Assembly (NCBI GenBank): GCA_965197585.1
Contig: OZ240215.1
Location: forward strand, 3,168,001-3,232,000
Direction: 5' to 3'
From: Dehalococcoidia bacterium
Lineage (GTDB): Bacteria > Chloroflexota > Dehalococcoidia > Plut-88900
DNA length: 64,000 bases
Shown: positions 1 through 64,000 of the stretch, piece by piece
Position numbering within the stretch: the first letter of the stretch is position 1
Layout: every line of letters begins with the position of its first letter
Notes under the pieces: generated by a model
What the model was told of the DNA's origin: nothing
Seen by the model: only the letters and a program-made list of their open reading frames with translations
The model's database searches: none
Made by a program: the position numbers and the translations under genes

Positions 1-8
1 GGAATAGA

Positions 9-422
9 ATGGACGTATTGGCCGATGTCGAAATGGTTTGGTTTGCGGAAGTCGGAAATCAATTAGATGGAATCTGGGATAATGTCAGCGACATGGATCG
101 GGAATTTCTCGTGAAGTCTCTTCGGCGCATTTCGATCAACGTCATGCTTCAGCCGAAGTTCCAAGATGCCCTTTCTAAGGATCGGACTAGGGCAACTAAT
201 CTAGAGCAACGGTTCGATGCATGGTATAGAGCCATGAATGCAATAGTCAGGTACACCGAACGCGAGATCGACACTACAAAGGAGCTTTATCTGAAACTAG
301 CCAATTCGGAGATATGCAACTATTGCCCCAACCGCATGGATATGGAAGATGCGTTGCTAAACAGCAAATTCCAGTTAGTCCACCGATACTGTCACCGACA
401 TCCGCCACGGTCGACCGTCTAA
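9..422 (+). CDS. Hypothetical protein, probably the C-terminal part of a gene starting before the window
   Basis: 137-aa ORF at the window edge, lower GC than neighbours, no recognised motif. Confidence 0.5.
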   Translation: MDVLADVEMVWFAEVGNQLDGIWDNVSDMDREFLVKSLRRISINVMLQPKFQDALSKDRTRATNLEQRFDAWYRAMNAIVRYTEREIDTTKELYLKLANSEICNYCPNRMDMEDALLNSKFQLVHRYCHRHPPRSTV

Positions 423-782
423 CTCCCCCTTCATCAGCCCCGGCACCCGAATCAACCTGCGCCCCACCGGGTCCACTGCGACGTTGAACAACTCCAAGGT
501 CGTCGGACCAAGCAACGGTCCCACCCCCGACTCCCCGACCACCACTAACACCGTCCTTTCCCGGTCTCCCAGCCGGACCCTCGCTTCGCCTACTTCGTAT
601 TCCACTGTCCGGTCATCAGCTGGTTGAAAGGGCACCGACTCCAGGCACTCGATGCCCAATGCCGTTGCCGTCTCCTCTGGAATGACGGTGTGCGTAGCGC
701 CCGTGTCCACCAGCGCCTCGACATCGAGCCAGTTGCCTCCCTGAACGTCACCCACCTGTACATTTACTGAAAAAGTGCCCAT
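375..782 (-). CDS. Clan AA (retropepsin-like) aspartyl protease
   Basis: ALVDTGATHT catalytic motif and PLLG-x-T-LE C-terminal motif; GAGG RBS upstream. Confidence 0.85.
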   Translation of the reverse strand: MGTFSVNVQVGDVQGGNWLDVEALVDTGATHTVIPEETATALGIECLESVPFQPADDRTVEYEVGEARVRLGDRERTVLVVVGESGVGPLLGPTTLELFNVAVDPVGRRLIRVPGLMKGELDGRPWRMSVTVSVD

Positions 783-878
783 ATATTTACCTCTCAGGCC
801 ACAATCCTAACCCACCCCTCCCCACCCCCATCCCCCTGTGCTACCATTCCACCATCCCCGAACCCCGTGGAGGCCATT

Positions 879-2072
879 ATGCCCAGGAACTTGTACTTCT
901 CGCAGGATGAATACGAACGCCGCTGGAAGGCTGTCTATGACTCGATGGCGGAGAAGGGCTACGAGACCGCCGTCATCTGGGGCAAGACCGCCGGCAACTA
1001 CGAACGCCACGGCGACCTCCTCTACCTGACCAACTACTACTCCAACCTCTCCGGCCACTCCCTGGACGTCGAGGGCCACCAGCAGGCCCGCTCCTACGGC
1101 GCGGTCATCCTCCACCGGGGCCAGGAGCCCGAGCTCATCATGGACATGCCCAGTTTCGACATGGACCAGCTCGCCGTCGATAATGCCGAGGGCCACACCG
1201 ACCCGATTTACGGCGTCACCCAAGCCCTCAAGAGGCTCGGCGTCGAGGGCCGCACCGCCCTTATCGGCACTGACTTCCTTCCCATGAAGTACGCCAAGCA
1301 GATGGAACAGCAGTCCCCTGCCATTGAGTGGGTCGGTGAGGACGAGCTTGTCCGAGAGGTCCGGCAGGTCAAGAGCGACGAGGAAGTCGAGCTATACCGC
1401 AACGCCGGTCAGACCATGACCGAGGCAATCTCCCGGCTCATGGAAGCCCTGGTCCAGGGCAAGACCGAGGCCGAGGCTGCCGCAGATGCTGCCTACGTGA
1501 TCACCAAGGCCGGGGGCCGCTTCCACATGATCCCCGTTTCCCACGGCGACTCCATCTACTATTTCACCCGCTCCCCCATCTCCGGCTTCAGCCTGGACGG
1601 CGCTGAGCCCGGAGACATGGTGCGCGGCTGGGTCTACGGCGCCGTCTACCAGGGCTACTGGATGGACCCCGGACGCACGGCCGTCGCTGGTCGGGCCCCG
1701 ACCCCCGAACAGCGTGACCTCACCGAAAATTGCTACGGCATCGTCGAAGGCATCATCAAGGCCATCAAACCCGGTGTACGCATCGACGAGGTCGTTAAGA
1801 TAGGCGTCGACCTGATGCAGAAGGTCGGCACCGAGGAAAACCAGCTCGCCGAGATGTTTCCCCTCTTTGGACACGGTATCGGCCTTTTCTGGGAGCGGCC
1901 CTCATTGAGGATCGGCCTGGAAACCGACGAAATCTTCCGAGAGAACATGACCTTCGGCATCGAGGCCTTCCTGTCGAAGGCCGGAGTCGGCGTCGCCGGC
2001 TACGAAGACAACATCCTCGTAACCGCCAACGGCGCCGAGATCCTAACCCCCGCCCCCAACTTCTGGTGGTAG
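879..2072 (+). CDS. M24 family protein (Xaa-Pro peptidase/creatinase-like)
   Basis: Creatinase-type N domain, RQVKSDEE, FGHGIGL, IEAF and YEDNIL motifs; GGAGG precedes ATG at 879. Confidence 0.85.
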   Translation: MPRNLYFSQDEYERRWKAVYDSMAEKGYETAVIWGKTAGNYERHGDLLYLTNYYSNLSGHSLDVEGHQQARSYGAVILHRGQEPELIMDMPSFDMDQLAVDNAEGHTDPIYGVTQALKRLGVEGRTALIGTDFLPMKYAKQMEQQSPAIEWVGEDELVREVRQVKSDEEVELYRNAGQTMTEAISRLMEALVQGKTEAEAAADAAYVITKAGGRFHMIPVSHGDSIYYFTRSPISGFSLDGAEPGDMVRGWVYGAVYQGYWMDPGRTAVAGRAPTPEQRDLTENCYGIVEGIIKAIKPGVRIDEVVKIGVDLMQKVGTEENQLAEMFPLFGHGIGLFWERPSLRIGLETDEIFRENMTFGIEAFLSKAGVGVAGYEDNILVTANGAEILTPAPNFWW

Positions 2073-2105
2073 CCCCCACCCCACTGTTGACCTGGTCATG
2101 GGGTT

Positions 2106-2215
2106 CCGCTCACCCTGAGGCACTCGAAGGGTCGAGCGGGGGGTGTCCAGTCCCCTCTCCCTCGATGGGAGAGGGCTAGAGCCTGCCCCGAGTCCCCCCG
2201 AGGGGGTGAGGGTGA
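2106..2215. repeat. Cluster of REP-like palindromes (ccgctcaccctgag..tcgaaggg and ccctctccc..gggagaggg types)
   Basis: The same motifs recur at about 7510-7600, 8210-8310 and 11230-11280. Confidence 0.75.
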
Positions 2216-2311
2216 CCTTCCCTCTTGACGAAGCCGCGCAAGCGAGGGGAACGGGACACCCCCTATCCCAATAGCCCCCCACCCCTCGCCCTTGATATAA
2301 TATTGGTTCAT

Positions 2312-2388
2312 GGGCCATTAGCTCAGGTGGTTAGAGCGCAGTCCTGATAAGACTGAGGTCCCTGGTTCGAGTCCAGGATGGCCCACCA
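2312..2388 (+). tRNA. tRNA-Ile(GAT)
   Basis: Acceptor stem GGGCCAT/ATGGCCC, anticodon arm CAGTC-CTGATAA-GACTG, T arm CCTGG-TTCGAGT-CCAGG, encoded CCA; TGnTATAAT extended -10 at 2293-2301. Confidence 0.97.
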
Positions 2389-2459
2389 CCCCCCGACAAA
2401 ATCGAGCACTTTCGCCTTGGGGTTCGTTCTGAATGAGTTAACTCAGGCAGAGATATGCA

Positions 2460-3476
2460 ATGGGAGCGTTCTTAACTAGTTCAATGTCGATAGCGGGACA
2501 CCTTGGGGAGTTGATAGGCTACAAGGCCGGCCTTGCTCTCACTCGCGAGGAGCTCGCGGAACATCTCATTGATACACCGGATATCCGGGACGCTGTCCTT
2601 GTGACAGAGGACCAGTGGATACGTATCCGATCCGAGGAGTACGAAGCAGCTGTTAGTGGGCTTCTGTACCGGGTTGGAAATATTCCAACTGCGCATCCAT
2701 CGTCACCCGTCCTTGCCGTTTACCGTCGCTTCGAGCATGATCCGGCCCACAGCAAGGTTCTTGAAGAGGTCCTAACTCGTTGCGTGGAACTGCTCAACGA
2801 TGGGATCGACAAAACCTCGCAAGGAGCACCTCTCAATCCATCCCAGCTCCTTGAGACTGTCGATACTGAATTCGGTCTTCCAGGGCTAAACATCGCCAGT
2901 GCGCTGATCGACGAGCTTGTCCTTCATATGCATATCTCACCTTGGATGCCCCGGCGATGGTTCAATTGGGATGACACGGTTCAGCTGCGCGATCTGTTCC
3001 TGAGCGAGAGCTTGGAGACGCAGTACGGGACGTTTTTCGATCAGCGCTTCGTCGACTACTTGGCTCGGAACTTTCCGCGGATTGACGAAATCAATTGGCG
3101 AAAGTTTGAAGGACTAGTAGGAGAGTTCTTTGAGCACGCTGGCTTCCGAGTTGAGATGGGACCTGGTCGAGGAGACGGCGGCGTTGATATCCGGGTGTGG
3201 GCTCCAGAGGATGAGGTCGCGAAACCACCCCTGGTTCTCGTACAGTGCAAGCGTCAGCAAGAGAAGGTCGCCCAGGTGGTCGTAAAGGCTCTTTGGGCGG
3301 ATGTCTCGAACGAGCGGGCACAGTCGGGGCTCATCGTTACGACGAGTGCATTGGCGCCTAGCACTGAAACTGTTAGGAAAGCCCGTGGATACCCTATTGC
3401 TGCAGCGGAAAGGGGAACGCTTCAGGACTGGATAGAACAGCTACGGTCACCCGGATCCGGAACGTTCATGGCATGA
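2460..3476 (+). CDS. Mrr-type restriction endonuclease domain protein
   Basis: C-terminal WRKFEGLVGEFF..GDGGVDI..LVQCKR..GLIVTTS matches the Mrr_cat PD-(D/E)xK signature. Confidence 0.85.
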   Translation: MGAFLTSSMSIAGHLGELIGYKAGLALTREELAEHLIDTPDIRDAVLVTEDQWIRIRSEEYEAAVSGLLYRVGNIPTAHPSSPVLAVYRRFEHDPAHSKVLEEVLTRCVELLNDGIDKTSQGAPLNPSQLLETVDTEFGLPGLNIASALIDELVLHMHISPWMPRRWFNWDDTVQLRDLFLSESLETQYGTFFDQRFVDYLARNFPRIDEINWRKFEGLVGEFFEHAGFRVEMGPGRGDGGVDIRVWAPEDEVAKPPLVLVQCKRQQEKVAQVVVKALWADVSNERAQSGLIVTTSALAPSTETVRKARGYPIAAAERGTLQDWIEQLRSPGSGTFMA

Positions 3477-3528
3477 ACTTGTAGACACCATTGGTGGATG
3501 GTATCCCCCCTCCACCCCCCCACCCCCC

Positions 3529-4389
3529 ATGCCCATCCACCTAACCCCCCTCGACAACAACTTCGCCTTCGAAGTCCAGGGCCTCGACATCTGGTCGGGC
3601 CTCGACGACGCGCAAGTGCGGTCACTCGATGATGCATGGGCCAATCAAGGAGTGCTGGTGTTCCGTCGCCAGTCGCTTTCGGAAGAGGAACTGGTCACCT
3701 TCAGCAGCTGCTTCGGCACACCCGATGTCATCGTCCGCACCGATTGGGCGTCCAAGGGTCGCCCCGAGGTCACGCAGATCTCAAATATGCGCAACGCCGA
3801 TGGCAAAACCATTGGTGGTCTCGGGTCGGGAGAACTCCATTGGCACACCGACCAAGCCTACATGGCAGAGCCGGCCACGGGCGCCATCCTCTATGGCGTC
3901 GAGGTGCCTGAGGACGGGCCGCACACCTATTGGGCCAACCTGCACCTTGCCTACGAAGCGCTCCCGCAAGAGACCAGGGCGCGGATCGCCGGCCGAAGCG
4001 CTATCTTCAGATACGGCGAACGATACAAGGACTACAAAGACGAGAGCGTGCCCAGCGAAGAAATCCTGGCTCGGACGCCCGACGTAACCCACCCGCTGGT
4101 GCACTCCCATCCGACAACCGGCGTCAAGACCCTTTACCTTGACCCGTCGACCATGGTCGGGATTGAAGGCATGGACGAGGCGGAAGGCCGGGCGTTGCTC
4201 GACGAACTGATCGAACACGCCACACGGCCCGAGTTCGTCTACCGCCACGACTGGCGTCCGGGCGACCTTATCATGTGGGACAACGGCTTCCTGCTGCATC
4301 GCCGGGACGCCTTCCGCACCGATCAGAACCGCCTCCTCAAGCGCACGACGATCCGGCTTTCGCCTGACCGGCACATCATCCCCTGCTAA
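3529..4389 (+). CDS. TauD/TfdA family 2-oxoglutarate/Fe(II) dioxygenase
   Basis: WHTD, HPLV..HP and WDN..LHRR facial-triad motifs. Confidence 0.93.
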   Translation: MPIHLTPLDNNFAFEVQGLDIWSGLDDAQVRSLDDAWANQGVLVFRRQSLSEEELVTFSSCFGTPDVIVRTDWASKGRPEVTQISNMRNADGKTIGGLGSGELHWHTDQAYMAEPATGAILYGVEVPEDGPHTYWANLHLAYEALPQETRARIAGRSAIFRYGERYKDYKDESVPSEEILARTPDVTHPLVHSHPTTGVKTLYLDPSTMVGIEGMDEAEGRALLDELIEHATRPEFVYRHDWRPGDLIMWDNGFLLHRRDAFRTDQNRLLKRTTIRLSPDRHIIPC

Positions 4390-4431
4390 GGGCACAAAAA
4401 GCCGCCTAAATGTCCGCCGGGGAGCAATGAC

Positions 4432-5031
4432 ATGCGCAGAAACAGGTGGGGAATAGAAGGACCGCCCGATGAAGCGTACTCCCGAGTAACCAACCCCGAA
4501 CGCTTCCAACCTCTTCACGCCGCAGCGACGGAGTTGCTCGACCGGCTGAAACGAGAGTTCGCGGTCGAACGATTAGATGTGCACGATGTGGACGACGAAC
4601 TGGCCAGGATAAAATTTGCTCGTCCTCCCGTAAGACTCGTCCCGCATGACCCGCAAGCTGCGCCAATTGTTGTGGCGTTCACTGATTTTCCGGGGCTGCA
4701 TTTGAGGTTCGGCTCCTGGCGCACCGAGCCATTCCCCAACTGTGGCTGCGACGCCTGCGACGAAACAGCCGACGGCTCTATCGAGGATATGACCAAGATG
4801 GTGGAATCAGTCGTCTCCGGCGGGTTCTGCGAGTCGATACAGGTGCCTCTGCTTCTGGGCAGCGGTTGGCAGGAATCAGAGTTCCGCTTTAACGATGCCC
4901 ACAACGGATCTAGCCGCTCTCGAGGCCGCATCCCGCGCTCCCGCGCCCTCGAGATGACGGGAGGCGAACGCCACGTGACCCTGGACTGGAAGCCCTGGCC
5001 CCGACGCAACACAACCGCCAAGCCACCCTAG
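4432..5031 (+). CDS. Conserved hypothetical protein (DUF6226-like)
   Basis: WG..GPP.EAYSRVT.PERF.PLH N-terminus and FPxCGCDACDE motif. Confidence 0.65.
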   Translation: MRRNRWGIEGPPDEAYSRVTNPERFQPLHAAATELLDRLKREFAVERLDVHDVDDELARIKFARPPVRLVPHDPQAAPIVVAFTDFPGLHLRFGSWRTEPFPNCGCDACDETADGSIEDMTKMVESVVSGGFCESIQVPLLLGSGWQESEFRFNDAHNGSSRSRGRIPRSRALEMTGGERHVTLDWKPWPRRNTTAKPP

Positions 5032-5077
5032 CCCAGCAGAGGGTGCCCAACCCCCAGTTCTTGAACCCAGCGGTCTC

Positions 5078-5866
5078 CTAACGGCCCTTGAACTGGGGCG
5101 GACGCTTCTCCAGCCAGGCCCGCACACCTTCCTGAACGTCCTCGCTCTGGGCGGCGATGACACTGATCACGTCTTCCAGTCGGCCCGCCTCCCGGATTCC
5201 GTCCAGCAGACTTCTATAGGAGACCTCTTTGATCCCCCGGACTGCCAGGGGCCCGTTGCTGTTGATTTTCCGGGCCATCTCCTCTGCCCTGCTCATAAGC
5301 TGGTCATGAGGCACGACGTGGTTCACGAACCCCCACTGTTCGGCCTGTTGAGCCGTGACATGATTTCCGGTGAGCAGAAACTCCAGGGCCCTGCCAAAGG
5401 ACATGTGGGCCCTGGCCCTCACGGTGCCCCACCAGGTGGTAACTATCCCCAGCTCCACCTCCGGCAGACCGAATACCGCTCTCTCCGACGCAATACGTAT
5501 GTCGCAGTCCATTGCGAAGACCACCCCACCCCCCATAACCCAACCGTTGATGGCCGCGATGATCGGTTTCCAGACACCCAGCTCCTCCGAGGGGCGCAGC
5601 GGCCTCGGATCGCCGCCAAAGGGGTTGCCGCCACGGGTGCCGCTATCGTGACCGGACCTCATCTCCTTGAGGTCGGCCCCCGAGCAGAATGACCTGTCCC
5701 CGGCACCCGTAAGAATCGCCGTCCAGGCGTCGTCATCGTCTCGAAATCGCTCCCAAACTTCGTTCCACATCCGGGACATCTCATTGTTGATTGCGTTGAG
5801 AGAACGGGGCCTGTTCAGGGTCACGTATGCGATCTTGTCTCTCACTTCGTATTCGATAACGGCCAT
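5078..5866 (-). CDS. Enoyl-CoA hydratase/isomerase family protein
   Basis: FCSGADLKE, KPIIAAING..GGG and FGLPEV crotonase motifs. Confidence 0.93.
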   Translation of the reverse strand: MAVIEYEVRDKIAYVTLNRPRSLNAINNEMSRMWNEVWERFRDDDDAWTAILTGAGDRSFCSGADLKEMRSGHDSGTRGGNPFGGDPRPLRPSEELGVWKPIIAAINGWVMGGGVVFAMDCDIRIASERAVFGLPEVELGIVTTWWGTVRARAHMSFGRALEFLLTGNHVTAQQAEQWGFVNHVVPHDQLMSRAEEMARKINSNGPLAVRGIKEVSYRSLLDGIREAGRLEDVISVIAAQSEDVQEGVRAWLEKRPPQFKGR

Positions 5867-5875
5867 AGGTTCCTC

Positions 5876-7351
5876 CTAGGGGTAGTAGAGCCTTTCGGCT
5901 GCCTTCTGGAGGTCAGCCCTGAAGTCTGGATGGGCGACGGCTATCAGCTCCCGAGCCCTCTCCCGGATAGATTTACCAAGGAGCTGAGCTACGCCGTACT
6001 CGGTCACTATGGTATCGGCGAAGGTGCGAGGCACGGTTACCGCCTCCCCCTCCGGGTGCTGAGGCACGATGCGCGACACGGTCCCTCGTGCCGCCGTCGA
6101 CCGCAGAAGCGTGATGGCCCTGCCGCCCTTCGATATAACGGCGCCCATGTGAAGCTCCGGTTGGCCGCCGGTCCCGTTCCACTGGCGGCCTCCAATGGTC
6201 TCCGAGTTGATCTGCCCGGAGAAGTCTATGGAAATGGCGTTGTTCATGGCAATGTAGTTGTCGTGGGAAGAGACGGTGTTGATGCTGACCACGTACTCTG
6301 CGTCTCGCAGCTCTATGAGGGGGTTGTTGTGGGCGAAGGGGACCTCTTTGGGATCGCTGCCGGTCAGTGCGGTGAACACTGCAACACCGGTATTCACGTT
6401 CTTGCGTTCGCTGGTGATGACTCCCCTTTCGATAAGCCTTAGTATGCCGGGGGCCGTCATCTCCGAATGCCAGCCGAGGTCCCGCTTATCATCGAAGGTC
6501 CCGAGGCCGGGCAGATAGGCGCTCGGGGTGCCGACCCCGATCTGGATGGTATCCCCATCCCTGACCAGCTCAGCTACGTACTGTGCTATCTTCCTGTCTT
6601 CCTCACTCGGCTGCTCCGCGTGAGCCAGGAGCCTGGCGAACTCCTGTACCTGTTTGACGGTTCCGCCGACCAGATTGGGCAGATATTCGTACCTGGCGCT
6701 TCCACTCAACAGGGGCAGCAACTGTTCCAGTTCCGCTCGAAGAAGGGGGTTCTCCACGCTGGAGACCAGCTCCTCCGATTCTTCGATAGACAGCTCGGGA
6801 TGCGTGTGCTCGACGAAGCGATCGATTTCAGAGACGTGTATGTAGTTGTCCCCATAGGTGCGGATGAGAGTGTCGTCCACCTGTGCAAGGACTATCCGAG
6901 CGTGTTTGGCAAAGCTCCGCTTGTTCCACAGGGCCTTGCCGAAGCTGCAGAACCCCTGGTCGTCGGGGGGTGAGCAGGACACCAGGGTTACGTCTAGCCT
7001 CGGGCCTCTGTTGGGCTCTCTATACGGCTGTATGTCCGTTGTAAAGATTACGGGAGCAAAATCTATACGGTGCTCGTAGTAGGCCGGCCGAGCCACAGAA
7101 CCCAGGAACATGGAGGGACTGTACCTGAACGACCCCTCGAAGTCGGGATGCAGCCAGCCCGGGTCGTAGTGTGGGGCAACATCGAATATCCGCAAATCAT
7201 CCAGCTGCTCGTGGTGTGCGACCAGGGCATCCATCAGAAGGGTGGGCTTGGGGTCCAGGCTGATCGCCACGTTGTCGCCCGGGCTGACCATCGCCACCGC
7301 CTCGTCCACGCTGACCATGTTGCGCTTATAGTGCTCTTTCCAGCCCATCAA
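5876..7351 (-). CDS. Acetyl-CoA hydrolase / 4-hydroxybutyrate CoA-transferase family protein
   Basis: DGDTIQIGVG, LGWHSEM, GTGGQ, IVTEYGVA and RERARELIAVAHPDFR motifs. Confidence 0.92.
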   Translation of the reverse strand: MMGWKEHYKRNMVSVDEAVAMVSPGDNVAISLDPKPTLLMDALVAHHEQLDDLRIFDVAPHYDPGWLHPDFEGSFRYSPSMFLGSVARPAYYEHRIDFAPVIFTTDIQPYREPNRGPRLDVTLVSCSPPDDQGFCSFGKALWNKRSFAKHARIVLAQVDDTLIRTYGDNYIHVSEIDRFVEHTHPELSIEESEELVSSVENPLLRAELEQLLPLLSGSARYEYLPNLVGGTVKQVQEFARLLAHAEQPSEEDRKIAQYVAELVRDGDTIQIGVGTPSAYLPGLGTFDDKRDLGWHSEMTAPGILRLIERGVITSERKNVNTGVAVFTALTGSDPKEVPFAHNNPLIELRDAEYVVSINTVSSHDNYIAMNNAISIDFSGQINSETIGGRQWNGTGGQPELHMGAVISKGGRAITLLRSTAARGTVSRIVPQHPEGEAVTVPRTFADTIVTEYGVAQLLGKSIRERARELIAVAHPDFRADLQKAAERLYYP

Positions 7352-7444
7352 ACCATGCTCGCTCCCGAACAGACCGCCAGAATGCAGCGTAGCCTAAGTT
7401 GGCCGGGCAAGCACAGTCAAGGAGCCAAACGCTCAACCCCCACC

Positions 7445-7610
7445 CCGTCATTCCTGCGCCGAGCCAGGAATCCATCCCCGGAGGAGGGGACGGGGCGGGG
7501 TGGCGTCCTACCCCCTCTCCCTCCGATGGGAGAGGGTTGGGGTGAGGGTGATCCCCCCATCCCCAAGGAGGGGCCGCTCACCCTGAGCACCGTCGAAGGG
7601 TCGAGCGTGG
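7445..7610. repeat. REP-like repeat cluster containing three repeat types
   Basis: ccgtcattcctgc..caggaatccatcc, ccctctccc..gggagagggttggggtgaggg and ccgctcaccctgag..tcgaaggg. Confidence 0.78.
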
Positions 7611-7763
7611 GGCGGCCCACCTCCGCCATTCCGTCGCGTCCGCACTCCCCCCAAACCCCTCAACAGTCCGCGTGATAAGCTTGCCGCGAACACACACCAG
7701 GTGATTTGGAAGCCCGAGATCCAATCGCCTCCCGACGGTCACAGCCATATAAGGAGACCTCTA

Positions 7764-8120
7764 ATGAGCCAAGGGAAGATATTCAACTGGGACAACGTCG
7801 AACCGTGGCCTTCCGACGATCGCTATCCGGGGATATCCGTAAAGGTGGTGGATGGCAAGAACATGCAACTAGTATGGGCCGAGTTCCAGCCCGGCTCCAC
7901 CTACCCCCTCCACGCCCATGAGCGGGAACAGTTCAGCTTCATGGTGAGCGGCCGGATGCGCCTCACCGTCGGGGAAGAAGTAACGGAAATCGGACCCGGA
8001 GACATGTGGCATGCCCCGGGCAACGTGGTCCATGGTGGGGAAATCCTGGGGAACGAGCCCGTGGTCTTCGTCGATGTCTACTCGCCCCCCGCCGAGGAGT
8101 TCAAAAAAGACGGGGAGTAA
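7764..8120 (+). CDS. Cupin domain protein
   Basis: HAHEREQ and PGNVVHG cupin motifs; AAGGAG RBS before ATG at 7764. Confidence 0.9.
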   Translation: MSQGKIFNWDNVEPWPSDDRYPGISVKVVDGKNMQLVWAEFQPGSTYPLHAHEREQFSFMVSGRMRLTVGEEVTEIGPGDMWHAPGNVVHGGEILGNEPVVFVDVYSPPAEEFKKDGE

Positions 8121-8161
8121 CCGCCCGACTGCCTCCAACAGGAAATACCCACCCGTCCCAC

Positions 8162-8310
8162 CCGTCATTCCGGCCCCCCGAGCCGGAATCCATCCCCAAG
8201 GGTAGGGAATTCCGTTCGCCCTGAGCGGAGTCGAAGGGTCTCAAGAGCGGAATGTGGCGGGGTGTCCTGTCCCCTCTCCCTTGAGGGGAGAGGGCTAGGG
8301 TGAGGGTGCA
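8162..8310. repeat. REP-like repeat cluster containing three repeat types
   Basis: ccgtcattccggc..gccggaatccatcc, gttcgccctgag..tcgaaggg and ccctctccc..gggagagggctagggtgaggg. Confidence 0.78.
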
Positions 8311-8352
8311 TCCCCCAACGATCCCACATCCCCTGCTATAATTTCACCGACC

Positions 8353-8426
8353 AGCCCATCAGCTCACGCGGTTAGAGCGCAGTCCTGATAAGACTGAGGC
8401 CCGTGGTTCGAGTCCAGGATGGCCTA
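8353..8426 (+). pseudogene. Degenerate full-length copy of tRNA-Ile(GAT)
   Basis: Colinear with 2312-2385 with 8 substitutions, including U8 to C, a C-C acceptor mismatch and a G-G T-stem mismatch; no CCA; TGCTATAAT upstream. Confidence 0.85.
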
Positions 8427-8705
8427 TCCTCGCTTTGTCCGGTTGTGTGTTGGGTTTTTCCCACCATGACTGCTTCTATACGTTCCAAGCTTTTTTGCTT
8501 CCCACTGTTCCGCTGCTTTGCGTGACATGGAAGGAGTTTCTGTTTTCAGTTGGCCGGGCTTACCTTCAGATTTGTGCTCCGCGGCTCTCCGTCCAGGGTT
8601 GTTGGTAGTGCCCACGTAGTTAATCTTTCCATACTTTCCTCTTATGGTGTAACCTCGAACGGCGTTTCTTGTCGGCCTGCGGCCACCCCTAGACCCTCTT
8701 GGCAT
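8424..8705 (-). CDS. Small basic GIY-YIG-like nuclease
   Basis: GYTI..YVGTTNNPGRRAAEH..E..N pattern; GGAGG RBS upstream. Confidence 0.7.
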   Translation of the reverse strand: MPRGSRGGRRPTRNAVRGYTIRGKYGKINYVGTTNNPGRRAAEHKSEGKPGQLKTETPSMSRKAAEQWEAKKLGTYRSSHGGKNPTHNRTKRG

Positions 8706-8736
8706 TTTTGGCCTCCCTTAACTTATAGGATGTCAC

Positions 8737-8750
8737 TTCCTAATTAGGAA
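8737..8750. promoter_or_regulatory. Perfect palindrome TTCCTAATTAGGAA, candidate operator in a divergent promoter
   Basis: Lies between the divergent GIY-YIG and XRE genes; an imperfect second copy TTCCATAATAGGAT is at 8763-8776. Confidence 0.6.
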
Positions 8751-8815
8751 TTCTACTGATTATTCCATAATAGGATATACTTTGCAAGTCAGGAAGCCAC
8801 TTAAATGGAGGTGAT

Positions 8816-9157
8816 ATGTCTAGCGGCGCTTTCGATGTCGAATCCTTCTACTCGGCACTGGATTCTCAGAGGCAGGCAAAAGGCATGTCATGGAAGGAGG
8901 TCTCGGAGCAATCGGGAGTAAGCCAGCCCACGCTTAGTCGCATGTCTCAAGGAAAGCGTCCAGATGTTGATGGTTTGGCACTGCTTTTGGCCTGGTCTGG
9001 GCTAGATGCTACTCTTTTCCTGCCTGGTTATTCTGCGCCGGAACCGTTGGCACAGATCACTGCCAACCTTCGTGCAGACCGTAAACTCTCACCAAAGAGT
9101 GTCGAGGCTCTTGAGCAAATCATACGGGTTGCTTACAACCAGTTCAGGGATGAGTGA
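8816..9157 (+). CDS. XRE-family HTH transcriptional regulator
   Basis: GMSWKEVSEQSGVSQPTLSRMSQGKRPD helix-turn-helix; GGAGGTG RBS. Confidence 0.88.
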   Translation: MSSGAFDVESFYSALDSQRQAKGMSWKEVSEQSGVSQPTLSRMSQGKRPDVDGLALLLAWSGLDATLFLPGYSAPEPLAQITANLRADRKLSPKSVEALEQIIRVAYNQFRDE

Positions 9158-9714
9158 TGGTGCAGTTTCGTCGCGGCTTCAAGGCCCGAGCCAACGACAT
9201 AGCTCTGGGTCTTCGAAAACAGGCGGGACTATCCAAGACGGCACCACTCGATCCCAGGGACGTTTTAGACCGACTATTTGTTCAGGTTGTACCGCTTAGC
9301 AACTATCTGGATTCTTGCGCCCGTAGTGCCGCAACTTTTCTCTCCTCTTCTGTAGATTTCTCGGCCATGCTTCTTCGAGTCGGCCAAAATCGGCGCATCA
9401 TCCTCCATGATGATTCTCATAGCAAACGGCGGCAGAACAGTGATTTGGCTCACGAATTAGCTCACATTCTCTTGGTGCACCCTGGTGAGGTCGTTTGTGC
9501 GGAGAATCTGGCAAGGAAACCAGATTCTCTGATCGAGGCGGAGGCCGCATACTTGGGCGGATGCATTCTTCTCCCTAATGAGGCTGCTTATCGCCTCGCT
9601 GTTCAGGGGGTTGATGTCAGTAAAGCCGCCATTAGATATGGAGTAAGCGAGAACATGATCGCATACCGATTAAGGATGAGCGGTGCCCTCAAGAGAGTTC
9701 AACGTTTCAAATGA
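9154..9714 (+). CDS. ImmA/IrrE family zinc metallopeptidase
   Basis: RRQNSDLAHELAH (HExxH), EAEA..LLP and a C-terminal HTH-like segment; overlaps the XRE stop codon. Confidence 0.88.
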   Translation: MMVQFRRGFKARANDIALGLRKQAGLSKTAPLDPRDVLDRLFVQVVPLSNYLDSCARSAATFLSSSVDFSAMLLRVGQNRRIILHDDSHSKRRQNSDLAHELAHILLVHPGEVVCAENLARKPDSLIEAEAAYLGGCILLPNEAAYRLAVQGVDVSKAAIRYGVSENMIAYRLRMSGALKRVQRFK

Positions 9715-9807
9715 TGTACCTACTGAGTACTAGCGACGAATTTGCTAGTCGAGTGCTATGCTGCTTTCACCCGTATCATCAGGCAGGGGTGACTTCGCCC
9801 CACCCCC

Positions 9808-9965
9808 CCACCTAGCACCCCTCGACAACAACTTCGCCTTCGAAGTCCAGGGCCTCGACATCTGCTCGGGCCTCGACGACGCCCAGGTCCGCACCCTCGA
9901 TGACGCCTGGGCCAATCAGGGAGTGCTCGTGTTCCGCTGCCAGTCGCTTTCGGAGGAGGAACTGG
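9808..9965 (+). pseudogene. Diverged duplicate of the 5' end of the tauD-family gene
   Basis: 158 bp colinear with 3537-3694 (PLDNNFAFEVQGLDI..QSLSEEEL); no native start codon; truncated. Confidence 0.9.
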
Positions 9966-10074
9966 ACGATGTGGCTAGGGAGTGGTTTGGTAGGCGTTAG
10001 TCCACCACTTCGACAAGATCGGGAACGTTACCTTGGCGCTCTATTGAACCCCCCCCACCCCCCTCCGTCATTCC

Positions 10075-11130
10075 TGTAAGTGTTAGGTAATTCGTTGACA
10101 GATTGGTATAAGAGGCCAACACCAATCTGGAGGCGAGAATGCGAGACAATAGCAAGGACCTCACCCTTGAGCGGAACTACATTCAGAAGTGGCGGTTCCT
10201 CATCCATGAGTATCAACTGGTCAAGGCAGGGAAGCATCCCCGTTTCCGCTTCGCCCAGGACTTCTACTCCTTCCACGGCACTAGCCGTCAGACCTTCGCC
10301 AAGTACTACAACCGGTTCCTCCTCTCCCCCTCCGACAACGCCTTCCTCCCCCGTAAGCGGGGTCCCGGGTGGAAGTCCCGCCGCACCCTGCCCTACATTG
10401 AGCAGAAGGTCATCAACGAGCGCCTTAACGGTACCAACCGTTACGAGATCTATGCCATACTCAAACCCATCCTTAAACACAACACCCCTAAGCCCTCCAC
10501 CATCTACGCCATCACCAGACGCCACGGTTTCAATAGGCTCACAAAGCCGATGCAGCAGTCGAAGCGCAAGATCATCAAGACCCGGGCAGGAGAGCTGGGC
10601 CACCTGGACAGCCACTACCTCAGCCGGGATACCATCGTGGGCACCAAGCACCGCTACTACCTGGTGGGCCTCATCGACGCCTACACCCGTCTGGCCTGGG
10701 CCGAAGTGGTCGGAGACATCAAGAGTCTCTCCGTTATGTTTGCTACTCTGAAGTCCATCAATTTCCTTAACGTGGAGTACGGCATCCAATTCGAGGCCAT
10801 CCTCACCGACAACGGCCCCGAGATGGCCTCCCCAAGGAACACCGAGGGCCACCCCATGGAACGGATGCTCAATGAGCTGGGCATAAAGCACCGCTACACC
10901 CGCCCTTATAGGCCCCAGACCAACGGGAAGATAGAGCGGTTCTGGAGAACCTTGAACGAGGACCTGCTGGAGGGGACAACCTTCGAATCGGTCTCGGAAC
11001 TGAAGGACGAGCTTCAGCAATACCTGATCTACTACAATACTCAGAGACCCCACCAGGCAATGGACGGAAAGACCCCTTTGGAGACCCTTAAATCCACCTA
11101 ATTCTGTCAACGAATTACCTGACATCCACA
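10075..11130 (+). mobile_element. IS481-family insertion sequence, apparently complete
   Basis: TGT..ACA ends; 28-bp imperfect TIRs (tgtaagtgttaggtaattcgttgacaga / tctgtcaacgaattacctgacatccaca); ATTCC direct repeats at 10070-10074 and 11131-11135. Confidence 0.92.
10139..11101 (+). CDS. IS481-family DDE transposase (rve integrase core)
   Basis: GHLD, ILTDNGPE and TRPYRPQTNGKIERFWRTL motifs. Confidence 0.93.
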   Translation: MRDNSKDLTLERNYIQKWRFLIHEYQLVKAGKHPRFRFAQDFYSFHGTSRQTFAKYYNRFLLSPSDNAFLPRKRGPGWKSRRTLPYIEQKVINERLNGTNRYEIYAILKPILKHNTPKPSTIYAITRRHGFNRLTKPMQQSKRKIIKTRAGELGHLDSHYLSRDTIVGTKHRYYLVGLIDAYTRLAWAEVVGDIKSLSVMFATLKSINFLNVEYGIQFEAILTDNGPEMASPRNTEGHPMERMLNELGIKHRYTRPYRPQTNGKIERFWRTLNEDLLEGTTFESVSELKDELQQYLIYYNTQRPHQAMDGKTPLETLKST

Positions 11131-11180
11131 ATTCCGGCCGCCGAGAGCCGGAATCCATCCCTCTCCCCCAGTACTGAATT

Positions 11181-11280
11181 AGAGGCCCACGTGCGTGCAG
11201 AGTACGCACGTGGGCCTCTATTCTTATCTTCCCCTCTCCCTTAATGGCCCTAAGGGAGAGGGGGATTAAGGGGGTGAGGG
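11181..11280. repeat. Long palindrome (agaggcccacgtgcgt..acgcacgtgggcctct) plus a ccctctccc..gggagaggg repeat
   Basis: Inverted repeats visible directly in the sequence. Confidence 0.7.
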
Positions 11281-11331
11281 TTCCCCGGTGGGGCTGGGGG
11301 CGGTGTTCCCCCAAAAAGTGACACGAACCCC

Positions 11332-11361
11332 TTGACCAGAGTTGTACCTATGTACTATATT
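11332..11361 (+). promoter_or_regulatory. Sigma70-type promoter with an overlapping GTAC-N4-GTAC palindrome (possible LexA box)
   Basis: TTGACC-N18-TATATT; GTACCTATGTAC at 11344-11355. Confidence 0.55.
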
Positions 11362-11546
11362 CACCCCCGACTAGCTCGTCACTCACCCTAACTATCTCAA
11401 GGAGGAACCAAAAACCCAGGGAAGCCCACCCGACCCACCCGAGGACTCAACGCCTAAGCCCATCCCAACGGCCCATACACGGGGCCCGCGGCACAAGCGA
11501 ACGTCGCCATCTCCTCATCCCACGGGTCCCGTGCCCCTTCCCTGTC

Positions 11547-11985
11547 GGCAGGCGATGGAAGATGCCTGGACAGAGCCGTAGTGGACCGGCCATACCCCGC
11601 CGAGACCCCGTCTCGGTGGTCGGTTAGCAGCGAGCTTACGCTTTATCAAGCAAGGGGTGGCGGACCGGCTATCCCCGGCCGAGACTCCCTCTCGGAGGTT
11701 GGCCCGCCTGCGAGCTTACGCCATATCAAGCAAGGGGCTGATGGGCCGCCTGGACCCTCGGGTGGCCCACGTAAATACGAAATCTGAGGGGGCTACTGCC
11801 CGATCACTGGCCCCCACCATGCCTGAGGGCATTCAGAGGCGGGGTCACAGCCGGACTATCTCCCCGGAGAGTCCGAGTTTATCATCGAGCATTAGGGGTG
11901 GCAGGGCTTCCAGGCCTCGGAGCAGCCTAACAACCGCCAGAAACTCGGGGCAAAACCGTCCGGCCAGCACCTTCCATCGCCTGCC
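11547..11985 (+). ncRNA. Candidate large structured non-coding RNA of about 440 nt, family not recognised
   Basis: 15-bp perfect closing helix 11547-11561/11971-11985; two structured tandem units 79 nt apart; several further helices whose wobbles are G-U on the + strand; no credible ORF. Confidence 0.65.
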
Positions 11986-12029
11986 CCTCCCAAACAAACC
12001 AAAACCCCACAATCGAAGATCCGCCTCAG

Positions 12030-12054
12030 GAGGACTGAATAAAAGCAGTCCCTC
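12030..12054. terminator. Hairpin between the candidate ncRNA and the convergent ino1 gene
   Basis: ggactg-aataaaag-cagtcc stem-loop. Confidence 0.35.
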
Positions 12055-12072
12055 GGCGAGCCATTACCCCCC

Positions 12073-13581
12073 TTAATCCCCCCGGTAATACTCCATTCCG
12101 AGATGCGTGATCTGCTCCTCTCCCATCAGCCACCGCAGGGTGTTTTTGAGCTTCGTCTGCTGTATGAACAGGTCGTGCTCCGGGTACACCGACGGCGCGT
12201 GCTGCGGGCTCTTGAAGTAGAACGACAGCCACTCCTGGATGCCTGCCATGCCTGCCCGTTGTGCCAGGTCCATGAACAGCACCAGGTCCAGTACTAGCGG
12301 AGCCGCCAGTATCGAATCTGAGCACAGGAAGTTGACCTTCAGCTGCATCCGCCGCCCGAGCCACCCAAACAGGTCGATGTTGTCCCAGCCCTCCTTGTTG
12401 TCTCCCCGGGGAGGGTAGTAGTTGATTCGCACCTTGTGATAGGCGTCCTTATACAGGTCGGGATACAGGTCGGGCTGCAATATGTATTCCAGTACCCCTA
12501 GCTTCGACTCTTCCTTCGTCTTGAAATTCTCGGGCTCGTCCAGCACCTCGCCGTCCCGGTTCCCCAATATGTTCGTCGAAAACCAGCCATTCAATCCAAG
12601 CATCCTGGCCTTCAGCATCGGACCGATCACGGTCTTTACCAAGGTCTGGCCGGTCTTGAAGTCTTTTCCGCATATCGGCACGCCCTGGTCCCGGGCCAGC
12701 TTCTCAAGAGCGGTAACATCCACGGTCAGGTTGGGAGCCCCGTTTATGAAGGGCACCCTCTCCATCAATGCTGCGTAAGCGTAGATCATGGAAGGTGCGA
12801 TGTTTTCGTCGTCGTCATGAAGCGCCTCAACGAAATTTTCGATGTTTCGATGGGCCTCGGTCTCCGTAATGAATTTTTCGGTCGAGGCGCACCAGGCCAT
12901 AACCAGCCGGTCACAGTTGTTCTCTTCCTTGAAACGTCGGATATCGCTGCGTATAGCCTCCACGGCGGCGACCTTGGAGCCAGGCGATTTGACATTGGTC
13001 CCGTTGATGCGCCGGACGTAATCATTGTCGAAAATAGCCGGCATAGGCTCGACCGACCTCAGGAAGTCGGCTATGGGCTCCACCTGTTCATGCCGGTCCA
13101 AAACACCCGCGTTTACCGCCGAGTCGTAAGCGTTGTCGGGGATCGGGTCCCAGGCCCCGAATACCAGCTGGTCCAGCTTTGCCAGGGGAACGAAGTCCCG
13201 AATGAGTGGCGACCGTTTGTCAGGTCGCTTCCCGAGACGAATGGTGGCCATCTGAGACACCGATCCCACCGGTTGTCCCGTCCCCCGCTTGATATGCTCG
13301 ATGCCTGCGATAAAGGTGGATGCCACCGCCCCCAAACCCACCATCAGGACACCGAGTTTCCCGCTGACTGGGCTGATACTGGGGGCGGCTGTTGTTACGA
13401 AATCCTTAGGTTCCAAGTTGATCCCTTTCTCATGTGAAAGTTCCATTAGCCGCTCGTGCCACTGCGATGGTATGCGTCCAGTATTTGCCCAGTGCTGCAC
13501 CGTGCTTTGGCGTTTGCCCAGCAGTGCCGCCAGCGCCGACTGACCACCGAAACGATCGATTATCTGCTTTGCGTTGTTCAT
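12073..13581 (-). CDS. ino1: Myo-inositol-1-phosphate synthase with an N-terminal Cro-like HTH extension
   Basis: VGLGAVAST, WCASTE, FINGAPN, GKDFKTGQT, NILGNRDG and DSILAAPLVLDL motifs; first ~60 aa FGGQSALAALLGKRQSTVQHW..GRIP. Confidence 0.92.
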   Translation of the reverse strand: MNNAKQIIDRFGGQSALAALLGKRQSTVQHWANTGRIPSQWHERLMELSHEKGINLEPKDFVTTAAPSISPVSGKLGVLMVGLGAVASTFIAGIEHIKRGTGQPVGSVSQMATIRLGKRPDKRSPLIRDFVPLAKLDQLVFGAWDPIPDNAYDSAVNAGVLDRHEQVEPIADFLRSVEPMPAIFDNDYVRRINGTNVKSPGSKVAAVEAIRSDIRRFKEENNCDRLVMAWCASTEKFITETEAHRNIENFVEALHDDDENIAPSMIYAYAALMERVPFINGAPNLTVDVTALEKLARDQGVPICGKDFKTGQTLVKTVIGPMLKARMLGLNGWFSTNILGNRDGEVLDEPENFKTKEESKLGVLEYILQPDLYPDLYKDAYHKVRINYYPPRGDNKEGWDNIDLFGWLGRRMQLKVNFLCSDSILAAPLVLDLVLFMDLAQRAGMAGIQEWLSFYFKSPQHAPSVYPEHDLFIQQTKLKNTLRWLMGEEQITHLGMEYYRGD

Positions 13582-13647
13582 AGTGGCAAACGATAACAGT
13601 TTTTTCGTTAATTAACAACTTCCGTTCCTTCAACACCCTCCCTCCCT

Positions 13648-13680
13648 CCGTCATTCCGGCCCCCGAGCCGGAATCCATCC
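13648..13680. repeat. REP-like palindrome ccgtcattccggc..gccggaatccatcc
   Basis: Near-identical to copies at 8162, 14797 and 21614. Confidence 0.8.
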
Positions 13681-13938
13681 TGCGGGGCATGATGGGAGCT
13701 GGTTTCCCTTCCACTCCCGTACGGGAGTGGCCGCACACCCTGCTGCAGATGGAATATCCGCCTGTGGAGGAACCGCTGAGGCGGAAGCCAAGCTCAAGGG
13801 TCGAGCGGATGCGCATCTTTCGTGCAAGCCTTAGCACCTTTTGGGCATTCCACTACCCTCTGGCCCCCCGCCCCCCTTGCCGCATTGGACACGACTGGAC
13901 GTCTGTCATGTAATATGTCCCTACTGAGGGGTGCGAAA

Positions 13939-14160
13939 ATGAAGTTGATCGAGGCCGGAAAGTTCAAGGAGCAGTGCTTGGCGCTGCTGGACGATCTGGA
14001 CGCCGAGGGCCTAATCGTTACGAAACACGGCAAGCCCGTCGCCCGAGTCGTTCCTTACGCTAGCCACGCAGCCGACCTCATAGGCAGCCTGCGCCACAAG
14101 GTCGAGGTTAAAGGCGACGTGTTTACGACAGGCCTCCGGTGGAGTGCACATGCTCAATAA
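13939..14160 (+). CDS. Phd/YefM family antitoxin (orphan)
   Basis: MKLIEAGKFKEQCLALLDDL..IVTKHGKPVARVVP signature. Confidence 0.85.
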   Translation: MKLIEAGKFKEQCLALLDDLDAEGLIVTKHGKPVARVVPYASHAADLIGSLRHKVEVKGDVFTTGLRWSAHAQ

Positions 14161-14174
14161 GGCGTCTTACTAAC

Positions 14175-14714
14175 ATGGTCGCCCCCGCCCCCAACTCCTA
14201 CTGGGTAGTCCCCGGCTCCTTCGCCGCGGGCGAGTACCCCGGCGACGTGGACCCGGCCCGCGCCGCAAAAAAGCTCAGGCGGCTCCTTGAAGCGGGCATC
14301 GACCACTTCATCAACCTGACCCAGCCCAACGAGCTCGAACCTTATGACGGGATCGCCGAGGAACAAGCCGAGTTCCTTGGCATAACCGTCGGCCATGAAC
14401 GCAGCTCGATAGTCGACCTGAACACCCCCGACAGCCCCATGTACATGACCGCCATCCTGGACGCCATCGACTCCTCCCTTGCTGCGGGTAAGACCATATA
14501 CGTCCACTGCTGGGCGGGTGTAGGGCGCACGGGGACCGTAGTCGGGTGCTGGCTCGTGCGCCATGGACGCTCCGGCGACGAGGCCCTCGCCCAGATCGCC
14601 GAATGGTGGGAGGGTATGGATCAGTTGAAGAGGTCCATCCACCCCACCTCCCCGGAAACGAGCCGCCAGAAGACATACATAAGAAACTGGTCCAAGCTCT
14701 CGGGTGAAGGTTGA
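14175..14714 (+). CDS. Dual-specificity/protein-tyrosine phosphatase family protein
   Basis: VHCWAGVGRTG CX5R loop; NSYWV..AGEYPG N-terminus; SPET..Q. Confidence 0.9.
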   Translation: MVAPAPNSYWVVPGSFAAGEYPGDVDPARAAKKLRRLLEAGIDHFINLTQPNELEPYDGIAEEQAEFLGITVGHERSSIVDLNTPDSPMYMTAILDAIDSSLAAGKTIYVHCWAGVGRTGTVVGCWLVRHGRSGDEALAQIAEWWEGMDQLKRSIHPTSPETSRQKTYIRNWSKLSGEG

Positions 14715-14796
14715 TAGAGAACTAGGAAACCTCTGAATAAGTCATTGCCGCCATCCTCTTATGCCATTTCTCCTATCTTCGTCATCCCTCCTATCT

Positions 14797-14872
14797 CCGT
14801 CATTCCGGCTCCCAAGCCGGAATCCATCCGCGGGTGGGGCCGCTCGTGCTGAGGCCCTCGAAGTATGAGCGG
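14797..14872. repeat. REP-like palindromes
   Basis: ccgtcattccggc..gccggaatccatcc followed by ccgctc..tcgaag..gagcgg. Confidence 0.75.
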
Positions 14873-14881
14873 GGGGAATGT

Positions 14882-15052
14882 TTGACCAAGCAGGGCATTG
14901 TGGGCACGCACAACCGCTTCTCCCCCAAGCACCTACAGAGGCACACTACCGAGTTCGACGGGCGGGACAACGATTCGCCCAGCGACATCCTCGACCAGAT
15001 GAAGGGCATGCACCGGAAGCGGCTCACTTACGATGCCTTGCCCTCTGACTAG
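14882..15052 (+). pseudogene. C-terminal remnant of an IS1595-family transposase
   Basis: KQGIVGTHNRFSPKHLQRHTTEFDGR.N..KRLTY resembles the IS1595 C-terminal consensus. Confidence 0.7.
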
Positions 15053-15330
15053 AGCCTCTGGACGGTTATGTTGCCCCAATTGTCTACTTGGACTATCTCC
15101 CGCCGCTCACCCCGAGTGATGCCGAGCACCAACCAGATCACTCCCCAGATCAGACAGGTAAAGAGGGTGATGATGGCGTGGAGCACGTGGTTGACCCGGT
15201 GACCGTAGATGAGCACGGCCTGAAAATCTGATTGTGATTCTACCCTCGCTCCCTGGGCTACTGAAAAGGAGATGTGCTGTGCTAGCATCTCTTTTCGCTG
15301 TTCAGTAGATATTCCATAAGTCTCAGGCAC
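15049..15330 (-). CDS. Small hypothetical membrane protein
   Basis: GTG start at 15330 after GGAGG; NHVLHAIITLFTCLIWGVIWL hydrophobic segment. Confidence 0.7.
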   Translation of the reverse strand: MPETYGISTEQRKEMLAQHISFSVAQGARVESQSDFQAVLIYGHRVNHVLHAIITLFTCLIWGVIWLVLGITRGERREIVQVDNWGNITVQRL

Positions 15331-15362
15331 GAAAACCTCCTTCTCGTCCACTCTAGAGCTGG

Positions 15363-15926
15363 TTAAAGGGATCGTGAGGGTGGATGGGGATTGGGAACCG
15401 TAATAAGGCTCCGAGACCACTCCTGTCGCTGGGCCTCCGCCGTCGAGGGAGTGATGTTCTCTCCCCCTGTCCTCTCCCAGAGCCAGTCCCCGAACTCCAA
15501 CGCCCACAGGGGTTTAGTGAAGTCGGGCACGGTGGTGGCACCCGCCTTGGACTGCACGTTGAGGGTGTAGCCGCTACCTCTGACGGATTGGGTGACGGCC
15601 ATTGACGCTCCGTCGGCTTTCAGGCTTCGCCAAGCTGTCTGGGAGATAGGATGCCACCCGTTGATGGCGGAATACCTCTGGGCCTCGTTGAAGTTTCGAC
15701 GGGTTTCCACTTTGTCCCACACCTTTAGCCCTAGACCGACCAAGAGGGCGGCCCCCCAGTAGAGGAGGAAGATGAAGAACAGGAGGCCCCAGATTAAGGC
15801 GGCCGTGCTTGGTTCCTCGGCATCTACGTCCACCACTACGAGAAATCCGACGAAGAATATGAGGGTGAAAAAGCCCGTCGGTATCAGGGATACGAGAAGC
15901 CAGAACCCGACTCGCCCTTTGCTCAA
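15363..15926 (-). CDS. Hypothetical membrane protein (2 TM plus a soluble domain)
   Basis: TTG start after AAGGGGG; two hydrophobic helices. Confidence 0.6.
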   Translation of the reverse strand: MSKGRVGFWLLVSLIPTGFFTLIFFVGFLVVVDVDAEEPSTAALIWGLLFFIFLLYWGAALLVGLGLKVWDKVETRRNFNEAQRYSAINGWHPISQTAWRSLKADGASMAVTQSVRGSGYTLNVQSKAGATTVPDFTKPLWALEFGDWLWERTGGENITPSTAEAQRQEWSRSLITVPNPHPPSRSL

Positions 15927-16278
15927 AGTGGAACCCCCTTGCAAGCGATAGGTATTTCGATCATTGCTTAGGCAGTCGTGCTTCCTCGGCGGGCAAGAGA
16001 GCATGAGTGACCTCATGCTCTACTCGCATTTAACCGAGGATCGACTACCTAAGCGGGCGTAAGGTACACTCTCTCTAGGAATGCGTCAACGAGTACCGCA
16101 CAGGCGTTCCAATTTTGGGGGAGTGGGGTTATAATTTATCCAACACGGATAAGACGAAAGACAGAAGCCCATTCGAGAGGTACCACATTCCCGCCTCCTT
16201 AGAGAACCTCCTGACGATGGTGGTGAAGGGGTAAAAGCTTAAGAAGGGTGAGGAGCAAGTAGGAGAGAAGGACAAAGA

Positions 16279-16440
16279 GTGATCACGCTAGGAGTGGCAA
16301 TTATCATGGGTGGGATAGGAGCCACCCTTTTTGGGGGAACAGCAACTGCTATGCGGCTACCGCCGCAGATCTCAGGAATAGCTGGTGCAGTTGGCTTCTT
16401 CCTGCTGTTCTTGATTTATCTCTGGAATTCCTTGAACTAA
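16279..16440 (+). CDS. 53-aa two-TM peptide (not in the ORF track)
   Basis: GTG..TAA encoding MITLGVAIIMGGIGATLFGGTATAMRLPPQISGIAGAVGFFLLFLIYLWNSLN, with a purine-rich AAGGA RBS. Confidence 0.55.
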   Translation: MITLGVAIIMGGIGATLFGGTATAMRLPPQISGIAGAVGFFLLFLIYLWNSLN

Positions 16441-16471
16441 TTGCAAAGTTAAGAAAAGGGAATAAACCAAG

Positions 16472-16708
16472 ATGACAAATCTAGAGGACATCAACAACCG
16501 ACTGGGCCGTATGGACTCGAGGATACAGCGAGTTGAGACTACAGTCGTGAATATGTTCGAGGTGGTGAAACTCATGTCCGATACCCTGCTCCCGATGTCA
16601 GAAGAGGTTTCTCAGATCAAGGGGGATACGTCGAGGATCGTGAAGGTTATCGGTGAGATACAGATCGACGTAGAGATTATCAAAGGGTATCTGAATTCAG
16701 AAAGCTAG
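16472..16708 (+). CDS. Small coiled-coil hypothetical protein
   Basis: Heptad-like pattern, AAGGGA RBS, lower GC. Confidence 0.6.
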   Translation: MTNLEDINNRLGRMDSRIQRVETTVVNMFEVVKLMSDTLLPMSEEVSQIKGDTSRIVKVIGEIQIDVEIIKGYLNSES

Positions 16709-16729
16709 ACACAGAGGTCAGAGCGATAG

Positions 16730-16993
16730 ATGACTATTGACGAAGCTGACAAAGATGCGATGGCAGACTGGTTTGAGAGACTGGATAGGGACAGAGAAGC
16801 TCTGTTAAAAGAGTGTAGAGACTTAGAGAGACAGCCAGGTGGGCCATTTATACGGTACAGTGGTGAGCGAGGGGCCACGCCTTACTTGTTTAAGTATCTT
16901 GAAGATATTCAGAAAGTTTTGGTTATGTTAGACCACAAGCTCAACGAGCTAGAAAAACAAAAGAACAACGCTACCCACCCTCCGAAGGGATGA
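16730..16993 (+). CDS. Small hypothetical protein
   Basis: 87-aa ORF co-oriented with its neighbours, lower GC. Confidence 0.55.
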   Translation: MTIDEADKDAMADWFERLDRDREALLKECRDLERQPGGPFIRYSGERGATPYLFKYLEDIQKVLVMLDHKLNELEKQKNNATHPPKG

Positions 16994-17007
16994 GGTAAGG
17001 AATTCTC

Positions 17008-17103
17008 TGGCGGAAGCGGGGGGATTCGAACCCACCGAGACCTGTATCGAACACGTCTAACCGTTTTTAAGACAGCCGCAATAAACCTCTCTGCCACACT
17101 TCC
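17008..17103 (-). tRNA. tRNA with a serine-type body and a TAA (Leu) anticodon; possibly a tRNA-Ser(TGA) pseudogene
   Basis: Acceptor GGAAGTG/CGCTTCC, G73, encoded CCA, long variable arm, anticodon arm GCTGT-CTTAAAA-ACGGT; one T-stem mismatch. Confidence 0.8.
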
Positions 17104-17368
17104 ATCGTCACGAGCAGGAAAATAGGGGAAGACATCCACTCTGCCACATACCTGCCCCTCGATGGTACGGGGCCCGTCACGAGTAGTAAATACTTCTGTG
17201 TCCACCTGTGCCAAATCGTATATAACTCCCAAAATTCCCCCCCTGATCAATCATACAGGCACGGACTCAATCAGAAACAATCAACACTCGGAGCTAGCGA
17301 TAGGCCGCACACCTAGGGATGGTCTGAGCAAGTGGGTGGTTGGCTAAGAGGACGGAGAAGGGAGGGAA

Positions 17369-17395
17369 GGATTCCTGCCTCCGCAGGAATGACGG
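17369..17395. repeat. REP-like palindrome in reverse orientation
   Basis: ggattcctgcctccgcaggaatgacgg. Confidence 0.75.
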
Positions 17396-17601
17396 CTGAG
17401 GTGGATATGACGGAAGAAAGTGGTGTCGATGACTTGTCCAGAGGTTTCCTGGCTTGCCTGTATTCCCCACCACGCCCCACTGCATACAATGTCCCATGTC
17501 CTTGCTCACCCCCTTTCTTCTACCCCCGGAACCGCAATCCGCGCGCCTAAACTATCCCGCAACGCTTGGGGAATTCCATTATTCTCAACGAGTACACCCG
17601 T

Positions 17602-17630
17602 TTGACATGTGCGTTATCCCTCCCTATAAT
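17602..17630 (+). promoter_or_regulatory. Consensus sigma70 promoter upstream of pyrG
   Basis: TTGACA-N17-TATAAT. Confidence 0.85.
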
Positions 17631-17636
17631 CCCGAC

Positions 17637-19538
<1,902 letters not shown>

Positions 19539-19582
19539 CAAGGTGACTTTACAGTTAGTTTACAATATATGGTGATGCAGCT

Positions 19583-20233
19583 ATGCAGATTTGGCTTGAC
19601 ACCGCAGACATAGAAGAGATTCGGGAAGCCTCCAAGTTCGGCGTCATCTCCGGCGTGACCACTAACCCCTCCCTCGCCGCGAAGGCCGGGCATCTGGACT
19701 TGCGCGCCGCCGTTATCGAAATCTGTTCCCTGGTCGACGGCCCGGTCAACGCCGAGGTACTCAGCCTCAACGCCCAGGACATGATCGAAGAAGGACGAGA
19801 GATTGCCACCTGGGCTCCCAACGTCGTGGTGAAAGTCCCCATCGGGGAAGAAGGCCTGCAGGTCATCTCCGTACTCTCCGGCGAGGGCATAGCCGTGAAC
19901 CAGACCCTCACCTTCTCCATCAACCAGGCCCTCCTCGGGGCCCTGGCCGGCGCAACCTATATAAGCCCCTTCGTCGGCAGGCTAGATGATGCGGGGAACG
20001 ACGGCATGACCGTAGTCTCCGAAATGGTCGAGGTCTTCGAAAAGCACGACCTCAAAGCCAAAGTCTTGGCCGCAAGCCTCCGACACCCTCAGCACGTAGT
20101 CCAGGCCGCTCTTGCCGGCGCCCATATTTCGACCCTCCCCTACAAAGTCTTCAAGCAGATGTTCCAACATCCCCTAACCGATGTCGGTCTGAAACGTTTT
20201 ATAGATGACTGGCGCGGCCTTGTCCGAGTCTAA
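19583..20233 (+). CDS. tal: Transaldolase / fructose-6-phosphate aldolase (short form)
   Basis: LDTA, GVTTNPSL, VVKVP, SPFVGRLDD and AASLRH motifs. Confidence 0.93.
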   Translation: MQIWLDTADIEEIREASKFGVISGVTTNPSLAAKAGHLDLRAAVIEICSLVDGPVNAEVLSLNAQDMIEEGREIATWAPNVVVKVPIGEEGLQVISVLSGEGIAVNQTLTFSINQALLGALAGATYISPFVGRLDDAGNDGMTVVSEMVEVFEKHDLKAKVLAASLRHPQHVVQAALAGAHISTLPYKVFKQMFQHPLTDVGLKRFIDDWRGLVRV

Positions 20234-20278
20234 CCCCCAGATCACCCCAGCCTTCACCCCCTTCCATTCGAGGACCCC

Positions 20279-21595
<1,317 letters not shown>

Positions 21596-21613
21596 CCCCG
21601 AACCACCCCCCAT

Positions 21614-21645
21614 CCGTCATTCCGGCCCCCGAGCCGGAATCCATC
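21614..21645. repeat. REP-like palindrome
   Basis: ccgtcattccggcccccgagccggaatccatc. Confidence 0.8.
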
Positions 21646-22128
21646 TTAGTGCAGCGTGTTCCTATGCTAAAGAGATGGCTCGCCTATCACCCCCACTCTT
21701 TCCCTGCATACCCCCGCCCCTACGTCCACCCCACTCCCACGCTCCCACCTTACTCTCTACTCCCCCACCCTCTCCGGACCTGGAGCCCACCCAGATCTCC
21801 CTGTGACACGAGCCCCTTGCCCTACTTCCCACCTCCCCTGTATGGTCTCTCTATGGCCTATTTGACTATTCCCATGTTTCCGGCCCCTTTCCTTCATGAG
21901 TCCTCCCTCTCCATCAACCCAAACTCCCCGAAACATGGAACAATCAGAATTCGTGCCTGTTACCCGACAACAATCAAACACAAAGCCGTTTTTTAAATTG
22001 TCCGCACCACCTGTAGTAGTTATATGTAAACTCCCCAATATGTACTGAAATAGTGCCCAACCTTGACTACCGAACGCGCAGCGGTATAGGGTGAGAGTCG
22101 CCAATTCGACAATTCACGGGAGACAAAT

Positions 22129-23769
22129 ATGGCTACAGTTAATGGAAGCTATCTGATCGCAAGGACCCTGAAGGAGGAGGGTGTCGACACCCTCTTTTAC
22201 CTCATGGGAGGCCCGAACTTCGATATCGTCATGTCCTCAGAGGACTTGGGGATAAAGAGCGTAGACTTCAGGCACGAGCAGGGAGCGGCCTACGCTGCGC
22301 ACGCCTATGCGCGGGTCTCTGGGAAGCCGGGGGTATGCACCGCTGCGTCGGGGCCCGGCACTCTGAACCTTCTGACCGGCGTATACACCGCTTCCATTGA
22401 CAATTCGCCGATGGTGGTTCTGGGTGGCGCGGGCCCCGTGCACGATATAGGCCGCGAGGCCTTCCAGGAAGTCGACCAGGTCGGCATTATGCAGCCCCTG
22501 TGTAAGTTCCTGCACAGGCCCACCATGGCCGCTCGATACCCGGAGGTTGTAAGCATGGCCTTCCGGCAGGCCACATCCGGCAGGCCGGGCCCCGTCTACA
22601 TCGACTGCGGTGCAGACGTTCTCTACGAAGAGATAGAGGAGTCGGACGCCGTCGTCCCTAGCCGATACGATAAGAGGAGCAAGCCGGGCGCCGACCCGAA
22701 CGCCGTGGCCGAAGCCGTAGACCTGCTGGGCAAGGCGGAACGCCCCATGATAATGGCGGGCGGAGGCGTCTTCTTCTCCGGCGGCAGCCCGGAGCTGGAA
22801 CGGTTCGTTGACATCACCAACATCCCCTTCTACACGGCCCCCATGTCCCGGGGCGTTGTGCCCGAGGACCATGTAGTCTCGTTCCCCGGCGCACGCAGCA
22901 CGGCGATGAGGGAGGCCGACGTTGTGCTGGTGGTCGGCACCAGGATGAACTGGATGATGAACTACGGTCAGCGTATCTCCCCCAATGCCAAGATTATCCA
23001 GATCGATATCGAGGCGAGCGAGATAGGCCACAACAGGAGCGTCGACCTCGGGATCGTGGCCGATGCGAAGGTGGCTATGGCGCAGATGGTCGCTGAGGCC
23101 GAGGCTCAGGAAGCCAATTTCGCCGGGGCCCTGGAGTCGCCTTGGGTGCTCCGTCTCAGTGAGGCGAACGACCAGCGGGCAGCAAAGATCGCCGACCTCC
23201 TCAACTCCGATAGTAGGCCTATTCACCCCCTCAGGATATGCAAGGAGATCAGGGAATTCCTGGACAGGGACGCCATCCTCTGCGTCGACGGGAACGAGAT
23301 ACTCCACTATGCCCGCCAGTCCATCCCGACATTCGAACCCGGCCACAGGCTCAATGCAGGGGTGACGGGTACCATGGGTGTGGGACTGCCCTACGGATTA
23401 GGGGCGCAGCTGGCCAAGCCCGACAAACAGGTGCTCGTCCTGCACGGGGACGGCTCTATGGGCATGAACGCCATGGAAGTGGACACGGCGGTTCGACACA
23501 ACCTCCCGGTGGTCACCGTCGTCAGCAACAACGCCGGCTGGACCGCCCGCTCTCTCGACACCCGCAAGCCGGGCCGAGAGCTCGGCTTCACCGCCTTCCA
23601 CGAGATGGCTCAGTCCCTGGGCGGGTACGGCGAGCAGGTAGAAGACCCCAACGAGCTCCGGCCCGCCCTGGAAAGGGCCTACGCCAGCGGCAAAGCGGCC
23701 GTAATCAACGTCATAGCCGATCCGTTGGCCCGGGCTATTTCCAACTGGGGTGGGTCTCGTATGGAGTAG
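22129..23769 (+). CDS. TPP-dependent enzyme (oxalyl-CoA decarboxylase / 2-hydroxyacyl-CoA lyase / ALS-like)
   Basis: FRHEQGA, SGPGTLN, GRPGPVYID and GDGSMG..NN TPP-binding motif. Confidence 0.92.
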   Translation: MATVNGSYLIARTLKEEGVDTLFYLMGGPNFDIVMSSEDLGIKSVDFRHEQGAAYAAHAYARVSGKPGVCTAASGPGTLNLLTGVYTASIDNSPMVVLGGAGPVHDIGREAFQEVDQVGIMQPLCKFLHRPTMAARYPEVVSMAFRQATSGRPGPVYIDCGADVLYEEIEESDAVVPSRYDKRSKPGADPNAVAEAVDLLGKAERPMIMAGGGVFFSGGSPELERFVDITNIPFYTAPMSRGVVPEDHVVSFPGARSTAMREADVVLVVGTRMNWMMNYGQRISPNAKIIQIDIEASEIGHNRSVDLGIVADAKVAMAQMVAEAEAQEANFAGALESPWVLRLSEANDQRAAKIADLLNSDSRPIHPLRICKEIREFLDRDAILCVDGNEILHYARQSIPTFEPGHRLNAGVTGTMGVGLPYGLGAQLAKPDKQVLVLHGDGSMGMNAMEVDTAVRHNLPVVTVVSNNAGWTARSLDTRKPGRELGFTAFHEMAQSLGGYGEQVEDPNELRPALERAYASGKAAVINVIADPLARAISNWGGSRME

Positions 23770-23810
23770 GGAACCACCCTCTCTGCACGCACCCGATAAG
23801 ACGACACTAT

Positions 23811-25112
23811 TTGAGCAAGCAGACTGGACTATCTGCCCAGCAGACCCTTGCTGCACCTGCGGCCAAGGGAATCGGCAGCGGAGATAGACGAGGCCTGCTG
23901 GCCCGGGTCCACACCTTCGACTCCCTCAAGGAGCGCAGCTATCGATGGCTGTGGCTGGGGATGCTGGGGGCCTTCGCCGGAATGCAAATGCAGATGCTGG
24001 CGCGGGGCTGGCTGGTGGTGGACAAATTGGATGGCTCGGCGCTGGACCTCGGCATCGTGACTTCCAGCAGTGGGGTGCCTCTTCTGCTCCTCTCCCTGTT
24101 CGGCGGAGTGATCAGCGACAGGTTTCCTAAACGGAACCTTCTGGTGGTAACCCAGACCTGCAACGCCATAATCGCTCTCCTGGTCGCTGTTCTTATCGTC
24201 ACTGACCTTGTGCAGATCTGGCACATGATAGTGGCGGCGGTGCTGACTGGGACGGTCTTCGCATTCAACATGCCGGGCCGCCAGAGCCTGATCCCCGAGC
24301 TGGTGAGCAAGGACAAGCTGTCGAATGCCATTGCGCTGAACGCTGCGGGGATGAATCTGAACAGGATCATCGCACCGGGGGTGGGCGGAGTTTTGGTGGC
24401 CTTCATCGGGTTGAGCGGCGTCTACTTCATCGTAGTCGGCTGTTACGCTTTCGCCGCGTTCACCATGCTGATGGTCCATCCCGTAAGACGCACAATGCAG
24501 GCGCGAACCACGTCGATCATCCAGGACCTGAAAGCCGGACTCAAGTACGCCAAGAGCGACTCCAAGATAATGAGCCTGCTGCTCCTGGCCTTGGTACCCT
24601 TGATTTTCGCCCACCCTTATCAGGCCCTGCTCCCCGTCTTTGCCAAGGATATCCTGGGAGTGGGCTCGGACGGGCTGGGTTTCCTGATGGGTGCGGTCGG
24701 AGTAGGAGCGGTGACCGGTACGCTGGCCTTGGCATCCCTGTCGAACTTCAAGAGCCGGGGCGTACTGATGGTCGCGTTGTTGGTGCTATTGGGGCTGGCG
24801 CTGATTCTGTTCTCCCAGTCTGGGAACCTGTACCTGTCCATGGGCGCGCTCTTCCTGGTGGGTGTAGGTAGCATGGGATACAACGCCCTGAACCACACGC
24901 TTCTGCTGACGACAACGACACCCGAGATGCGCGGCCGGGTCACGAGCATCTACATGACGAGCTTCGGCATCATGCCACTGGGTGTGTTCCCAATGACGGC
25001 CGCCGCCGATGTAATTGGGCCGCCGAATGCCCTGACCATTGGCGCAGCAGGACTCATATTGATTACCCTGCTGCTGGTGTTGTTGAGGCCTCAGATCCGG
25101 TCACTGAGGTGA
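23811..25112 (+). CDS. MFS transporter
   Basis: About 12 hydrophobic helices, GVISDRFPKR motif A, RGRVTS; TTG start at 23811 is more plausible than the ORF-track start. Confidence 0.9.
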   Translation: MSKQTGLSAQQTLAAPAAKGIGSGDRRGLLARVHTFDSLKERSYRWLWLGMLGAFAGMQMQMLARGWLVVDKLDGSALDLGIVTSSSGVPLLLLSLFGGVISDRFPKRNLLVVTQTCNAIIALLVAVLIVTDLVQIWHMIVAAVLTGTVFAFNMPGRQSLIPELVSKDKLSNAIALNAAGMNLNRIIAPGVGGVLVAFIGLSGVYFIVVGCYAFAAFTMLMVHPVRRTMQARTTSIIQDLKAGLKYAKSDSKIMSLLLLALVPLIFAHPYQALLPVFAKDILGVGSDGLGFLMGAVGVGAVTGTLALASLSNFKSRGVLMVALLVLLGLALILFSQSGNLYLSMGALFLVGVGSMGYNALNHTLLLTTTTPEMRGRVTSIYMTSFGIMPLGVFPMTAAADVIGPPNALTIGAAGLILITLLLVLLRPQIRSLR

Positions 25113-25116
25113 CGGG

Positions 25117-25884
25117 TCAGTCGTCCATATCGTCGTCGTCGTGGGCGGAGTGGGCCGTGGAATGGCTCAGATGAGACCCGATACTCTCCACGTGACGCCG
25201 TTCGTCCTCTTCCCTCGGTGGCAGAGCGTCGATCTCTTTACGCAGCCGGGGCAGCTCAGCGGCGTCTTCTTCCGAAGCTACGTCGACTACGATTCCGATC
25301 GCTCCCACGTGCTGGAGCGCCGAGAGTTCGCCTTCGGACAGCCCTGCCCTTACGCATACGATACTCGGTTTGCTAACGGCAGTTAGGACTGACCTGAGGG
25401 TCATAAGGTCGGTGATTTTAAGGACGTCCTGGGCCCCGTGCTCGATTAACAGGCAGTCGACGGGTACGTCTTCAAGGACGCGAAGGTGCGCCTCCTCGAT
25501 GGACGGAGAGACGGAGAGGAGCTTGGCGGAGTTTTCCTCGTTGAGAATGGATGCGGGAGAGTTGTCGGGGCTCAGGACGAAAAAGTCGCAGCCCTGCTTG
25601 GTGAGGGGTGCAATATCCTCGGAGTTGATAGAAGAGGGCTGGATGCCCCACGGCGCCGACTCGGGGAGGTTGGCCGGTAGAGGTGTCTGGTTGGCCTGGG
25701 ACACTGTCAGGATGACTGAGTCGGCGTGTTCGGCCGCATCGGGTATGGAGGGTGCCGCAGAGGAATCCAGGCGGACTATCAGCACCAGGGGCGGCACGGG
25801 GGCCGAGGTGTCGGCGGCGACGAAGCCCATGCGCCTCGGCGCGGGCTGGCCCGCCTTTTCAAGTTTGTCCAGTAGTTTGCTCAT
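25117..25884 (-). CDS. Hypothetical protein, possibly a degenerate HpcH/HpaI-like TIM barrel
   Basis: 255-aa ORF with alternating alpha/beta pattern; no catalytic motif recognised. Confidence 0.6.
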   Translation of the reverse strand: MSKLLDKLEKAGQPAPRRMGFVAADTSAPVPPLVLIVRLDSSAAPSIPDAAEHADSVILTVSQANQTPLPANLPESAPWGIQPSSINSEDIAPLTKQGCDFFVLSPDNSPASILNEENSAKLLSVSPSIEEAHLRVLEDVPVDCLLIEHGAQDVLKITDLMTLRSVLTAVSKPSIVCVRAGLSEGELSALQHVGAIGIVVDVASEEDAAELPRLRKEIDALPPREEDERRHVESIGSHLSHSTAHSAHDDDDMDD

Positions 25885-26049
25885 TTAGGGTGGCCTTCCG
25901 ATCAGGGTTTGCGTAGGTGGAACGGGTGGGTATGGTATAAGCGCGGGCGATGGGGTGTCAATCGAAAAACGGAGGAAGGAGTAGTGACCCCGGCGAGCGC
26001 TGGAACTGACTCAGGAGACTAGTTGCAGACACAATTAGAGGGAAGTCGG

Positions 26050-27147
26050 TTAGTCTGTTGCATCTTCTCTCCATTTGAGGCCCACTTTCAGCCCATTGAG
26101 AGAGCGCCAAGGCATTTTCTTTTCATGTTGAAGCCTCCCAACCACGATACCGGATGCTAGCCCTTGCTCCTTAGCAAACCGGCGGACGGAACTCGCAGAG
26201 AATGTGGAGGAAGCAACAAATGCGCGCCAGACCGGGTGAGGGATGAGGAAATTGGCTGCCCACTCGTCAGCTTCCGCATCCTCGTCCGTTGTATTCCCAT
26301 TACCTTCGTGAACGAATACGTCTCTCTTGCCGTGCAAGATGATATGAGCGGCCTCGTGGAAGAAGCTGAACCACAGCTGATCATCTCTCAAATGCCGGGC
26401 ACTTAGTTGGATTAACGCCTTTTGCGGTGTTAACCAGCGAGCCGCTCCGCTTAGTGCAGTTTTTGGGAGCGGTCTAACTATTGCCAAGGCGACTCCCGAC
26501 TGGGCACAGAGTTCTTCTGCCTCCGATAAGACTTCAACGGATTGAACGGCAGTCAGCTTTCGGATGTGGTGGAGAGTTTTCTTGAAGGTTGACTCATTGT
26601 AAGCTGCGCACTCAATCTGACCTGACTCCAATTCTCCCAGCCGAAGCCATGTGGCTAAAGCAAATTTGTCACTCTTGAAACTGGGTGAATGTCGATACGC
26701 GACCTGGGTCTTAGCGTAATTCCGTTCCCAAGAATCTACAGAGGCTACACCAAAGAAGGCGAGCAGAGCCGCGACTCCTTCTGCGGGCGATGCAGGTTCT
26801 TTTACTACGTTGCGCTTGATGAGTTCATTGATCGGAAACTTTCTTGACCAAGCAAGCCAATCTGCCGCCTTCTGCTTCTCAATTTCGCGTGTTTGGTGGA
26901 GTTGGTAGCCTGATTCGATGCCGAGCCAGATACTTGCGTCCATGCCCAGCACTTTCTCAAACTGGAGAGCGGTCCTTGGCTCGACGGGGGCCTTGCCCGA
27001 GATAATGTCACTGATCAATTTGGCGGACCTGTCGCATCGCCTGGCAAACTCGGCGTGAGACATTTCTCGTGCTTCAAGGTGTTCCTCCAGTACCTGACCA
27101 GGCGAAACCGCGTAATCCGGTTCGTACGAATATGTAACAGTCGCCAT
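26050..27147 (-). CDS. higA: HigA-family antitoxin fused to an ImmA/IrrE-like peptidase domain
   Basis: PDYAVSPGQVLEE HTH N-terminus; WFSFFHEAAHI HExxH. Confidence 0.88.
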   Translation of the reverse strand: MATVTYSYEPDYAVSPGQVLEEHLEAREMSHAEFARRCDRSAKLISDIISGKAPVEPRTALQFEKVLGMDASIWLGIESGYQLHQTREIEKQKAADWLAWSRKFPINELIKRNVVKEPASPAEGVAALLAFFGVASVDSWERNYAKTQVAYRHSPSFKSDKFALATWLRLGELESGQIECAAYNESTFKKTLHHIRKLTAVQSVEVLSEAEELCAQSGVALAIVRPLPKTALSGAARWLTPQKALIQLSARHLRDDQLWFSFFHEAAHIILHGKRDVFVHEGNGNTTDEDAEADEWAANFLIPHPVWRAFVASSTFSASSVRRFAKEQGLASGIVVGRLQHEKKMPWRSLNGLKVGLKWREDATD

Positions 27148-27160
27148 GATTTCCCCTTCG

Positions 27161-27496
27161 TTAATGATAGTCCGTGACTTCGATTATGGTGATCGCAGTC
27201 ACTTGGTCCTTATCTATTCCTCCCTCTTCATTTTCTGGGACAGGGTCGTGGTTTGGTTCGAAGAGAAGCCGTTGCGGGTGCACTAAATCCACTGCAAATT
27301 GCCCTTTTCGATTACCGGAGAGTTGATGGAGTCGCTCCGGACGACTCGTTGGTACAAGATACAAGTTACTAGCGTTCCTCAGAACAGCAAGGCGGTTCTG
27401 GATTGCACGCGCCATGTGATCTCCGTAGTTTCTCTTGATGTCCTTGCAAGAGTTGAAAACTTTCTGAAGCTTCCTGGTTCTAAAGGTGATCTCCAC
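27161..27496 (-). CDS. higB: HigB/RelE-like toxin (plasmid maintenance killer family)
   Basis: MEITF..KL..RLHQLSGNRKGQFAVDL..RLLF..DYH. Confidence 0.88.
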   Translation of the reverse strand: MEITFRTRKLQKVFNSCKDIKRNYGDHMARAIQNRLAVLRNASNLYLVPTSRPERLHQLSGNRKGQFAVDLVHPQRLLFEPNHDPVPENEEGGIDKDQVTAITIIEVTDYH

Positions 27497-27541
27497 AAGA
27501 GTACCTCGACGAAGAATATAAAACTCGCATAGGGCACCTCC

Positions 27542-27568
27542 TAATCGTTACCTATTAGGTAACGATTA
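27542..27568. promoter_or_regulatory. 13-bp perfect inverted repeat, probable HigA operator
   Basis: TAATCGTTACCTA-T-TAGGTAACGATTA just upstream of higB. Confidence 0.7.
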
Positions 27569-27721
27569 TATGTCAGGCGCCTAGAATCAGCAAGGGCGGA
27601 CATTTGATGGTGTGACTGGGAACAATCTACTTCATGCCTCATCCATCATAGGTAAAGGATGAGTGGATGCTATAATGCCCGCCTTTGGGTCGGGGGTGTG
27701 GGCTGTAGGCAAGGATCGAAC

Positions 27722-28729
27722 ATGAAACGCATCACCATCATAGGTCTCGGACTAATAGGAGGCTCTCTCGGACTGGCTCTGAAGGAGTCGGGCGTGGACG
27801 AGATTGTGGGTTGGGACGTTGCCAGGGCCTCCGCCAACCGAGCCCTCAAGATGGGAGCGATAGACAAGGCCGGTAAGAGCCTGGCCGGTTCGGTGGAGGG
27901 CGCGGATCTGGTGATCATTGCCACGCCCCTCCTTGCCATGCCGGACGTCATGCAGGAGATCGCCCCGAGCCTCAGCCACGGGTCTGTGGTGACGGACACC
28001 GGCAGCACCAAGGCAGCCGTGATGGATTGGGCCGAGACATACCTGCCGGGCGTCGACTTCGTCGGGGGCCATCCGATGGCCGGCAAGGAAGTGCCGGGCA
28101 TCGAGCATGCTGAGGCAGGCCTTTTCAAAGATGCGACATACTGCATTTGCCCGCCTCCCACTGCATCCCGTACGGCTTTCGATGCTGTAATTGAAGTAGC
28201 AAAGAGGGTGGGGGCTGTGGCCTACTTCCCCGAGCCCCGTGAACACGACGCCATGGTCGCCGCAACTAGCCACCTTCCCCTGCTAATGTCCTCAGCGCTG
28301 ATGACCCTTGCCTCATCCTCCGAGTCGTGGAGAGAGATGCGCCGCGTCGCTTCCAGCGGTTTCGCCGGGGCCACGCGTCTGGCCTCGACCGTCCCTTCGA
28401 TGAGCACGGGGATATGCGTCACCAACCGGGAAGCCATCGAACATTGGATAGACAGGTTCATCGATGAATTGCTCGGGTATAAGGCCCTGCTGGGCGCGGG
28501 TGATGAGGAGATACGGTCGGGGCTCGACAGGGCCCGCGACGCCAGGGAGAGGTGGCTTGCCGGAGAAGAACCATCGTCCGAAGAATATGGACCCAGGGTC
28601 CCGGGCGCGGGCCAGCAGATGAGGAGCATGTTCCTCGGCGAGGCTCTGGCCAAGCGGGGACGTAAGCTTATGGACCTGTACGAGCGGGGCACGGGGAAGG
28701 GCCGGGATGAGGAACGGAGGAGTCGCTAG
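27722..28729 (+). CDS. tyrA: Prephenate dehydrogenase
   Basis: IIGLGLIGGS, TDTGSTK, GGHPMAGKE and HD..VA.TSHLP motifs; AAGGA RBS before ATG at 27722. Confidence 0.93.
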   Translation: MKRITIIGLGLIGGSLGLALKESGVDEIVGWDVARASANRALKMGAIDKAGKSLAGSVEGADLVIIATPLLAMPDVMQEIAPSLSHGSVVTDTGSTKAAVMDWAETYLPGVDFVGGHPMAGKEVPGIEHAEAGLFKDATYCICPPPTASRTAFDAVIEVAKRVGAVAYFPEPREHDAMVAATSHLPLLMSSALMTLASSSESWREMRRVASSGFAGATRLASTVPSMSTGICVTNREAIEHWIDRFIDELLGYKALLGAGDEEIRSGLDRARDARERWLAGEEPSSEEYGPRVPGAGQQMRSMFLGEALAKRGRKLMDLYERGTGKGRDEERRSR

Positions 28730-28731
28730 CG

Positions 28732-30036
28732 GTGGTCTACAAAGTACAAACCGCCAAGTCGCTCGCCGGTGAGTTAGAACCGCCCGGCGATAAGAGCATC
28801 TCCCACCGGGCGGCCATGCTCGGTGGCCTCGCTCAAGGCACGACAATCGTCGACAACTTTCTGCACGGAGAAGACACCGAGGCAACGATGAACTGCCTTC
28901 GCTCCCTCGGCGTCGAAATTCACGTGGAAGATCCGAGTCCCGGCTCTAAAGGCCTCAAGCTCACCATCGCAGGGCGAGGGCGCGAGGGATTCCGGGAGTC
29001 CGAGCAGGTGCTGGACGTGCGAAACAGCGGTACCACCATGCGAATGATGTCGGGAGTGCTGGTCTCTTTCCCCTTTCTCTCCGTGCTGACCGGCGACGCC
29101 TCCCTCATACGCCGCCCCATGCGCCGGGTCATAGACCCCCTGCGGCTCATGGGCGCCGATATACAGGGCAGAGACGGGGACAAATTCCCCCCTCTCGTGA
29201 TTCGAGGTGGTGGATTGCAAGGCATTGACTACACGCTCCCGGTGGCCAGCGCCCAGGTTAAATCGGCAGTGCTCTTGGCGGGGTTGGGGGCGGATGGGCG
29301 CACCGTCGTACACCAGCCCTCGGCTACGCGGGACCACACCGAGCGGATGCTCCGAGCCATGGGCGCCGACATCTCGGTGAACGGGAACAGCGTAAGTATC
29401 GTACCGGGGCCATTGAATAGCCTTGAGATCGATGTGCCGGGGGACGCGAGCTCGGCAGCGGCCTGGTTGGTTCTGGGGGCCATCCACCCAGAGGCACGCA
29501 TCCGGCTGCGGAAAGTGGGCGTAAACCCCGGACGCATAGGCATAGTCAATGTGCTGAAATCTATGGGTGCCAGTGTCACGATGGAAGAGAAGGCGTCCGC
29601 CGTGGCCGAGCCCGTCGCTGACATCTTCATCGAGAGCAGCAGTCTCACCGGCGTCTCAATCAGAGGTGAGACCATCCCGAACGTCATTGATGAGATTCCG
29701 CTTATCGCCCTCGCAGCTACGCAGGCAGAGGGAGAGACGGAGATCCGGGACGCTGCGGAGCTGCGGGTCAAGGAGTCCGACAGGATCAGCACGACAGTAG
29801 TGGAGCTCAGAAAGCTGGGAGCGGACATAGAAGAGTTACCTGACGGAATGATCATCAGAGGCCCGACACCGCTCCAGGGTGCGTCCTGCGAAAGTCACGG
29901 CGACCATCGGCTTGCAATGACTTTGGGAGTGGCCGGATTGCTGGCCCGCGGCGAGACCATGGTTGCGGGCCACGAGTGTGTCGGGGTCTCCTACCCGGGG
30001 TTCTGGGAAGACCTGGAATCCTTGAGGGTCGGCTGA
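28732..30036 (+). CDS. aroA: EPSP synthase
   Basis: PGDKSISHRA, NSGTTMR, ASAQVKSA, ELRVKESDRI and DHRLAM motifs. Confidence 0.97.
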   Translation: MVYKVQTAKSLAGELEPPGDKSISHRAAMLGGLAQGTTIVDNFLHGEDTEATMNCLRSLGVEIHVEDPSPGSKGLKLTIAGRGREGFRESEQVLDVRNSGTTMRMMSGVLVSFPFLSVLTGDASLIRRPMRRVIDPLRLMGADIQGRDGDKFPPLVIRGGGLQGIDYTLPVASAQVKSAVLLAGLGADGRTVVHQPSATRDHTERMLRAMGADISVNGNSVSIVPGPLNSLEIDVPGDASSAAAWLVLGAIHPEARIRLRKVGVNPGRIGIVNVLKSMGASVTMEEKASAVAEPVADIFIESSSLTGVSIRGETIPNVIDEIPLIALAATQAEGETEIRDAAELRVKESDRISTTVVELRKLGADIEELPDGMIIRGPTPLQGASCESHGDHRLAMTLGVAGLLARGETMVAGHECVGVSYPGFWEDLESLRVG

Positions 30037-30037
30037 C

Positions 30038-30607
30038 GTGGCGTCGCTGCTAATCGTGTTGTCCGGGCCGAGTGGCGTCGGCAAGGACACGCTGATCCAC
30101 AAGCTGCTCCTGACTGAGCCGAAAATGCGGAAGATAACCACCGTCACCACCCGCGCCCCGAGACTAGGAGAGATAGATGGCCGAGACCACTATTTCGTCT
30201 CCCTCGACCGCTTCCATGAGCTGATAGAGGAAGGCGCGCTTCTGGAACACGCCAGGGTTTACGACAACTGGTACGGCGTCCCCAAGGCTGACGTTGACGA
30301 CTCGATACGGGAGGGTTGGGACGTGGTGTTGAGGACCGACATTCAGGGTGCGGCCTCAGTGAAGGCCCTTGCCCCGGAAGCGCTGACCATCTTCATTTCG
30401 CCGGGAGATGAGTCGGACCTTGAGAAGAGAATAGACAAGAGGGGTGCGGTAGATTCTGAAGACCGGGACTTGAGGCTCAAGACCGCAAGGGAAGAGATGC
30501 AAGCCGCCGAATCCTTCGACCACGTCGTGGTCAACCCGGAGAATGACCTGGACGCGGCGGTGGAGAGTGTCAGGCGGATATTGGAAGAGGAGCGGGGCCG
30601 GGACTAG
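30038..30607 (+). CDS. gmk: Guanylate kinase
   Basis: SGPSGVGKDT P-loop; TTRAPR.GEIDGRDHYFV. Confidence 0.95.
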   Translation: MASLLIVLSGPSGVGKDTLIHKLLLTEPKMRKITTVTTRAPRLGEIDGRDHYFVSLDRFHELIEEGALLEHARVYDNWYGVPKADVDDSIREGWDVVLRTDIQGAASVKALAPEALTIFISPGDESDLEKRIDKRGAVDSEDRDLRLKTAREEMQAAESFDHVVVNPENDLDAAVESVRRILEEERGRD

Positions 30608-30906
30608 GTGTCGTGGTTGTAGAAGATGCTGACCTCGTAGTCCTCCAGGATGGGAGGCTCGGCCCAGACGTCTCCCATGGTCTTCATCTGTTGGGCGTAG
30701 TACCCGTCCGTATTGCGCTCAATCACCTGCTCTTTGGTCTCCCACAGCGTGATTGAGAAACCCTTGCCCGTATCGGGGTTGGTCAGAAGGATCCCCATCT
30801 TGTAGCCCGGCGTCCTCTTGGAATTCTCAATCGACTCATCGTAACGTCTTACTGCCTCGGCGGCGGTTTCGGACGTGACCTTAAGGGTGACGACTCTCGC
30901 ATGCAT
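30604..30906 (-). CDS. ABM-like (dimeric alpha-beta barrel) protein
   Basis: MHARVVT..PGYK..SITLWET; AGGAGG RBS. Confidence 0.75.
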   Translation of the reverse strand: MHARVVTLKVTSETAAEAVRRYDESIENSKRTPGYKMGILLTNPDTGKGFSITLWETKEQVIERNTDGYYAQQMKTMGDVWAEPPILEDYEVSIFYNHDT

Positions 30907-30931
30907 GGGTGAACCTCCTGGACGTAGGTAG

Positions 30932-31030
30932 TGGCGGGAGCGGGAGGGAGTCGAACCCACCGTGGACGCCGAAGGGCGCCCACCGGACGGATTTGAAGTC
31001 CGCGGAGCCCACCGGGACCCATCCGCTCCC
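30932..31030 (-). tRNA. selC: tRNA-Sec(TCA)
   Basis: Anticodon arm GCGGA-CTTCAAA-TCCGT, 8-bp acceptor stem, long D stem and variable arm, GCCA end. Confidence 0.93.
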
Positions 31031-31061
31031 ATCCGGCGGTTGATTCTAACACAGGTCAAAA

Positions 31062-31102
31062 GGAGGCCGGGGCCCGACTCATCTGCGGGAACCCCGGCCT
31101 TC
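31062..31102 (-). terminator. Hairpin downstream of trxA
   Basis: aggccgggg..ccccggcct with a short T-run on the minus strand. Confidence 0.5.
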
Positions 31103-31133
31103 AGGTCTTCCTGTTTGAAACCGGCGGGTGGGT

Positions 31134-31463
31134 CTAGGTCAGGACGGATTCGACCTTCTTGACCAGCTCCCGCTTCGGCACGGCCCCGACTACCGTCTCG
31201 GCAACTTCGCCGTTCTTGAAGAACATCACGGTGGGGATGCTGCGAATGCGATACCCGGTCGTGACTTCGGGGGCTTCGTCCACGTTGAGCTTGGCGAAGG
31301 TCATTTTGCCTTCGTACTCAGAGGCCAGCTCCTCCACGATGGGTGCGATCATTCGGCACGGGCCGCACCAAGGCGCCCAGAAGTCGACCAGGACGGGCAC
31401 GTCCGAGTCCAGCACTTCCTTCTGCCAACTCTCGTCTCCTACTTCTATTGGCTTCGGCATCAT
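31134..31463 (-). CDS. trxA: Thioredoxin
   Basis: VLVDFWAPWCGPC and SIPT motifs. Confidence 0.97.
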   Translation of the reverse strand: MMPKPIEVGDESWQKEVLDSDVPVLVDFWAPWCGPCRMIAPIVEELASEYEGKMTFAKLNVDEAPEVTTGYRIRSIPTVMFFKNGEVAETVVGAVPKRELVKKVESVLT

Positions 31464-31554
31464 GTTCCTCCGGGGGTCTGAATCGGTATTTCCGGGCCAT
31501 TTTGGGCACGGTATCTACTCTTGCCAGTCAAGGAAAATTATAACACAGGCCGGG

Positions 31555-32940
31555 CTAGGGGCCCGACGGAAAGTCGGGAAACTCTGCGGCCAGGGCTTCC
31601 AGCGCGGGGCCGGATTCAGAGATTATTAGCAGAACGCGGTCCTCGTCCAGGGCCAAGTAGACACTTCGGGATTCGGAGTCCCAACGGCGGAGGCCCTCGG
31701 CGGAAGTTCTCAAGTCCAGGGATTCCTGCCCCGGGGCTTGGAAGTAGGAAATACAGGCGCCGAAAAAGTCCTGGGCATCCTCCACCGAGTCCCATGTGGA
31801 AAGTGATACCAAGGCAGACTCGTCTTGGTCGGAGTTGCGGAAAAGTGCGAAGCTGTCGCCTCCCCAGAATTCAGCGGCGTTGGCCGCCCTCGAGTCGGTG
31901 AGGCGGTTCTCCAGATAGGTGGCGATGATGAATTCCCCAAGGACCCCTTCGTCAATGGTCTCCCAGCCCGGTGCAAGGGCGGTAGTAAAGTCGGGGAGGG
32001 TAACGGTGACCGGTTGCTCACCGGCAAGGTATTTTTCCGGGTGCAGGATATGTTCTGTGGATAGCGGAGGGTCGGAGTAGGCGGAATCGACTGATTCCCA
32101 ACCCGTGACGGAATGGACGGCGGTTACGAAGACCGCTCCCTGCTGGTAGGGGAAGGCCAGGAGTTTGAAAAGGAAGGGGGGAACGCGGGAAAGGTCGGGA
32201 CCATCGTTCCCCGAGGAATATATCTGCCGAATCTCCGACCTTGTCAGGAACGCCCGGGCGTATGCCGTTGAACCTACAACGGCATCACCCTCCACCAATG
32301 CTGTCTTGGCGCGGGCCAAGTCGTCGTTTTCCTCATCCTCGGGGAAGAATACGTCCAGGTCGAAGGCCTGGTCCTGGAGAGCGTGAATGAGCTCATGGGC
32401 AAGGGTGTATTTGGCAGCGGGATTCGGGTCCTCACCGTCATTCAGCACGAACATCTCACCCGTGTCCGTATCGTAGTACCCGACCACCGACCCTGCGTAA
32501 AGGTCGGCAAAGACCTCCTTCAGGTCCGTACCGGGCGGGATGAAATCCAGGAGCATGAAAACCTCTGCCTCAATGTCGGCCTCCTCCTGCGTATACTCCT
32601 CCTCGATGCTCTCCCTGACGCTCTCCGCCATCTGATCGGAAGAGATGAAGAACGTAGGAGGGTCTTGTATGACGGGAAGTCCCCGCAATTCCGAGACCTG
32701 GCCGGTAATCCGTTCCACCACGTTCTGGATTGATTCGGGAATTGGCGAGGGCGTGGGTTCGGAAGTAGGAGTAAGGGAAGGTGTGGCTGTGGAAGTCGCG
32801 GTGGGACTCGGAGTGGAGGTCTGCATTTGAGTTGGCTCGGGGCTCGGACTGGTCGGCCTATGCTGCATGCAAGCCGCGGTCAGTGAAAGTATTGCGACGA
32901 ATAAGAGCAGAAAGACGCTTGCGCGGGAGTAGATGTTCAC
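31555..32940 (-). CDS. Putative lipoprotein with a zincin-like HExxH domain
   Basis: Lipobox LTAAC, P/T linker, LAHELIHALQDQ.F and LVEGDA. Confidence 0.75.
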   Translation of the reverse strand: MNIYSRASVFLLLFVAILSLTAACMQHRPTSPSPEPTQMQTSTPSPTATSTATPSLTPTSEPTPSPIPESIQNVVERITGQVSELRGLPVIQDPPTFFISSDQMAESVRESIEEEYTQEEADIEAEVFMLLDFIPPGTDLKEVFADLYAGSVVGYYDTDTGEMFVLNDGEDPNPAAKYTLAHELIHALQDQAFDLDVFFPEDEENDDLARAKTALVEGDAVVGSTAYARAFLTRSEIRQIYSSGNDGPDLSRVPPFLFKLLAFPYQQGAVFVTAVHSVTGWESVDSAYSDPPLSTEHILHPEKYLAGEQPVTVTLPDFTTALAPGWETIDEGVLGEFIIATYLENRLTDSRAANAAEFWGGDSFALFRNSDQDESALVSLSTWDSVEDAQDFFGACISYFQAPGQESLDLRTSAEGLRRWDSESRSVYLALDEDRVLLIISESGPALEALAAEFPDFPSGP

Positions 32941-33006
32941 GTAGGCAATCGCTTAGGTCAAATCGTAGGGGGCTTCAATAGAGTAAACGAAACGGCAGGG
33001 GTGAAG

Positions 33007-33633
33007 TTAGCTTGGGAGCAATAAGAGAGCCCACATCAATGTTGCAGACATCGGCGGCACGGTCAGGTTGTCGTCGAGAGGTGAGGGGAAAAGTTCCACC
33101 AGGGCCCCGACTCCCGCCCCACCCAGCGCCACCCAATACGGTACCTCAAGCCCGCCTGCGATCATCCCACACGCCACTACCCCCGCCCCGACGGCAAAGG
33201 CCAGGGTCCCCTCCAGGGACTTGCTGCCTATCTTCACCCGGCCGTAACGCTTTCCCACGACGCCAGCCAACGGGTCTCCCACGGCGATGTACAGAAGCGC
33301 CAGAATCGCTAGCTCTTTGTCGAAGAAAAGAAAAACGATAAGGCTGGTTGCCGCCATGTAAGTGCTGCCCAGCACCTGACTCGACTCCGACTGCTTCATC
33401 AACACAGCGAAGCGTGCTTGGAACCAACCGTTGAGTGCAGGGAGACGCCATCGGCCGATTTCTAGGGCGACCGCAACGCCTGTGAGCGATCCGGTGATGA
33501 TTATCATCACCTCCCTGTCCAGGCCCAATGCCATCAGGGCCAGAGCCGCAGTGGTCAGGACGTGAAAAATGCGTCGGTGCAGACGAGGGGCGGGCTTAGG
33601 GTCGGATTTTGGCACGTCTGGAGAGTCCGACAC
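33007..33633 (-). CDS. Polyprenol/phytol kinase-like (CTP_transf_1) membrane protein
   Basis: RRIFH, GDPLAGVVGKRYG, KSLEGT and DDNL motifs. Confidence 0.85.
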   Translation of the reverse strand: MSDSPDVPKSDPKPAPRLHRRIFHVLTTAALALMALGLDREVMIIITGSLTGVAVALEIGRWRLPALNGWFQARFAVLMKQSESSQVLGSTYMAATSLIVFLFFDKELAILALLYIAVGDPLAGVVGKRYGRVKIGSKSLEGTLAFAVGAGVVACGMIAGGLEVPYWVALGGAGVGALVELFPSPLDDNLTVPPMSATLMWALLLLPS

Positions 33634-33636
33634 GAC

Positions 33637-34017
33637 TCAGGCGCCCTCGCCCCGATGCTCGGAACAGTCAAGGGCTGAGTTCAGGGTGTCTATGGCGAGG
33701 ACGGTGGAGTGGAGTTTGGCGGGAGGAATGCCGTCCAGGGCCTCGGCGATATTGTGGCGGGTCAGGGCACGGGCCTCCGAGACCGACTTCCCTATCACAA
33801 GCTCGGTGGTGGCGCTGCTGGCGGCTATCGAGGCGCTGCACCCGAGCGTCTGAAAGCGGGCCTCCGCGATTACCCCATCTTGCATTCGAAGGTAGAGCGT
33901 CATGGTGTCGCCGCAGGCCGCATTCTTCTCCTTCCCGACACCCTCCGCACCCTCGATTATCCCCACGTTGCGGGGGTTGTTGAAGTGGTCTAGGAATGTC
34001 TTGCTGTATCGAGGCAC
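33637..34017 (-). CDS. iscU: IscU/NifU-type Fe-S scaffold
   Basis: DHFNNPRNVG, CGD and GCSAS motifs; PPAKLHS where HC is expected. Confidence 0.88.
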   Translation of the reverse strand: MPRYSKTFLDHFNNPRNVGIIEGAEGVGKEKNAACGDTMTLYLRMQDGVIAEARFQTLGCSASIAASSATTELVIGKSVSEARALTRHNIAEALDGIPPAKLHSTVLAIDTLNSALDCSEHRGEGA

Positions 34018-34042
34018 GGTAAGTTCGTCGCGGCCTGGCCCG

Positions 34043-35218
34043 CTACTCGGTCCCCGAGACCCTTCTGAGCCGCTCGACTATGGCCGGTAGCACTTCAAGC
34101 ACCCTGTCGATATCACCGTCCTCGTTGCTCTTCCCCACCGTGAGCCGCAGGCTGCCGACGGCCCTCTCCGCGGGGACGCCCATGGCCGTGAGTACGTGGG
34201 ACGGGTCCAGGGAGCCCGAGGTGCAGGCGCTTCCGCTTGAGGCGGAGATTCCCTCCATATCCAGCCCCACCAATACAGATTCCCCGGCCACCCCGTCGAT
34301 GCAGAAGTTGGCGTTGTTGGGGAGCCTCTCTGTCGGATGGCCGTTGAGGGTGGAGTTCGGGATACGTGAGAGGATACCGTCGATGAGTCGGTCGCGGAGG
34401 GCCTTGCTGTGCTCGTTGTTGACTCCCTGTTCCTCGGCAGCGATGCGCAGGGCCTCCGCCGCCCCGACTATCAAAGGAATGTTTTCGGTGCCGGCCCTCC
34501 GGTTCCCTTCCTGGCTGCCCCCGTACTGGAAGGGCCGGAAGGGTGTCCCGCTGCGGACGTACAGGATCCCGATCCCCTTGGGCCCGTAGAACTTGTGGGC
34601 GGCCAAAGTCAGCATGTCCACACCCAGCCGGTCGACATTTAAGTCCAGGACGCCCCCCGCCTGGGCCGCATCGGTGTGGAAGACGACGTCACGACCCATA
34701 TGTCGGGCCCGCTCCTTAATGGCGGCCCCGATCTCGGCAACGGGTTCGATGGTACCGACCTCGTTGTTGGCCAGCATTATCGATACTACGTTGGTGCGCT
34801 CGGAGATGGACTCGGCCACCTGTTCCGCGTCTACCATGCCCGACTCGTCGACGCCCAGGTACGTGGTCTCGAAACCGAAATCGTCCAGTGCCTGGCAGGC
34901 ATGGAGGATGGCGTGATGTTCGATGGCCGAGGTGACAATGTGGTCCCCTATATCCCGCTGCGCAAAAGCCGCCCCCGACACCGCCGCATTGTCAGCCTCC
35001 GTGGCCCCGCCTGTGAATATAACCTCCGAGGGTGAGCACCCGAGAATTGCGGCTACGGTCTCCCGCGCCTCTTCAAGGGCCGCCTGGCTGGTCTGTGAGA
35101 TGGAATACACCCCCGACGCATTGCCAAATTGTTCGGAGAAATAGGGGAGCATTGCCTCCAGGACGCGAGGGTCTACGGGCGTGGTGGCGGCGTGGTCCAG
35201 ATATATCTGACGTTTCAT
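34043..35218 (-). CDS. iscS: Cysteine desulfurase
   Basis: IYLDHAATTP, AHKFYGPKG, RAGTEN and SSGSACTS motifs. Confidence 0.95.
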   Translation of the reverse strand: MKRQIYLDHAATTPVDPRVLEAMLPYFSEQFGNASGVYSISQTSQAALEEARETVAAILGCSPSEVIFTGGATEADNAAVSGAAFAQRDIGDHIVTSAIEHHAILHACQALDDFGFETTYLGVDESGMVDAEQVAESISERTNVVSIMLANNEVGTIEPVAEIGAAIKERARHMGRDVVFHTDAAQAGGVLDLNVDRLGVDMLTLAAHKFYGPKGIGILYVRSGTPFRPFQYGGSQEGNRRAGTENIPLIVGAAEALRIAAEEQGVNNEHSKALRDRLIDGILSRIPNSTLNGHPTERLPNNANFCIDGVAGESVLVGLDMEGISASSGSACTSGSLDPSHVLTAMGVPAERAVGSLRLTVGKSNEDGDIDRVLEVLPAIVERLRRVSGTE

Positions 35219-35225
35219 TTCGCTG

Positions 35226-36146
35226 CTACGGCCGGGACAACTGTACCTCGATAACCCCGACGATCTGAGAGCCGTCCGTGACAAAGGCCCGGGGAACGCT
35301 ATTCTGGCGCATAAAGTCGAACACCGCCAATGCGTTTATGTTGGCAGGAATCTGAGGGGCGTCTGGTGGGCTTGGCAGACCGGTGTAAGGCGACATCACG
35401 TGAAACGCCGAGAAGCGGCTCATTGCCTCCCGCGTCTTGGCCGCCCTGTAACCGGCTAGGGCGGTCTGGAGCATCCAAAAACCGATGAATCCGAGCCACA
35501 GGCCGCTCAGCCACTGGCCGAGGAAGTAGACTATGCTTACCCCTCCGGCGCAGACCAGCATTGCGACACCGCAACCACCCAGGGATGCGTAGACCGTGCC
35601 CTTTTCTCGGTTATGGCTAATGGCCCAGACCGCCGACCTGACCAACTGACCGCCGTCCAACGGCAGGCCGGGCATCAGGTTGAAAATCGCCAGAATGGCA
35701 TTCGCCCCGAGCAGGTACGCGCCGAGAAATTCCACATACTCGTTGCTGGGCCCAACCAGGTAGAGATAGACGAAGAGGGCCGCTCCAATGACCAGGTTGA
35801 CGCCAGGCCCGACTATTGATATCAGGGCTTCGGTACGGGGCCGGTCCGCCGCTTTGGTCAGATGGGCTACGCCACCGAAGAGCCACAGAGTGATGCTCTG
35901 CACCGGTATTCCATGAAGCTTCGCTACGATGCTGTGGGCAAGCTCGTGGAGCAGGATGGATGCGAAGAATAGCAGCGTGTAAACGCCCGCCACGCTCCAG
36001 ACCTCGACCGAGGACCAGTGCGGGTATTGGTTGGGTACGTAATAGAGGCCACCGGGGATTAGGAGCATGGCGAAGATGATCAGCCATGTGACCTCAATCC
36101 TGATCGGGATGCCGAATACCCGCGCAATTGTGATTGAGTTGTTCAT
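35226..36146 (-). CDS. Site-2 (M50) intramembrane metalloprotease
   Basis: LLHELAHS and FNLMPGLPLDGG motifs. Confidence 0.93.
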   Translation of the reverse strand: MNNSITIARVFGIPIRIEVTWLIIFAMLLIPGGLYYVPNQYPHWSSVEVWSVAGVYTLLFFASILLHELAHSIVAKLHGIPVQSITLWLFGGVAHLTKAADRPRTEALISIVGPGVNLVIGAALFVYLYLVGPSNEYVEFLGAYLLGANAILAIFNLMPGLPLDGGQLVRSAVWAISHNREKGTVYASLGGCGVAMLVCAGGVSIVYFLGQWLSGLWLGFIGFWMLQTALAGYRAAKTREAMSRFSAFHVMSPYTGLPSPPDAPQIPANINALAVFDFMRQNSVPRAFVTDGSQIVGVIEVQLSRP

Positions 36147-36302
36147 TTGAATAGTGGGTTGCGTGTGCTACTAGACCTATTATACAACCGGGGCAGGACA
36201 TCTCTTCCCAGCCTGAGGAATCGCCTTGACCTTTCGGAAAAGCGCGACTTTTCTTAGCGGCTCTTTCCAGTGGGGCTGCGGATCTTGCTGCAGTAGTTCT
36301 GG

Positions 36303-36524
36303 TCAGATAGAGGAAACCGAAACTGCATCAATAGGTTGAGGGATGGGTATGCCCTCACTCGCCAGCATATCCAGATGTTCTGCCACGGCTTCTGAAATGA
36401 GTCTCTCTGTTTCTTCTTTTGTATCGCCCGCCGCCACACAACCGGGCAAATCAGGAAGATAGGCAGAATATCCGTTACCTGTCTCTTCGAAAACCACGGC
36501 GTAGACTTTCAGGGTTGTCGTCAT
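36303..36524 (-). CDS. hicB: HicB antitoxin
   Basis: YSAYLPDLPGCVAAGDT.EE..EAV..HL. Confidence 0.9.
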   Translation of the reverse strand: MTTTLKVYAVVFEETGNGYSAYLPDLPGCVAAGDTKEETERLISEAVAEHLDMLASEGIPIPQPIDAVSVSSI

Positions 36525-36531
36525 CTTGTAT

Positions 36532-36723
36532 CTAAGGCGATAGGCCGGCTTGTTTCAAGATACTTCTATAGGTATTTGGAGACAGGTCCTTGCTCGGCTT
36601 CCCGGCTATGGTTACGAGACCTGGCTTGCTGGGATGCTTGTAATGGCGATGGCTTCCCTTGTGCCGAACCTGCCGCCAACCGTCGTCTTCAACTAGTCGG
36701 ATCGCTTCCGCTACTTTTGGCAA
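36532..36723 (-). CDS. hicA: HicA toxin
   Basis: DGW..VRHKGSHRHYKHP.KPG.VT..SILKQAGL; start at TTG 36723 is an estimate. Confidence 0.88.
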   Translation of the reverse strand: MPKVAEAIRLVEDDGWRQVRHKGSHRHYKHPSKPGLVTIAGKPSKDLSPNTYRSILKQAGLSP

Positions 36724-36886
36724 GCTGTCGACGGCTCTGGGCCAATCCTCATTTCGGGAGTCTATACCCGCATTATACCCGACGCAACATAATCTCAGCC
36801 TCTGCTCCCAGGTCCGACTATTCGGGCCTTGTGCTATACTCGCGCCCGACATCCGACTCTAAAATCCACCTCTTTGACTATGCACC

Positions 36887-38119
36887 ATGCGGGCTGAAAT
36901 TGTATCCATAGGCACCGAGATTCTCCTCGGTGAAATCACCGATCTTAATGCCCCCTTTCTCGCCTCCCAACTCCCCCTGCTGGGCATCGACCTTTACCGA
37001 ATCCACCAGCTTGGGGACAACAAGGACCGGCTGGTAGAGACCTTCCGGGCCATCTGGTCCCGGGCCGACCTTATCATGACCACCGGCGGCCTCGGCCCGA
37101 CCCAGGACGACGTCACCCGGGAGGCCGTGTCGGAACTCGTGAGCGAGGAGATGAAGGTAGACCCCGAGCTGGAGGGTCAGCTTCGCTCTTTCTTTAGTAA
37201 CCGCAATTACCCGATGCCCCTTTCGAACCTGAAACAGGCCACGCTGATACCCTCGGCGCGGGCCATCAACAACCCAAGGGGCACGGCCCCCGGCTGGTGG
37301 GTCGAGAGCGGGGAGCGAAGGATAATCTGCATGCCCGGCCCGCCGGGTGAGATGCAGAGGATGTGGAACAAGGAAGTGGCTCCCGAGCTCAAGAAGCTCG
37401 TAGTCGGCGGGGGCGTCCTGGTGTCGAGAACTGTCAAGACTTTCGGCCTCAGCGAAGGTGGCCTCGACGAGATGGTCTCTTCCCTCCTTTCTTCGAACAA
37501 CCCGACCATCGGGGTTTATGCCAAGGATGATGGTATCCATCTCCGCATCACCTCTAAGGGCGATGACGAGGATACGGCCTCTGCGCTGCTGAAAGAGATG
37601 GAGGCCCGAGTCGATGACATCCTGGGAGCCTACATCTGGGGCAGGGACGAGGACACGCTGGAAGGGAACGTAGGGAAGCTGTTGCTGTCCAAAGGCCTGA
37701 GCCTGGCTGCCATGGAGTCCTGTAGTGGGGGCCTGCTGTCCAACATGATCACCAACGTGCCGGGCAGTTCCCAATATTTCAAAGGCGGCGTGGTCTCCTA
37801 CACCAACGAGGTCAAGATGGCCAACGGCGTGGACAGCGGCATTCTCGAGCTTCACGGCGCCATCAGCCGAGAGACGGCACAGGCCATGGCACGGGCCTGC
37901 CGCGAGAGAAACAATGCAGACATGGGTGTCGGTATAACCGGAGTCGCTGGCCCCGACGCAAGCGAAGGCAAGGACCCCGGCACCGTGTTCCTGGGGATAT
38001 CGAGCAGGAACGGGACTCGGTCCGTGGATTTGAACCTTCCCGGAATCCGGCCCCTCATCAAGCAGAGAGCGGCCATAGCCGCCCTTTCCGAGCTTCAAAA
38101 GGAACTTCAGGCCCTGTAA
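36887..38119 (+). CDS. cinA: CinA family protein (MoCF-like domain plus NMN deamidase)
   Basis: IGTEILLGEI, TGGLGPTQDDVT, ESCSGG and GITGVAGP motifs. Confidence 0.94.
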   Translation: MRAEIVSIGTEILLGEITDLNAPFLASQLPLLGIDLYRIHQLGDNKDRLVETFRAIWSRADLIMTTGGLGPTQDDVTREAVSELVSEEMKVDPELEGQLRSFFSNRNYPMPLSNLKQATLIPSARAINNPRGTAPGWWVESGERRIICMPGPPGEMQRMWNKEVAPELKKLVVGGGVLVSRTVKTFGLSEGGLDEMVSSLLSSNNPTIGVYAKDDGIHLRITSKGDDEDTASALLKEMEARVDDILGAYIWGRDEDTLEGNVGKLLLSKGLSLAAMESCSGGLLSNMITNVPGSSQYFKGGVVSYTNEVKMANGVDSGILELHGAISRETAQAMARACRERNNADMGVGITGVAGPDASEGKDPGTVFLGISSRNGTRSVDLNLPGIRPLIKQRAAIAALSELQKELQAL

Positions 38120-38151
38120 GAAAGTCCCGGATCAACCTGAGAGGAGCCACA

Positions 38152-39252
38152 ATGAAAACGAAAGCGGCGGTACTATACGAAGCCAACACCCCCTTGGTAA
38201 TTGAGGAAGTGGACCTGGATCCGCCTAGGGCGGGGGAAGTGAAGATAAAGGTCGGCGCTGCAGGCGTCTGCCGAAGTGACCTCCACTTCATGCATGGAAA
38301 CGCCAAGTGCCCGCTCCCCGTGGTCCTCGGCCATGAGGCCGCCGGCACGGTCGAGGAGGTCGGTGAGGGTGTGACTTCGGTGGCTCCGGGAGACCGGGTG
38401 GTGATTGCCTTCGTGTCCACGTGCGGAAGGTGCGAGAACTGTGTGATTGGCAGGCCCAACCTCTGCCTGACTCGCGGCAAGTTTGTAATGTCCCAGTTTG
38501 ACGGCACCAGCAGACTGCACAAGGGCGATATGAAGATTGCCCAGTTCGACCAGATGTCTTGCTTCGCCTCCCACACCGTGGTCCCCGAGTCTGCCTGCAT
38601 CCCCGCCCCCGACAGCTTGCCCATGGAGATTGCCGCCTTCATCGGCTGCTGCACCACCACAGGTGTCGGGGCCGTTCTCTACAACGCCAAGGTCGAGGCC
38701 AACAGCACGGTCGCCGTGGTTGGCTGTGGCGGCGTGGGCCTCAACGTGATCATGGGTTCGGGCCTGGCCAATGCCCGGCAGATCATCGCAGTAGACATAA
38801 ACGAAGGCAAGCTGGAGTTCGCCATGAAGTTCGGGGCTACTCACTCCGTTAACCCCAGCCAGCAGGACGCCGTGGCCCGGGTCAAGGAGTTAACTGGCGG
38901 CCAGGGCGTCGATTACGCATTCGAGGTCTTCGGCTCCCCCGACACCGTTGAAATGACCTACGAAATGACCAAGAAGGGCGGCACAGCCGTCGTGGTCGGC
39001 ATCTCGCCTTGGGGCTCGAAAGCCCCTATAGATCCCGTGGCCTTGGTACGGGACGAAAAGGTGCTCAAGGGCTGCTATTACGGCTCCGCCCGTATGAGCA
39101 CCGACATGCCCAAGCTCATAGACATGTACCAGGCGGGCAGACTGCCTCTGGATGACCTCGTCACCCGGCGCTACTCCCTCGACCAGATTAACGAAGCCTA
39201 CGATGACCTGGACCGTGGGGAAATCGGTCGAGGCGTGATCACCCAGTTCTAG
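38152..39252 (+). CDS. Zn-dependent alcohol dehydrogenase (class III-like)
   Basis: CRSD, GHEAAG, CGRCENC..C and GCGGVG motifs. Confidence 0.94.
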   Translation: MKTKAAVLYEANTPLVIEEVDLDPPRAGEVKIKVGAAGVCRSDLHFMHGNAKCPLPVVLGHEAAGTVEEVGEGVTSVAPGDRVVIAFVSTCGRCENCVIGRPNLCLTRGKFVMSQFDGTSRLHKGDMKIAQFDQMSCFASHTVVPESACIPAPDSLPMEIAAFIGCCTTTGVGAVLYNAKVEANSTVAVVGCGGVGLNVIMGSGLANARQIIAVDINEGKLEFAMKFGATHSVNPSQQDAVARVKELTGGQGVDYAFEVFGSPDTVEMTYEMTKKGGTAVVVGISPWGSKAPIDPVALVRDEKVLKGCYYGSARMSTDMPKLIDMYQAGRLPLDDLVTRRYSLDQINEAYDDLDRGEIGRGVITQF

Positions 39253-39277
39253 GCTCTCTGCACATTTGAATAGCAAT

Positions 39278-39310
39278 ATGAGCGGCCCCGGTCTGACTGG
39301 GGCCGCTCAT
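39278..39310 (+). terminator. Intrinsic terminator-like hairpin
   Basis: atgagcggcccc..ggggccgctcat followed by ttgt. Confidence 0.65.
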
Positions 39311-39335
39311 TTGTATCTAGCGCATCGTATATGGA

Positions 39336-40232
39336 ATGGGCGTGGTTGAGGGTGATTACCGACACGCGTCGATCCGCTATCCACCGCCAAGCAGGTTTAC
39401 AGTGCCGCGTGCTATGGTTCCCGACATATGGGTGAACATAGCCGTGCCTGAATTCCTGGTCCCCACACCGATAGACCTGAATTGGTGGAAGGCGATTATC
39501 CTCCTGGCAACCGGGGCGGTGGCAGGATTTATCAACACCTTTAGTGGCGGTGGTGCGATGATCACCGTACCGGTGCTGATACTCATGGGCATGCCCGCCG
39601 ACATTGCCAACGCTACCAACAGGGTCGGAACGTTCCAGCAGTCAATCACCAGTGCAGTCGGTTTTGAAAGGGCGGGCAAGCTCGAGAAAAGAGCGGCCCT
39701 GCCCATGCTCGTGCCGACTATGTCGGGGGCCGCTTTGGGCGCGTTCACTGCAACCTGGATACCGGTGGAGACCTTCAAACCCCTCATCTTGACCGTGATG
39801 ATTGGCTTCGCAGTCATAACGATTGTGCTGCCCGAAGTCATAATGCCGCCGGAAGGCACCCGGACATTCAGCCTCAGGGAACGACCTCTGGGAATTTTGG
39901 TGTTGTTCGTGTCCGGCGTATATGCAGGAATGGTGCAGGCGGGGGTGGGCTTTATTCTGATGTTGGCTTTGGCCGCCGGCCTCCGCTACGATCTGACCCG
40001 AACTAACGCCTTGAAAGTCGTGTGCACCGGCTTCTTCAGTATTGCGGCACTGGCTGTTTTCATACCCACGGGTCACGTGGATTGGGTCCCGGCCATCCTT
40101 ATTGCCGCCGGCATGACGGTGGGCGCCATTCTGAGCGTCAAGTTTGCACTGACCGTGAGCCAGAAGGTGGTCAAGTGGGTACTGTTCGTCATGGTCTGTC
40201 TGACAGCCGGGTCGGCTCTCATATTCACCTGA
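39336..40232 (+). CDS. TauE/SafE family sulfite exporter (true start probably later, e.g. GTG 39444)
   Basis: AGFINTFSGGGA..ANATNR and YAG..QAGVG repeats; multiple TM segments. Confidence 0.85.
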   Translation: MGVVEGDYRHASIRYPPPSRFTVPRAMVPDIWVNIAVPEFLVPTPIDLNWWKAIILLATGAVAGFINTFSGGGAMITVPVLILMGMPADIANATNRVGTFQQSITSAVGFERAGKLEKRAALPMLVPTMSGAALGAFTATWIPVETFKPLILTVMIGFAVITIVLPEVIMPPEGTRTFSLRERPLGILVLFVSGVYAGMVQAGVGFILMLALAAGLRYDLTRTNALKVVCTGFFSIAALAVFIPTGHVDWVPAILIAAGMTVGAILSVKFALTVSQKVVKWVLFVMVCLTAGSALIFT

Positions 40233-40509
40233 TGCCGAGTCCCGCAACCGTCCATCGAGCGCCCCTTGCCCTCGTCCACACCCCCACACCTTTCCCTGCC
40301 TTAAACGTTACCCATATTGAGATGGCAAACTAAACTAGGCGCGGATACAAGCATTTGGATCAACGCAGGTTTGGCATCGACAAATTTTGAACGGGTTTAA
40401 AAGCAAGCCTCGAAAGCCTTTGACGTGTAAACAACCGAAGGACTAGAATTTATACGTAGTGTCCCGAAGCAATAGTTTCTTTATTAGTTAACGACGGAGG
40501 ATCCAAAGT

Positions 40510-41346
40510 ATGTTTAGCAGATTCAGAATAACCAAGCGGGCCTCATGGCTTTGGCCCGTGCTCCTGGTGGCCCTCGTGGCCGGGGCCCTGGCGTTCGCCG
40601 CCTGTGGCGGTGAAGACCCGACAGCCACTCCGGAACCCACCGTCACCCCAGTCCCGACCGCTACCCCGGAACCCACTGCCACTCCTGAGCCAACCGCTGT
40701 CCCGGCCCCGACAGAAGCCCCCGAGTCTTCAATGATGTCCCTCACTGATATCGACGAGACCACCACGGTGGGTGATCTCATGGGGGCACTTTCCGAGGAG
40801 GAAGTCGCCTGCTTCAGCGCAGCGTTTGGTGAGGCGATACTTGACACTGTCAAAGACCAGCCGCTGGCTGCCGTTGCTACTGGGTTCGGTGCATTCCCGC
40901 TGGATTGCCTGACTCAAGAAAACGCCATTAGCGCAAGCATTGGCCTGATGTCTCTCCAGGCTGGCGGACTCTCCGATGAGAGCATAGCCTGCATAGCAGA
41001 CGCCTATGGTGAGCACGGAATACCTGGCGCATCCATGGACATGGCCGACGCAATGCGCTCCTTCCTTTTCGCCCAGCTCTGCCTCACCGACGAAGAAGCG
41101 CTGGCTTTACAGGGAGGGGTCTCTGCAGATGACGCCTTCCCGCCCCCCTCTCAGCTCCGCTGCGTAGCAGAACAGACCGACCTGGAGAACTACATCAAGG
41201 TTCTTGAGGCGTTTGCTATGTTGGAGACCGCCACGGAACTTCCCACGCCTGATCCCGAACTCATGATGTTAATGCCCGAATTAATGGCCGCTCAGGAAGC
41301 CTGCGGAATCCAGACAATGTTTGAAGGTGAAGGGTCTCTGCCCTAG
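40510..41346 (+). CDS. Hypothetical lipoprotein with a P/T-rich linker and Cys-rich helical domain
   Basis: FAAC lipobox, PTATPEPT repeats, several spaced cysteines. Confidence 0.75.
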   Translation: MFSRFRITKRASWLWPVLLVALVAGALAFAACGGEDPTATPEPTVTPVPTATPEPTATPEPTAVPAPTEAPESSMMSLTDIDETTTVGDLMGALSEEEVACFSAAFGEAILDTVKDQPLAAVATGFGAFPLDCLTQENAISASIGLMSLQAGGLSDESIACIADAYGEHGIPGASMDMADAMRSFLFAQLCLTDEEALALQGGVSADDAFPPPSQLRCVAEQTDLENYIKVLEAFAMLETATELPTPDPELMMLMPELMAAQEACGIQTMFEGEGSLP

Positions 41347-41384
41347 CCCACCGACCCCGCTCCTGCCGCACAGGACAAAATAGA

Positions 41385-41414
41385 ATGGGGCCCCGCAATA
41401 TTGCGGGGCCCCAT
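41385..41414. terminator. Perfect palindrome between convergent genes (bidirectional terminator)
   Basis: atggggccccgcaatattgcggggccccat. Confidence 0.7.
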
Positions 41415-41436
41415 AACTTTTCTGTGTAAAGCTGGG

Positions 41437-44400
41437 TTATACCGTGAGACGCCGGTAGAGATAGGGCAGGCGGCGGGGCAGCGACTCGATCTCCGGCACA
41501 ACCTCGTAGCCCATGTCCTGGCACATCGTCTTCAGATAATCATGCCCACCCCGGTCGACGGTAAGGCAGAATGGCACGATCTGTTTGGCCCGGGCCTCCT
41601 GGAGCGCCTTCTTGGTGTCGTGGACGGCGTACTCCTTCTCCACTCCCTCCCGACTGTAGCCTCGGTCCTGGGGCCGGCCGTCGCTGATTAGGAACAGCAC
41701 TTTGGTCCTGGCCTCCTGTACTTCCAGCTTGGAAATGCAGTGCCGGATTGCAGGGCCCATACGGGTAGCGTGCAGCGGGCTGATCTTGTCAATCCGGTTC
41801 TTGACCCGCTCGGAGAATGTCTCTCCCAATTCCTTGATCACGTAGAATTCCACGTTCTCACGCCCGTACCCCGAGAAGCCGTAGATCCCGTACTGGTCCC
41901 CGATGGTCTCCAGGGCCCGGATGAGCAGAACGGAACTCTCTTTCTCCACGTCGATGATGCGCTTGTACGACTTGCGGCTCCCCTCTTCCCGGCGGGCCCG
42001 CAGCCATGCCAGGTATTCTCGGGGGTCGTCGGGTGGGCTCCAGTCGTCGACAGCCTTGCGGGCATCATCAATGGCCTCGGCGGTCGAGGCGCTCATGTCC
42101 AGCAGGAAGGCGACGGATACGTCGCGCTGGATCTTGTTGCGGCGCCAGTAAATCTTGTCGGAAGGGGAGTTGCCGGTGGCCTTTTCGATCATCGCTTCTA
42201 CTACGGCGTCGTAATCTATGTCGTCGCCGTCGGGTAGGCGGCGGACCTTGCGGAACATCTCCGGGGCAAGGAGCTCGAACTGGCGCTTGATCTGGGACTG
42301 CAGGAGGGAGTATTCCTGAAGCGTCTTTTCGTAGAACTCTACGGTCCCCTCCTCCATTACCCGCTCTTTGACACTGCACCAGTTGGGCTTGTAGTCGTTG
42401 GCGCGGAAGTCCCACTCATCATATAAGAAGGTCTTGGCATCGTCGGCTTGGAGTGGACCCCCGGCGGGCGGCGAAGTATCGACGTTTTGGCCCTTGCCGG
42501 GCTCCTGCTGGTCCTGCCCGATCTGCCCCATCAGATTGTCGACGAACATGCTCGCCGAGTTGGTGATCTCCCCCTCCGACGCCTGGTCTATCTCTATCTC
42601 GACGCTCTTTTCAAGCAACTCCTTGAGCGCCTCGGGAGAGATGGGGTCGCCGGAAGCCTGGGTTTCTTCACCATCCTGCCCCTGCCGGAGCTTGGCCAGA
42701 AGCTGTACCAGCTCAGGCTTGAACTCGCCCCTGTACCCGACGTCCTGCGCCGCATCGTACGGCTGCTCTTCCTCGCCTTCTCCCTCGCCACTTTCGCCCG
42801 TCGCCGATTCCTCGCCCTCTGCACCACCGGCCCCGTAGGCCGCGGGCATGGACATGTCGACGTTCTGTTCCTGCTGTTCCATCTCGTCGGTGTTGAAGTC
42901 TTCCCACTCATCCTCGGGGACTTCGCGGTTCATAAGCTGGCGGATGTAGTCATAGAGGCGGATCGTTGCCTCGGCGGCATCTTCCACCGTGGCCTCGGGA
43001 GGGCGGACCTTCATAAGGATCCTGACCAGTTCCTCCACCTGGGCCTTGATCTTGGTAGGCACTTTCAGGTCGGACTTCTGGTCGAGGCTGATGCGCAGAA
43101 GCAGCTCGACGATGGCCTCTTGCAGGGGCAGCGACTCGATATCGGGCCTTTGGGTGAGGGCGTCGTCCTGTGTAAGACGGTATGACTTGCGGATGCCTTT
43201 GTATTCGTATAGCACCCGGGAGTCGAGCCGCGTGTCCTCCGATAGTGTGAACAGATCGTAGGCCAGCTGACGCTCGGGGAAGAGATCGAAATAACGTTGC
43301 AGATCTACGGCGGCAGTTGAGGCTTGGCCATTGCTGCCGGCCCGTTCCTTCCGGAGGTTGGGAAAATATACGGCCTCTTTGTCGAACTCGAACTTGAAGC
43401 TTCCGAACTCCAGGTGTGCAACCTGATGAGTTCCGACAACCTTGTACCAGCCGAAGTTTTCGTCCTTGGAGGCGTACTTGCGGACGAAGGGAGGCAGATA
43501 GACGGACCGGCCCTCAGTTGTGGGATTGTCGCCGGAGACCCAGCCTATCCCTTTTTCCCGAAGGTCTTCCCCTGTCTGGATCTGCACGTCGATGCCGGTT
43601 AGGGCCACGGCGTACATCCACAGGATATCTCGGATCTTGTCCAGCTCCACACCCGCGGACAGCGCTTCCAGCACCCCCCGCCCCTTTACCGACTCCAGCT
43701 TGAAGTAGGCGATGCCGCCTTCTTCGTTCTCCCGCAGGATATCCATACCCTCATCGAACCAACGTATGAGGTCGGAACGGGGGATCTTTTCAAGTACCAG
43801 CGGACTGGTGGACAGGAAGTCGACAACGGCGTAGGGAGACTCGGCAAGTAGTGCGCCCGAGAGCTTCAGAAGCTCGCCTTGAGTGTCTCCATCAACCTCT
43901 CCGAGAGCCTTTGATGCCTCCACAAGGAAGTTCTGGATGTGGGTTGCGTCCTTTTTGGCGAACCGGTCGGCAAGGTCTAGGAATCGGCCTCGCTGCTCCC
44001 GGTCTATCCGACTTAGGATCGCGCCCCCCGACTCGAAGCAGGCCTTCGCATCCCGCCAGTTGAGCTCCACCATGTTGGAGACCAAGGACAGGAACCCGCG
44101 CCGGTCCTGCTTTTCCATGCTGCGGAATACCGGTTCCGCCGATGCCAGGCACTCGTTGGCCAGGTCGTAGGAGCGGCGGGACAGGGCGTCCAGGAAAGTG
44201 ACAAAACGCCGGAACTCTCCGAGGGTCATATATCGGAGCAAAGAGGGCGATGTCTCGAAGAACCGGGAAGATAGTGTCCCCGACTTCCATGTGCCCTTGT
44301 AGAGCCCCTTGCCAAGCGACACCCAGTCCCCGATCTGGTGCGGCGTTAGATGGGCCAGGGCCTCCGGGCTAGAGTGAAAATATGTGGTTGATAGGACCGC

Positions 44401-44688
44401 CGACTCCTTGGCCAGCACTTTGCCCCAGCGGGCCCATTCCATGAAATTGGGAAAGGGCAGCTTGGCCAGGACTTGGGGAGTGACCCGGAAATACTCGGCA
44501 CCCGCCTCCCAGGACCTGAATGAATGCCGAGCAATGGAAATGCCCTCGGTTGCCCAGGATCGGAAGTCGTCTTCCCGTAGGATTCCGGCCAGGAGTCGGG
44601 CCGATGTCCGGTATTGGCTCACCACAGCAGGCGGGAAACTTGTAAGCTCTTGCTCGTAATCGTCCTGTATTTTCTTGCTTATCGCCAT
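41437..44688 (-). CDS. NorD/CbbO-like VWA domain protein with a long N-terminal extension
   Basis: YDEWD..Y...WC, LLDMSAST MIDAS, TRMGPAIRH and ISDGRPQD motifs. Confidence 0.88.
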   Translation of the reverse strand: MAISKKIQDDYEQELTSFPPAVVSQYRTSARLLAGILREDDFRSWATEGISIARHSFRSWEAGAEYFRVTPQVLAKLPFPNFMEWARWGKVLAKESAVLSTTYFHSSPEALAHLTPHQIGDWVSLGKGLYKGTWKSGTLSSRFFETSPSLLRYMTLGEFRRFVTFLDALSRRSYDLANECLASAEPVFRSMEKQDRRGFLSLVSNMVELNWRDAKACFESGGAILSRIDREQRGRFLDLADRFAKKDATHIQNFLVEASKALGEVDGDTQGELLKLSGALLAESPYAVVDFLSTSPLVLEKIPRSDLIRWFDEGMDILRENEEGGIAYFKLESVKGRGVLEALSAGVELDKIRDILWMYAVALTGIDVQIQTGEDLREKGIGWVSGDNPTTEGRSVYLPPFVRKYASKDENFGWYKVVGTHQVAHLEFGSFKFEFDKEAVYFPNLRKERAGSNGQASTAAVDLQRYFDLFPERQLAYDLFTLSEDTRLDSRVLYEYKGIRKSYRLTQDDALTQRPDIESLPLQEAIVELLLRISLDQKSDLKVPTKIKAQVEELVRILMKVRPPEATVEDAAEATIRLYDYIRQLMNREVPEDEWEDFNTDEMEQQEQNVDMSMPAAYGAGGAEGEESATGESGEGEGEEEQPYDAAQDVGYRGEFKPELVQLLAKLRQGQDGEETQASGDPISPEALKELLEKSVEIEIDQASEGEITNSASMFVDNLMGQIGQDQQEPGKGQNVDTSPPAGGPLQADDAKTFLYDEWDFRANDYKPNWCSVKERVMEEGTVEFYEKTLQEYSLLQSQIKRQFELLAPEMFRKVRRLPDGDDIDYDAVVEAMIEKATGNSPSDKIYWRRNKIQRDVSVAFLLDMSASTAEAIDDARKAVDDWSPPDDPREYLAWLRARREEGSRKSYKRIIDVEKESSVLLIRALETIGDQYGIYGFSGYGRENVEFYVIKELGETFSERVKNRIDKISPLHATRMGPAIRHCISKLEVQEARTKVLFLISDGRPQDRGYSREGVEKEYAVHDTKKALQEARAKQIVPFCLTVDRGGHDYLKTMCQDMGYEVVPEIESLPRRLPYLYRRLTV

Positions 44689-44692
44689 GTCG

Positions 44693-45268
44693 CTAGCTTA
44701 TCAGAGTTAGGAACTGGGTTAGCATTCGGGCGGTGGCCCCCCAAATTACATGGTCTTGGAATTTGTAGGCCCTGTCCTGGTAGACCAACCCGTCGTGCTC
44801 CACTCTAACGGTTGTGTGGTTCGCCGGAGCGAGAAGGTGGTCTATGGGCGCCTCTAGCACCTCGGCGACCTCAATCTCGCTGGGGTTGTACTCATACGGG
44901 TAGGGGAATACCCCGACGAAGGGGGATATTACGAACCCGCTGTGAGTCCCGTAATCGTCCAGTTCGCCCAGGATGGTCACGTCCTCCTGCCTTATCCCCA
45001 TCTCCTCCCACGTCTCCCTCAGAGCAGTGGTGCGAAGGTCGGGGTCGCTGGCTTCGTGCATCCCGCCGGGGAATGAGATCTCACCCTTATGGTGCTCTAC
45101 CTGTTGGGTCCTGACGTTGAAGATAATGTGGAATCGGCCTTCCTTCTCCATCAGGAGGAGTATGACCGCAGCGGGCATTCGTCCGTCAGCCGACACCCGG
45201 GTCGCGTCCCTGTTGGAAAGTAGTCGGGCGACCTCTTGCGGGAAGGTATCTGTGCTTGTATCCAGCAT
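44693..45268 (-). CDS. Nudix hydrolase, CoA pyrophosphatase (NudL-like)
   Basis: HKGEISFPGG..ALRETWEEMG Nudix box; IWGATA. Confidence 0.9.
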   Translation of the reverse strand: MLDTSTDTFPQEVARLLSNRDATRVSADGRMPAAVILLLMEKEGRFHIIFNVRTQQVEHHKGEISFPGGMHEASDPDLRTTALRETWEEMGIRQEDVTILGELDDYGTHSGFVISPFVGVFPYPYEYNPSEIEVAEVLEAPIDHLLAPANHTTVRVEHDGLVYQDRAYKFQDHVIWGATARMLTQFLTLIS

Positions 45269-45291
45269 CGTCAAAATATAAGTAGCTCGGA

Positions 45292-46191
45292 CTACTCGAA
45301 GATGCTGTTGACCACTTCCTCGACGCTGCGCTGGACTTCTGCGTCGTCTGTAAGAGCCCAGACGACTGACACCTGGCACGCCCTGCGAGGGGCGATCCCC
45401 TTCTTGATAAGCCTGCCGGCGTATATCAGTAGCCGGGTGCTGGCGCCCTCCTGGAGCCCGTGCTCCCGCAGGTTCCGCACCTTTTCACCCAGCTTGCCCA
45501 GGTCCTTTGCAACCTCCATTGAGCAGCCGCTTTCGTGGGCAATGACCTTCTGCTCGACCTCCTTGGGCGGGTAGTCGAACTCTATGGCGACGAACCGCTG
45601 CCGGGTACTGTGCTTGAGGTCCTTCAGGACGCTCTGGTAGCCGGGGTTGTAGGAAATGACCAGCAGGAAGTTGTCGGCGGCTTCAAGTAGCTCTCCCCGC
45701 TTCTCGACGGGGAGAATGCGCCGATGGTCGGTCAGGGGGTGGATGAGGACGGTGGTGTCCTTCCGGGCCTCGACCACCTCGTCCAGATAGCAGATGCCGC
45801 CCGTTTTGACGGCTCGGCTTAGGGGGCCGTCAACCCAGACCGTCCTGTCTCCTTCGAGCAGGTACCGACCCACCAGGTCGCTGGCGGTGAGGTCTTCGTG
45901 GCAGGCCACGGTGACCAGGGGCAGACTGGGCGAGCCGTTCGTAGACGCGGCTTGGCCATCCTCGGGCTTTACGACAGTCAGTGGCTGGCCTAGCCTGTAA
46001 GCCATATATTCGACGAAACGGGTCTTGCCACATCCTGTGGGCCCTTTGAACAGTAGTGGAATCCGCTCTTCGTAGGCGGCGTAGAATATCTCTATCTCAT
46101 CTGCCACGGGAAGATAGAACGGCTCTTCCCTGAGCACATATTCCTCGATGAGGTATCCTCGGTATTCCTCTTTGGTCACGCTCGAGGTCAT
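45292..46191 (-). CDS. CbbQ/NirQ/NorQ family MoxR AAA+ ATPase
   Basis: [35 protein letters not shown] and SYNPGYQ motifs. Confidence 0.93.
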
Positions 46192-46198
46192 TCCAACC

Positions 46199-46801
46199 CT
46201 ACTTTCTGGCCGTAACCCTGCGGTTCCACGCTTCGATGACGTTCTCTCTAAGCTGTTCAGGCCCGGCGTCGTTCCGGATTACCACGCTGGCCCTTTTTAT
46301 GCGTTCTTCGGTGGACATCTGGGAGTTGATGCGGTCTTTGGCCTGCTCGGCCGTTAGGCCTTTGGACTCTTTGAGCCTCTCAATCACGCTGGCCTCCGGC
46401 GCGACGGTCACCCAGACTTCATCGGTCAGGGGGTCCCACTTGGCCTCCAGCAATACCGCGGCCTCGACTACCATCACCTCCGTGCCCTTACCCCTCTGCT
46501 CCTCTATCCTCTCCCCCACCATGTCGTACATGCGGGGCCACATGATCCCCGTGAGCTTATCCATGTTCGCCGGATCACTGAATACCAGAGCTCCCAGCTT
46601 TGCCCGGTCGATCTGCCTGTTTTCCCTGACGATGTCGCGCCCAAACGTAGCCACGACATCATTGTAGGTCACTGTGTCTGGGAGGTAGGCCTCATGCCCG
46701 ACCCTATCGGCGTCCAGGACTTCGGCGCCCAATTCCTTAAGAATTTGTGACACCGTAGTCTTGCCGGTGGCGATTCCGCCCGTAAGGCCTATGACTAGCA
46801 T
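46199..46801 (-). CDS. coaE: Dephospho-CoA kinase
   Basis: [24 protein letters not shown] and RINSQ motifs. Confidence 0.93.
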
Positions 46802-46950
46802 GTCGGATATCCGGCGGGACTGATAGCGCGTTGCATCAGGTTGTGGCGCATTCGTTCATTTGCTCACAAAGGGTGAGGGTCATTCTAGCAACCGCCATAT
46901 CGGTGGTCAAGGAACACCCATGTAAAGGCCCCTCACCAGCTAAGCAGAGG

Positions 46951-47250
46951 CTAAGACTCCCCGGATAGGTCTGTGCAGACCCGAACTAAGGGGGGTTGGC
47001 TAAGGAGCGGGACGATGTTATCCTCCAGCATTCGCCGTTCCTCGCTGGCCTCCCAACGCCTCCAGTCTTCCATGCTGCGCCAGGTGCTGATGACGACGAG
47101 GGCCGTGTTGTCGGCTACGTCTATCAGGCTTTCGCCCGAGATGTAGCCGGGCTGACGGATGGCGGCGGCCCTTAGTTCTGTGGCGATCGCCAGGACGTGG
47201 TGCGCCTGCTGGGGTGCAGTGTGCCGTTCGATCAGGATTTTAGCTTGCAT
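46951..47250 (-). CDS. ABM family protein
   Basis: QPGYISGE..VISTW.S..DW..W; GGAGG RBS. Confidence 0.8.
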   Translation of the reverse strand: MQAKILIERHTAPQQAHHVLAIATELRAAAIRQPGYISGESLIDVADNTALVVISTWRSMEDWRRWEASEERRMLEDNIVPLLSQPPLVRVCTDLSGES

Positions 47251-47326
47251 ATGCTGCTCCTCCCCGGTGCTGCTGTTTGTGTCGTCAGTCCAATCGTCTA
47301 GGCTTAGGCTGGAGCCGTGGAAGTGC

Positions 47327-48502
47327 CTATTCGAAGGGTATCTCCACCAGGTCCACCGGTTCCAGCGTCAACTGCTCCGACCCGTCCGCCGTTATGACGT
47401 GGACATCTTCCCATAGTAAGTTTAACCCGACTTCGGGCTCCGTGCTGATTATCATGCCCTCCTCCAACACCGTTTCGTCCTCGGGGCAAACGGAGGGGGG
47501 CTCGGTTAACTGTATCCCCTGCCCGTGGCCCATCCGCCCTACCGGTGCAACCTCGAACCCCGACTCCACAATGACCTCCGCCCCGATCTCGTGCAGTTCA
47601 GCACAGGTGAGTCCGGGCCGCAGGGCCTCCGTCATTCGTCGATTTGCTTCTAGCAGGACGCTGTGCCCCCGTATCTGTTCGGAATTGGCGGGCCCCAGGG
47701 TCGCGAATCGGGCGTAGTCGATGGTGTAGTTTCTTACGTAAGCCCCCGCGTCGATGTACAGGAGACTCCCGCGCTTCAGTGGGCGGTCAAAGTGGAACTG
47801 CGTCTGGCTGACCGGAAAGTCGGATATCAAGTGGACGAAGGAGGTTCGGTCGCCGCCCTCATCCAATATCAGGGCACGAAGTCTCCGGACCGCGTCCCGT
47901 TCGGTCATCCCCGGTACAATCTCTCGGAAGAGCCTCTGCCGTGCGCGGCCTGTGATCGCGGCCGCTTGCCGCATGTACTCGACCTCTTCGGGTGTCTTGA
48001 TCATCCGCAGCTTTACGAAAATGTCGGCGGCGTCCTCGAATGTCACCTCAGGCGCGCCATTTACAATCGCCAAATAGTCCCCGACCGGAACGCCCATCCT
48101 CTGCTCCATCCCAAGCTCCACGCCGATTTGCTTCACTGCTGGCGTTAGGCCGGTAATGGCGTCCAGGACCATGTGTACGGGGAAAGACAGGACGTCCGTG
48201 TAGCCCCGAGCATCGCTGACATAGGTGGACATCCTAACTGTCTCGGTTATCATCGCCCCGACTACGGCGATTGGCTCCCCGACTAGGGGAAACACCAGTA
48301 CCGCCGGCCTTGTGCTGGAGTAGTGGAGTGCCAGTGACCCCGTGGCCCCGGTGAAATACTGGAAATTCTCCTCGTTGGTGACCAGCAGGGCGTCCAGGCC
48401 TCTAGCAGACATCATCTCCCGGGCGCGGCTGTGCCGCTTGTCGATGTCCTCTTTGGAAAAAGCCGCCCAAGCCCCAAGGTCCGTTACCTGATCGCTAGTC
48501 AT
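47327..48502 (-). CDS. M24 Xaa-Pro peptidase family protein
   Basis: LRMIKTPEE, IDAG..D..R, GHGQG, TEP and WED metal-ligand set. Confidence 0.88.
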   Translation of the reverse strand: MTSDQVTDLGAWAAFSKEDIDKRHSRAREMMSARGLDALLVTNEENFQYFTGATGSLALHYSSTRPAVLVFPLVGEPIAVVGAMITETVRMSTYVSDARGYTDVLSFPVHMVLDAITGLTPAVKQIGVELGMEQRMGVPVGDYLAIVNGAPEVTFEDAADIFVKLRMIKTPEEVEYMRQAAAITGRARQRLFREIVPGMTERDAVRRLRALILDEGGDRTSFVHLISDFPVSQTQFHFDRPLKRGSLLYIDAGAYVRNYTIDYARFATLGPANSEQIRGHSVLLEANRRMTEALRPGLTCAELHEIGAEVIVESGFEVAPVGRMGHGQGIQLTEPPSVCPEDETVLEEGMIISTEPEVGLNLLWEDVHVITADGSEQLTLEPVDLVEIPFE

Positions 48503-48520
48503 GGTTCACCTTCGTTTTGG

Positions 48521-49621
48521 TCAGGATATGCTGTACAACCTGGCGCAGTTGTCCCACAGAATGGCCTTCCTCGCCTCATCGGATAAGGGCATTGTAAGAA
48601 AGCCCTCAATAGCGTGTGGGAACTTGGAATCGTTGTGGGGATAGTCTGTGGAGAAGACCACGTTGGAGGTCAGGCCCCAGTCCTCAATTATGGTGGCGGG
48701 GGCCTCGTCGGCCTCAATGGAGACGTAGCATTGTCGGCGGAAATACTCGGAGGGAGTGAGCTTCATATCCGGATTTTCAAACTTGCCGGAAAGCTCGTAA
48801 TGCTCGTCAAGCCGCCACAGAAGCCACGGCGCCCACGCAGAGTTACCCTCCAGGAAGGCGACTTGAAGGTCGGGGAACCGGTCCAGGACCCCGCTTCCGC
48901 ACATCGACACCACGCCCAGCATCATCTCCATGGGATGGCAGCATGTATGGTGCATCATGTAAGTATCGAATCCCTTGCCGACCTGGTTCATCGCCGCCGT
49001 GGCCCCTTCATGAAACCCGATGGGTACTCCGAGACTTTGCAGCGTTTCCCAAAGAGGATGGTAGTCCGGGTGGTACCAGTTGCGCCCTTCGACAATGTTG
49101 GGGCGTATGAACACCGACTTGAACCCCATGTCTTTGACGACTGCCTCGGCCTCTGCACAGGCCGACTGTACGTCGAAGGGAGAAACCATGCCCGCTCCGA
49201 GCATTCTTGTCGGACTCTCGCTGCAGAAGTCGGATAGCCACAGGTTGTAGGCATGAGCAACGGCTGCGCTGAGTGCCGGGTCCATGGTGTCCAAAGCGAG
49301 GGCGAAGAGGCCGCGGCTGGGAAACATTATCGCGACGTCTATCCCCTCGGAGTCCATCGCCCTTAGCTGGGATGCGGAGTCGAAGTTGTTGGCGTAGCCG
49401 TCGGAGTAAGCGCCTGACTGTTCGTCCGCTCGGTTCCTGCCCCAATCCGTAGGAACGTCGGGCATAACCTTGCCTTCAAGCTCTATCTGCATATCCCCCG
49501 GCCACCGAGCTGCGCCACGCGGCCTTCGGTCATGAAATGCGGCATCGATGTACCGGTCCCACAGATCGGAAGGCTCTATCACGTGCATGTCCGAGTCCAT
49601 GACCCGGAACCCGTTCTTCAT
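48521..49621 (-). CDS. Amidohydrolase_2 family protein
   Basis: DSDMH, EGID..FPS, FLEG..W and STDYPH motifs. Confidence 0.9.
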   Translation of the reverse strand: MKNGFRVMDSDMHVIEPSDLWDRYIDAAFHDRRPRGAARWPGDMQIELEGKVMPDVPTDWGRNRADEQSGAYSDGYANNFDSASQLRAMDSEGIDVAIMFPSRGLFALALDTMDPALSAAVAHAYNLWLSDFCSESPTRMLGAGMVSPFDVQSACAEAEAVVKDMGFKSVFIRPNIVEGRNWYHPDYHPLWETLQSLGVPIGFHEGATAAMNQVGKGFDTYMMHHTCCHPMEMMLGVVSMCGSGVLDRFPDLQVAFLEGNSAWAPWLLWRLDEHYELSGKFENPDMKLTPSEYFRRQCYVSIEADEAPATIIEDWGLTSNVVFSTDYPHNDSKFPHAIEGFLTMPLSDEARKAILWDNCARLYSIS

Positions 49622-49709
49622 GCTATCGCTCCTGTGCAGTCGGATGGGACAGTCTCAGGATTGAACTTGTCCCCTCCTGTGAGTGTGGGTGCCGACGCGC
49701 CCGCCCGCG

Positions 49710-50597
49710 TCAGTTGTTGCTGAAACGCTCGTCCATGTCCAGGAGAAAACGCTCGACTTGGGGAGAGAGAGGTGGACTGTCGTCGGGCTCGCGTTCCTCC
49801 TCGGCCCGGGCGTCATATATAGCTTCCAGCCGCTGTACCAGGGCGCCCAGCTCGGGGTTACGAGCCACGGTCTTGCCCAGTTCCACGTACTGACGGACAG
49901 CCTTTTCCCTCGCCTGCAGTTCTTCCGGCAGGCCATACAGCTCGCTGAGCACTTTTAGCACCGCCGCCGCCCCCGAAAGGTCCTCTTCAAGCTGGACGTA
50001 TTGGGGCAGATGCACTGTCAGGTTCCCTGTCTCCAGCCCAATCTCCTGCGCCTTGCGGGAGATCATGTAAAGGATGCTGGTGGGGCCTTCATAGGTGCTC
50101 TTTTTCACCTTGAACCGGTCGGCCAGGGTCTCATCTATGTCCTTCATCCTCAGGGAGCCTGAGATGCGGATAGGCCGCGTATGGGGGACCACGTCGTACA
50201 TCCCCCCGACCAGCAGGTAACGGGTCACTCCCACTTCCTTGAACAGCTCCAGCACCGACTCTATGTACTCCTCGCCCAGCGAGTGAGGTTCCAGCAGGTG
50301 TACGAATAGGAGGTCGGGCATGCCCTCGGCCTGGGAGTAGTTTATGAAGGTGTTGGGAATGGTCACCTGTCGCTCACCGTTGGCGTAGCGGAGCATGGGC
50401 CGGTAGCGTGTGAAGTCGAAGAAGCGCCCGGGCTCCGCCAACTTTGCCAACTCGGACGCCTTAAGATACCGCTCGAGACGGCTAAGCACCGTGGTCCCGA
50501 CACTCCCCACGTCCACCCATGGCCTCATCATCGCTATGGCGTGAGGCTTATTTAGTTCAGGAATTGGATCCGTAGTCTCAAAGGCCTTGACTCTCAC
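49710..50597 (-). CDS. PAC2 family protein
   Basis: W.DVG, FFDFTRYRP, EPH, VPHTRP and YEGPT motifs. Confidence 0.82.
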   Translation of the reverse strand: MRVKAFETTDPIPELNKPHAIAMMRPWVDVGSVGTTVLSRLERYLKASELAKLAEPGRFFDFTRYRPMLRYANGERQVTIPNTFINYSQAEGMPDLLFVHLLEPHSLGEEYIESVLELFKEVGVTRYLLVGGMYDVVPHTRPIRISGSLRMKDIDETLADRFKVKKSTYEGPTSILYMISRKAQEIGLETGNLTVHLPQYVQLEEDLSGAAAVLKVLSELYGLPEELQAREKAVRQYVELGKTVARNPELGALVQRLEAIYDARAEEEREPDDSPPLSPQVERFLLDMDERFSNN

Positions 50598-50622
50598 TCG
50601 TCACCTGCCCCCGATTGAATAG

Positions 50623-50657
50623 CAACCCCCGGGACCCCGACCGGGTCCCGGGGGTTG
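50623..50657. terminator. GC hairpin downstream of the aldehyde dehydrogenase
   Basis: caacccccgggaccc..gggtcccgggggttg. Confidence 0.6.
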
Positions 50658-50691
50658 TTCAGCGCGTCTTGATCTGAGTGTTTAGGCGATG

Positions 50692-52107
50692 CTACTGAAG
50701 GTGCATCACCACCATCTTGAGCTCTGTCATCTCTTCGACGGCGTAGCGAGGGCCTTCCTTGCCCATGCCGCTGAATTTCAGACCGCCGTAGGGCATCAGG
50801 TCGGCACGCCACTGCGGGCCGTAGTTGATGTGCAGGCTCCCGGACTCGACTTCCATGGCAAACTTCATGGCCCAGTCTATGTTCTGGGTGAAGATGCCGG
50901 CAGACAGTCCGTATTCGCTGTCGTTCGCCAGGGCTATGGCGTCGTCAATGTTGTCAATAGGGGTGACGGCCACCGCCGGTCCGAAGATCTCTTCGCAGGA
51001 GATTTTCATCTCGGGCTTGACGTCGGCCACGACGGTCGGGGAGAAGATCGCCCCCTCCCTGTCCCCGCCCGTGACTACGGTTGCGCCCGAGGCAACTGCC
51101 TCGTCGATCCACGCACCCACCCGCACGGCGTCCTCTTCACGTACCATCGGGCCCAACTCGATGCCTTCCTCGATCGGGTTCCCAATCTTTATCTTCTCCA
51201 CACCTTCCTTCAACCCTTCCAGGTAGTCAGCGTAGATCCGACGGTCGGCCAAGACCCGCTGCGTCGATATGCAGACCTGCCCCGCATTGGAGTAGCCGCT
51301 CGCAACAGTTGCCTGGATGACTTTGTCTAAGTCGGCATCCGGCATGACGATGAGCGGGCTGTTGGAACCCAGCTCCATGGTCACTTTCTTTACGCCGGCC
51401 ATTCGGCAGATGTGCTCCCCGACTTCCTTGCTGCCCGTGAACGTGATCTTGCGCACCCGGTTGTCGGTGCTGATCGCGTCTCCGATAAGCTTGCCGCTGC
51501 CGGTAACGCACTGGATTGCCTCGGGGGGCAGGCCGGCGTCCAGGAGTACTTCCACGAGCTTCAGGGCGGACAGGGGGGTGTCGGTGGCGGGCTTGATAAG
51601 GACGGAGTTGCCAGCAGCCAGTGCAGGCCCGACCTTGTGCATAACCAGGTTCAGCGGGAAATTGAACGGACTTATCGCTGCCACGATGCCGCAGGGCACC
51701 CGCATGGTGAACCCGAACTGGCCAGACCAGCTTGGCGCTCCGTCCAGGGGCACCGTCTCGCCGTGGATGCGTTTGGCCTCCTCGGCAGAGCCTGTAAGGG
51801 TCTGTACGGCCCGGTCGACCTCTGTACGGCCCTCTGCTATGACCTTGCCCTCTTCCAGCGTGATGATGCGTCCGTGCTCCTCGCGCCGCTCTTCCAGCAG
51901 TTCAGCAGCCTTCTTCAGAATGCTGTACCGTTCGTAGGCGGGCATCTTGGCCATGATCTTGGCACCTCGGGCAGCGCTGGTGATCGCAGCATCTATGTCG
52001 GAGTCCTCGGCCCTTGGTACGGTGTCAATCTCCACGCCGTCGTATGGGTTAACGACGGCGATCTTCCGGTCCTTATCAATCCATTCTCCGCCTACGAACA
52101 TCTTCAT
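50692..52107 (-). CDS. Aldehyde dehydrogenase family protein
   Basis: SPFNFP, FTGS, MELGSN, GQVCIS and EEIFGP motifs. Confidence 0.95.
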   Translation of the reverse strand: MKMFVGGEWIDKDRKIAVVNPYDGVEIDTVPRAEDSDIDAAITSAARGAKIMAKMPAYERYSILKKAAELLEERREEHGRIITLEEGKVIAEGRTEVDRAVQTLTGSAEEAKRIHGETVPLDGAPSWSGQFGFTMRVPCGIVAAISPFNFPLNLVMHKVGPALAAGNSVLIKPATDTPLSALKLVEVLLDAGLPPEAIQCVTGSGKLIGDAISTDNRVRKITFTGSKEVGEHICRMAGVKKVTMELGSNSPLIVMPDADLDKVIQATVASGYSNAGQVCISTQRVLADRRIYADYLEGLKEGVEKIKIGNPIEEGIELGPMVREEDAVRVGAWIDEAVASGATVVTGGDREGAIFSPTVVADVKPEMKISCEEIFGPAVAVTPIDNIDDAIALANDSEYGLSAGIFTQNIDWAMKFAMEVESGSLHINYGPQWRADLMPYGGLKFSGMGKEGPRYAVEEMTELKMVVMHLQ

Positions 52108-52233
52108 GGATTTTTCCTCCTAATCGTTATCGATAGATTAGCTGCGTAATTAACGCCCGGCACACGGGCACCGAGGCACACTTACCCCGGTCCTCTCTGT
52201 CCGTCCGAGCATTATACCCCATACATTCCTGAC

Positions 52234-53541
52234 CTAGAGTCCCATCTCAGTCATCGACTTATCCAGGAGTTCCACGCCACGGTCCAGCTCCTCGTACGTG
52301 GCCGTCATGGGAGGCGCAATGCGCCAGACGTTGGCTATGTTGGCATAGGAGGCTTGCTGAAGGATTAGCCCGTTCTCCAGGCACTTCTTGGTTAACAGCC
52401 GCGCCTCCTCACCGGCAGGTTCCCTGGTCTCCGGGTCCTTGACCAGCTCCATCCCGAGCAACAGTCCCCTCCCCCGCACGTCCCCGATAATCGGGTGGTC
52501 TTCTTTCATTCTTAGATAGGCGTCCTTCAGGTATTGCCCCTTGGCCCGCGCCTCGTCGGCAAGACCCTCCTTCACCAGTACTTCGATGACGGCAAGCCCG
52601 ACCGCCGCAGCGAACGGGTCGTTCTGGTGGGAAGATATGAAGGCCATCCCCTTGTCGTGGCAGGTCTCTTCTATCTCCTCGGAAGTGATCATGGCAGCCA
52701 GCGGCAACCCAGCCCCGAGGGTCTTGGACAGGGCCAGGATGTCCGGCACGAAACCGTCCTGCTCGAAGGCGAAGGTTGCACCCACCCGCCCGAGTCCCGT
52801 CTGAGCCTCGTCGAGGATGAACAGCAATCCTCGCTCCTCGCACATCTTCTTCACCAATGGGAAGTAGCCGGGCGGAGGTTCCAGCACTCCCGCCGCACTG
52901 AGAATTGGCTCTGCGATGAATGCGGCCAGCGACCCCGTCGTTTGTGCATCGACCATGTTGAAGCCAACCTTGGCGCAGGCGTAATCACAGGACGGGAAAG
53001 TAAGATGGAGGGGACACCGGTAGCAATATGGAGTAGGAATGGCCATGCCCCCTGGTGTCAGAGGTCCATACCCTTCCCTGCGGTTGGAGAAGGTCACACT
53101 GAGCGCCCCTCCCGTGTGACCGTGATAGCCCTGCATCAGCCCTACAACCTCGAAGCGCCCGGTGAACATCTTGGCAACCTTAAGCGCCACTTCCGTCGAT
53201 TCTCCGCCGGTGCTCAGGAGGAGCACTTTCTGGAGTTGCGGTGGTAGAAGGTCGGCGAGGGACTTGCCCAGCTCGATGACCTCCTCACTTACCAGGTTGG
53301 TGTTGAGGTGGAGTATCCGTTCACAGGAGCGCTCCAAGGCTTCGGTTATGGCTGGGTGGTTGTGCCCGAGGCTCGCAGCCATCTGCCCCGACCCGAAGTC
53401 AAGGTACTCTTTGCCGTCTATGTCCACCAGGGTCGCGCCCCGCCCATGAGCGATGATAGGCTCCCCGTAGTCTTTGGAGGAGCGGAACAGGTGGGCCTTC
53501 GCCTGGTCCAGCAGGGCCGTTTTGCGGGAATCTTGCGACAT
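52234..53541 (-). CDS. Class III aminotransferase (dialkylglycine decarboxylase-like)
   Basis: YLDFGSGQM, TGGES.E, LDEAQTGLGR and SKTLGAG motifs. Confidence 0.9.
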   Translation of the reverse strand: MSQDSRKTALLDQAKAHLFRSSKDYGEPIIAHGRGATLVDIDGKEYLDFGSGQMAASLGHNHPAITEALERSCERILHLNTNLVSEEVIELGKSLADLLPPQLQKVLLLSTGGESTEVALKVAKMFTGRFEVVGLMQGYHGHTGGALSVTFSNRREGYGPLTPGGMAIPTPYCYRCPLHLTFPSCDYACAKVGFNMVDAQTTGSLAAFIAEPILSAAGVLEPPPGYFPLVKKMCEERGLLFILDEAQTGLGRVGATFAFEQDGFVPDILALSKTLGAGLPLAAMITSEEIEETCHDKGMAFISSHQNDPFAAAVGLAVIEVLVKEGLADEARAKGQYLKDAYLRMKEDHPIIGDVRGRGLLLGMELVKDPETREPAGEEARLLTKKCLENGLILQQASYANIANVWRIAPPMTATYEELDRGVELLDKSMTEMGL

Positions 53542-53634
53542 GTCATGCTCCTTTGCGTCGGACGGGTTCGGGGACTCGGATATTGTATACGTGAAGGCAA
53601 GAGCGGCACTTGATCGTAGCTTTTCGGTAAAGGG

Positions 53635-53663
53635 TTGACAAGGGTCGGTGCGCCAAATATACT
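53635..53663 (+). promoter_or_regulatory. Sigma70 promoter of the ABC transporter operon
   Basis: TTGACA-N17-TATACT. Confidence 0.8.
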
Positions 53664-53874
53664 AAGCCGACTTTAGAGGCGCGGAGGCTCTGGGGGGCCT
53701 CTCACATAGCGCCTTGCAATTCCATTTATCGAGGCAGACGGCGAAGTACATATAATTAGTTAGCAGGTGACCTATATCACCGGCCCCACCCCAAGTGGCG
53801 GCCATACGGCGGAACTGCATCGGACCAAGAATCGCAGCTTGAGTCAGGAGTCACAGACAGGGGGACCTTAAGCG

Positions 53875-54966
53875 ATGGCAAAAGCTTTAGAACAGATTAG
53901 TGGCGCTAGCATATCAGTCCGCAATCTCACCAAGTTATACGGTGAGGTTCGCGCCCTTGATAACGCCAACCTGGAGGTCGGCGCCGGAGAGTTCATAACC
54001 CTGCTGGGGCCAAGCGGCTCCGGGAAGACAACCTGCCTCATGATGATGGCAGGTTTTGTCATTCCAACCGCCGGGGATATTCTCGTAGACGGCAACTCGA
54101 TCGTCGACATCCCCACCTACAAGAGAAACCTGGGGATGGTTTTCCAGAACTACAGCCTCTTCCCCCACATGAATGTGGAGAAGAACATCGCCTTCCCGCT
54201 CCAGATGAGAAAAATGAAGAAGCGGGAGATCGAGCCACGGGTGCAGGCCGCCTTGGAATTGGTACGGCTGACGGGCTTCGAAAAGAGGCGGGCCAGCCAG
54301 CTCAGTGGTGGTCAGCAGCAGCGTATTGCATTGGCCAGGGCCCTTGTCTATGAACCCAACGTTTTGCTCTTGGACGAGCCCCTTGGCGCCCTTGACCTCA
54401 AGCTCAGGCAGGAGATGCAGATCGAGCTGAAGCACCTCCACAACAGGCTCGGCGTCACCATCATCTACGTTACCCATGACCAGGGCGAAGCCCTCACCAT
54501 GTCCGACAGGATCGTGGTCCTCAACTTCGGTGCCATACAGCAGGTGGCTACCCCTGACGTTATGTACAAGAGGCCCGTCAACCGCTTCGTCGCCGACTTC
54601 ATCGGAGAGACGAACTTCATCGCCGGCAACGGAGATTTGGACGGCACCAGGTATGTTTTGGAGACCGATGATGGGCTGAGGCTGACAGGCATTGCCCGGG
54701 ACGCTGATGTCGACGTTGAGAACGCCACCGCGGTCGTAAGACCAGAGAGTGTCGTAGAGGTGGCGGAAAGCAACGGAATGACCAACGTCTTCGAGGGAGA
54801 GATTGAAGAGATCATCTACCTCGGCGAGCACGTCAAGTACATAATAAGGCTCGGCACCTCCACGCGCATTATGGCCAAATGGCTCCTTAAGGCGGACTCT
54901 CACCTCTACAAGCAGGGAGAGCGGGTACGGATAGGTTGGGAAGCCGACGACATGTTGGCTGTATAA
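53875..54966 (+). CDS. ABC transporter ATP-binding subunit (PotA-like, TOBE domain)
   Basis: GPSGSGKT, LSGGQQQR, LLLDEP and VTHDQ motifs. Confidence 0.94.
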   Translation: MAKALEQISGASISVRNLTKLYGEVRALDNANLEVGAGEFITLLGPSGSGKTTCLMMMAGFVIPTAGDILVDGNSIVDIPTYKRNLGMVFQNYSLFPHMNVEKNIAFPLQMRKMKKREIEPRVQAALELVRLTGFEKRRASQLSGGQQQRIALARALVYEPNVLLLDEPLGALDLKLRQEMQIELKHLHNRLGVTIIYVTHDQGEALTMSDRIVVLNFGAIQQVATPDVMYKRPVNRFVADFIGETNFIAGNGDLDGTRYVLETDDGLRLTGIARDADVDVENATAVVRPESVVEVAESNGMTNVFEGEIEEIIYLGEHVKYIIRLGTSTRIMAKWLLKADSHLYKQGERVRIGWEADDMLAV

Positions 54967-55093
54967 GCCGGCAGCACGGCAACTAAGATTACATCAACGG
55001 ATTAAGCGTACACATCAGCTAGGCTAAACACTCCGTCCCACCAAGCGGAAATTACCGCAAGGTTCGGGGTCAAGTCGACGACTGGAGATAGGT

Positions 55094-56209
55094 ATGGCTC
55101 AAGCAGGGGCTCGACAAACAGGCGCTTTGGTAGGGAAGGCTCCTTATCTTGCTGACCTAAGAGACGTCGGTGACCAAATAATGGATCCGGCTAGGAGACG
55201 CCTCCTCTGGCTCAATCTTAAGGAGCAGGGCTTCTTCCTGATGCTCATTCTTCCTTCTGTTGCCTTGGTGGCTGTATTCCTGATTTTCCCCCTGTGGCGC
55301 ATGCTTTCGCTCAGCTTCGGCACCACGGATGACGGGGTCGCCTTCAACTATAATTTCGAAACCATAGGCCAGTACGAGAGAGCTGTGAATGGGCCGGTCT
55401 ATAGAGAGTTGTTCAAGACAACTTTCCAGATCTCATTCCTAACTACGGTCTTCTCGATCGCCCTGGGGTATCCCGTTGCCTATCTATTGGCTAACGTCGC
55501 GGACAAGACCCGGGCGATTTTGCTTCCCTTGGTGGTGGTGCCCTTCTGGACCAGCATTTTGGTCCGCACGTTTGCCTGGCGCATCATTCTTGGTAGGAAC
55601 GGTTTCATAAACGAGACTTTGGACTGGATAGGGGTTCGGGACGGTGCGGGAGAGCTATTGCAGTGGGTGGGCGAAGTCATACATATGCGGCCCTTCACAT
55701 GGATTCTTAGTTGGACTGGACTGCCCGACGCTCTGAATTTCACACGTTGGGACCCGTCGGTGGATGGCAGTGGGGGAGAGTTGGAGCTGGTCTTCAACCG
55801 TGTAGGCACCCTGATCGGAATGGTGCATATCCTTGTCCCGTTCATGATATTCCCCATATTCGCCGTAATGCGGGGAATCCCCAATGAATACTTGAGGGCA
55901 GCCGAGAACCTTGGCGCTGGCCCCTTTACGGCCTTCCGACGGGTCTACTTCCCGCTGACCACGCCGGGTCTGGGTGCTGGCATCCTTCTGGTATTCATCC
56001 TGTCCCTTGGATTCTTCATCACGCCGGCTCTGCTGGGAGGCCCTGGAGACCGGATGATATCCAACATGATAGAGATACAAATTAATGAGGTGAATAACTG
56101 GGAGTTTGCGGCAGCTCTTGCCTTCATGCTCCTGGGCGGCACCCTAGTCTTGTACTTCATCTATGCCCGCTTCCTGAGCATGGACAGACTATACGGAGAG
56201 ATGCGTTAG
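55094..56209 (+). CDS. ABC transporter permease (PotB-like)
   Basis: PFWTSILVR..AW, AAENLGA and FITPALLGG motifs. Confidence 0.9.
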   Translation: MAQAGARQTGALVGKAPYLADLRDVGDQIMDPARRRLLWLNLKEQGFFLMLILPSVALVAVFLIFPLWRMLSLSFGTTDDGVAFNYNFETIGQYERAVNGPVYRELFKTTFQISFLTTVFSIALGYPVAYLLANVADKTRAILLPLVVVPFWTSILVRTFAWRIILGRNGFINETLDWIGVRDGAGELLQWVGEVIHMRPFTWILSWTGLPDALNFTRWDPSVDGSGGELELVFNRVGTLIGMVHILVPFMIFPIFAVMRGIPNEYLRAAENLGAGPFTAFRRVYFPLTTPGLGAGILLVFILSLGFFITPALLGGPGDRMISNMIEIQINEVNNWEFAAALAFMLLGGTLVLYFIYARFLSMDRLYGEMR

Positions 56210-56266
56210 CAGAGGAAGCCCTTCATACCCGCGTCCTACAGATAACGCGAAGGAACACCAAAAATC

Positions 56267-56668
56267 ATGGAAGGCATCACCAACGCCACAAGAGAAGTCT
56301 TCAAGAGTATTATGATCATCTCGACAGGCGTCCTGATTATCATAATGTTCGGCTTCGCCCTCGTGGCCATCGGTCCGGAATTCGTGACGATTGAGCGCGA
56401 GATAGCGCCCGAGGCCCTGGTCGCGGCCGTGCCCGAGTCCCTGAACGCTGACGTCAGAGCTGGAGCCGGAGAAGAACTTCTGCGGGTTCCCCCCGACTTG
56501 TTGGAAGAGTTTCTGCCCGACTACTCGACAGAAGACACTACGATCAACAACTCTTGGTCAAACGTGATGTGGACTGTCACAGGGGTTGCCGTAGCGATAT
56601 GTGCCGCATTTGGGCTCCTTTGGCTCTTAACAATGCTGCCAGCTAGACTCAAGTCCCTCAGGAACTAA
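56267..56668 (+). CDS. Hypothetical two-TM protein inside the ABC operon
   Basis: Two hydrophobic helices flanking an acidic loop; AAGGA RBS. Confidence 0.65.
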   Translation: MEGITNATREVFKSIMIISTGVLIIIMFGFALVAIGPEFVTIEREIAPEALVAAVPESLNADVRAGAGEELLRVPPDLLEEFLPDYSTEDTTINNSWSNVMWTVTGVAVAICAAFGLLWLLTMLPARLKSLRN

Positions 56669-56703
56669 AGGATACGCCGATCAATGCAAGGAGTTGAGAG
56701 AAC

Positions 56704-57873
56704 ATGAAAGGTGCAGGCACTAGAGGACTCGGTGTTTGGGAAGGCCGTAGGGCTCCTGTCAGAAGGGTTGTGCTCTATCTGTTCGTCTCTGTGGTCTTTG
56801 CCTTCCTAATCCTCCCTAACTTCATCGTCGTACCGCTTTCGGTGACCGACTCCATATTCCTTCAGTTCCCGCCGAGGGGATTCACCTGGCGCTGGTACCA
56901 GGACTACTTCGGTGTGGAGGGGGCTAGTCACTTCGGCTCGACTGGGCGCTGGATACCGGCAACTATAATCAGCGTCGAACTTGCGATAGCTGTCATGGTT
57001 GTTGCTGTACCCATTGGAGCACTGGCGGCTTACGGGCTGACTCGGGGCAAGTTCTGGGGTAAGAATATCCTGAACGCGGTCATCATCTCGCCCCTCATCG
57101 TACCGATACTTATTACTGCAATCGCCCTGTTCTTTTTCCTTTCAAAGGCCCTGCGGTCCTTCTTCAAGTCACCCTCTGGACTGCCGGTTCCCGTCTGGGG
57201 AGAATACGCACTGATTTTCCTGGCCATCGGCCTGGGCATTATCTCCATAGGTGTCCTCTTATTTAGGAGCTTCTACAAGAAGCCGATAGAAGAGTGGGAT
57301 GCGAAGCTTGTCGCATGGTATGAACGGTTCAGGCCTTGGGCCCCGATCGGCATACTGTTTACGGCTCCCTACCTCGTAATCCCGTGGATGTCGGGTTGGA
57401 CGGACAAGTTCGATGGAGGGCTGCTCTCTTCGGCGGACCCGTATCCTCAAGTCCCGGTGGTGGGCGCAGGCCTTCTGGTTGCCCACGTGATGTTGGCTGT
57501 TCCTTACGTCACAATCATCTTGAGTGCAACCCTTAGGAATGTGGAACGTAACCAGGACCAGGCGGCGGCCATCTTGGGCGCGGGGCCAATTAGCACGCTA
57601 ACTAGGGCTGTTCTGCCGCAGATGGTTCCCGGCCTTGCCGCCGCGGCATTCTTCTCCTTCCTCGTGTCCTTCGACGAATTACTGATAGCCCTGTTCCTCT
57701 CGACTAGCCAGATTAGCACCCTGCCCAAGGAAATATGGGACGGTATCCGGACCGAGATCAGCCCGACCATAGCAGCGATCTCCACGATGCTGGTATTCGT
57801 GACCATACTCCTCTTAGGGTTGGCCTTCTTCGTCCAGACCCAGATGCGGAAGAAGGATGCGGCGACGACTTAG
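56704..57873 (+). CDS. ABC transporter permease (PotC-like)
   Basis: FPPRGFTWRWY, AAAILGA, SFDE and TLPKEIW motifs. Confidence 0.9.
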   Translation: MKGAGTRGLGVWEGRRAPVRRVVLYLFVSVVFAFLILPNFIVVPLSVTDSIFLQFPPRGFTWRWYQDYFGVEGASHFGSTGRWIPATIISVELAIAVMVVAVPIGALAAYGLTRGKFWGKNILNAVIISPLIVPILITAIALFFFLSKALRSFFKSPSGLPVPVWGEYALIFLAIGLGIISIGVLLFRSFYKKPIEEWDAKLVAWYERFRPWAPIGILFTAPYLVIPWMSGWTDKFDGGLLSSADPYPQVPVVGAGLLVAHVMLAVPYVTIILSATLRNVERNQDQAAAILGAGPISTLTRAVLPQMVPGLAAAAFFSFLVSFDELLIALFLSTSQISTLPKEIWDGIRTEISPTIAAISTMLVFVTILLLGLAFFVQTQMRKKDAATT

Positions 57874-57917
57874 GGACATTCCAATATAGGAAGAAAAATC
57901 AAAAAGGGACCACTTAG

Positions 57918-58514
57918 ATGCGTACCATTCAAAAGACACTAATCCTGTTGGGGCTCGTAGGGATCTTGGCCTTGCTCTCTTTGTCCGCTGCCTGCGGCGG
58001 CAATGGCAATGGTGATGATGGTAACGGTGATGAACCGGCCCCCACGGCTACTTCGGCAGGTCCTACTTCTACTCCCGCCCCGGCGGCGACTAGCACCCCT
58101 CTTTCAGGTGTCGGGGGAGCGCCCCTGCCTGAAGAGTTTACCGGGGGCGAAGAGATAGCGGCGACGGCCAGCACGACGGACATGATGCCCATCGGTGCAG
58201 ATGGATTGGGTGGGACTCTCGACCTGATCCAGATCGAGCGTCAGACTAAGGTAACTGTCATACTGGACGACGCGGGCCCGGGCCCCTACGCCGCAGCAGT
58301 CCGCAGAGGCGGTTGCCCGGACGAGGGCGGGGATCCCGACGGCCAGTTCGACTACCTCCTCTTCAGCGTAGAAGGCGGCGAGTCCGTAAGCATGGTAAAC
58401 ACGCCGGCCCAGTTCTTCCAGTTCAGCCTTGCCTATGTCATAGTTGTTGACGGCGAAGACCTGGTAAACGACACCCCGATCTCATGCGGCAACATTCCTA
58501 GCCCGCTCAGATAG
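57918..58514 (+). CDS. Hypothetical lipoprotein
   Basis: SAAC lipobox, P/T linker, GGCP..SCGNI cysteine pair. Confidence 0.72.
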   Translation: MRTIQKTLILLGLVGILALLSLSAACGGNGNGDDGNGDEPAPTATSAGPTSTPAPAATSTPLSGVGGAPLPEEFTGGEEIAATASTTDMMPIGADGLGGTLDLIQIERQTKVTVILDDAGPGPYAAAVRRGGCPDEGGDPDGQFDYLLFSVEGGESVSMVNTPAQFFQFSLAYVIVVDGEDLVNDTPISCGNIPSPLR

Positions 58515-58535
58515 ACCTTAACAAGCTTGGATATA

Positions 58536-58570
58536 ATGGCCGGGGCCTCCGACATCGGGGCCCCGGCCAT
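58536..58570 (+). terminator. Terminator-like hairpin
   Basis: atggccggggc..gccccggccat followed by cgttt. Confidence 0.6.
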
Positions 58571-58615
58571 CGTTTATCCAATACAGCTTGCTGACCGCGC
58601 CAAGGAGAGAGCAGA

Positions 58616-59428
58616 ATGACGGACTACAGTAGCCTTAAGTCTCTACAGGTCGAAGTTAGGGACTCCGTTGCCCAGGTAACCCTTGACCGGCCCGACGCCC
58701 TCAACGCCGTCGACCACCAGATGCACCTTGATCTCGAAGAAGTCTTCGGTATGTTGGCGGAGGACTCCAGCGTGAATGCCGTTGTCCTCACCGGAGCCGG
58801 CAAGGCCTTCTCCGCCGGCGGTGACATCAAGGGCATGCAGGAGCGGGCCCGAGACCCGGAAGTGCAGAAGGCCTACATTCATGGCTGGCTTATGCAGGGG
58901 CCCAGGAAGCTGGTCAGAAACCTGGTTGAGCTGCCTCAGCCCATCATTGCCGCCGTCAACGGCCACGCGATAGGCCTCGGGGCTACGCTGGCGTTGCTCT
59001 CAGACATCATTATCGTCTCGGAACAGGCTAAAATTGGAGATCCCCACGTCAGCATGGGTGTCGTGGCGGGCGATGGCGGAGCGGTCATATGGCCCCTTCT
59101 CGTTAGCCTTTGCAAAGCCAAGGAAATGCTGCTCACCGGAGACTTGGTAACCGCGCAGGAGGCCCTGGGCCTCGGTCTGGTCAACAAAGTGGTGGCCAGG
59201 GATCAGGTGGTCCCGTCAGCTATGGAAATGGCTCAAAGACTGGCCTCGGGCCCGACTCTCGCAATCAGGTGGACTAAAATGGCCCTTAACAAGCGGCTGA
59301 GGAACGAAGTTAACCTCGTTCTGGAATCGTCTCTGGCTACCGAAAGCCTGACCTTCTTCACCCGCGACCACACCGAAGCCGTCGACGCTTTCCTGGAAAA
59401 GCGTAAACCTGAATTCCAGGGACGCTGA
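58616..59428 (+). CDS. Enoyl-CoA hydratase/isomerase family protein
   Basis: AFSAGGDI, PIIAAVNGHAIGLG and DPH..G..AGDGG motifs. Confidence 0.92.
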   Translation: MTDYSSLKSLQVEVRDSVAQVTLDRPDALNAVDHQMHLDLEEVFGMLAEDSSVNAVVLTGAGKAFSAGGDIKGMQERARDPEVQKAYIHGWLMQGPRKLVRNLVELPQPIIAAVNGHAIGLGATLALLSDIIIVSEQAKIGDPHVSMGVVAGDGGAVIWPLLVSLCKAKEMLLTGDLVTAQEALGLGLVNKVVARDQVVPSAMEMAQRLASGPTLAIRWTKMALNKRLRNEVNLVLESSLATESLTFFTRDHTEAVDAFLEKRKPEFQGR

Positions 59429-59613
59429 GCTTGGGTGTACTGGGCAAGGCTTTATGCCTCCCGTTCAAGCTCCTGCTTTGGGTGGTGACGCTTCCGGCAA
59501 GATTTGTTGTAGGGCCCCTCAAGCTCGTCTTTGTAATTCTTCTTCTGGCCTTGATACTCGCCGGTGTTCAGTTTGTGTTATTCCTAAAATTCTTCGGAGA
59601 TTGAGATTCGTAA

Positions 59614-60753
59614 ATGAGCGACAAAGATACTTGCCCCATAATCGACGCAGACAGCCACATCCTTGAGCCCTCCGACCTCTGGCAGAAGTGCCTGGAACCG
59701 GAATATAGGGACCGTGCCCTGCGTTTGGAGAAGGACGACCAGGGCTGGGACCAGTGGGTCATAGATGGGAAACCGTGGGGTTACAGACATGGGGTGTTCG
59801 GGGATATGGGCGCAATCGGCCGAGACCTGGAACCCCACTTCACGCCCGGCGTTGTCTCCTACGAAGAAGGAATAGCCTTCGCACCCGGGGGCTGGGACCC
59901 GAAGGAACGGCTCAACGTCCTCGACAAGGAGGGCATCGACAAGGTCGTCCTCTACCCGTCTCTGGGGATCACCTGGGAAGGCGGATGCACCGACCCCGAG
60001 CTAGGGGACGCGTACTGCCGGGCCTACAACAACTGGCTGCTGGACTGGTGCAGCGAATCGCCCGACCGCCTGGTCCCCATCGCCCACGTATGCTTGTTGG
60101 ATCCCGTGCTTGCCGCCGAGGAGATGAAGAGGGCAGTCTCCGCAGGGGCGAAAGGCATCATGCTTCGTGCCTACCCCTCTGGGAACAGGCAGTATGGAGA
60201 CCCGATCAACGACCGGTTCTGGGCCCAGGCAGAGGAGACCGGTGTTCCCATCGCCCTCCACATTGGCGGAGCCCCGAGGATGATGGGCGAGGAGCTCTTC
60301 GACGTGAAGATGGGCCGCTCAACCTGGTGGATCTACGTCATGTTTATGAGCGAGGTGCAGCTGGGCTTCACCACGGTGATGAACGGCGCTATCCTGGAGC
60401 GGTTCCCGGGCATCAAGATGGTCCTGCTGGAGTCGGGTTGCGGCTGGCTCCCCTACTGGCTCGACCGGATGGACGACACCTTTAAACACACTGGCTTTTC
60501 TACCGCCCTGAAGCTCAAACCGTCCGAGTACTTCAAACGGCAATGCCTTATCACCATGGATGCCGACGAAGAGCTCGCCGCTGTCAGTGTCGCGCATGTC
60601 GGTGCCCAGTCCTTCATGTGGGCCGCCGACTACCCCCACTCCGACGGCCATTGGGATGCAGTCAACAGCGTACGTAGCACGCTGAAAGATCTGCCCGAAG
60701 ACGACTTGAATAAGGTGCTGGGCGAAAATGCCCGGAGAGTCTACGGCCTTTAG
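59614..60753 (+). CDS. Amidohydrolase_2 family protein
   Basis: DADSH, EGID..YPS, LESGCGW and ADYPHSD motifs. Confidence 0.9.
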   Translation: MSDKDTCPIIDADSHILEPSDLWQKCLEPEYRDRALRLEKDDQGWDQWVIDGKPWGYRHGVFGDMGAIGRDLEPHFTPGVVSYEEGIAFAPGGWDPKERLNVLDKEGIDKVVLYPSLGITWEGGCTDPELGDAYCRAYNNWLLDWCSESPDRLVPIAHVCLLDPVLAAEEMKRAVSAGAKGIMLRAYPSGNRQYGDPINDRFWAQAEETGVPIALHIGGAPRMMGEELFDVKMGRSTWWIYVMFMSEVQLGFTTVMNGAILERFPGIKMVLLESGCGWLPYWLDRMDDTFKHTGFSTALKLKPSEYFKRQCLITMDADEELAAVSVAHVGAQSFMWAADYPHSDGHWDAVNSVRSTLKDLPEDDLNKVLGENARRVYGL

Positions 60754-60754
60754 C

Positions 60755-61192
60755 CTACACCCGACCCCACGTAACTACTCGGCCCGGCTCTATGACGATT
60801 ACCGCCCTCCCCCCGAAATCCAAGTCCCGATACTGACAGTAGCGAGCGCGTAGCAGGGGAACAGCGGCATCGTGGTCAGGCCCCGACGTGACGATGGTTG
60901 CAGTGCCCCGCACCATCACAAACCCCAGTTGTGACCAATCGTCTGAGTAGGTGTCTACCGTGAGGCAAACCCGGGGGTTGGTGCGAATGTTACGAATCCT
61001 CTTCAACTCCCTGCGCGACACGTCCTTGGGCTTCTCGTCGATTACGATGAAAATGCGGTCGGATGCCGTGGCGAAGCACACCGGCACCACGTAAGGTTGT
61101 CCGGATTCGTCCACCGTAGCCAGCCGCCCGACGAAATGACTGGCGAGAAACGCGGCGACGTGAGGCTCGAACGGTGTGGGAGCGTCTACCAA
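60755..61192 (-). CDS. PPOX-class (F420-dependent, Rv0121-like) oxidoreductase
   Basis: GRLATVD..P.VVPVCF, DEKPK, LKRIRNI..NP.V and YSDDWSQL motifs. Confidence 0.85.
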   Translation of the reverse strand: MVDAPTPFEPHVAAFLASHFVGRLATVDESGQPYVVPVCFATASDRIFIVIDEKPKDVSRRELKRIRNIRTNPRVCLTVDTYSDDWSQLGFVMVRGTATIVTSGPDHDAAVPLLRARYCQYRDLDFGGRAVIVIEPGRVVTWGRV

Positions 61193-62061
61193 CGCCGCAC
61201 CAGGTTGCGGAGCATGGTTTCAGACCAGACCTGTGCCGTGAGTCCCAGCTTCTCCCTGGAGCTAAGCGCTATTCGTTCGCCGAAAACGTTGTAGTCCCGC
61301 GCCTCAATCCTGTCCAGGAGCTTCGAATATAGGGCCTGCAGTACGGCAGGGCAGAGCCGGGACCGGGGGGCCAGCAGGGGAAGAAGCCCTGCGCTCCTTT
61401 CGAAGTAGTCCCGTGCCCGGTTGACCTGCTGCACCATCATCGCCCGGAACTCGGGCCCCGTGGTCCCGGCCTGAAGTGACTCGGGAGTCACCCCGTGCTC
61501 CGCCAACTCGTTCTGAGGCAGATACACCCTGCCTCGCCCGCAGTCCTCCTCGATGTCCCGTAGGATGTTCGTCAGCTGCATGGCTATCCCCATGTCGGTG
61601 GCGAACTCCTTGGCCCTTGAATCCGTGTACTCGAAGATCTCAATGCAGACCAGCCCGACCACCGACGCAACGCGGTAGCAGTATTGGTATAGATCCTCGA
61701 AATTCTGGTAGCTGTGGGTCACCAGGTCCATCTCCACGCCGTCGATGATCTCGTGAAAGTAGTCCTTGGAGATGCCGAACTTACGGCACGAGTCCAACAG
61801 GGCAACGAACAGGGGAGACTCTGGGTTTCCTTCAAAAGCCTCGTCCAGTTGCCGGTGCAGACCCGTGAGCAGCGCCGCCTTCTCGTCTAAGGGGATTTCC
61901 TCGTCGCTGTAGTCGTCTGATAGGCGGCAGAAAGCATATGCTGCGTAGATGGCCTTCCGTTTCTCTTTCGGGAGAGTGATGAAGGCGTAATAGAAGTTTC
62001 GTGCCCTACTCCGCGTTAGGTCGGTGCAGTAGGCGTAAGATTCTTCCAGGGTAGGAAGCAA
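61186..62061 (-). CDS. hpnD: Squalene/phytoene synthase family protein (HpnD-like)
   Basis: NFYYAF, YAFCR..DD..D, YCYRVASVVG and QLTNILRDI motifs; adjacent to shc. Confidence 0.85.
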   Translation of the reverse strand: MLPTLEESYAYCTDLTRSRARNFYYAFITLPKEKRKAIYAAYAFCRLSDDYSDEEIPLDEKAALLTGLHRQLDEAFEGNPESPLFVALLDSCRKFGISKDYFHEIIDGVEMDLVTHSYQNFEDLYQYCYRVASVVGLVCIEIFEYTDSRAKEFATDMGIAMQLTNILRDIEEDCGRGRVYLPQNELAEHGVTPESLQAGTTGPEFRAMMVQQVNRARDYFERSAGLLPLLAPRSRLCPAVLQALYSKLLDRIEARDYNVFGERIALSSREKLGLTAQVWSETMLRNLVRRW

Positions 62062-62065
62062 GGCC

Positions 62066-64000
62066 CTAGTCCCCGTTCAGGGCCCGGCGATAGCGCCCCA
62101 GAGCGAGGAGGGGGAAATAGATCCTGTACATGTGGTACTTGATCATGAAGTCCCTGGGGAAACCCGTCCCGGTGAAATAGTCCTCGGGCCACGTTCCATC
62201 CGAGCCTTGCGTTGCCAGGAGATATTCTACGCCCCTGCGGGCCTCCGTGCTGTCGGCCTTGTTGGCGGATATGAGGCCCAGCAATGCCCAGGACGTCTGG
62301 GATGCCGTGCTCGGCCCCCGACCCCTCAGAGACGGGTCATCGTAGGAGGCGCAGGTCTCCCCCCAGCCGCCATCTTCGTTCTGGTGTGCTCTCAGCCACT
62401 CCACGGCCTTCTGGACATATGGGCTGTTCATGTCCTCGCCCAGGGCCTCGAGCGCGGGCAGCACTGCCCCGACTCCATAAACGTAGTTCACGCCCCATCG
62501 CCCGAACCACGCCCCATCCTCTTCCTGCTCGTCTTTGATGTACCTCAGTCCGGCGGCAATCCGGGGGTCCGACTCAACGGTAAGGCCCCGCAGCCCGAGA
62601 AGCTCTAGGATATGGGCCGTCACGTCTACACTTGGCGGATCGATCACCTCTCCGAAGTCACAGAAGGGAATCTGGGTAACCAGGGTGCGCGTATTGTTCT
62701 TGTCGAACGCCCCCCACCCCCCGTTTCGGCTCTGCATCCCCATTATCCATTCGATACCGCGGTCTATGGCCCGTTCGCTTGCGATGGGGTCCAACACTAC
62801 CTTGGTCAGGGCGATGGCAACTTCTGCCGCATCATCTATGTCGGGATACCATTCGTTGTCAAACTCGAAGGCCCAGCCCCCGGGCTTGAGCCCCGGGCTT
62901 TTCACTGCCCAGTCCCCCTCTTTCGTGATCTGCACTTCCAGCAGCCACTCCCCGGCCCTCACCAGGGCCGGGTGCTGGCGTGACATCCCCGACTCCTCGA
63001 GGGCGATTACAACCCACGCCGTGTCCCACACTGGACTGATGCACGACTGGGTCCTGAAAATATCATCCTCTTCGATACCGAAAGTATTGAAGGCCTCCAG
63101 CCCCTTGGCCATCACGGGGTGCTCTATCGGGTAGCCGAGACAGTCCAGGGCGATAAGGGAGTAGACCCAAGGCGGCTGGATGCCGGCCCAGGCCCCGTTC
63201 GCTTCCTGGTGCTCCAGTATCCATTCCTCCGCCTTCTTGATGGCCAGGGCCCGGGTTGGCCGCAGAGGCCACTTGTCCCCGATCTTGATCATCCTGTCCA
63301 GTCCCATGAATGCACGCTTCCAGCTGACCAGTCCGGGTTCGCCCCTGACCGTGTAGCTTAAGCGCCCCGCGTCCGGCGGGATCAGCTCGTCGATCTTTGC
63401 GTAATCCGGTACGCTTCGCACGGGCCTCTTGTCCATGATGATGGTCATGGGCACTATCGTGCCCCGGGCCCAGGATGAGAACTCGTAGATGTTGAAGGGG
63501 AACCACGTTGGCAGGAGGAACATCTCCGGCGGCATAGCCGGGATGGCGTCCCAACTCCACTCCCCGAGCATGGCGAGCCAGATTTTCGTGAAGTTCCGAA
63601 CTTTGGGAAGGCCTCCCTCGGAGAGGATGAACTGCTTAGCTTTGACCATTCGAGGGTCGTCTGCGGAAATGCCGGCGAGCTTCAGCGCGAAATACGCCTC
63701 CACGGTGATATTCAAGTCTCCGGGACCTCCGTAATACACGGCCCAGGTGCCGTCCTCCCTCTGGCAGCTCAGCAGATATCGGGAGACCTGCGCCCACCGA
63801 CGCTTTTCGCCTATGCCCAGGAAGTGAGTGAGCATCAGGTATTCCGCGGTAATGGTTGCGTTGGACTCCAGCTCCCCCCACCAGTACCCCTCCCTGTATT
63901 GCGTGTCCAGCAAATGCTCCTGGCAATTCCTGATCGCCGACTCCAGCGCCAGCCCATCCACAACCCCATTCCTGTGGCCGTTGACCTTTCCATTGCCTTG
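62066..64000 (-). CDS. shc: Squalene-hopene cyclase (frame is open to the window edge, so the N-terminus may be missing)
   Basis: QW repeats (Q..DG.W), SPVWDT, YPDIDDAA catalytic motif, GTGFPRDF. Confidence 0.95.
   Translation of the reverse strand, partial: QGNGKVNGHRNGVVDGLALESAIRNCQEHLLDTQYREGYWWGELESNATITAEYLMLTHFLGIGEKRRWAQVSRYLLSCQREDGTWAVYYGGPGDLNITVEAYFALKLAGISADDPRMVKAKQFILSEGGLPKVRNFTKIWLAMLGEWSWDAIPAMPPEMFLLPTWFPFNIYEFSSWARGTIVPMTIIMDKRPVRSVPDYAKIDELIPPDAGRLSYTVRGEPGLVSWKRAFMGLDRMIKIGDKWPLRPTRALAIKKAEEWILEHQEANGAWAGIQPPWVYSLIALDCLGYPIEHPVMAKGLEAFNTFGIEEDDIFRTQSCISPVWDTAWVVIALEESGMSRQHPALVRAGEWLLEVQITKEGDWAVKSPGLKPGGWAFEFDNEWYPDIDDAAEVAIALTKVVLDPIASERAIDRGIEWIMGMQSRNGGWGAFDKNNTRTLVTQIPFCDFGEVIDPPSVDVTAHILELLGLRGLTVESDPRIAAGLRYIKDEQEEDGAWFGRWGVNYVYGVGAVLPALEALGEDMNSPYVQKAVEWLRAHQNEDGGWGETCASYDDPSLRGRGPSTASQTSWALLGLISANKADSTEARRGVEYLLATQGSDGTWPEDYFTGTGFPRDFMIKYHMYRIYFPLLALGRYRRALNGD

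What the first reader, a model, noticed from the sequence alone, without database searches (positions are those of the whole stretch)
11547..11985. Candidate undescribed ~440-nt structured RNA with a duplicated pseudoknot-like domain
Seen: GGCAGGCGATGGAAG (11547-11561) pairs perfectly with CTTCCATCGCCTGCC (11971-11985), closing a region with no credible ORF. Inside are two tandem units 79 nt apart (11583-11657, 11662-11737). Each can form an outer helix (gaccggcc/ggtcggtt in unit 1; ggcggaccggct/ggttggcccgcc in unit 2), a ccgaga/tctcgg hairpin, a crossing CCCC/GGGG pairing, and the conserved tail GCGAGCTTACGC-nn-TATCAAGCAAGGGG. Differences between the units mostly keep the pairing. Further helices follow: tgggccgcctg/cgggtggccca, tctga/tcaga enclosing gggggcta/tggccccc and atgcc/ggcat, ggact..tctcc/ggaga..gtcc, and ccgagttt/aaactcgg. 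Wobble pairs are G-U on the + strand, which points to selection on a + strand transcript. I do not recognise it as RNase P, tmRNA, SRP, 6S, an intron or a known riboswitch. Inference: a large modular ncRNA (ribozyme, scaffold or tandem aptamer). The helix order in each unit resembles an HDV-like nested pseudoknot without the HDV consensus nucleotides.
Basis: partly seen in the sequence, partly recalled or inferred. Interest (0 to 1): 0.85.

Follow-up and report, generated by a model that had tools for sequence, protein, structure and literature searches.

The report
RNA-encoding transposon repeat, not lone RNA
The folded 440-base stretch is real, but it is the swappable middle part of a promoter-driven RNA carried by a small jumping-DNA element that occurs about 57 times in this uncultured Dehalococcoidia genome.

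Summary
The 15-bp closing helix, both tandem units and every listed helix are in the sequence. Across 25 homologues 90.5% of pair cells stay paired (36-51% in slid controls), with compensatory changes in four helices, and G.U outnumbers A.C 235 to 61 on the + strand.

The boundaries and the "single novel RNA" reading do not hold. The region is the variable central domain of one subclass (6 copies) of a 0.7-0.9 kb repeat with 57 copies in this genome. The family was found only in this genus: 8 of 8 genomes by BLAST, 0 of 145 other Dehalococcoidia genomes by covariance model.

Every copy has a conserved sigma70-type promoter, a ~170-nt 5' scaffold, the same closing helix around a variable domain (8 BLAST clusters) and an A/C-rich tail. 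Fifteen copies keep ~30-bp imperfect terminal inverted repeats and 5-bp target-site duplications. Their ends resemble those of a co-resident IS481-like insertion sequence.

It is best read as a large, RNA-encoding MITE-like transposon family. Rfam has no match, and there is no support for an HDV-like ribozyme. The RNA's function is unknown.

The parts
11301..11331 (+). Variant ('L2') left end of the element, holding the inner terminal-repeat motif GTGACAC (11318-11324) directly upstream of the -35 box. The outer terminal repeat seen in intact copies is missing in this copy.
   Evidence: 37 of 57 copies carry this L2 type, and 12 of those have the same upstream repeat module as the window copy. 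Aligned with intact left ends.
11332..11361 (+). Sigma70-type promoter, TTGACC-18 nt-TATATT. The inferred transcription start is near 11368.
   Evidence: 10 of 12 consensus matches, with 2 sites found against 0.3 expected in shuffles; all 57 copies have TTGA(C/T)N and TAnnnT at a spacing of 17-18, and the hexamers are >=90% conserved while most spacer positions are only about 40-60% conserved. The start site is inferred, not shown.
11369..11546 (+). Conserved 5' scaffold of the RNA. It holds a palindromic leader (11369-11380), the invariant AAGGAGG (11399-11405), GAGGACTCAACG (11441-11452), AGCCCATCCCAA (11457-11468), a variable hairpin (11469-11488), CGCCATCTCCTCAT (11505-11518), a small hairpin (11521-11533), and a helix AGGGAAG (11418-11424) with CTTCCCT (11537-11543).
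   Evidence: Alignment A1 of 81 copies. Covarying pairs in the small hairpin, the variable hairpin, a CGY/RCG helix and the GGGAAG/CTTCCC helix. Covariance model R1.
11547..11561 (+). 5' strand of the closing helix around the variable domain.
   Evidence: Both strands were found in 57 of 57 copies. The helix forms in up to 54 of 57 MFE folds. The extension covaries (GGT/ACC against GAC/GTC).
11562..11970 (+). Variable central domain, 'class A' (the finding). Its parts:
- Unit 1: helix 11584-11591/11618-11625, hairpin 11600-11606/11610-11616, hairpin 11629-11632/11639-11642, possible pseudoknot 11595-11598/11654-11657.
- Unit 2: helix 11659-11670/11697-11708, hairpin 11679-11684/11690-11695, hairpin 11710-11712/11719-11721, possible pseudoknot 11673-11676/11734-11737.
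- Hairpin 11742-11752/11759-11769.
- Three-helix domain: 11783-11787/11833-11837, 11788-11795/11808-11815, 11819-11823/11828-11832.
- Hairpin 11853-11861/11866-11874.
- Subclass-specific helix 11873-11880/11941-11948.
   Evidence: Six copies in this genome at 90-100% identity. Homologues with three units exist in relatives.
11971..11985 (+). 3' strand of the closing helix.
   Evidence: helix 1: 90.9% of cells paired.
11986..12040 (+). 3' module. An A/C-rich, G-poor tail (11986-12019) is followed by the hairpin TCCGCC-TCA-GGAGGA (12020-12034) and CTGAAT (12035-12040). This copy ends in the 'short' form and lacks the right terminal repeat.
   Evidence: 41 nhmmer hits of the 3' module in the genome. 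One search shows the tails of all 57 copies; 29 of 57 have the short end and 24 of 57 have the right terminal repeat. The rut-like reading of the tail is inference.
11165..11300 (+). Separate small repeat module abutting the element's left end. It has inverted termini CCCCCAG/CTGGGGG, a terminator-like hairpin (11180-11220, followed by a T-rich run) and a second hairpin (11231-11263).
   Evidence: 19-pair stem. I7; about 40 full-length or partial BLAST matches of 11150-11330 in the genome, some not next to an element. The inverted termini were read directly.
10075..11130 (+). Context, not part of the RNA: an IS481-like insertion sequence of 1056 bp with one rve-type transposase ORF (10139-11101). 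It sits inside a REP-like hairpin with a 5-bp duplication, ATTCC, at 10070-10074 and 11131-11135. Its terminal repeats resemble those of the element.
   Evidence: best NCBIfam hit is IS481 family at 184 bits, below the curated cut-off of 224; rve, rve_2 and rve_3; 20 further near-full-length matches in the genome at 88-99.9% identity; ends and duplications; alignment of the ends.

Best explanation
What it is. The region 11547-11985 is the variable central domain of a ~650-700-nt, + strand, highly structured non-coding RNA. That RNA is encoded by one degenerate copy of a genus-specific family of 0.7-0.9 kb MITE-like, non-autonomous DNA transposons.

Anatomy of an intact member, in order:
- 5-bp target duplication.
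- ~30-bp imperfect left terminal repeat.
- Sigma70-type promoter immediately inside that repeat.
- ~170-nt conserved RNA scaffold.
- Conserved closing helix.
- Interchangeable structured domain of 300-530 nt.
- Second strand of the closing helix.
- A/C-rich tail.
- Right terminal repeat.
- 5-bp target duplication.

How it most likely works. Steps 1 and 4 are shown; steps 2, 3 and 5 are inferred.
1. Shown: the element has transposon ends and target duplications, and it is present or absent at orthologous sites in sister species.
2. Inferred: it is moved in trans by an IS481-family DDE transposase, because the ends have the same architecture and the same 5-bp duplication as the co-resident IS.
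3. The position is shown, the cause is not: intact copies sit with their right end exactly 5 bp upstream of a resident -35 box and point the same way as that gene.
4. Shown: copies exchange their central domains, so the same locus carries different domains in sister species. That the exchange happens by recombination through the conserved scaffold is inferred.
5. Inferred: the internal promoter transcribes the whole element. The conserved structure is kept by selection on the RNA. The invariant Shine-Dalgarno-like AAGGAGG near the 5' end may act as a 5' stabiliser. The unstructured C-rich tail may be a Rho entry site that ends the transcript before or around the host promoter.

What the RNA does, for the element or for the cell, is not known.
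For: Copy number and range.
- The 439-nt query finds 6 copies in the genome.
- The 5' module gives 61 nhmmer hits, 57 of them full length.
- BLAST finds the element in 8 of 8 other genomes of the genus and in 0 of 52 genomes of other genera.
- Covariance model R1 finds it in 5 of 5 genus genomes and in 0 of 145 other genomes of the class.

Architecture.
- All 57 copies have the promoter hexamers.
- All 57 have both strands of the closing helix.
- The middles fall into 8 BLAST clusters of 18, 12, 10, 7, 6, 2, 1 and 1 copies.

RNA structure: with the numbers given in the observation check.

Transposon features.
- 15 of 57 copies have both terminal repeats.
- Their flanking 5-mers match 5/5 in 7 copies and 4/5 in 4 copies, mean 4.0. 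Mismatched pairings give a mean of 1.39, and 0 of 210 reach 5/5.
- End-to-end length is 734-885 bp.
- The element's ends align without gaps with the ends of the IS481-like IS. By my own count on alignment A3, 17 of 27 positions are identical. That IS also makes a 5-bp duplication.
- Four sites that are filled in relatives are empty in this genome.
- At the window's own locus the element is present in G003 and G005 and absent in G001 and G007.

Position.
- The downstream gene is on the same strand in 46 of 57 copies, and 32 of 57 lie in divergent intergenic regions.
- In one search, 25 copies have the complete right-end motif and 17 of them have TTG within one base of position +5. The stricter count finds 24 right repeats.
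- An empty site shows that the host promoter was there before the insertion.

Domain swapping.
- In 7 of 12 orthologous pairs the middle does not align (34-51% identity), while the flanking gene is 77-96% identical.
- The same is seen at the window locus.
- Where the middle is retained it is 96-97% identical, against 79-94% at third codon positions of the neighbouring gene.
Against: - The window copy has neither an intact terminal repeat nor a recognisable duplication. It is assigned to the transposon family only by homology of its interior.
- 42 of 57 copies lack one or both canonical ends, and I could not define termini or duplications for the common 'L2 + short end' form (27 of 57).
- No copy pair in this genome is more than 96% identical over its full length, whereas the IS copies are ~99% identical. 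There is therefore no sign of recent transposition here.
- No autonomous element carrying these exact ends was found in this genome. All 18 left-end motif matches lie in elements or are solo.
- The IS ends are only partly similar, so the mobilising transposase is not identified.
- Transcription is not demonstrated.
- A C-rich tail read as a Rho site and a 5' stabiliser are inferences from general knowledge, not tests.
- My gene calls come from a crude home-made caller.
Confidence: 0.7

Rival explanations
1. The RNA is the point. This is a host or 'domesticated' trans-acting ncRNA gene family. A conserved scaffold (the 5' module, the closing helix and the tail) displays interchangeable structured domains, and the transposon ends are only the vehicle that spread it. 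This overlaps with the best explanation and differs only in who benefits.
For: - Compensatory changes and G.U strand bias.
- AAGGAGG and several scaffold motifs are invariant in 81 of 81 aligned copies from 9 genomes.
- Retained middles are more conserved than synonymous sites of the neighbouring gene.
- There are no near-identical copies, which fits an old and maintained family.
- Copies are kept at the same loci across species.
Against: - The family is restricted to the genus.
- The domain at a given locus is freely replaced by an unrelated one, which argues against locus-specific or domain-specific necessity.
- No motif is shared across the domain classes.
- No partner protein is known.
- Gene conversion among copies can mimic purifying selection.
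Confidence: 0.3
2. The element is a mobile promoter and leader cassette acting in cis. It adds a second upstream promoter and a long, stable, structured 5' leader to the gene downstream, or it tunes that gene by transcription running across its promoter.
For: - The downstream gene is on the same strand in 46 of 57 copies, and in 23 of the 24 copies with a right terminal repeat.
- The right end lies exactly 5 bp from a -35-like box.
- No intrinsic terminator was found at the 3' end of the window copy, and I saw none in the tails printed.
- Some copies have a terminator-like hairpin upstream.
- Per passages of PMC3184786, promoter-bearing repeats upstream of genes are known, such as Correia elements and Neisseria REP2.
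Against: - In the window copy and 10 others the downstream gene is convergent.
- The host genes keep their own promoters.
- The 30 downstream genes examined share no function.
- An unstructured C-rich tail just before the gene would favour termination rather than read-through.
- The elaborate covarying structure is more than a promoter cassette needs.
Confidence: 0.25
3. This is purely selfish DNA. The folds are by-products of nested palindromic repeats and of concerted evolution among copies, and the RNA has no role.
For: - The genome is full of small palindromic repeats that insert into these elements.
- Copies recombine.
- Related sequences can beat shuffle controls without any structure (caveat printed).
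Against: - The G.U over A.C bias of 235 to 61 marks one strand as the folded one, which DNA palindromes would not produce.
- Compensatory changes occur in four independent helices.
- The promoter hexamers are conserved while the spacer drifts.
Confidence: 0.12
4. Each ~80-nt unit is a self-cleaving ribozyme (HDV-like nested pseudoknot) or a tandem ligand-binding aptamer.
For: Each unit can form a helix, a hairpin and a crossing CCCC/GGGG pairing. The number of units varies between two and three among homologues, as happens with tandem aptamers.
Against: - No ribozyme or riboswitch family of Rfam 15 matched at E <= 10, nor at E <= 0.1 in 20 other copies.
- The crossing pairs never vary.
- The units exist in only one of 8 domain clusters, so they cannot explain the family.
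- The position is not a riboswitch position: the host promoter lies downstream of the element.
Confidence: 0.04

Closest known systems
Bacterial MITEs and transcribed structured repeats (Correia/CREE elements, Bacillus bcr1, ERIC, BOX). I read passages of the review PMC3184786; the ERIC and BOX details are recalled.
   Same: Non-coding, multicopy and intergenic. They have terminal inverted repeats and short target duplications (bcr1: 5 bp). Some carry promoters (Correia). Some are transcribed and show compensatory base changes that keep an RNA fold (bcr1).
   Different: - The review gives typical sizes below 200 bp and up to ~400 bp; these elements are 734-885 bp.
- They carry a complete inward-reading promoter at the left end.
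- Their RNA has many helices, organised as a conserved scaffold plus a closing helix around an interchangeable domain.
- They sit 5 bp from host -35 boxes.
IS481-family insertion sequences (the 1056-bp IS at window 10075-11130 and its ~20 other copies).
   Same: Terminal repeats begin with TG(T) and share the inner GTT..GGTA..TGACA pattern. Both make a 5-bp target duplication. Transcription reads inward from the left end.
   Different: There is no transposase gene. The ends are only partly identical (17 of 27 positions, by my count). The IS targets a REP-like hairpin, whereas the elements lie next to -35 boxes.
Transposon-borne structured RNAs: HEARO/IscB omega-RNA, TnpB omega-RNA, IS110 bridge RNA (recalled from the literature, not from a call).
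   Same: Multicopy, structured, promoter-driven RNAs that travel with mobile DNA. Orphan copies without a protein gene are known for HEARO.
   Different: - The genome has no TnpB zinc-ribbon domain, no Y1 transposase and no reverse transcriptase.
- There is no Rfam HEARO match.
- The four IS110-family copies I examined lie next to a REP-like hairpin. Two of them are adjacent to elements, an association I attribute to that hairpin.
- The ends are of DDE type.
- No guide-like segment was seen.
Neisseria REP2 and Borrelia IR promoter repeats (passages of PMC3184786).
   Same: Repeats that carry a promoter and internal stem-loops and sit immediately upstream of genes.
   Different: REP2 supplies a ribosome-binding site and the start codon for the gene and has no terminal repeats. 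Here the host keeps its own promoter, and the element makes a long non-coding RNA.
Large ornate bacterial ncRNAs (OLE, GOLLD, ROOL, raiA); names recalled, tested through Rfam.
   Same: Size (~0.6-0.8 kb) and structural complexity, with unknown biochemical function.
   Different: No match to any of them. Those are one or a few copies per genome and are not bounded by transposon ends.

Membership tests
MITE / non-autonomous DNA transposon | Terminal inverted repeats | tested here: met
   15 of 57 copies carry both ~30-bp imperfect repeats. The window copy itself does not.
MITE / non-autonomous DNA transposon | Target-site duplication flanking the repeats | tested here: met
   The 5-bp direct repeats match 5/5 in 7 and 4/5 in 4 of 15 copies, mean 4.0. 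The control mean is 1.39, and 0 of 210 mismatched pairs reach 5/5.
MITE / non-autonomous DNA transposon | Many dispersed copies, with presence/absence differences between relatives | tested here: met
   57 copies. Four sites are empty in G000 but filled in relatives. The window locus is filled in G003 and G005 and empty in G001 and G007.
MITE / non-autonomous DNA transposon | No transposase gene inside | tested here: met
   No called gene overlaps 55 of 57 copies. The 139-aa ORF in the window copy has no Pfam hit.
MITE / non-autonomous DNA transposon | Miniature size (usually <200 bp, up to ~400 bp; PMC3184786, passage seen) | tested here: not met
   734-885 bp from end to end. I therefore call it 'MITE-like', not a typical MITE.
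MITE / non-autonomous DNA transposon | Cognate autonomous IS with matching ends | tested here: inconclusive
   The IS481-like IS has ends of related architecture (17 of 27 positions by my count) and the same 5-bp duplication. No IS with identical ends is present in this genome. The other genomes were not examined for one.
HDV-like self-cleaving ribozyme | Match to HDV-type covariance models or conserved core nucleotides | tested here: not met
   cmscan of 11200-12200 at E <= 10 listed no ribozyme family.
HDV-like self-cleaving ribozyme | Nested double pseudoknot supported by covariation | tested here: inconclusive
   The CCCC/GGGG pairs are 100% paired but never vary (helices 3 and 7).
HDV-like self-cleaving ribozyme | Self-cleavage | not testable with these tools
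   Needs an in-vitro transcription and cleavage assay.
Riboswitch / cis-regulatory leader | Lies in the 5' UTR of the regulated gene, between its promoter and its start codon | tested here: not met
   Host -35/-10 boxes lie downstream of the element. The gene downstream of the window copy is convergent.
Omega-RNA of IscB/TnpB (IS200/IS605) | TnpB/IscB or Y1 transposase present in the genome, and the RNA next to it | tested here: not met
   PF07282 and PF01797 gave 0 matches in this single-contig genome, while control genomes did match.
ORF-less group II intron | Domain V/VI signature, and a reverse transcriptase available in trans | tested here: not met
   No Intron_gpII match. PF00078 gave 0 matches in the genome.
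Known large ncRNA families in Rfam 15 (OLE, GOLLD, ROOL, HEARO, raiA, 6S, tmRNA, RNase P, SRP) | Covariance-model match | tested here: not met
   No family matched within the element at gathering score or at E <= 10, nor in 20 further copies at E <= 0.1.

The most novel reading that the evidence does not exclude
This would be a new kind of bacterial mobile element: a DDE-type non-autonomous transposon whose cargo is a self-expressed, modular structured RNA. The RNA is a fixed scaffold that displays exchangeable 300-530-nt folded domains. The element inserts at a fixed position, 5 bp upstream of sigma70 -35 boxes. The RNA is functional in trans, or couples to the adjacent promoter. That would make it a prokaryotic counterpart of RNA-expressing SINE/Alu-type repeats rather than inert DNA.
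Probability: 0.25. Interest if true: 0.8.

Novelty: new variant of a known kind. Interest (0 to 1): 0.55.

Why it matters
The finding shows how a convincing 'novel large RNA' seen in a single window can be one face of a repeat family. The family itself is still unusual. Transposon-like repeats of ~0.8 kb make up about 1.3% of a 3.4-Mb genome. Each carries its own promoter and an RNA fold held by compensatory changes. Each has a conserved scaffold around swappable domains, and the intact copies sit at a fixed distance from host promoters.

If the RNA is functional, this is a new class of large bacterial ncRNA and a natural scaffold for displaying RNA domains. If insertion really is aimed at the -40 position of promoters, it is a new target-choice mechanism for an IS481-type transposase.

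Either way, these repeats will confuse annotation, promoter prediction and ncRNA discovery in these Dehalococcoidia genomes.

Tried and rejected
Known RNA families. I ran Rfam at gathering score on the whole window, at E <= 10 on 11200-12200 and at E <= 0.1 on 20 other copies. There were only chance hairpin matches upstream of the element and one neighbouring SRP RNA.

Other mobile systems considered and dropped.
- IS200/IS605 with TnpB omega-RNA: no PF07282 or PF01797 in the genome.
- Retroelement or group II intron: no PF00078.
- IS110 bridge RNA: there are 9 IS110-family genes. The four copies I aligned are inserted next to a REP-like hairpin, and two of them merely lie upstream of elements.

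Ideas that led nowhere.
- An early idea that 'ACTGAA' direct repeats at both ends mark a circular-permuted or att-type junction was dropped. The motif is conserved element sequence, and intact copies extend beyond it.
- I could not find termini or duplications for the 'L2 + short end' form, which includes the window copy.
- I inspected empty and filled junctions by eye for duplications at three loci. The result was inconclusive.
- A 7-mer search for a motif shared by all domain classes found nothing beyond GC-rich words that are common in the genome.
- RNAalifold on A2 gave an implausible long-range consensus with only 7 pairs changed on both sides.
- RNAalifold on the 5' module gave mostly invariant pairs.

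Range. Plasmid and phage collections gave no match.

Literature. Three full-text searches found no description of such an element. Only the listing was seen, except for passages of PMC3184786. Supplementary files were not consulted.

Expression. No RNA holder was listed by the look-up of sequencing runs. Two runs guessed to be RNA (X19 and X20, same study) hold short contigs lying only on 11413-12009.

The hmmer/phmmer protein searches, structure prediction, complex prediction and the protein atlas were not used, because the feature is non-coding.
Full report
**The observation.**
The 15-nt arms at 11547-11561 and 11971-11985 are perfectly complementary, and the repeat finder extends them to 19 nt at 95%. 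The two tandem units are 79-80 nt apart, at 80% and 93% identity in their two blocks. Every listed helix is present with full or near-full complementarity. The + strand folds to -210.8 kcal/mol with z = -4.35, against z = -2.72 for the - strand. Mechanical ORFs of 68 and 139 aa overlap the region. The longer one has no Pfam match, and the homologues carry 1- and 2-nt indels.

**It is not a single locus.**
The 439-nt stretch has five further copies in the same 3.43-Mb, single-contig genome, at 90-94% identity. Aligning them shows that the similarity runs from about window 11150 to 12044, well beyond the finding.

The 231 nt upstream of the finding (11330-11560) are far more abundant. nhmmer finds 61 matches, 57 of them full length, and finds 41 matches of the ~85-nt stretch that begins at the 3' arm of the closing helix (11960-12045). 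It forms in up to 54 of 57 minimum-energy folds of the full transcripts.

What lies between the two strands differs between copies, falling into eight BLAST clusters of 18, 12, 10, 7, 6, 2, 1 and 1. The finding is therefore the variable central domain of one subclass of a family with a conserved frame.

**The frame.**
Each of the 57 copies begins with a -35 box TTGA(C/T)N and a -10 box TAnnnT, 17 or 18 nt apart. The hexamers are at least 90% conserved, while most spacer positions are only about 40-60% conserved. The window copy scores 10 of 12 against consensus at 11332-11361.

Downstream comes a ~170-nt scaffold. Its motifs, including a Shine-Dalgarno-like AAGGAGG, are invariant in 81 of 81 aligned copies from nine genomes. 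Several of its helices covary. After the closing helix comes an A/C-rich, G-poor tail and then one to three small hairpins. No start codon follows the AAGGAGG at a usable distance, and indels differ between copies, so I read the whole unit as non-coding.

**The RNA fold is under constraint, on the + strand.**
Seventy-four cells changed on both sides, against a shuffled mean of 29.3 (0 of 500 shuffles reach it). Clear compensatory changes occur in four helices: the unit-2 hairpin, the TCTGA/TCAGA helix, the ATGCC/GGCAT helix and the GGACT.../...AGTCC hairpin. G.U cells outnumber A.C cells 235 to 61.

The caveats are these. The sequences are related, so by the tool's own warning the shuffle counts are not probabilities. 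The two CCCC/GGGG pseudoknot pairings never vary. The GAGTTT/AAACTC helix is specific to one subclass (43.9% paired).

**It matches nothing known as an RNA.**
No Rfam 15 family matches the element at gathering score, at E <= 10 in the window copy, or at E <= 0.1 in 20 other copies. That includes HDV-type and other ribozymes, riboswitches, HEARO, OLE, GOLLD, ROOL, group II intron domains, 6S, tmRNA, RNase P and SRP.

**Range.**
BLAST finds the element in 8 of 8 other genomes of the genus and in 0 of 52 genomes of other genera of the class. A covariance model of the scaffold finds it in 5 of 5 genus genomes and in 0 of 145 others from 109 genera. Plasmid and phage collections hold nothing similar.

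**It is a transposon-like repeat.**
About 25 copies end in a conserved 27-nt motif, after which similarity stops. Fifteen copies begin with a conserved ~34-nt motif directly upstream of the -35 box. The left motif and the reverse complement of the right motif form an imperfect ~30-bp terminal inverted repeat.

In the 15 copies that have both ends, the 5 nt outside the left end repeat the 5 nt outside the right end. Seven match 5/5 and four match 4/5, for a mean of 4.0. Mismatched pairings give a mean of 1.39, and none of 210 reaches 5/5. End-to-end lengths are 734-885 bp.

Four sites that are filled in sister species are empty in this genome. The window's own locus is filled in G003 and G005 and empty in G001 and G007.

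The 1056-bp IS next to the window copy (10075-11130) encodes an rve-type transposase whose best match is the IS481 family, though below NCBI's cut-off. It has about 20 further copies and makes a 5-bp duplication. Its ends align without gaps with the element's ends, with 17 of 27 positions identical by my count. This is the signature of a non-autonomous element of the IS481 type.

By size, however, it is not a typical MITE. The review PMC3184786 gives typical sizes below 200 bp and up to ~400 bp (passage seen).

**Where it sits.**
Using a crude home-made gene caller (2482 genes), the gene downstream is on the same strand in 46 of 57 copies, and 32 of 57 lie in divergent intergenic regions. From the 69% same-strand adjacency I estimate that about 15% of intergenic regions are divergent.

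In one search, 25 copies have the complete right-end motif. In 17 of them a TTG lies within one base of 5 nt beyond the motif, followed at promoter spacing by a -10-like hexamer. These promoter sequences differ between copies, and one pre-exists in an empty site. They therefore belong to the host. The 5 nt between the element and the host -35 box are the target duplication. Whether this reflects target choice or selection after insertion is open.

The 30 downstream genes I annotated share no function.

**Copies exchange domains.**
In 7 of 12 orthologous locus pairs the element is kept but its central domain does not align (34-51% identity), although the neighbouring gene is 77-96% identical. 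Where the same domain is kept, it is 96-97% identical against 79-94% at third codon positions. The window locus shows the same pattern: G003 and G005 carry the frame with a different domain.

No two full-length copies in this genome exceed 96% identity. The family therefore looks old and recombining rather than recently active.

**The window copy.**
It is a degenerate member. Its left end is the variant 'L2' form, preceded by another small repeat module that contains a terminator-like hairpin (11165-11300). Its right end is the 'short' form, ending at CTGAAT (12040). I found no duplication for it. Its downstream neighbour, a myo-inositol-1-phosphate synthase gene, is convergent.

**Mechanism, with its limits.**
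Shown:
- the repeat family and its promoter-like signals;
- the constrained + strand fold;
- transposon ends and target duplications in intact members;
- presence/absence between species;
- domain replacement at fixed loci;
- the fixed spacing to host -35 boxes.

Inferred:
- mobilisation in trans by an IS481-family transposase;
- transcription of the whole unit from the internal promoter;
- a stabilising role for the 5' AAGGAGG, by analogy with Gram-positive 5' stabilisers (recalled knowledge);
- Rho-dependent termination in the C-rich tail.

Unknown: what the RNA does. I give 0.7 to the statement of what the thing is. The rival readings of who benefits (trans-acting RNA family, cis promoter/leader cassette, inert DNA) remain open.

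**Verdict.**
The feature is a new, unusually large and RNA-centred variant of a known kind, a MITE-like repeat. It is not a categorically new stand-alone RNA and not an HDV-like ribozyme.

Noticed in passing
G000:C1:3404961 (outside the window; seen): A solo copy of the element's 34-nt left terminal repeat sits directly upstream of the -35 box of the groES-groEL operon. It is followed by an inverted repeat that looks like the heat-shock operator known as CIRCE (name recalled). It may be a remnant of an excised or deleted element. Alternatively, the repeat may double as a promoter-upstream site.
   Followed up: partly
window 10075-11130, with 20 further matches in the genome: An IS481-like IS of 1056 bp, ~99% identical among most copies. 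In all 12 copies examined it is inserted inside the same REP-like hairpin, with an ATTCC duplication. Four elements have a copy within 400 nt.
   Followed up: yes
window 11165-11300, with about 40 full-length or partial matches in the genome: A ~136-bp repeat module with inverted termini CCCCCAG/CTGGGGG, containing a 19-bp-stem terminator-like hairpin and a second hairpin. It occurs both next to elements and alone. It may be a separate small MITE that supplies terminators.
   Followed up: partly
G000:C1:1396256, 2811211, 2899408, 3412979 and five more: Nine IS110-family transposase genes. The four aligned copies are inserted next to a REP-like hairpin, and two of them lie just upstream of elements E17 and E57.
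   Followed up: partly
Scaffold hairpin loops and 3' tails of many copies: A ~22-nt hairpin module (GGAACATCCGCC...GGAGGA type) appears in variable numbers. It occurs in the 3' tails (one to three copies) and is inserted into a scaffold hairpin loop in 8 of the 57 own-genome copies. It behaves like a tiny mobile or expandable hairpin.
   Followed up: no
window 11369-11380 and the equivalent place in other copies: The first ~12 nt of the inferred transcript are palindromic, in three alternative versions (GACTAGCTAGTC-like, GTTCGAAC, GGTCTAGACC). Each goes with its own promoter-spacer type. This could be an operator for a DNA-binding protein or a 5' hairpin.
   Followed up: no
window 30936-31030 (-), 2312-2385 (+), 8353-8426 (+), 17011-17103 (-): A selenocysteine tRNA (65.8 bits) and three other tRNA genes are in the window.
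   Followed up: no
window 12073-13581 (-): The mechanical ORF for the myo-inositol-1-phosphate synthase gene has about 75 extra N-terminal residues with weak helix-turn-helix-like matches (YdaS/Cro, below cut-off). Either the start is over-extended or a small DNA-binding domain is fused.
   Followed up: no
L094:1-123 (-), upstream of element E18: The bacterial large SRP RNA gene (69.8 bits, cut off by the locus end) lies divergently just upstream of one element copy.
   Followed up: no
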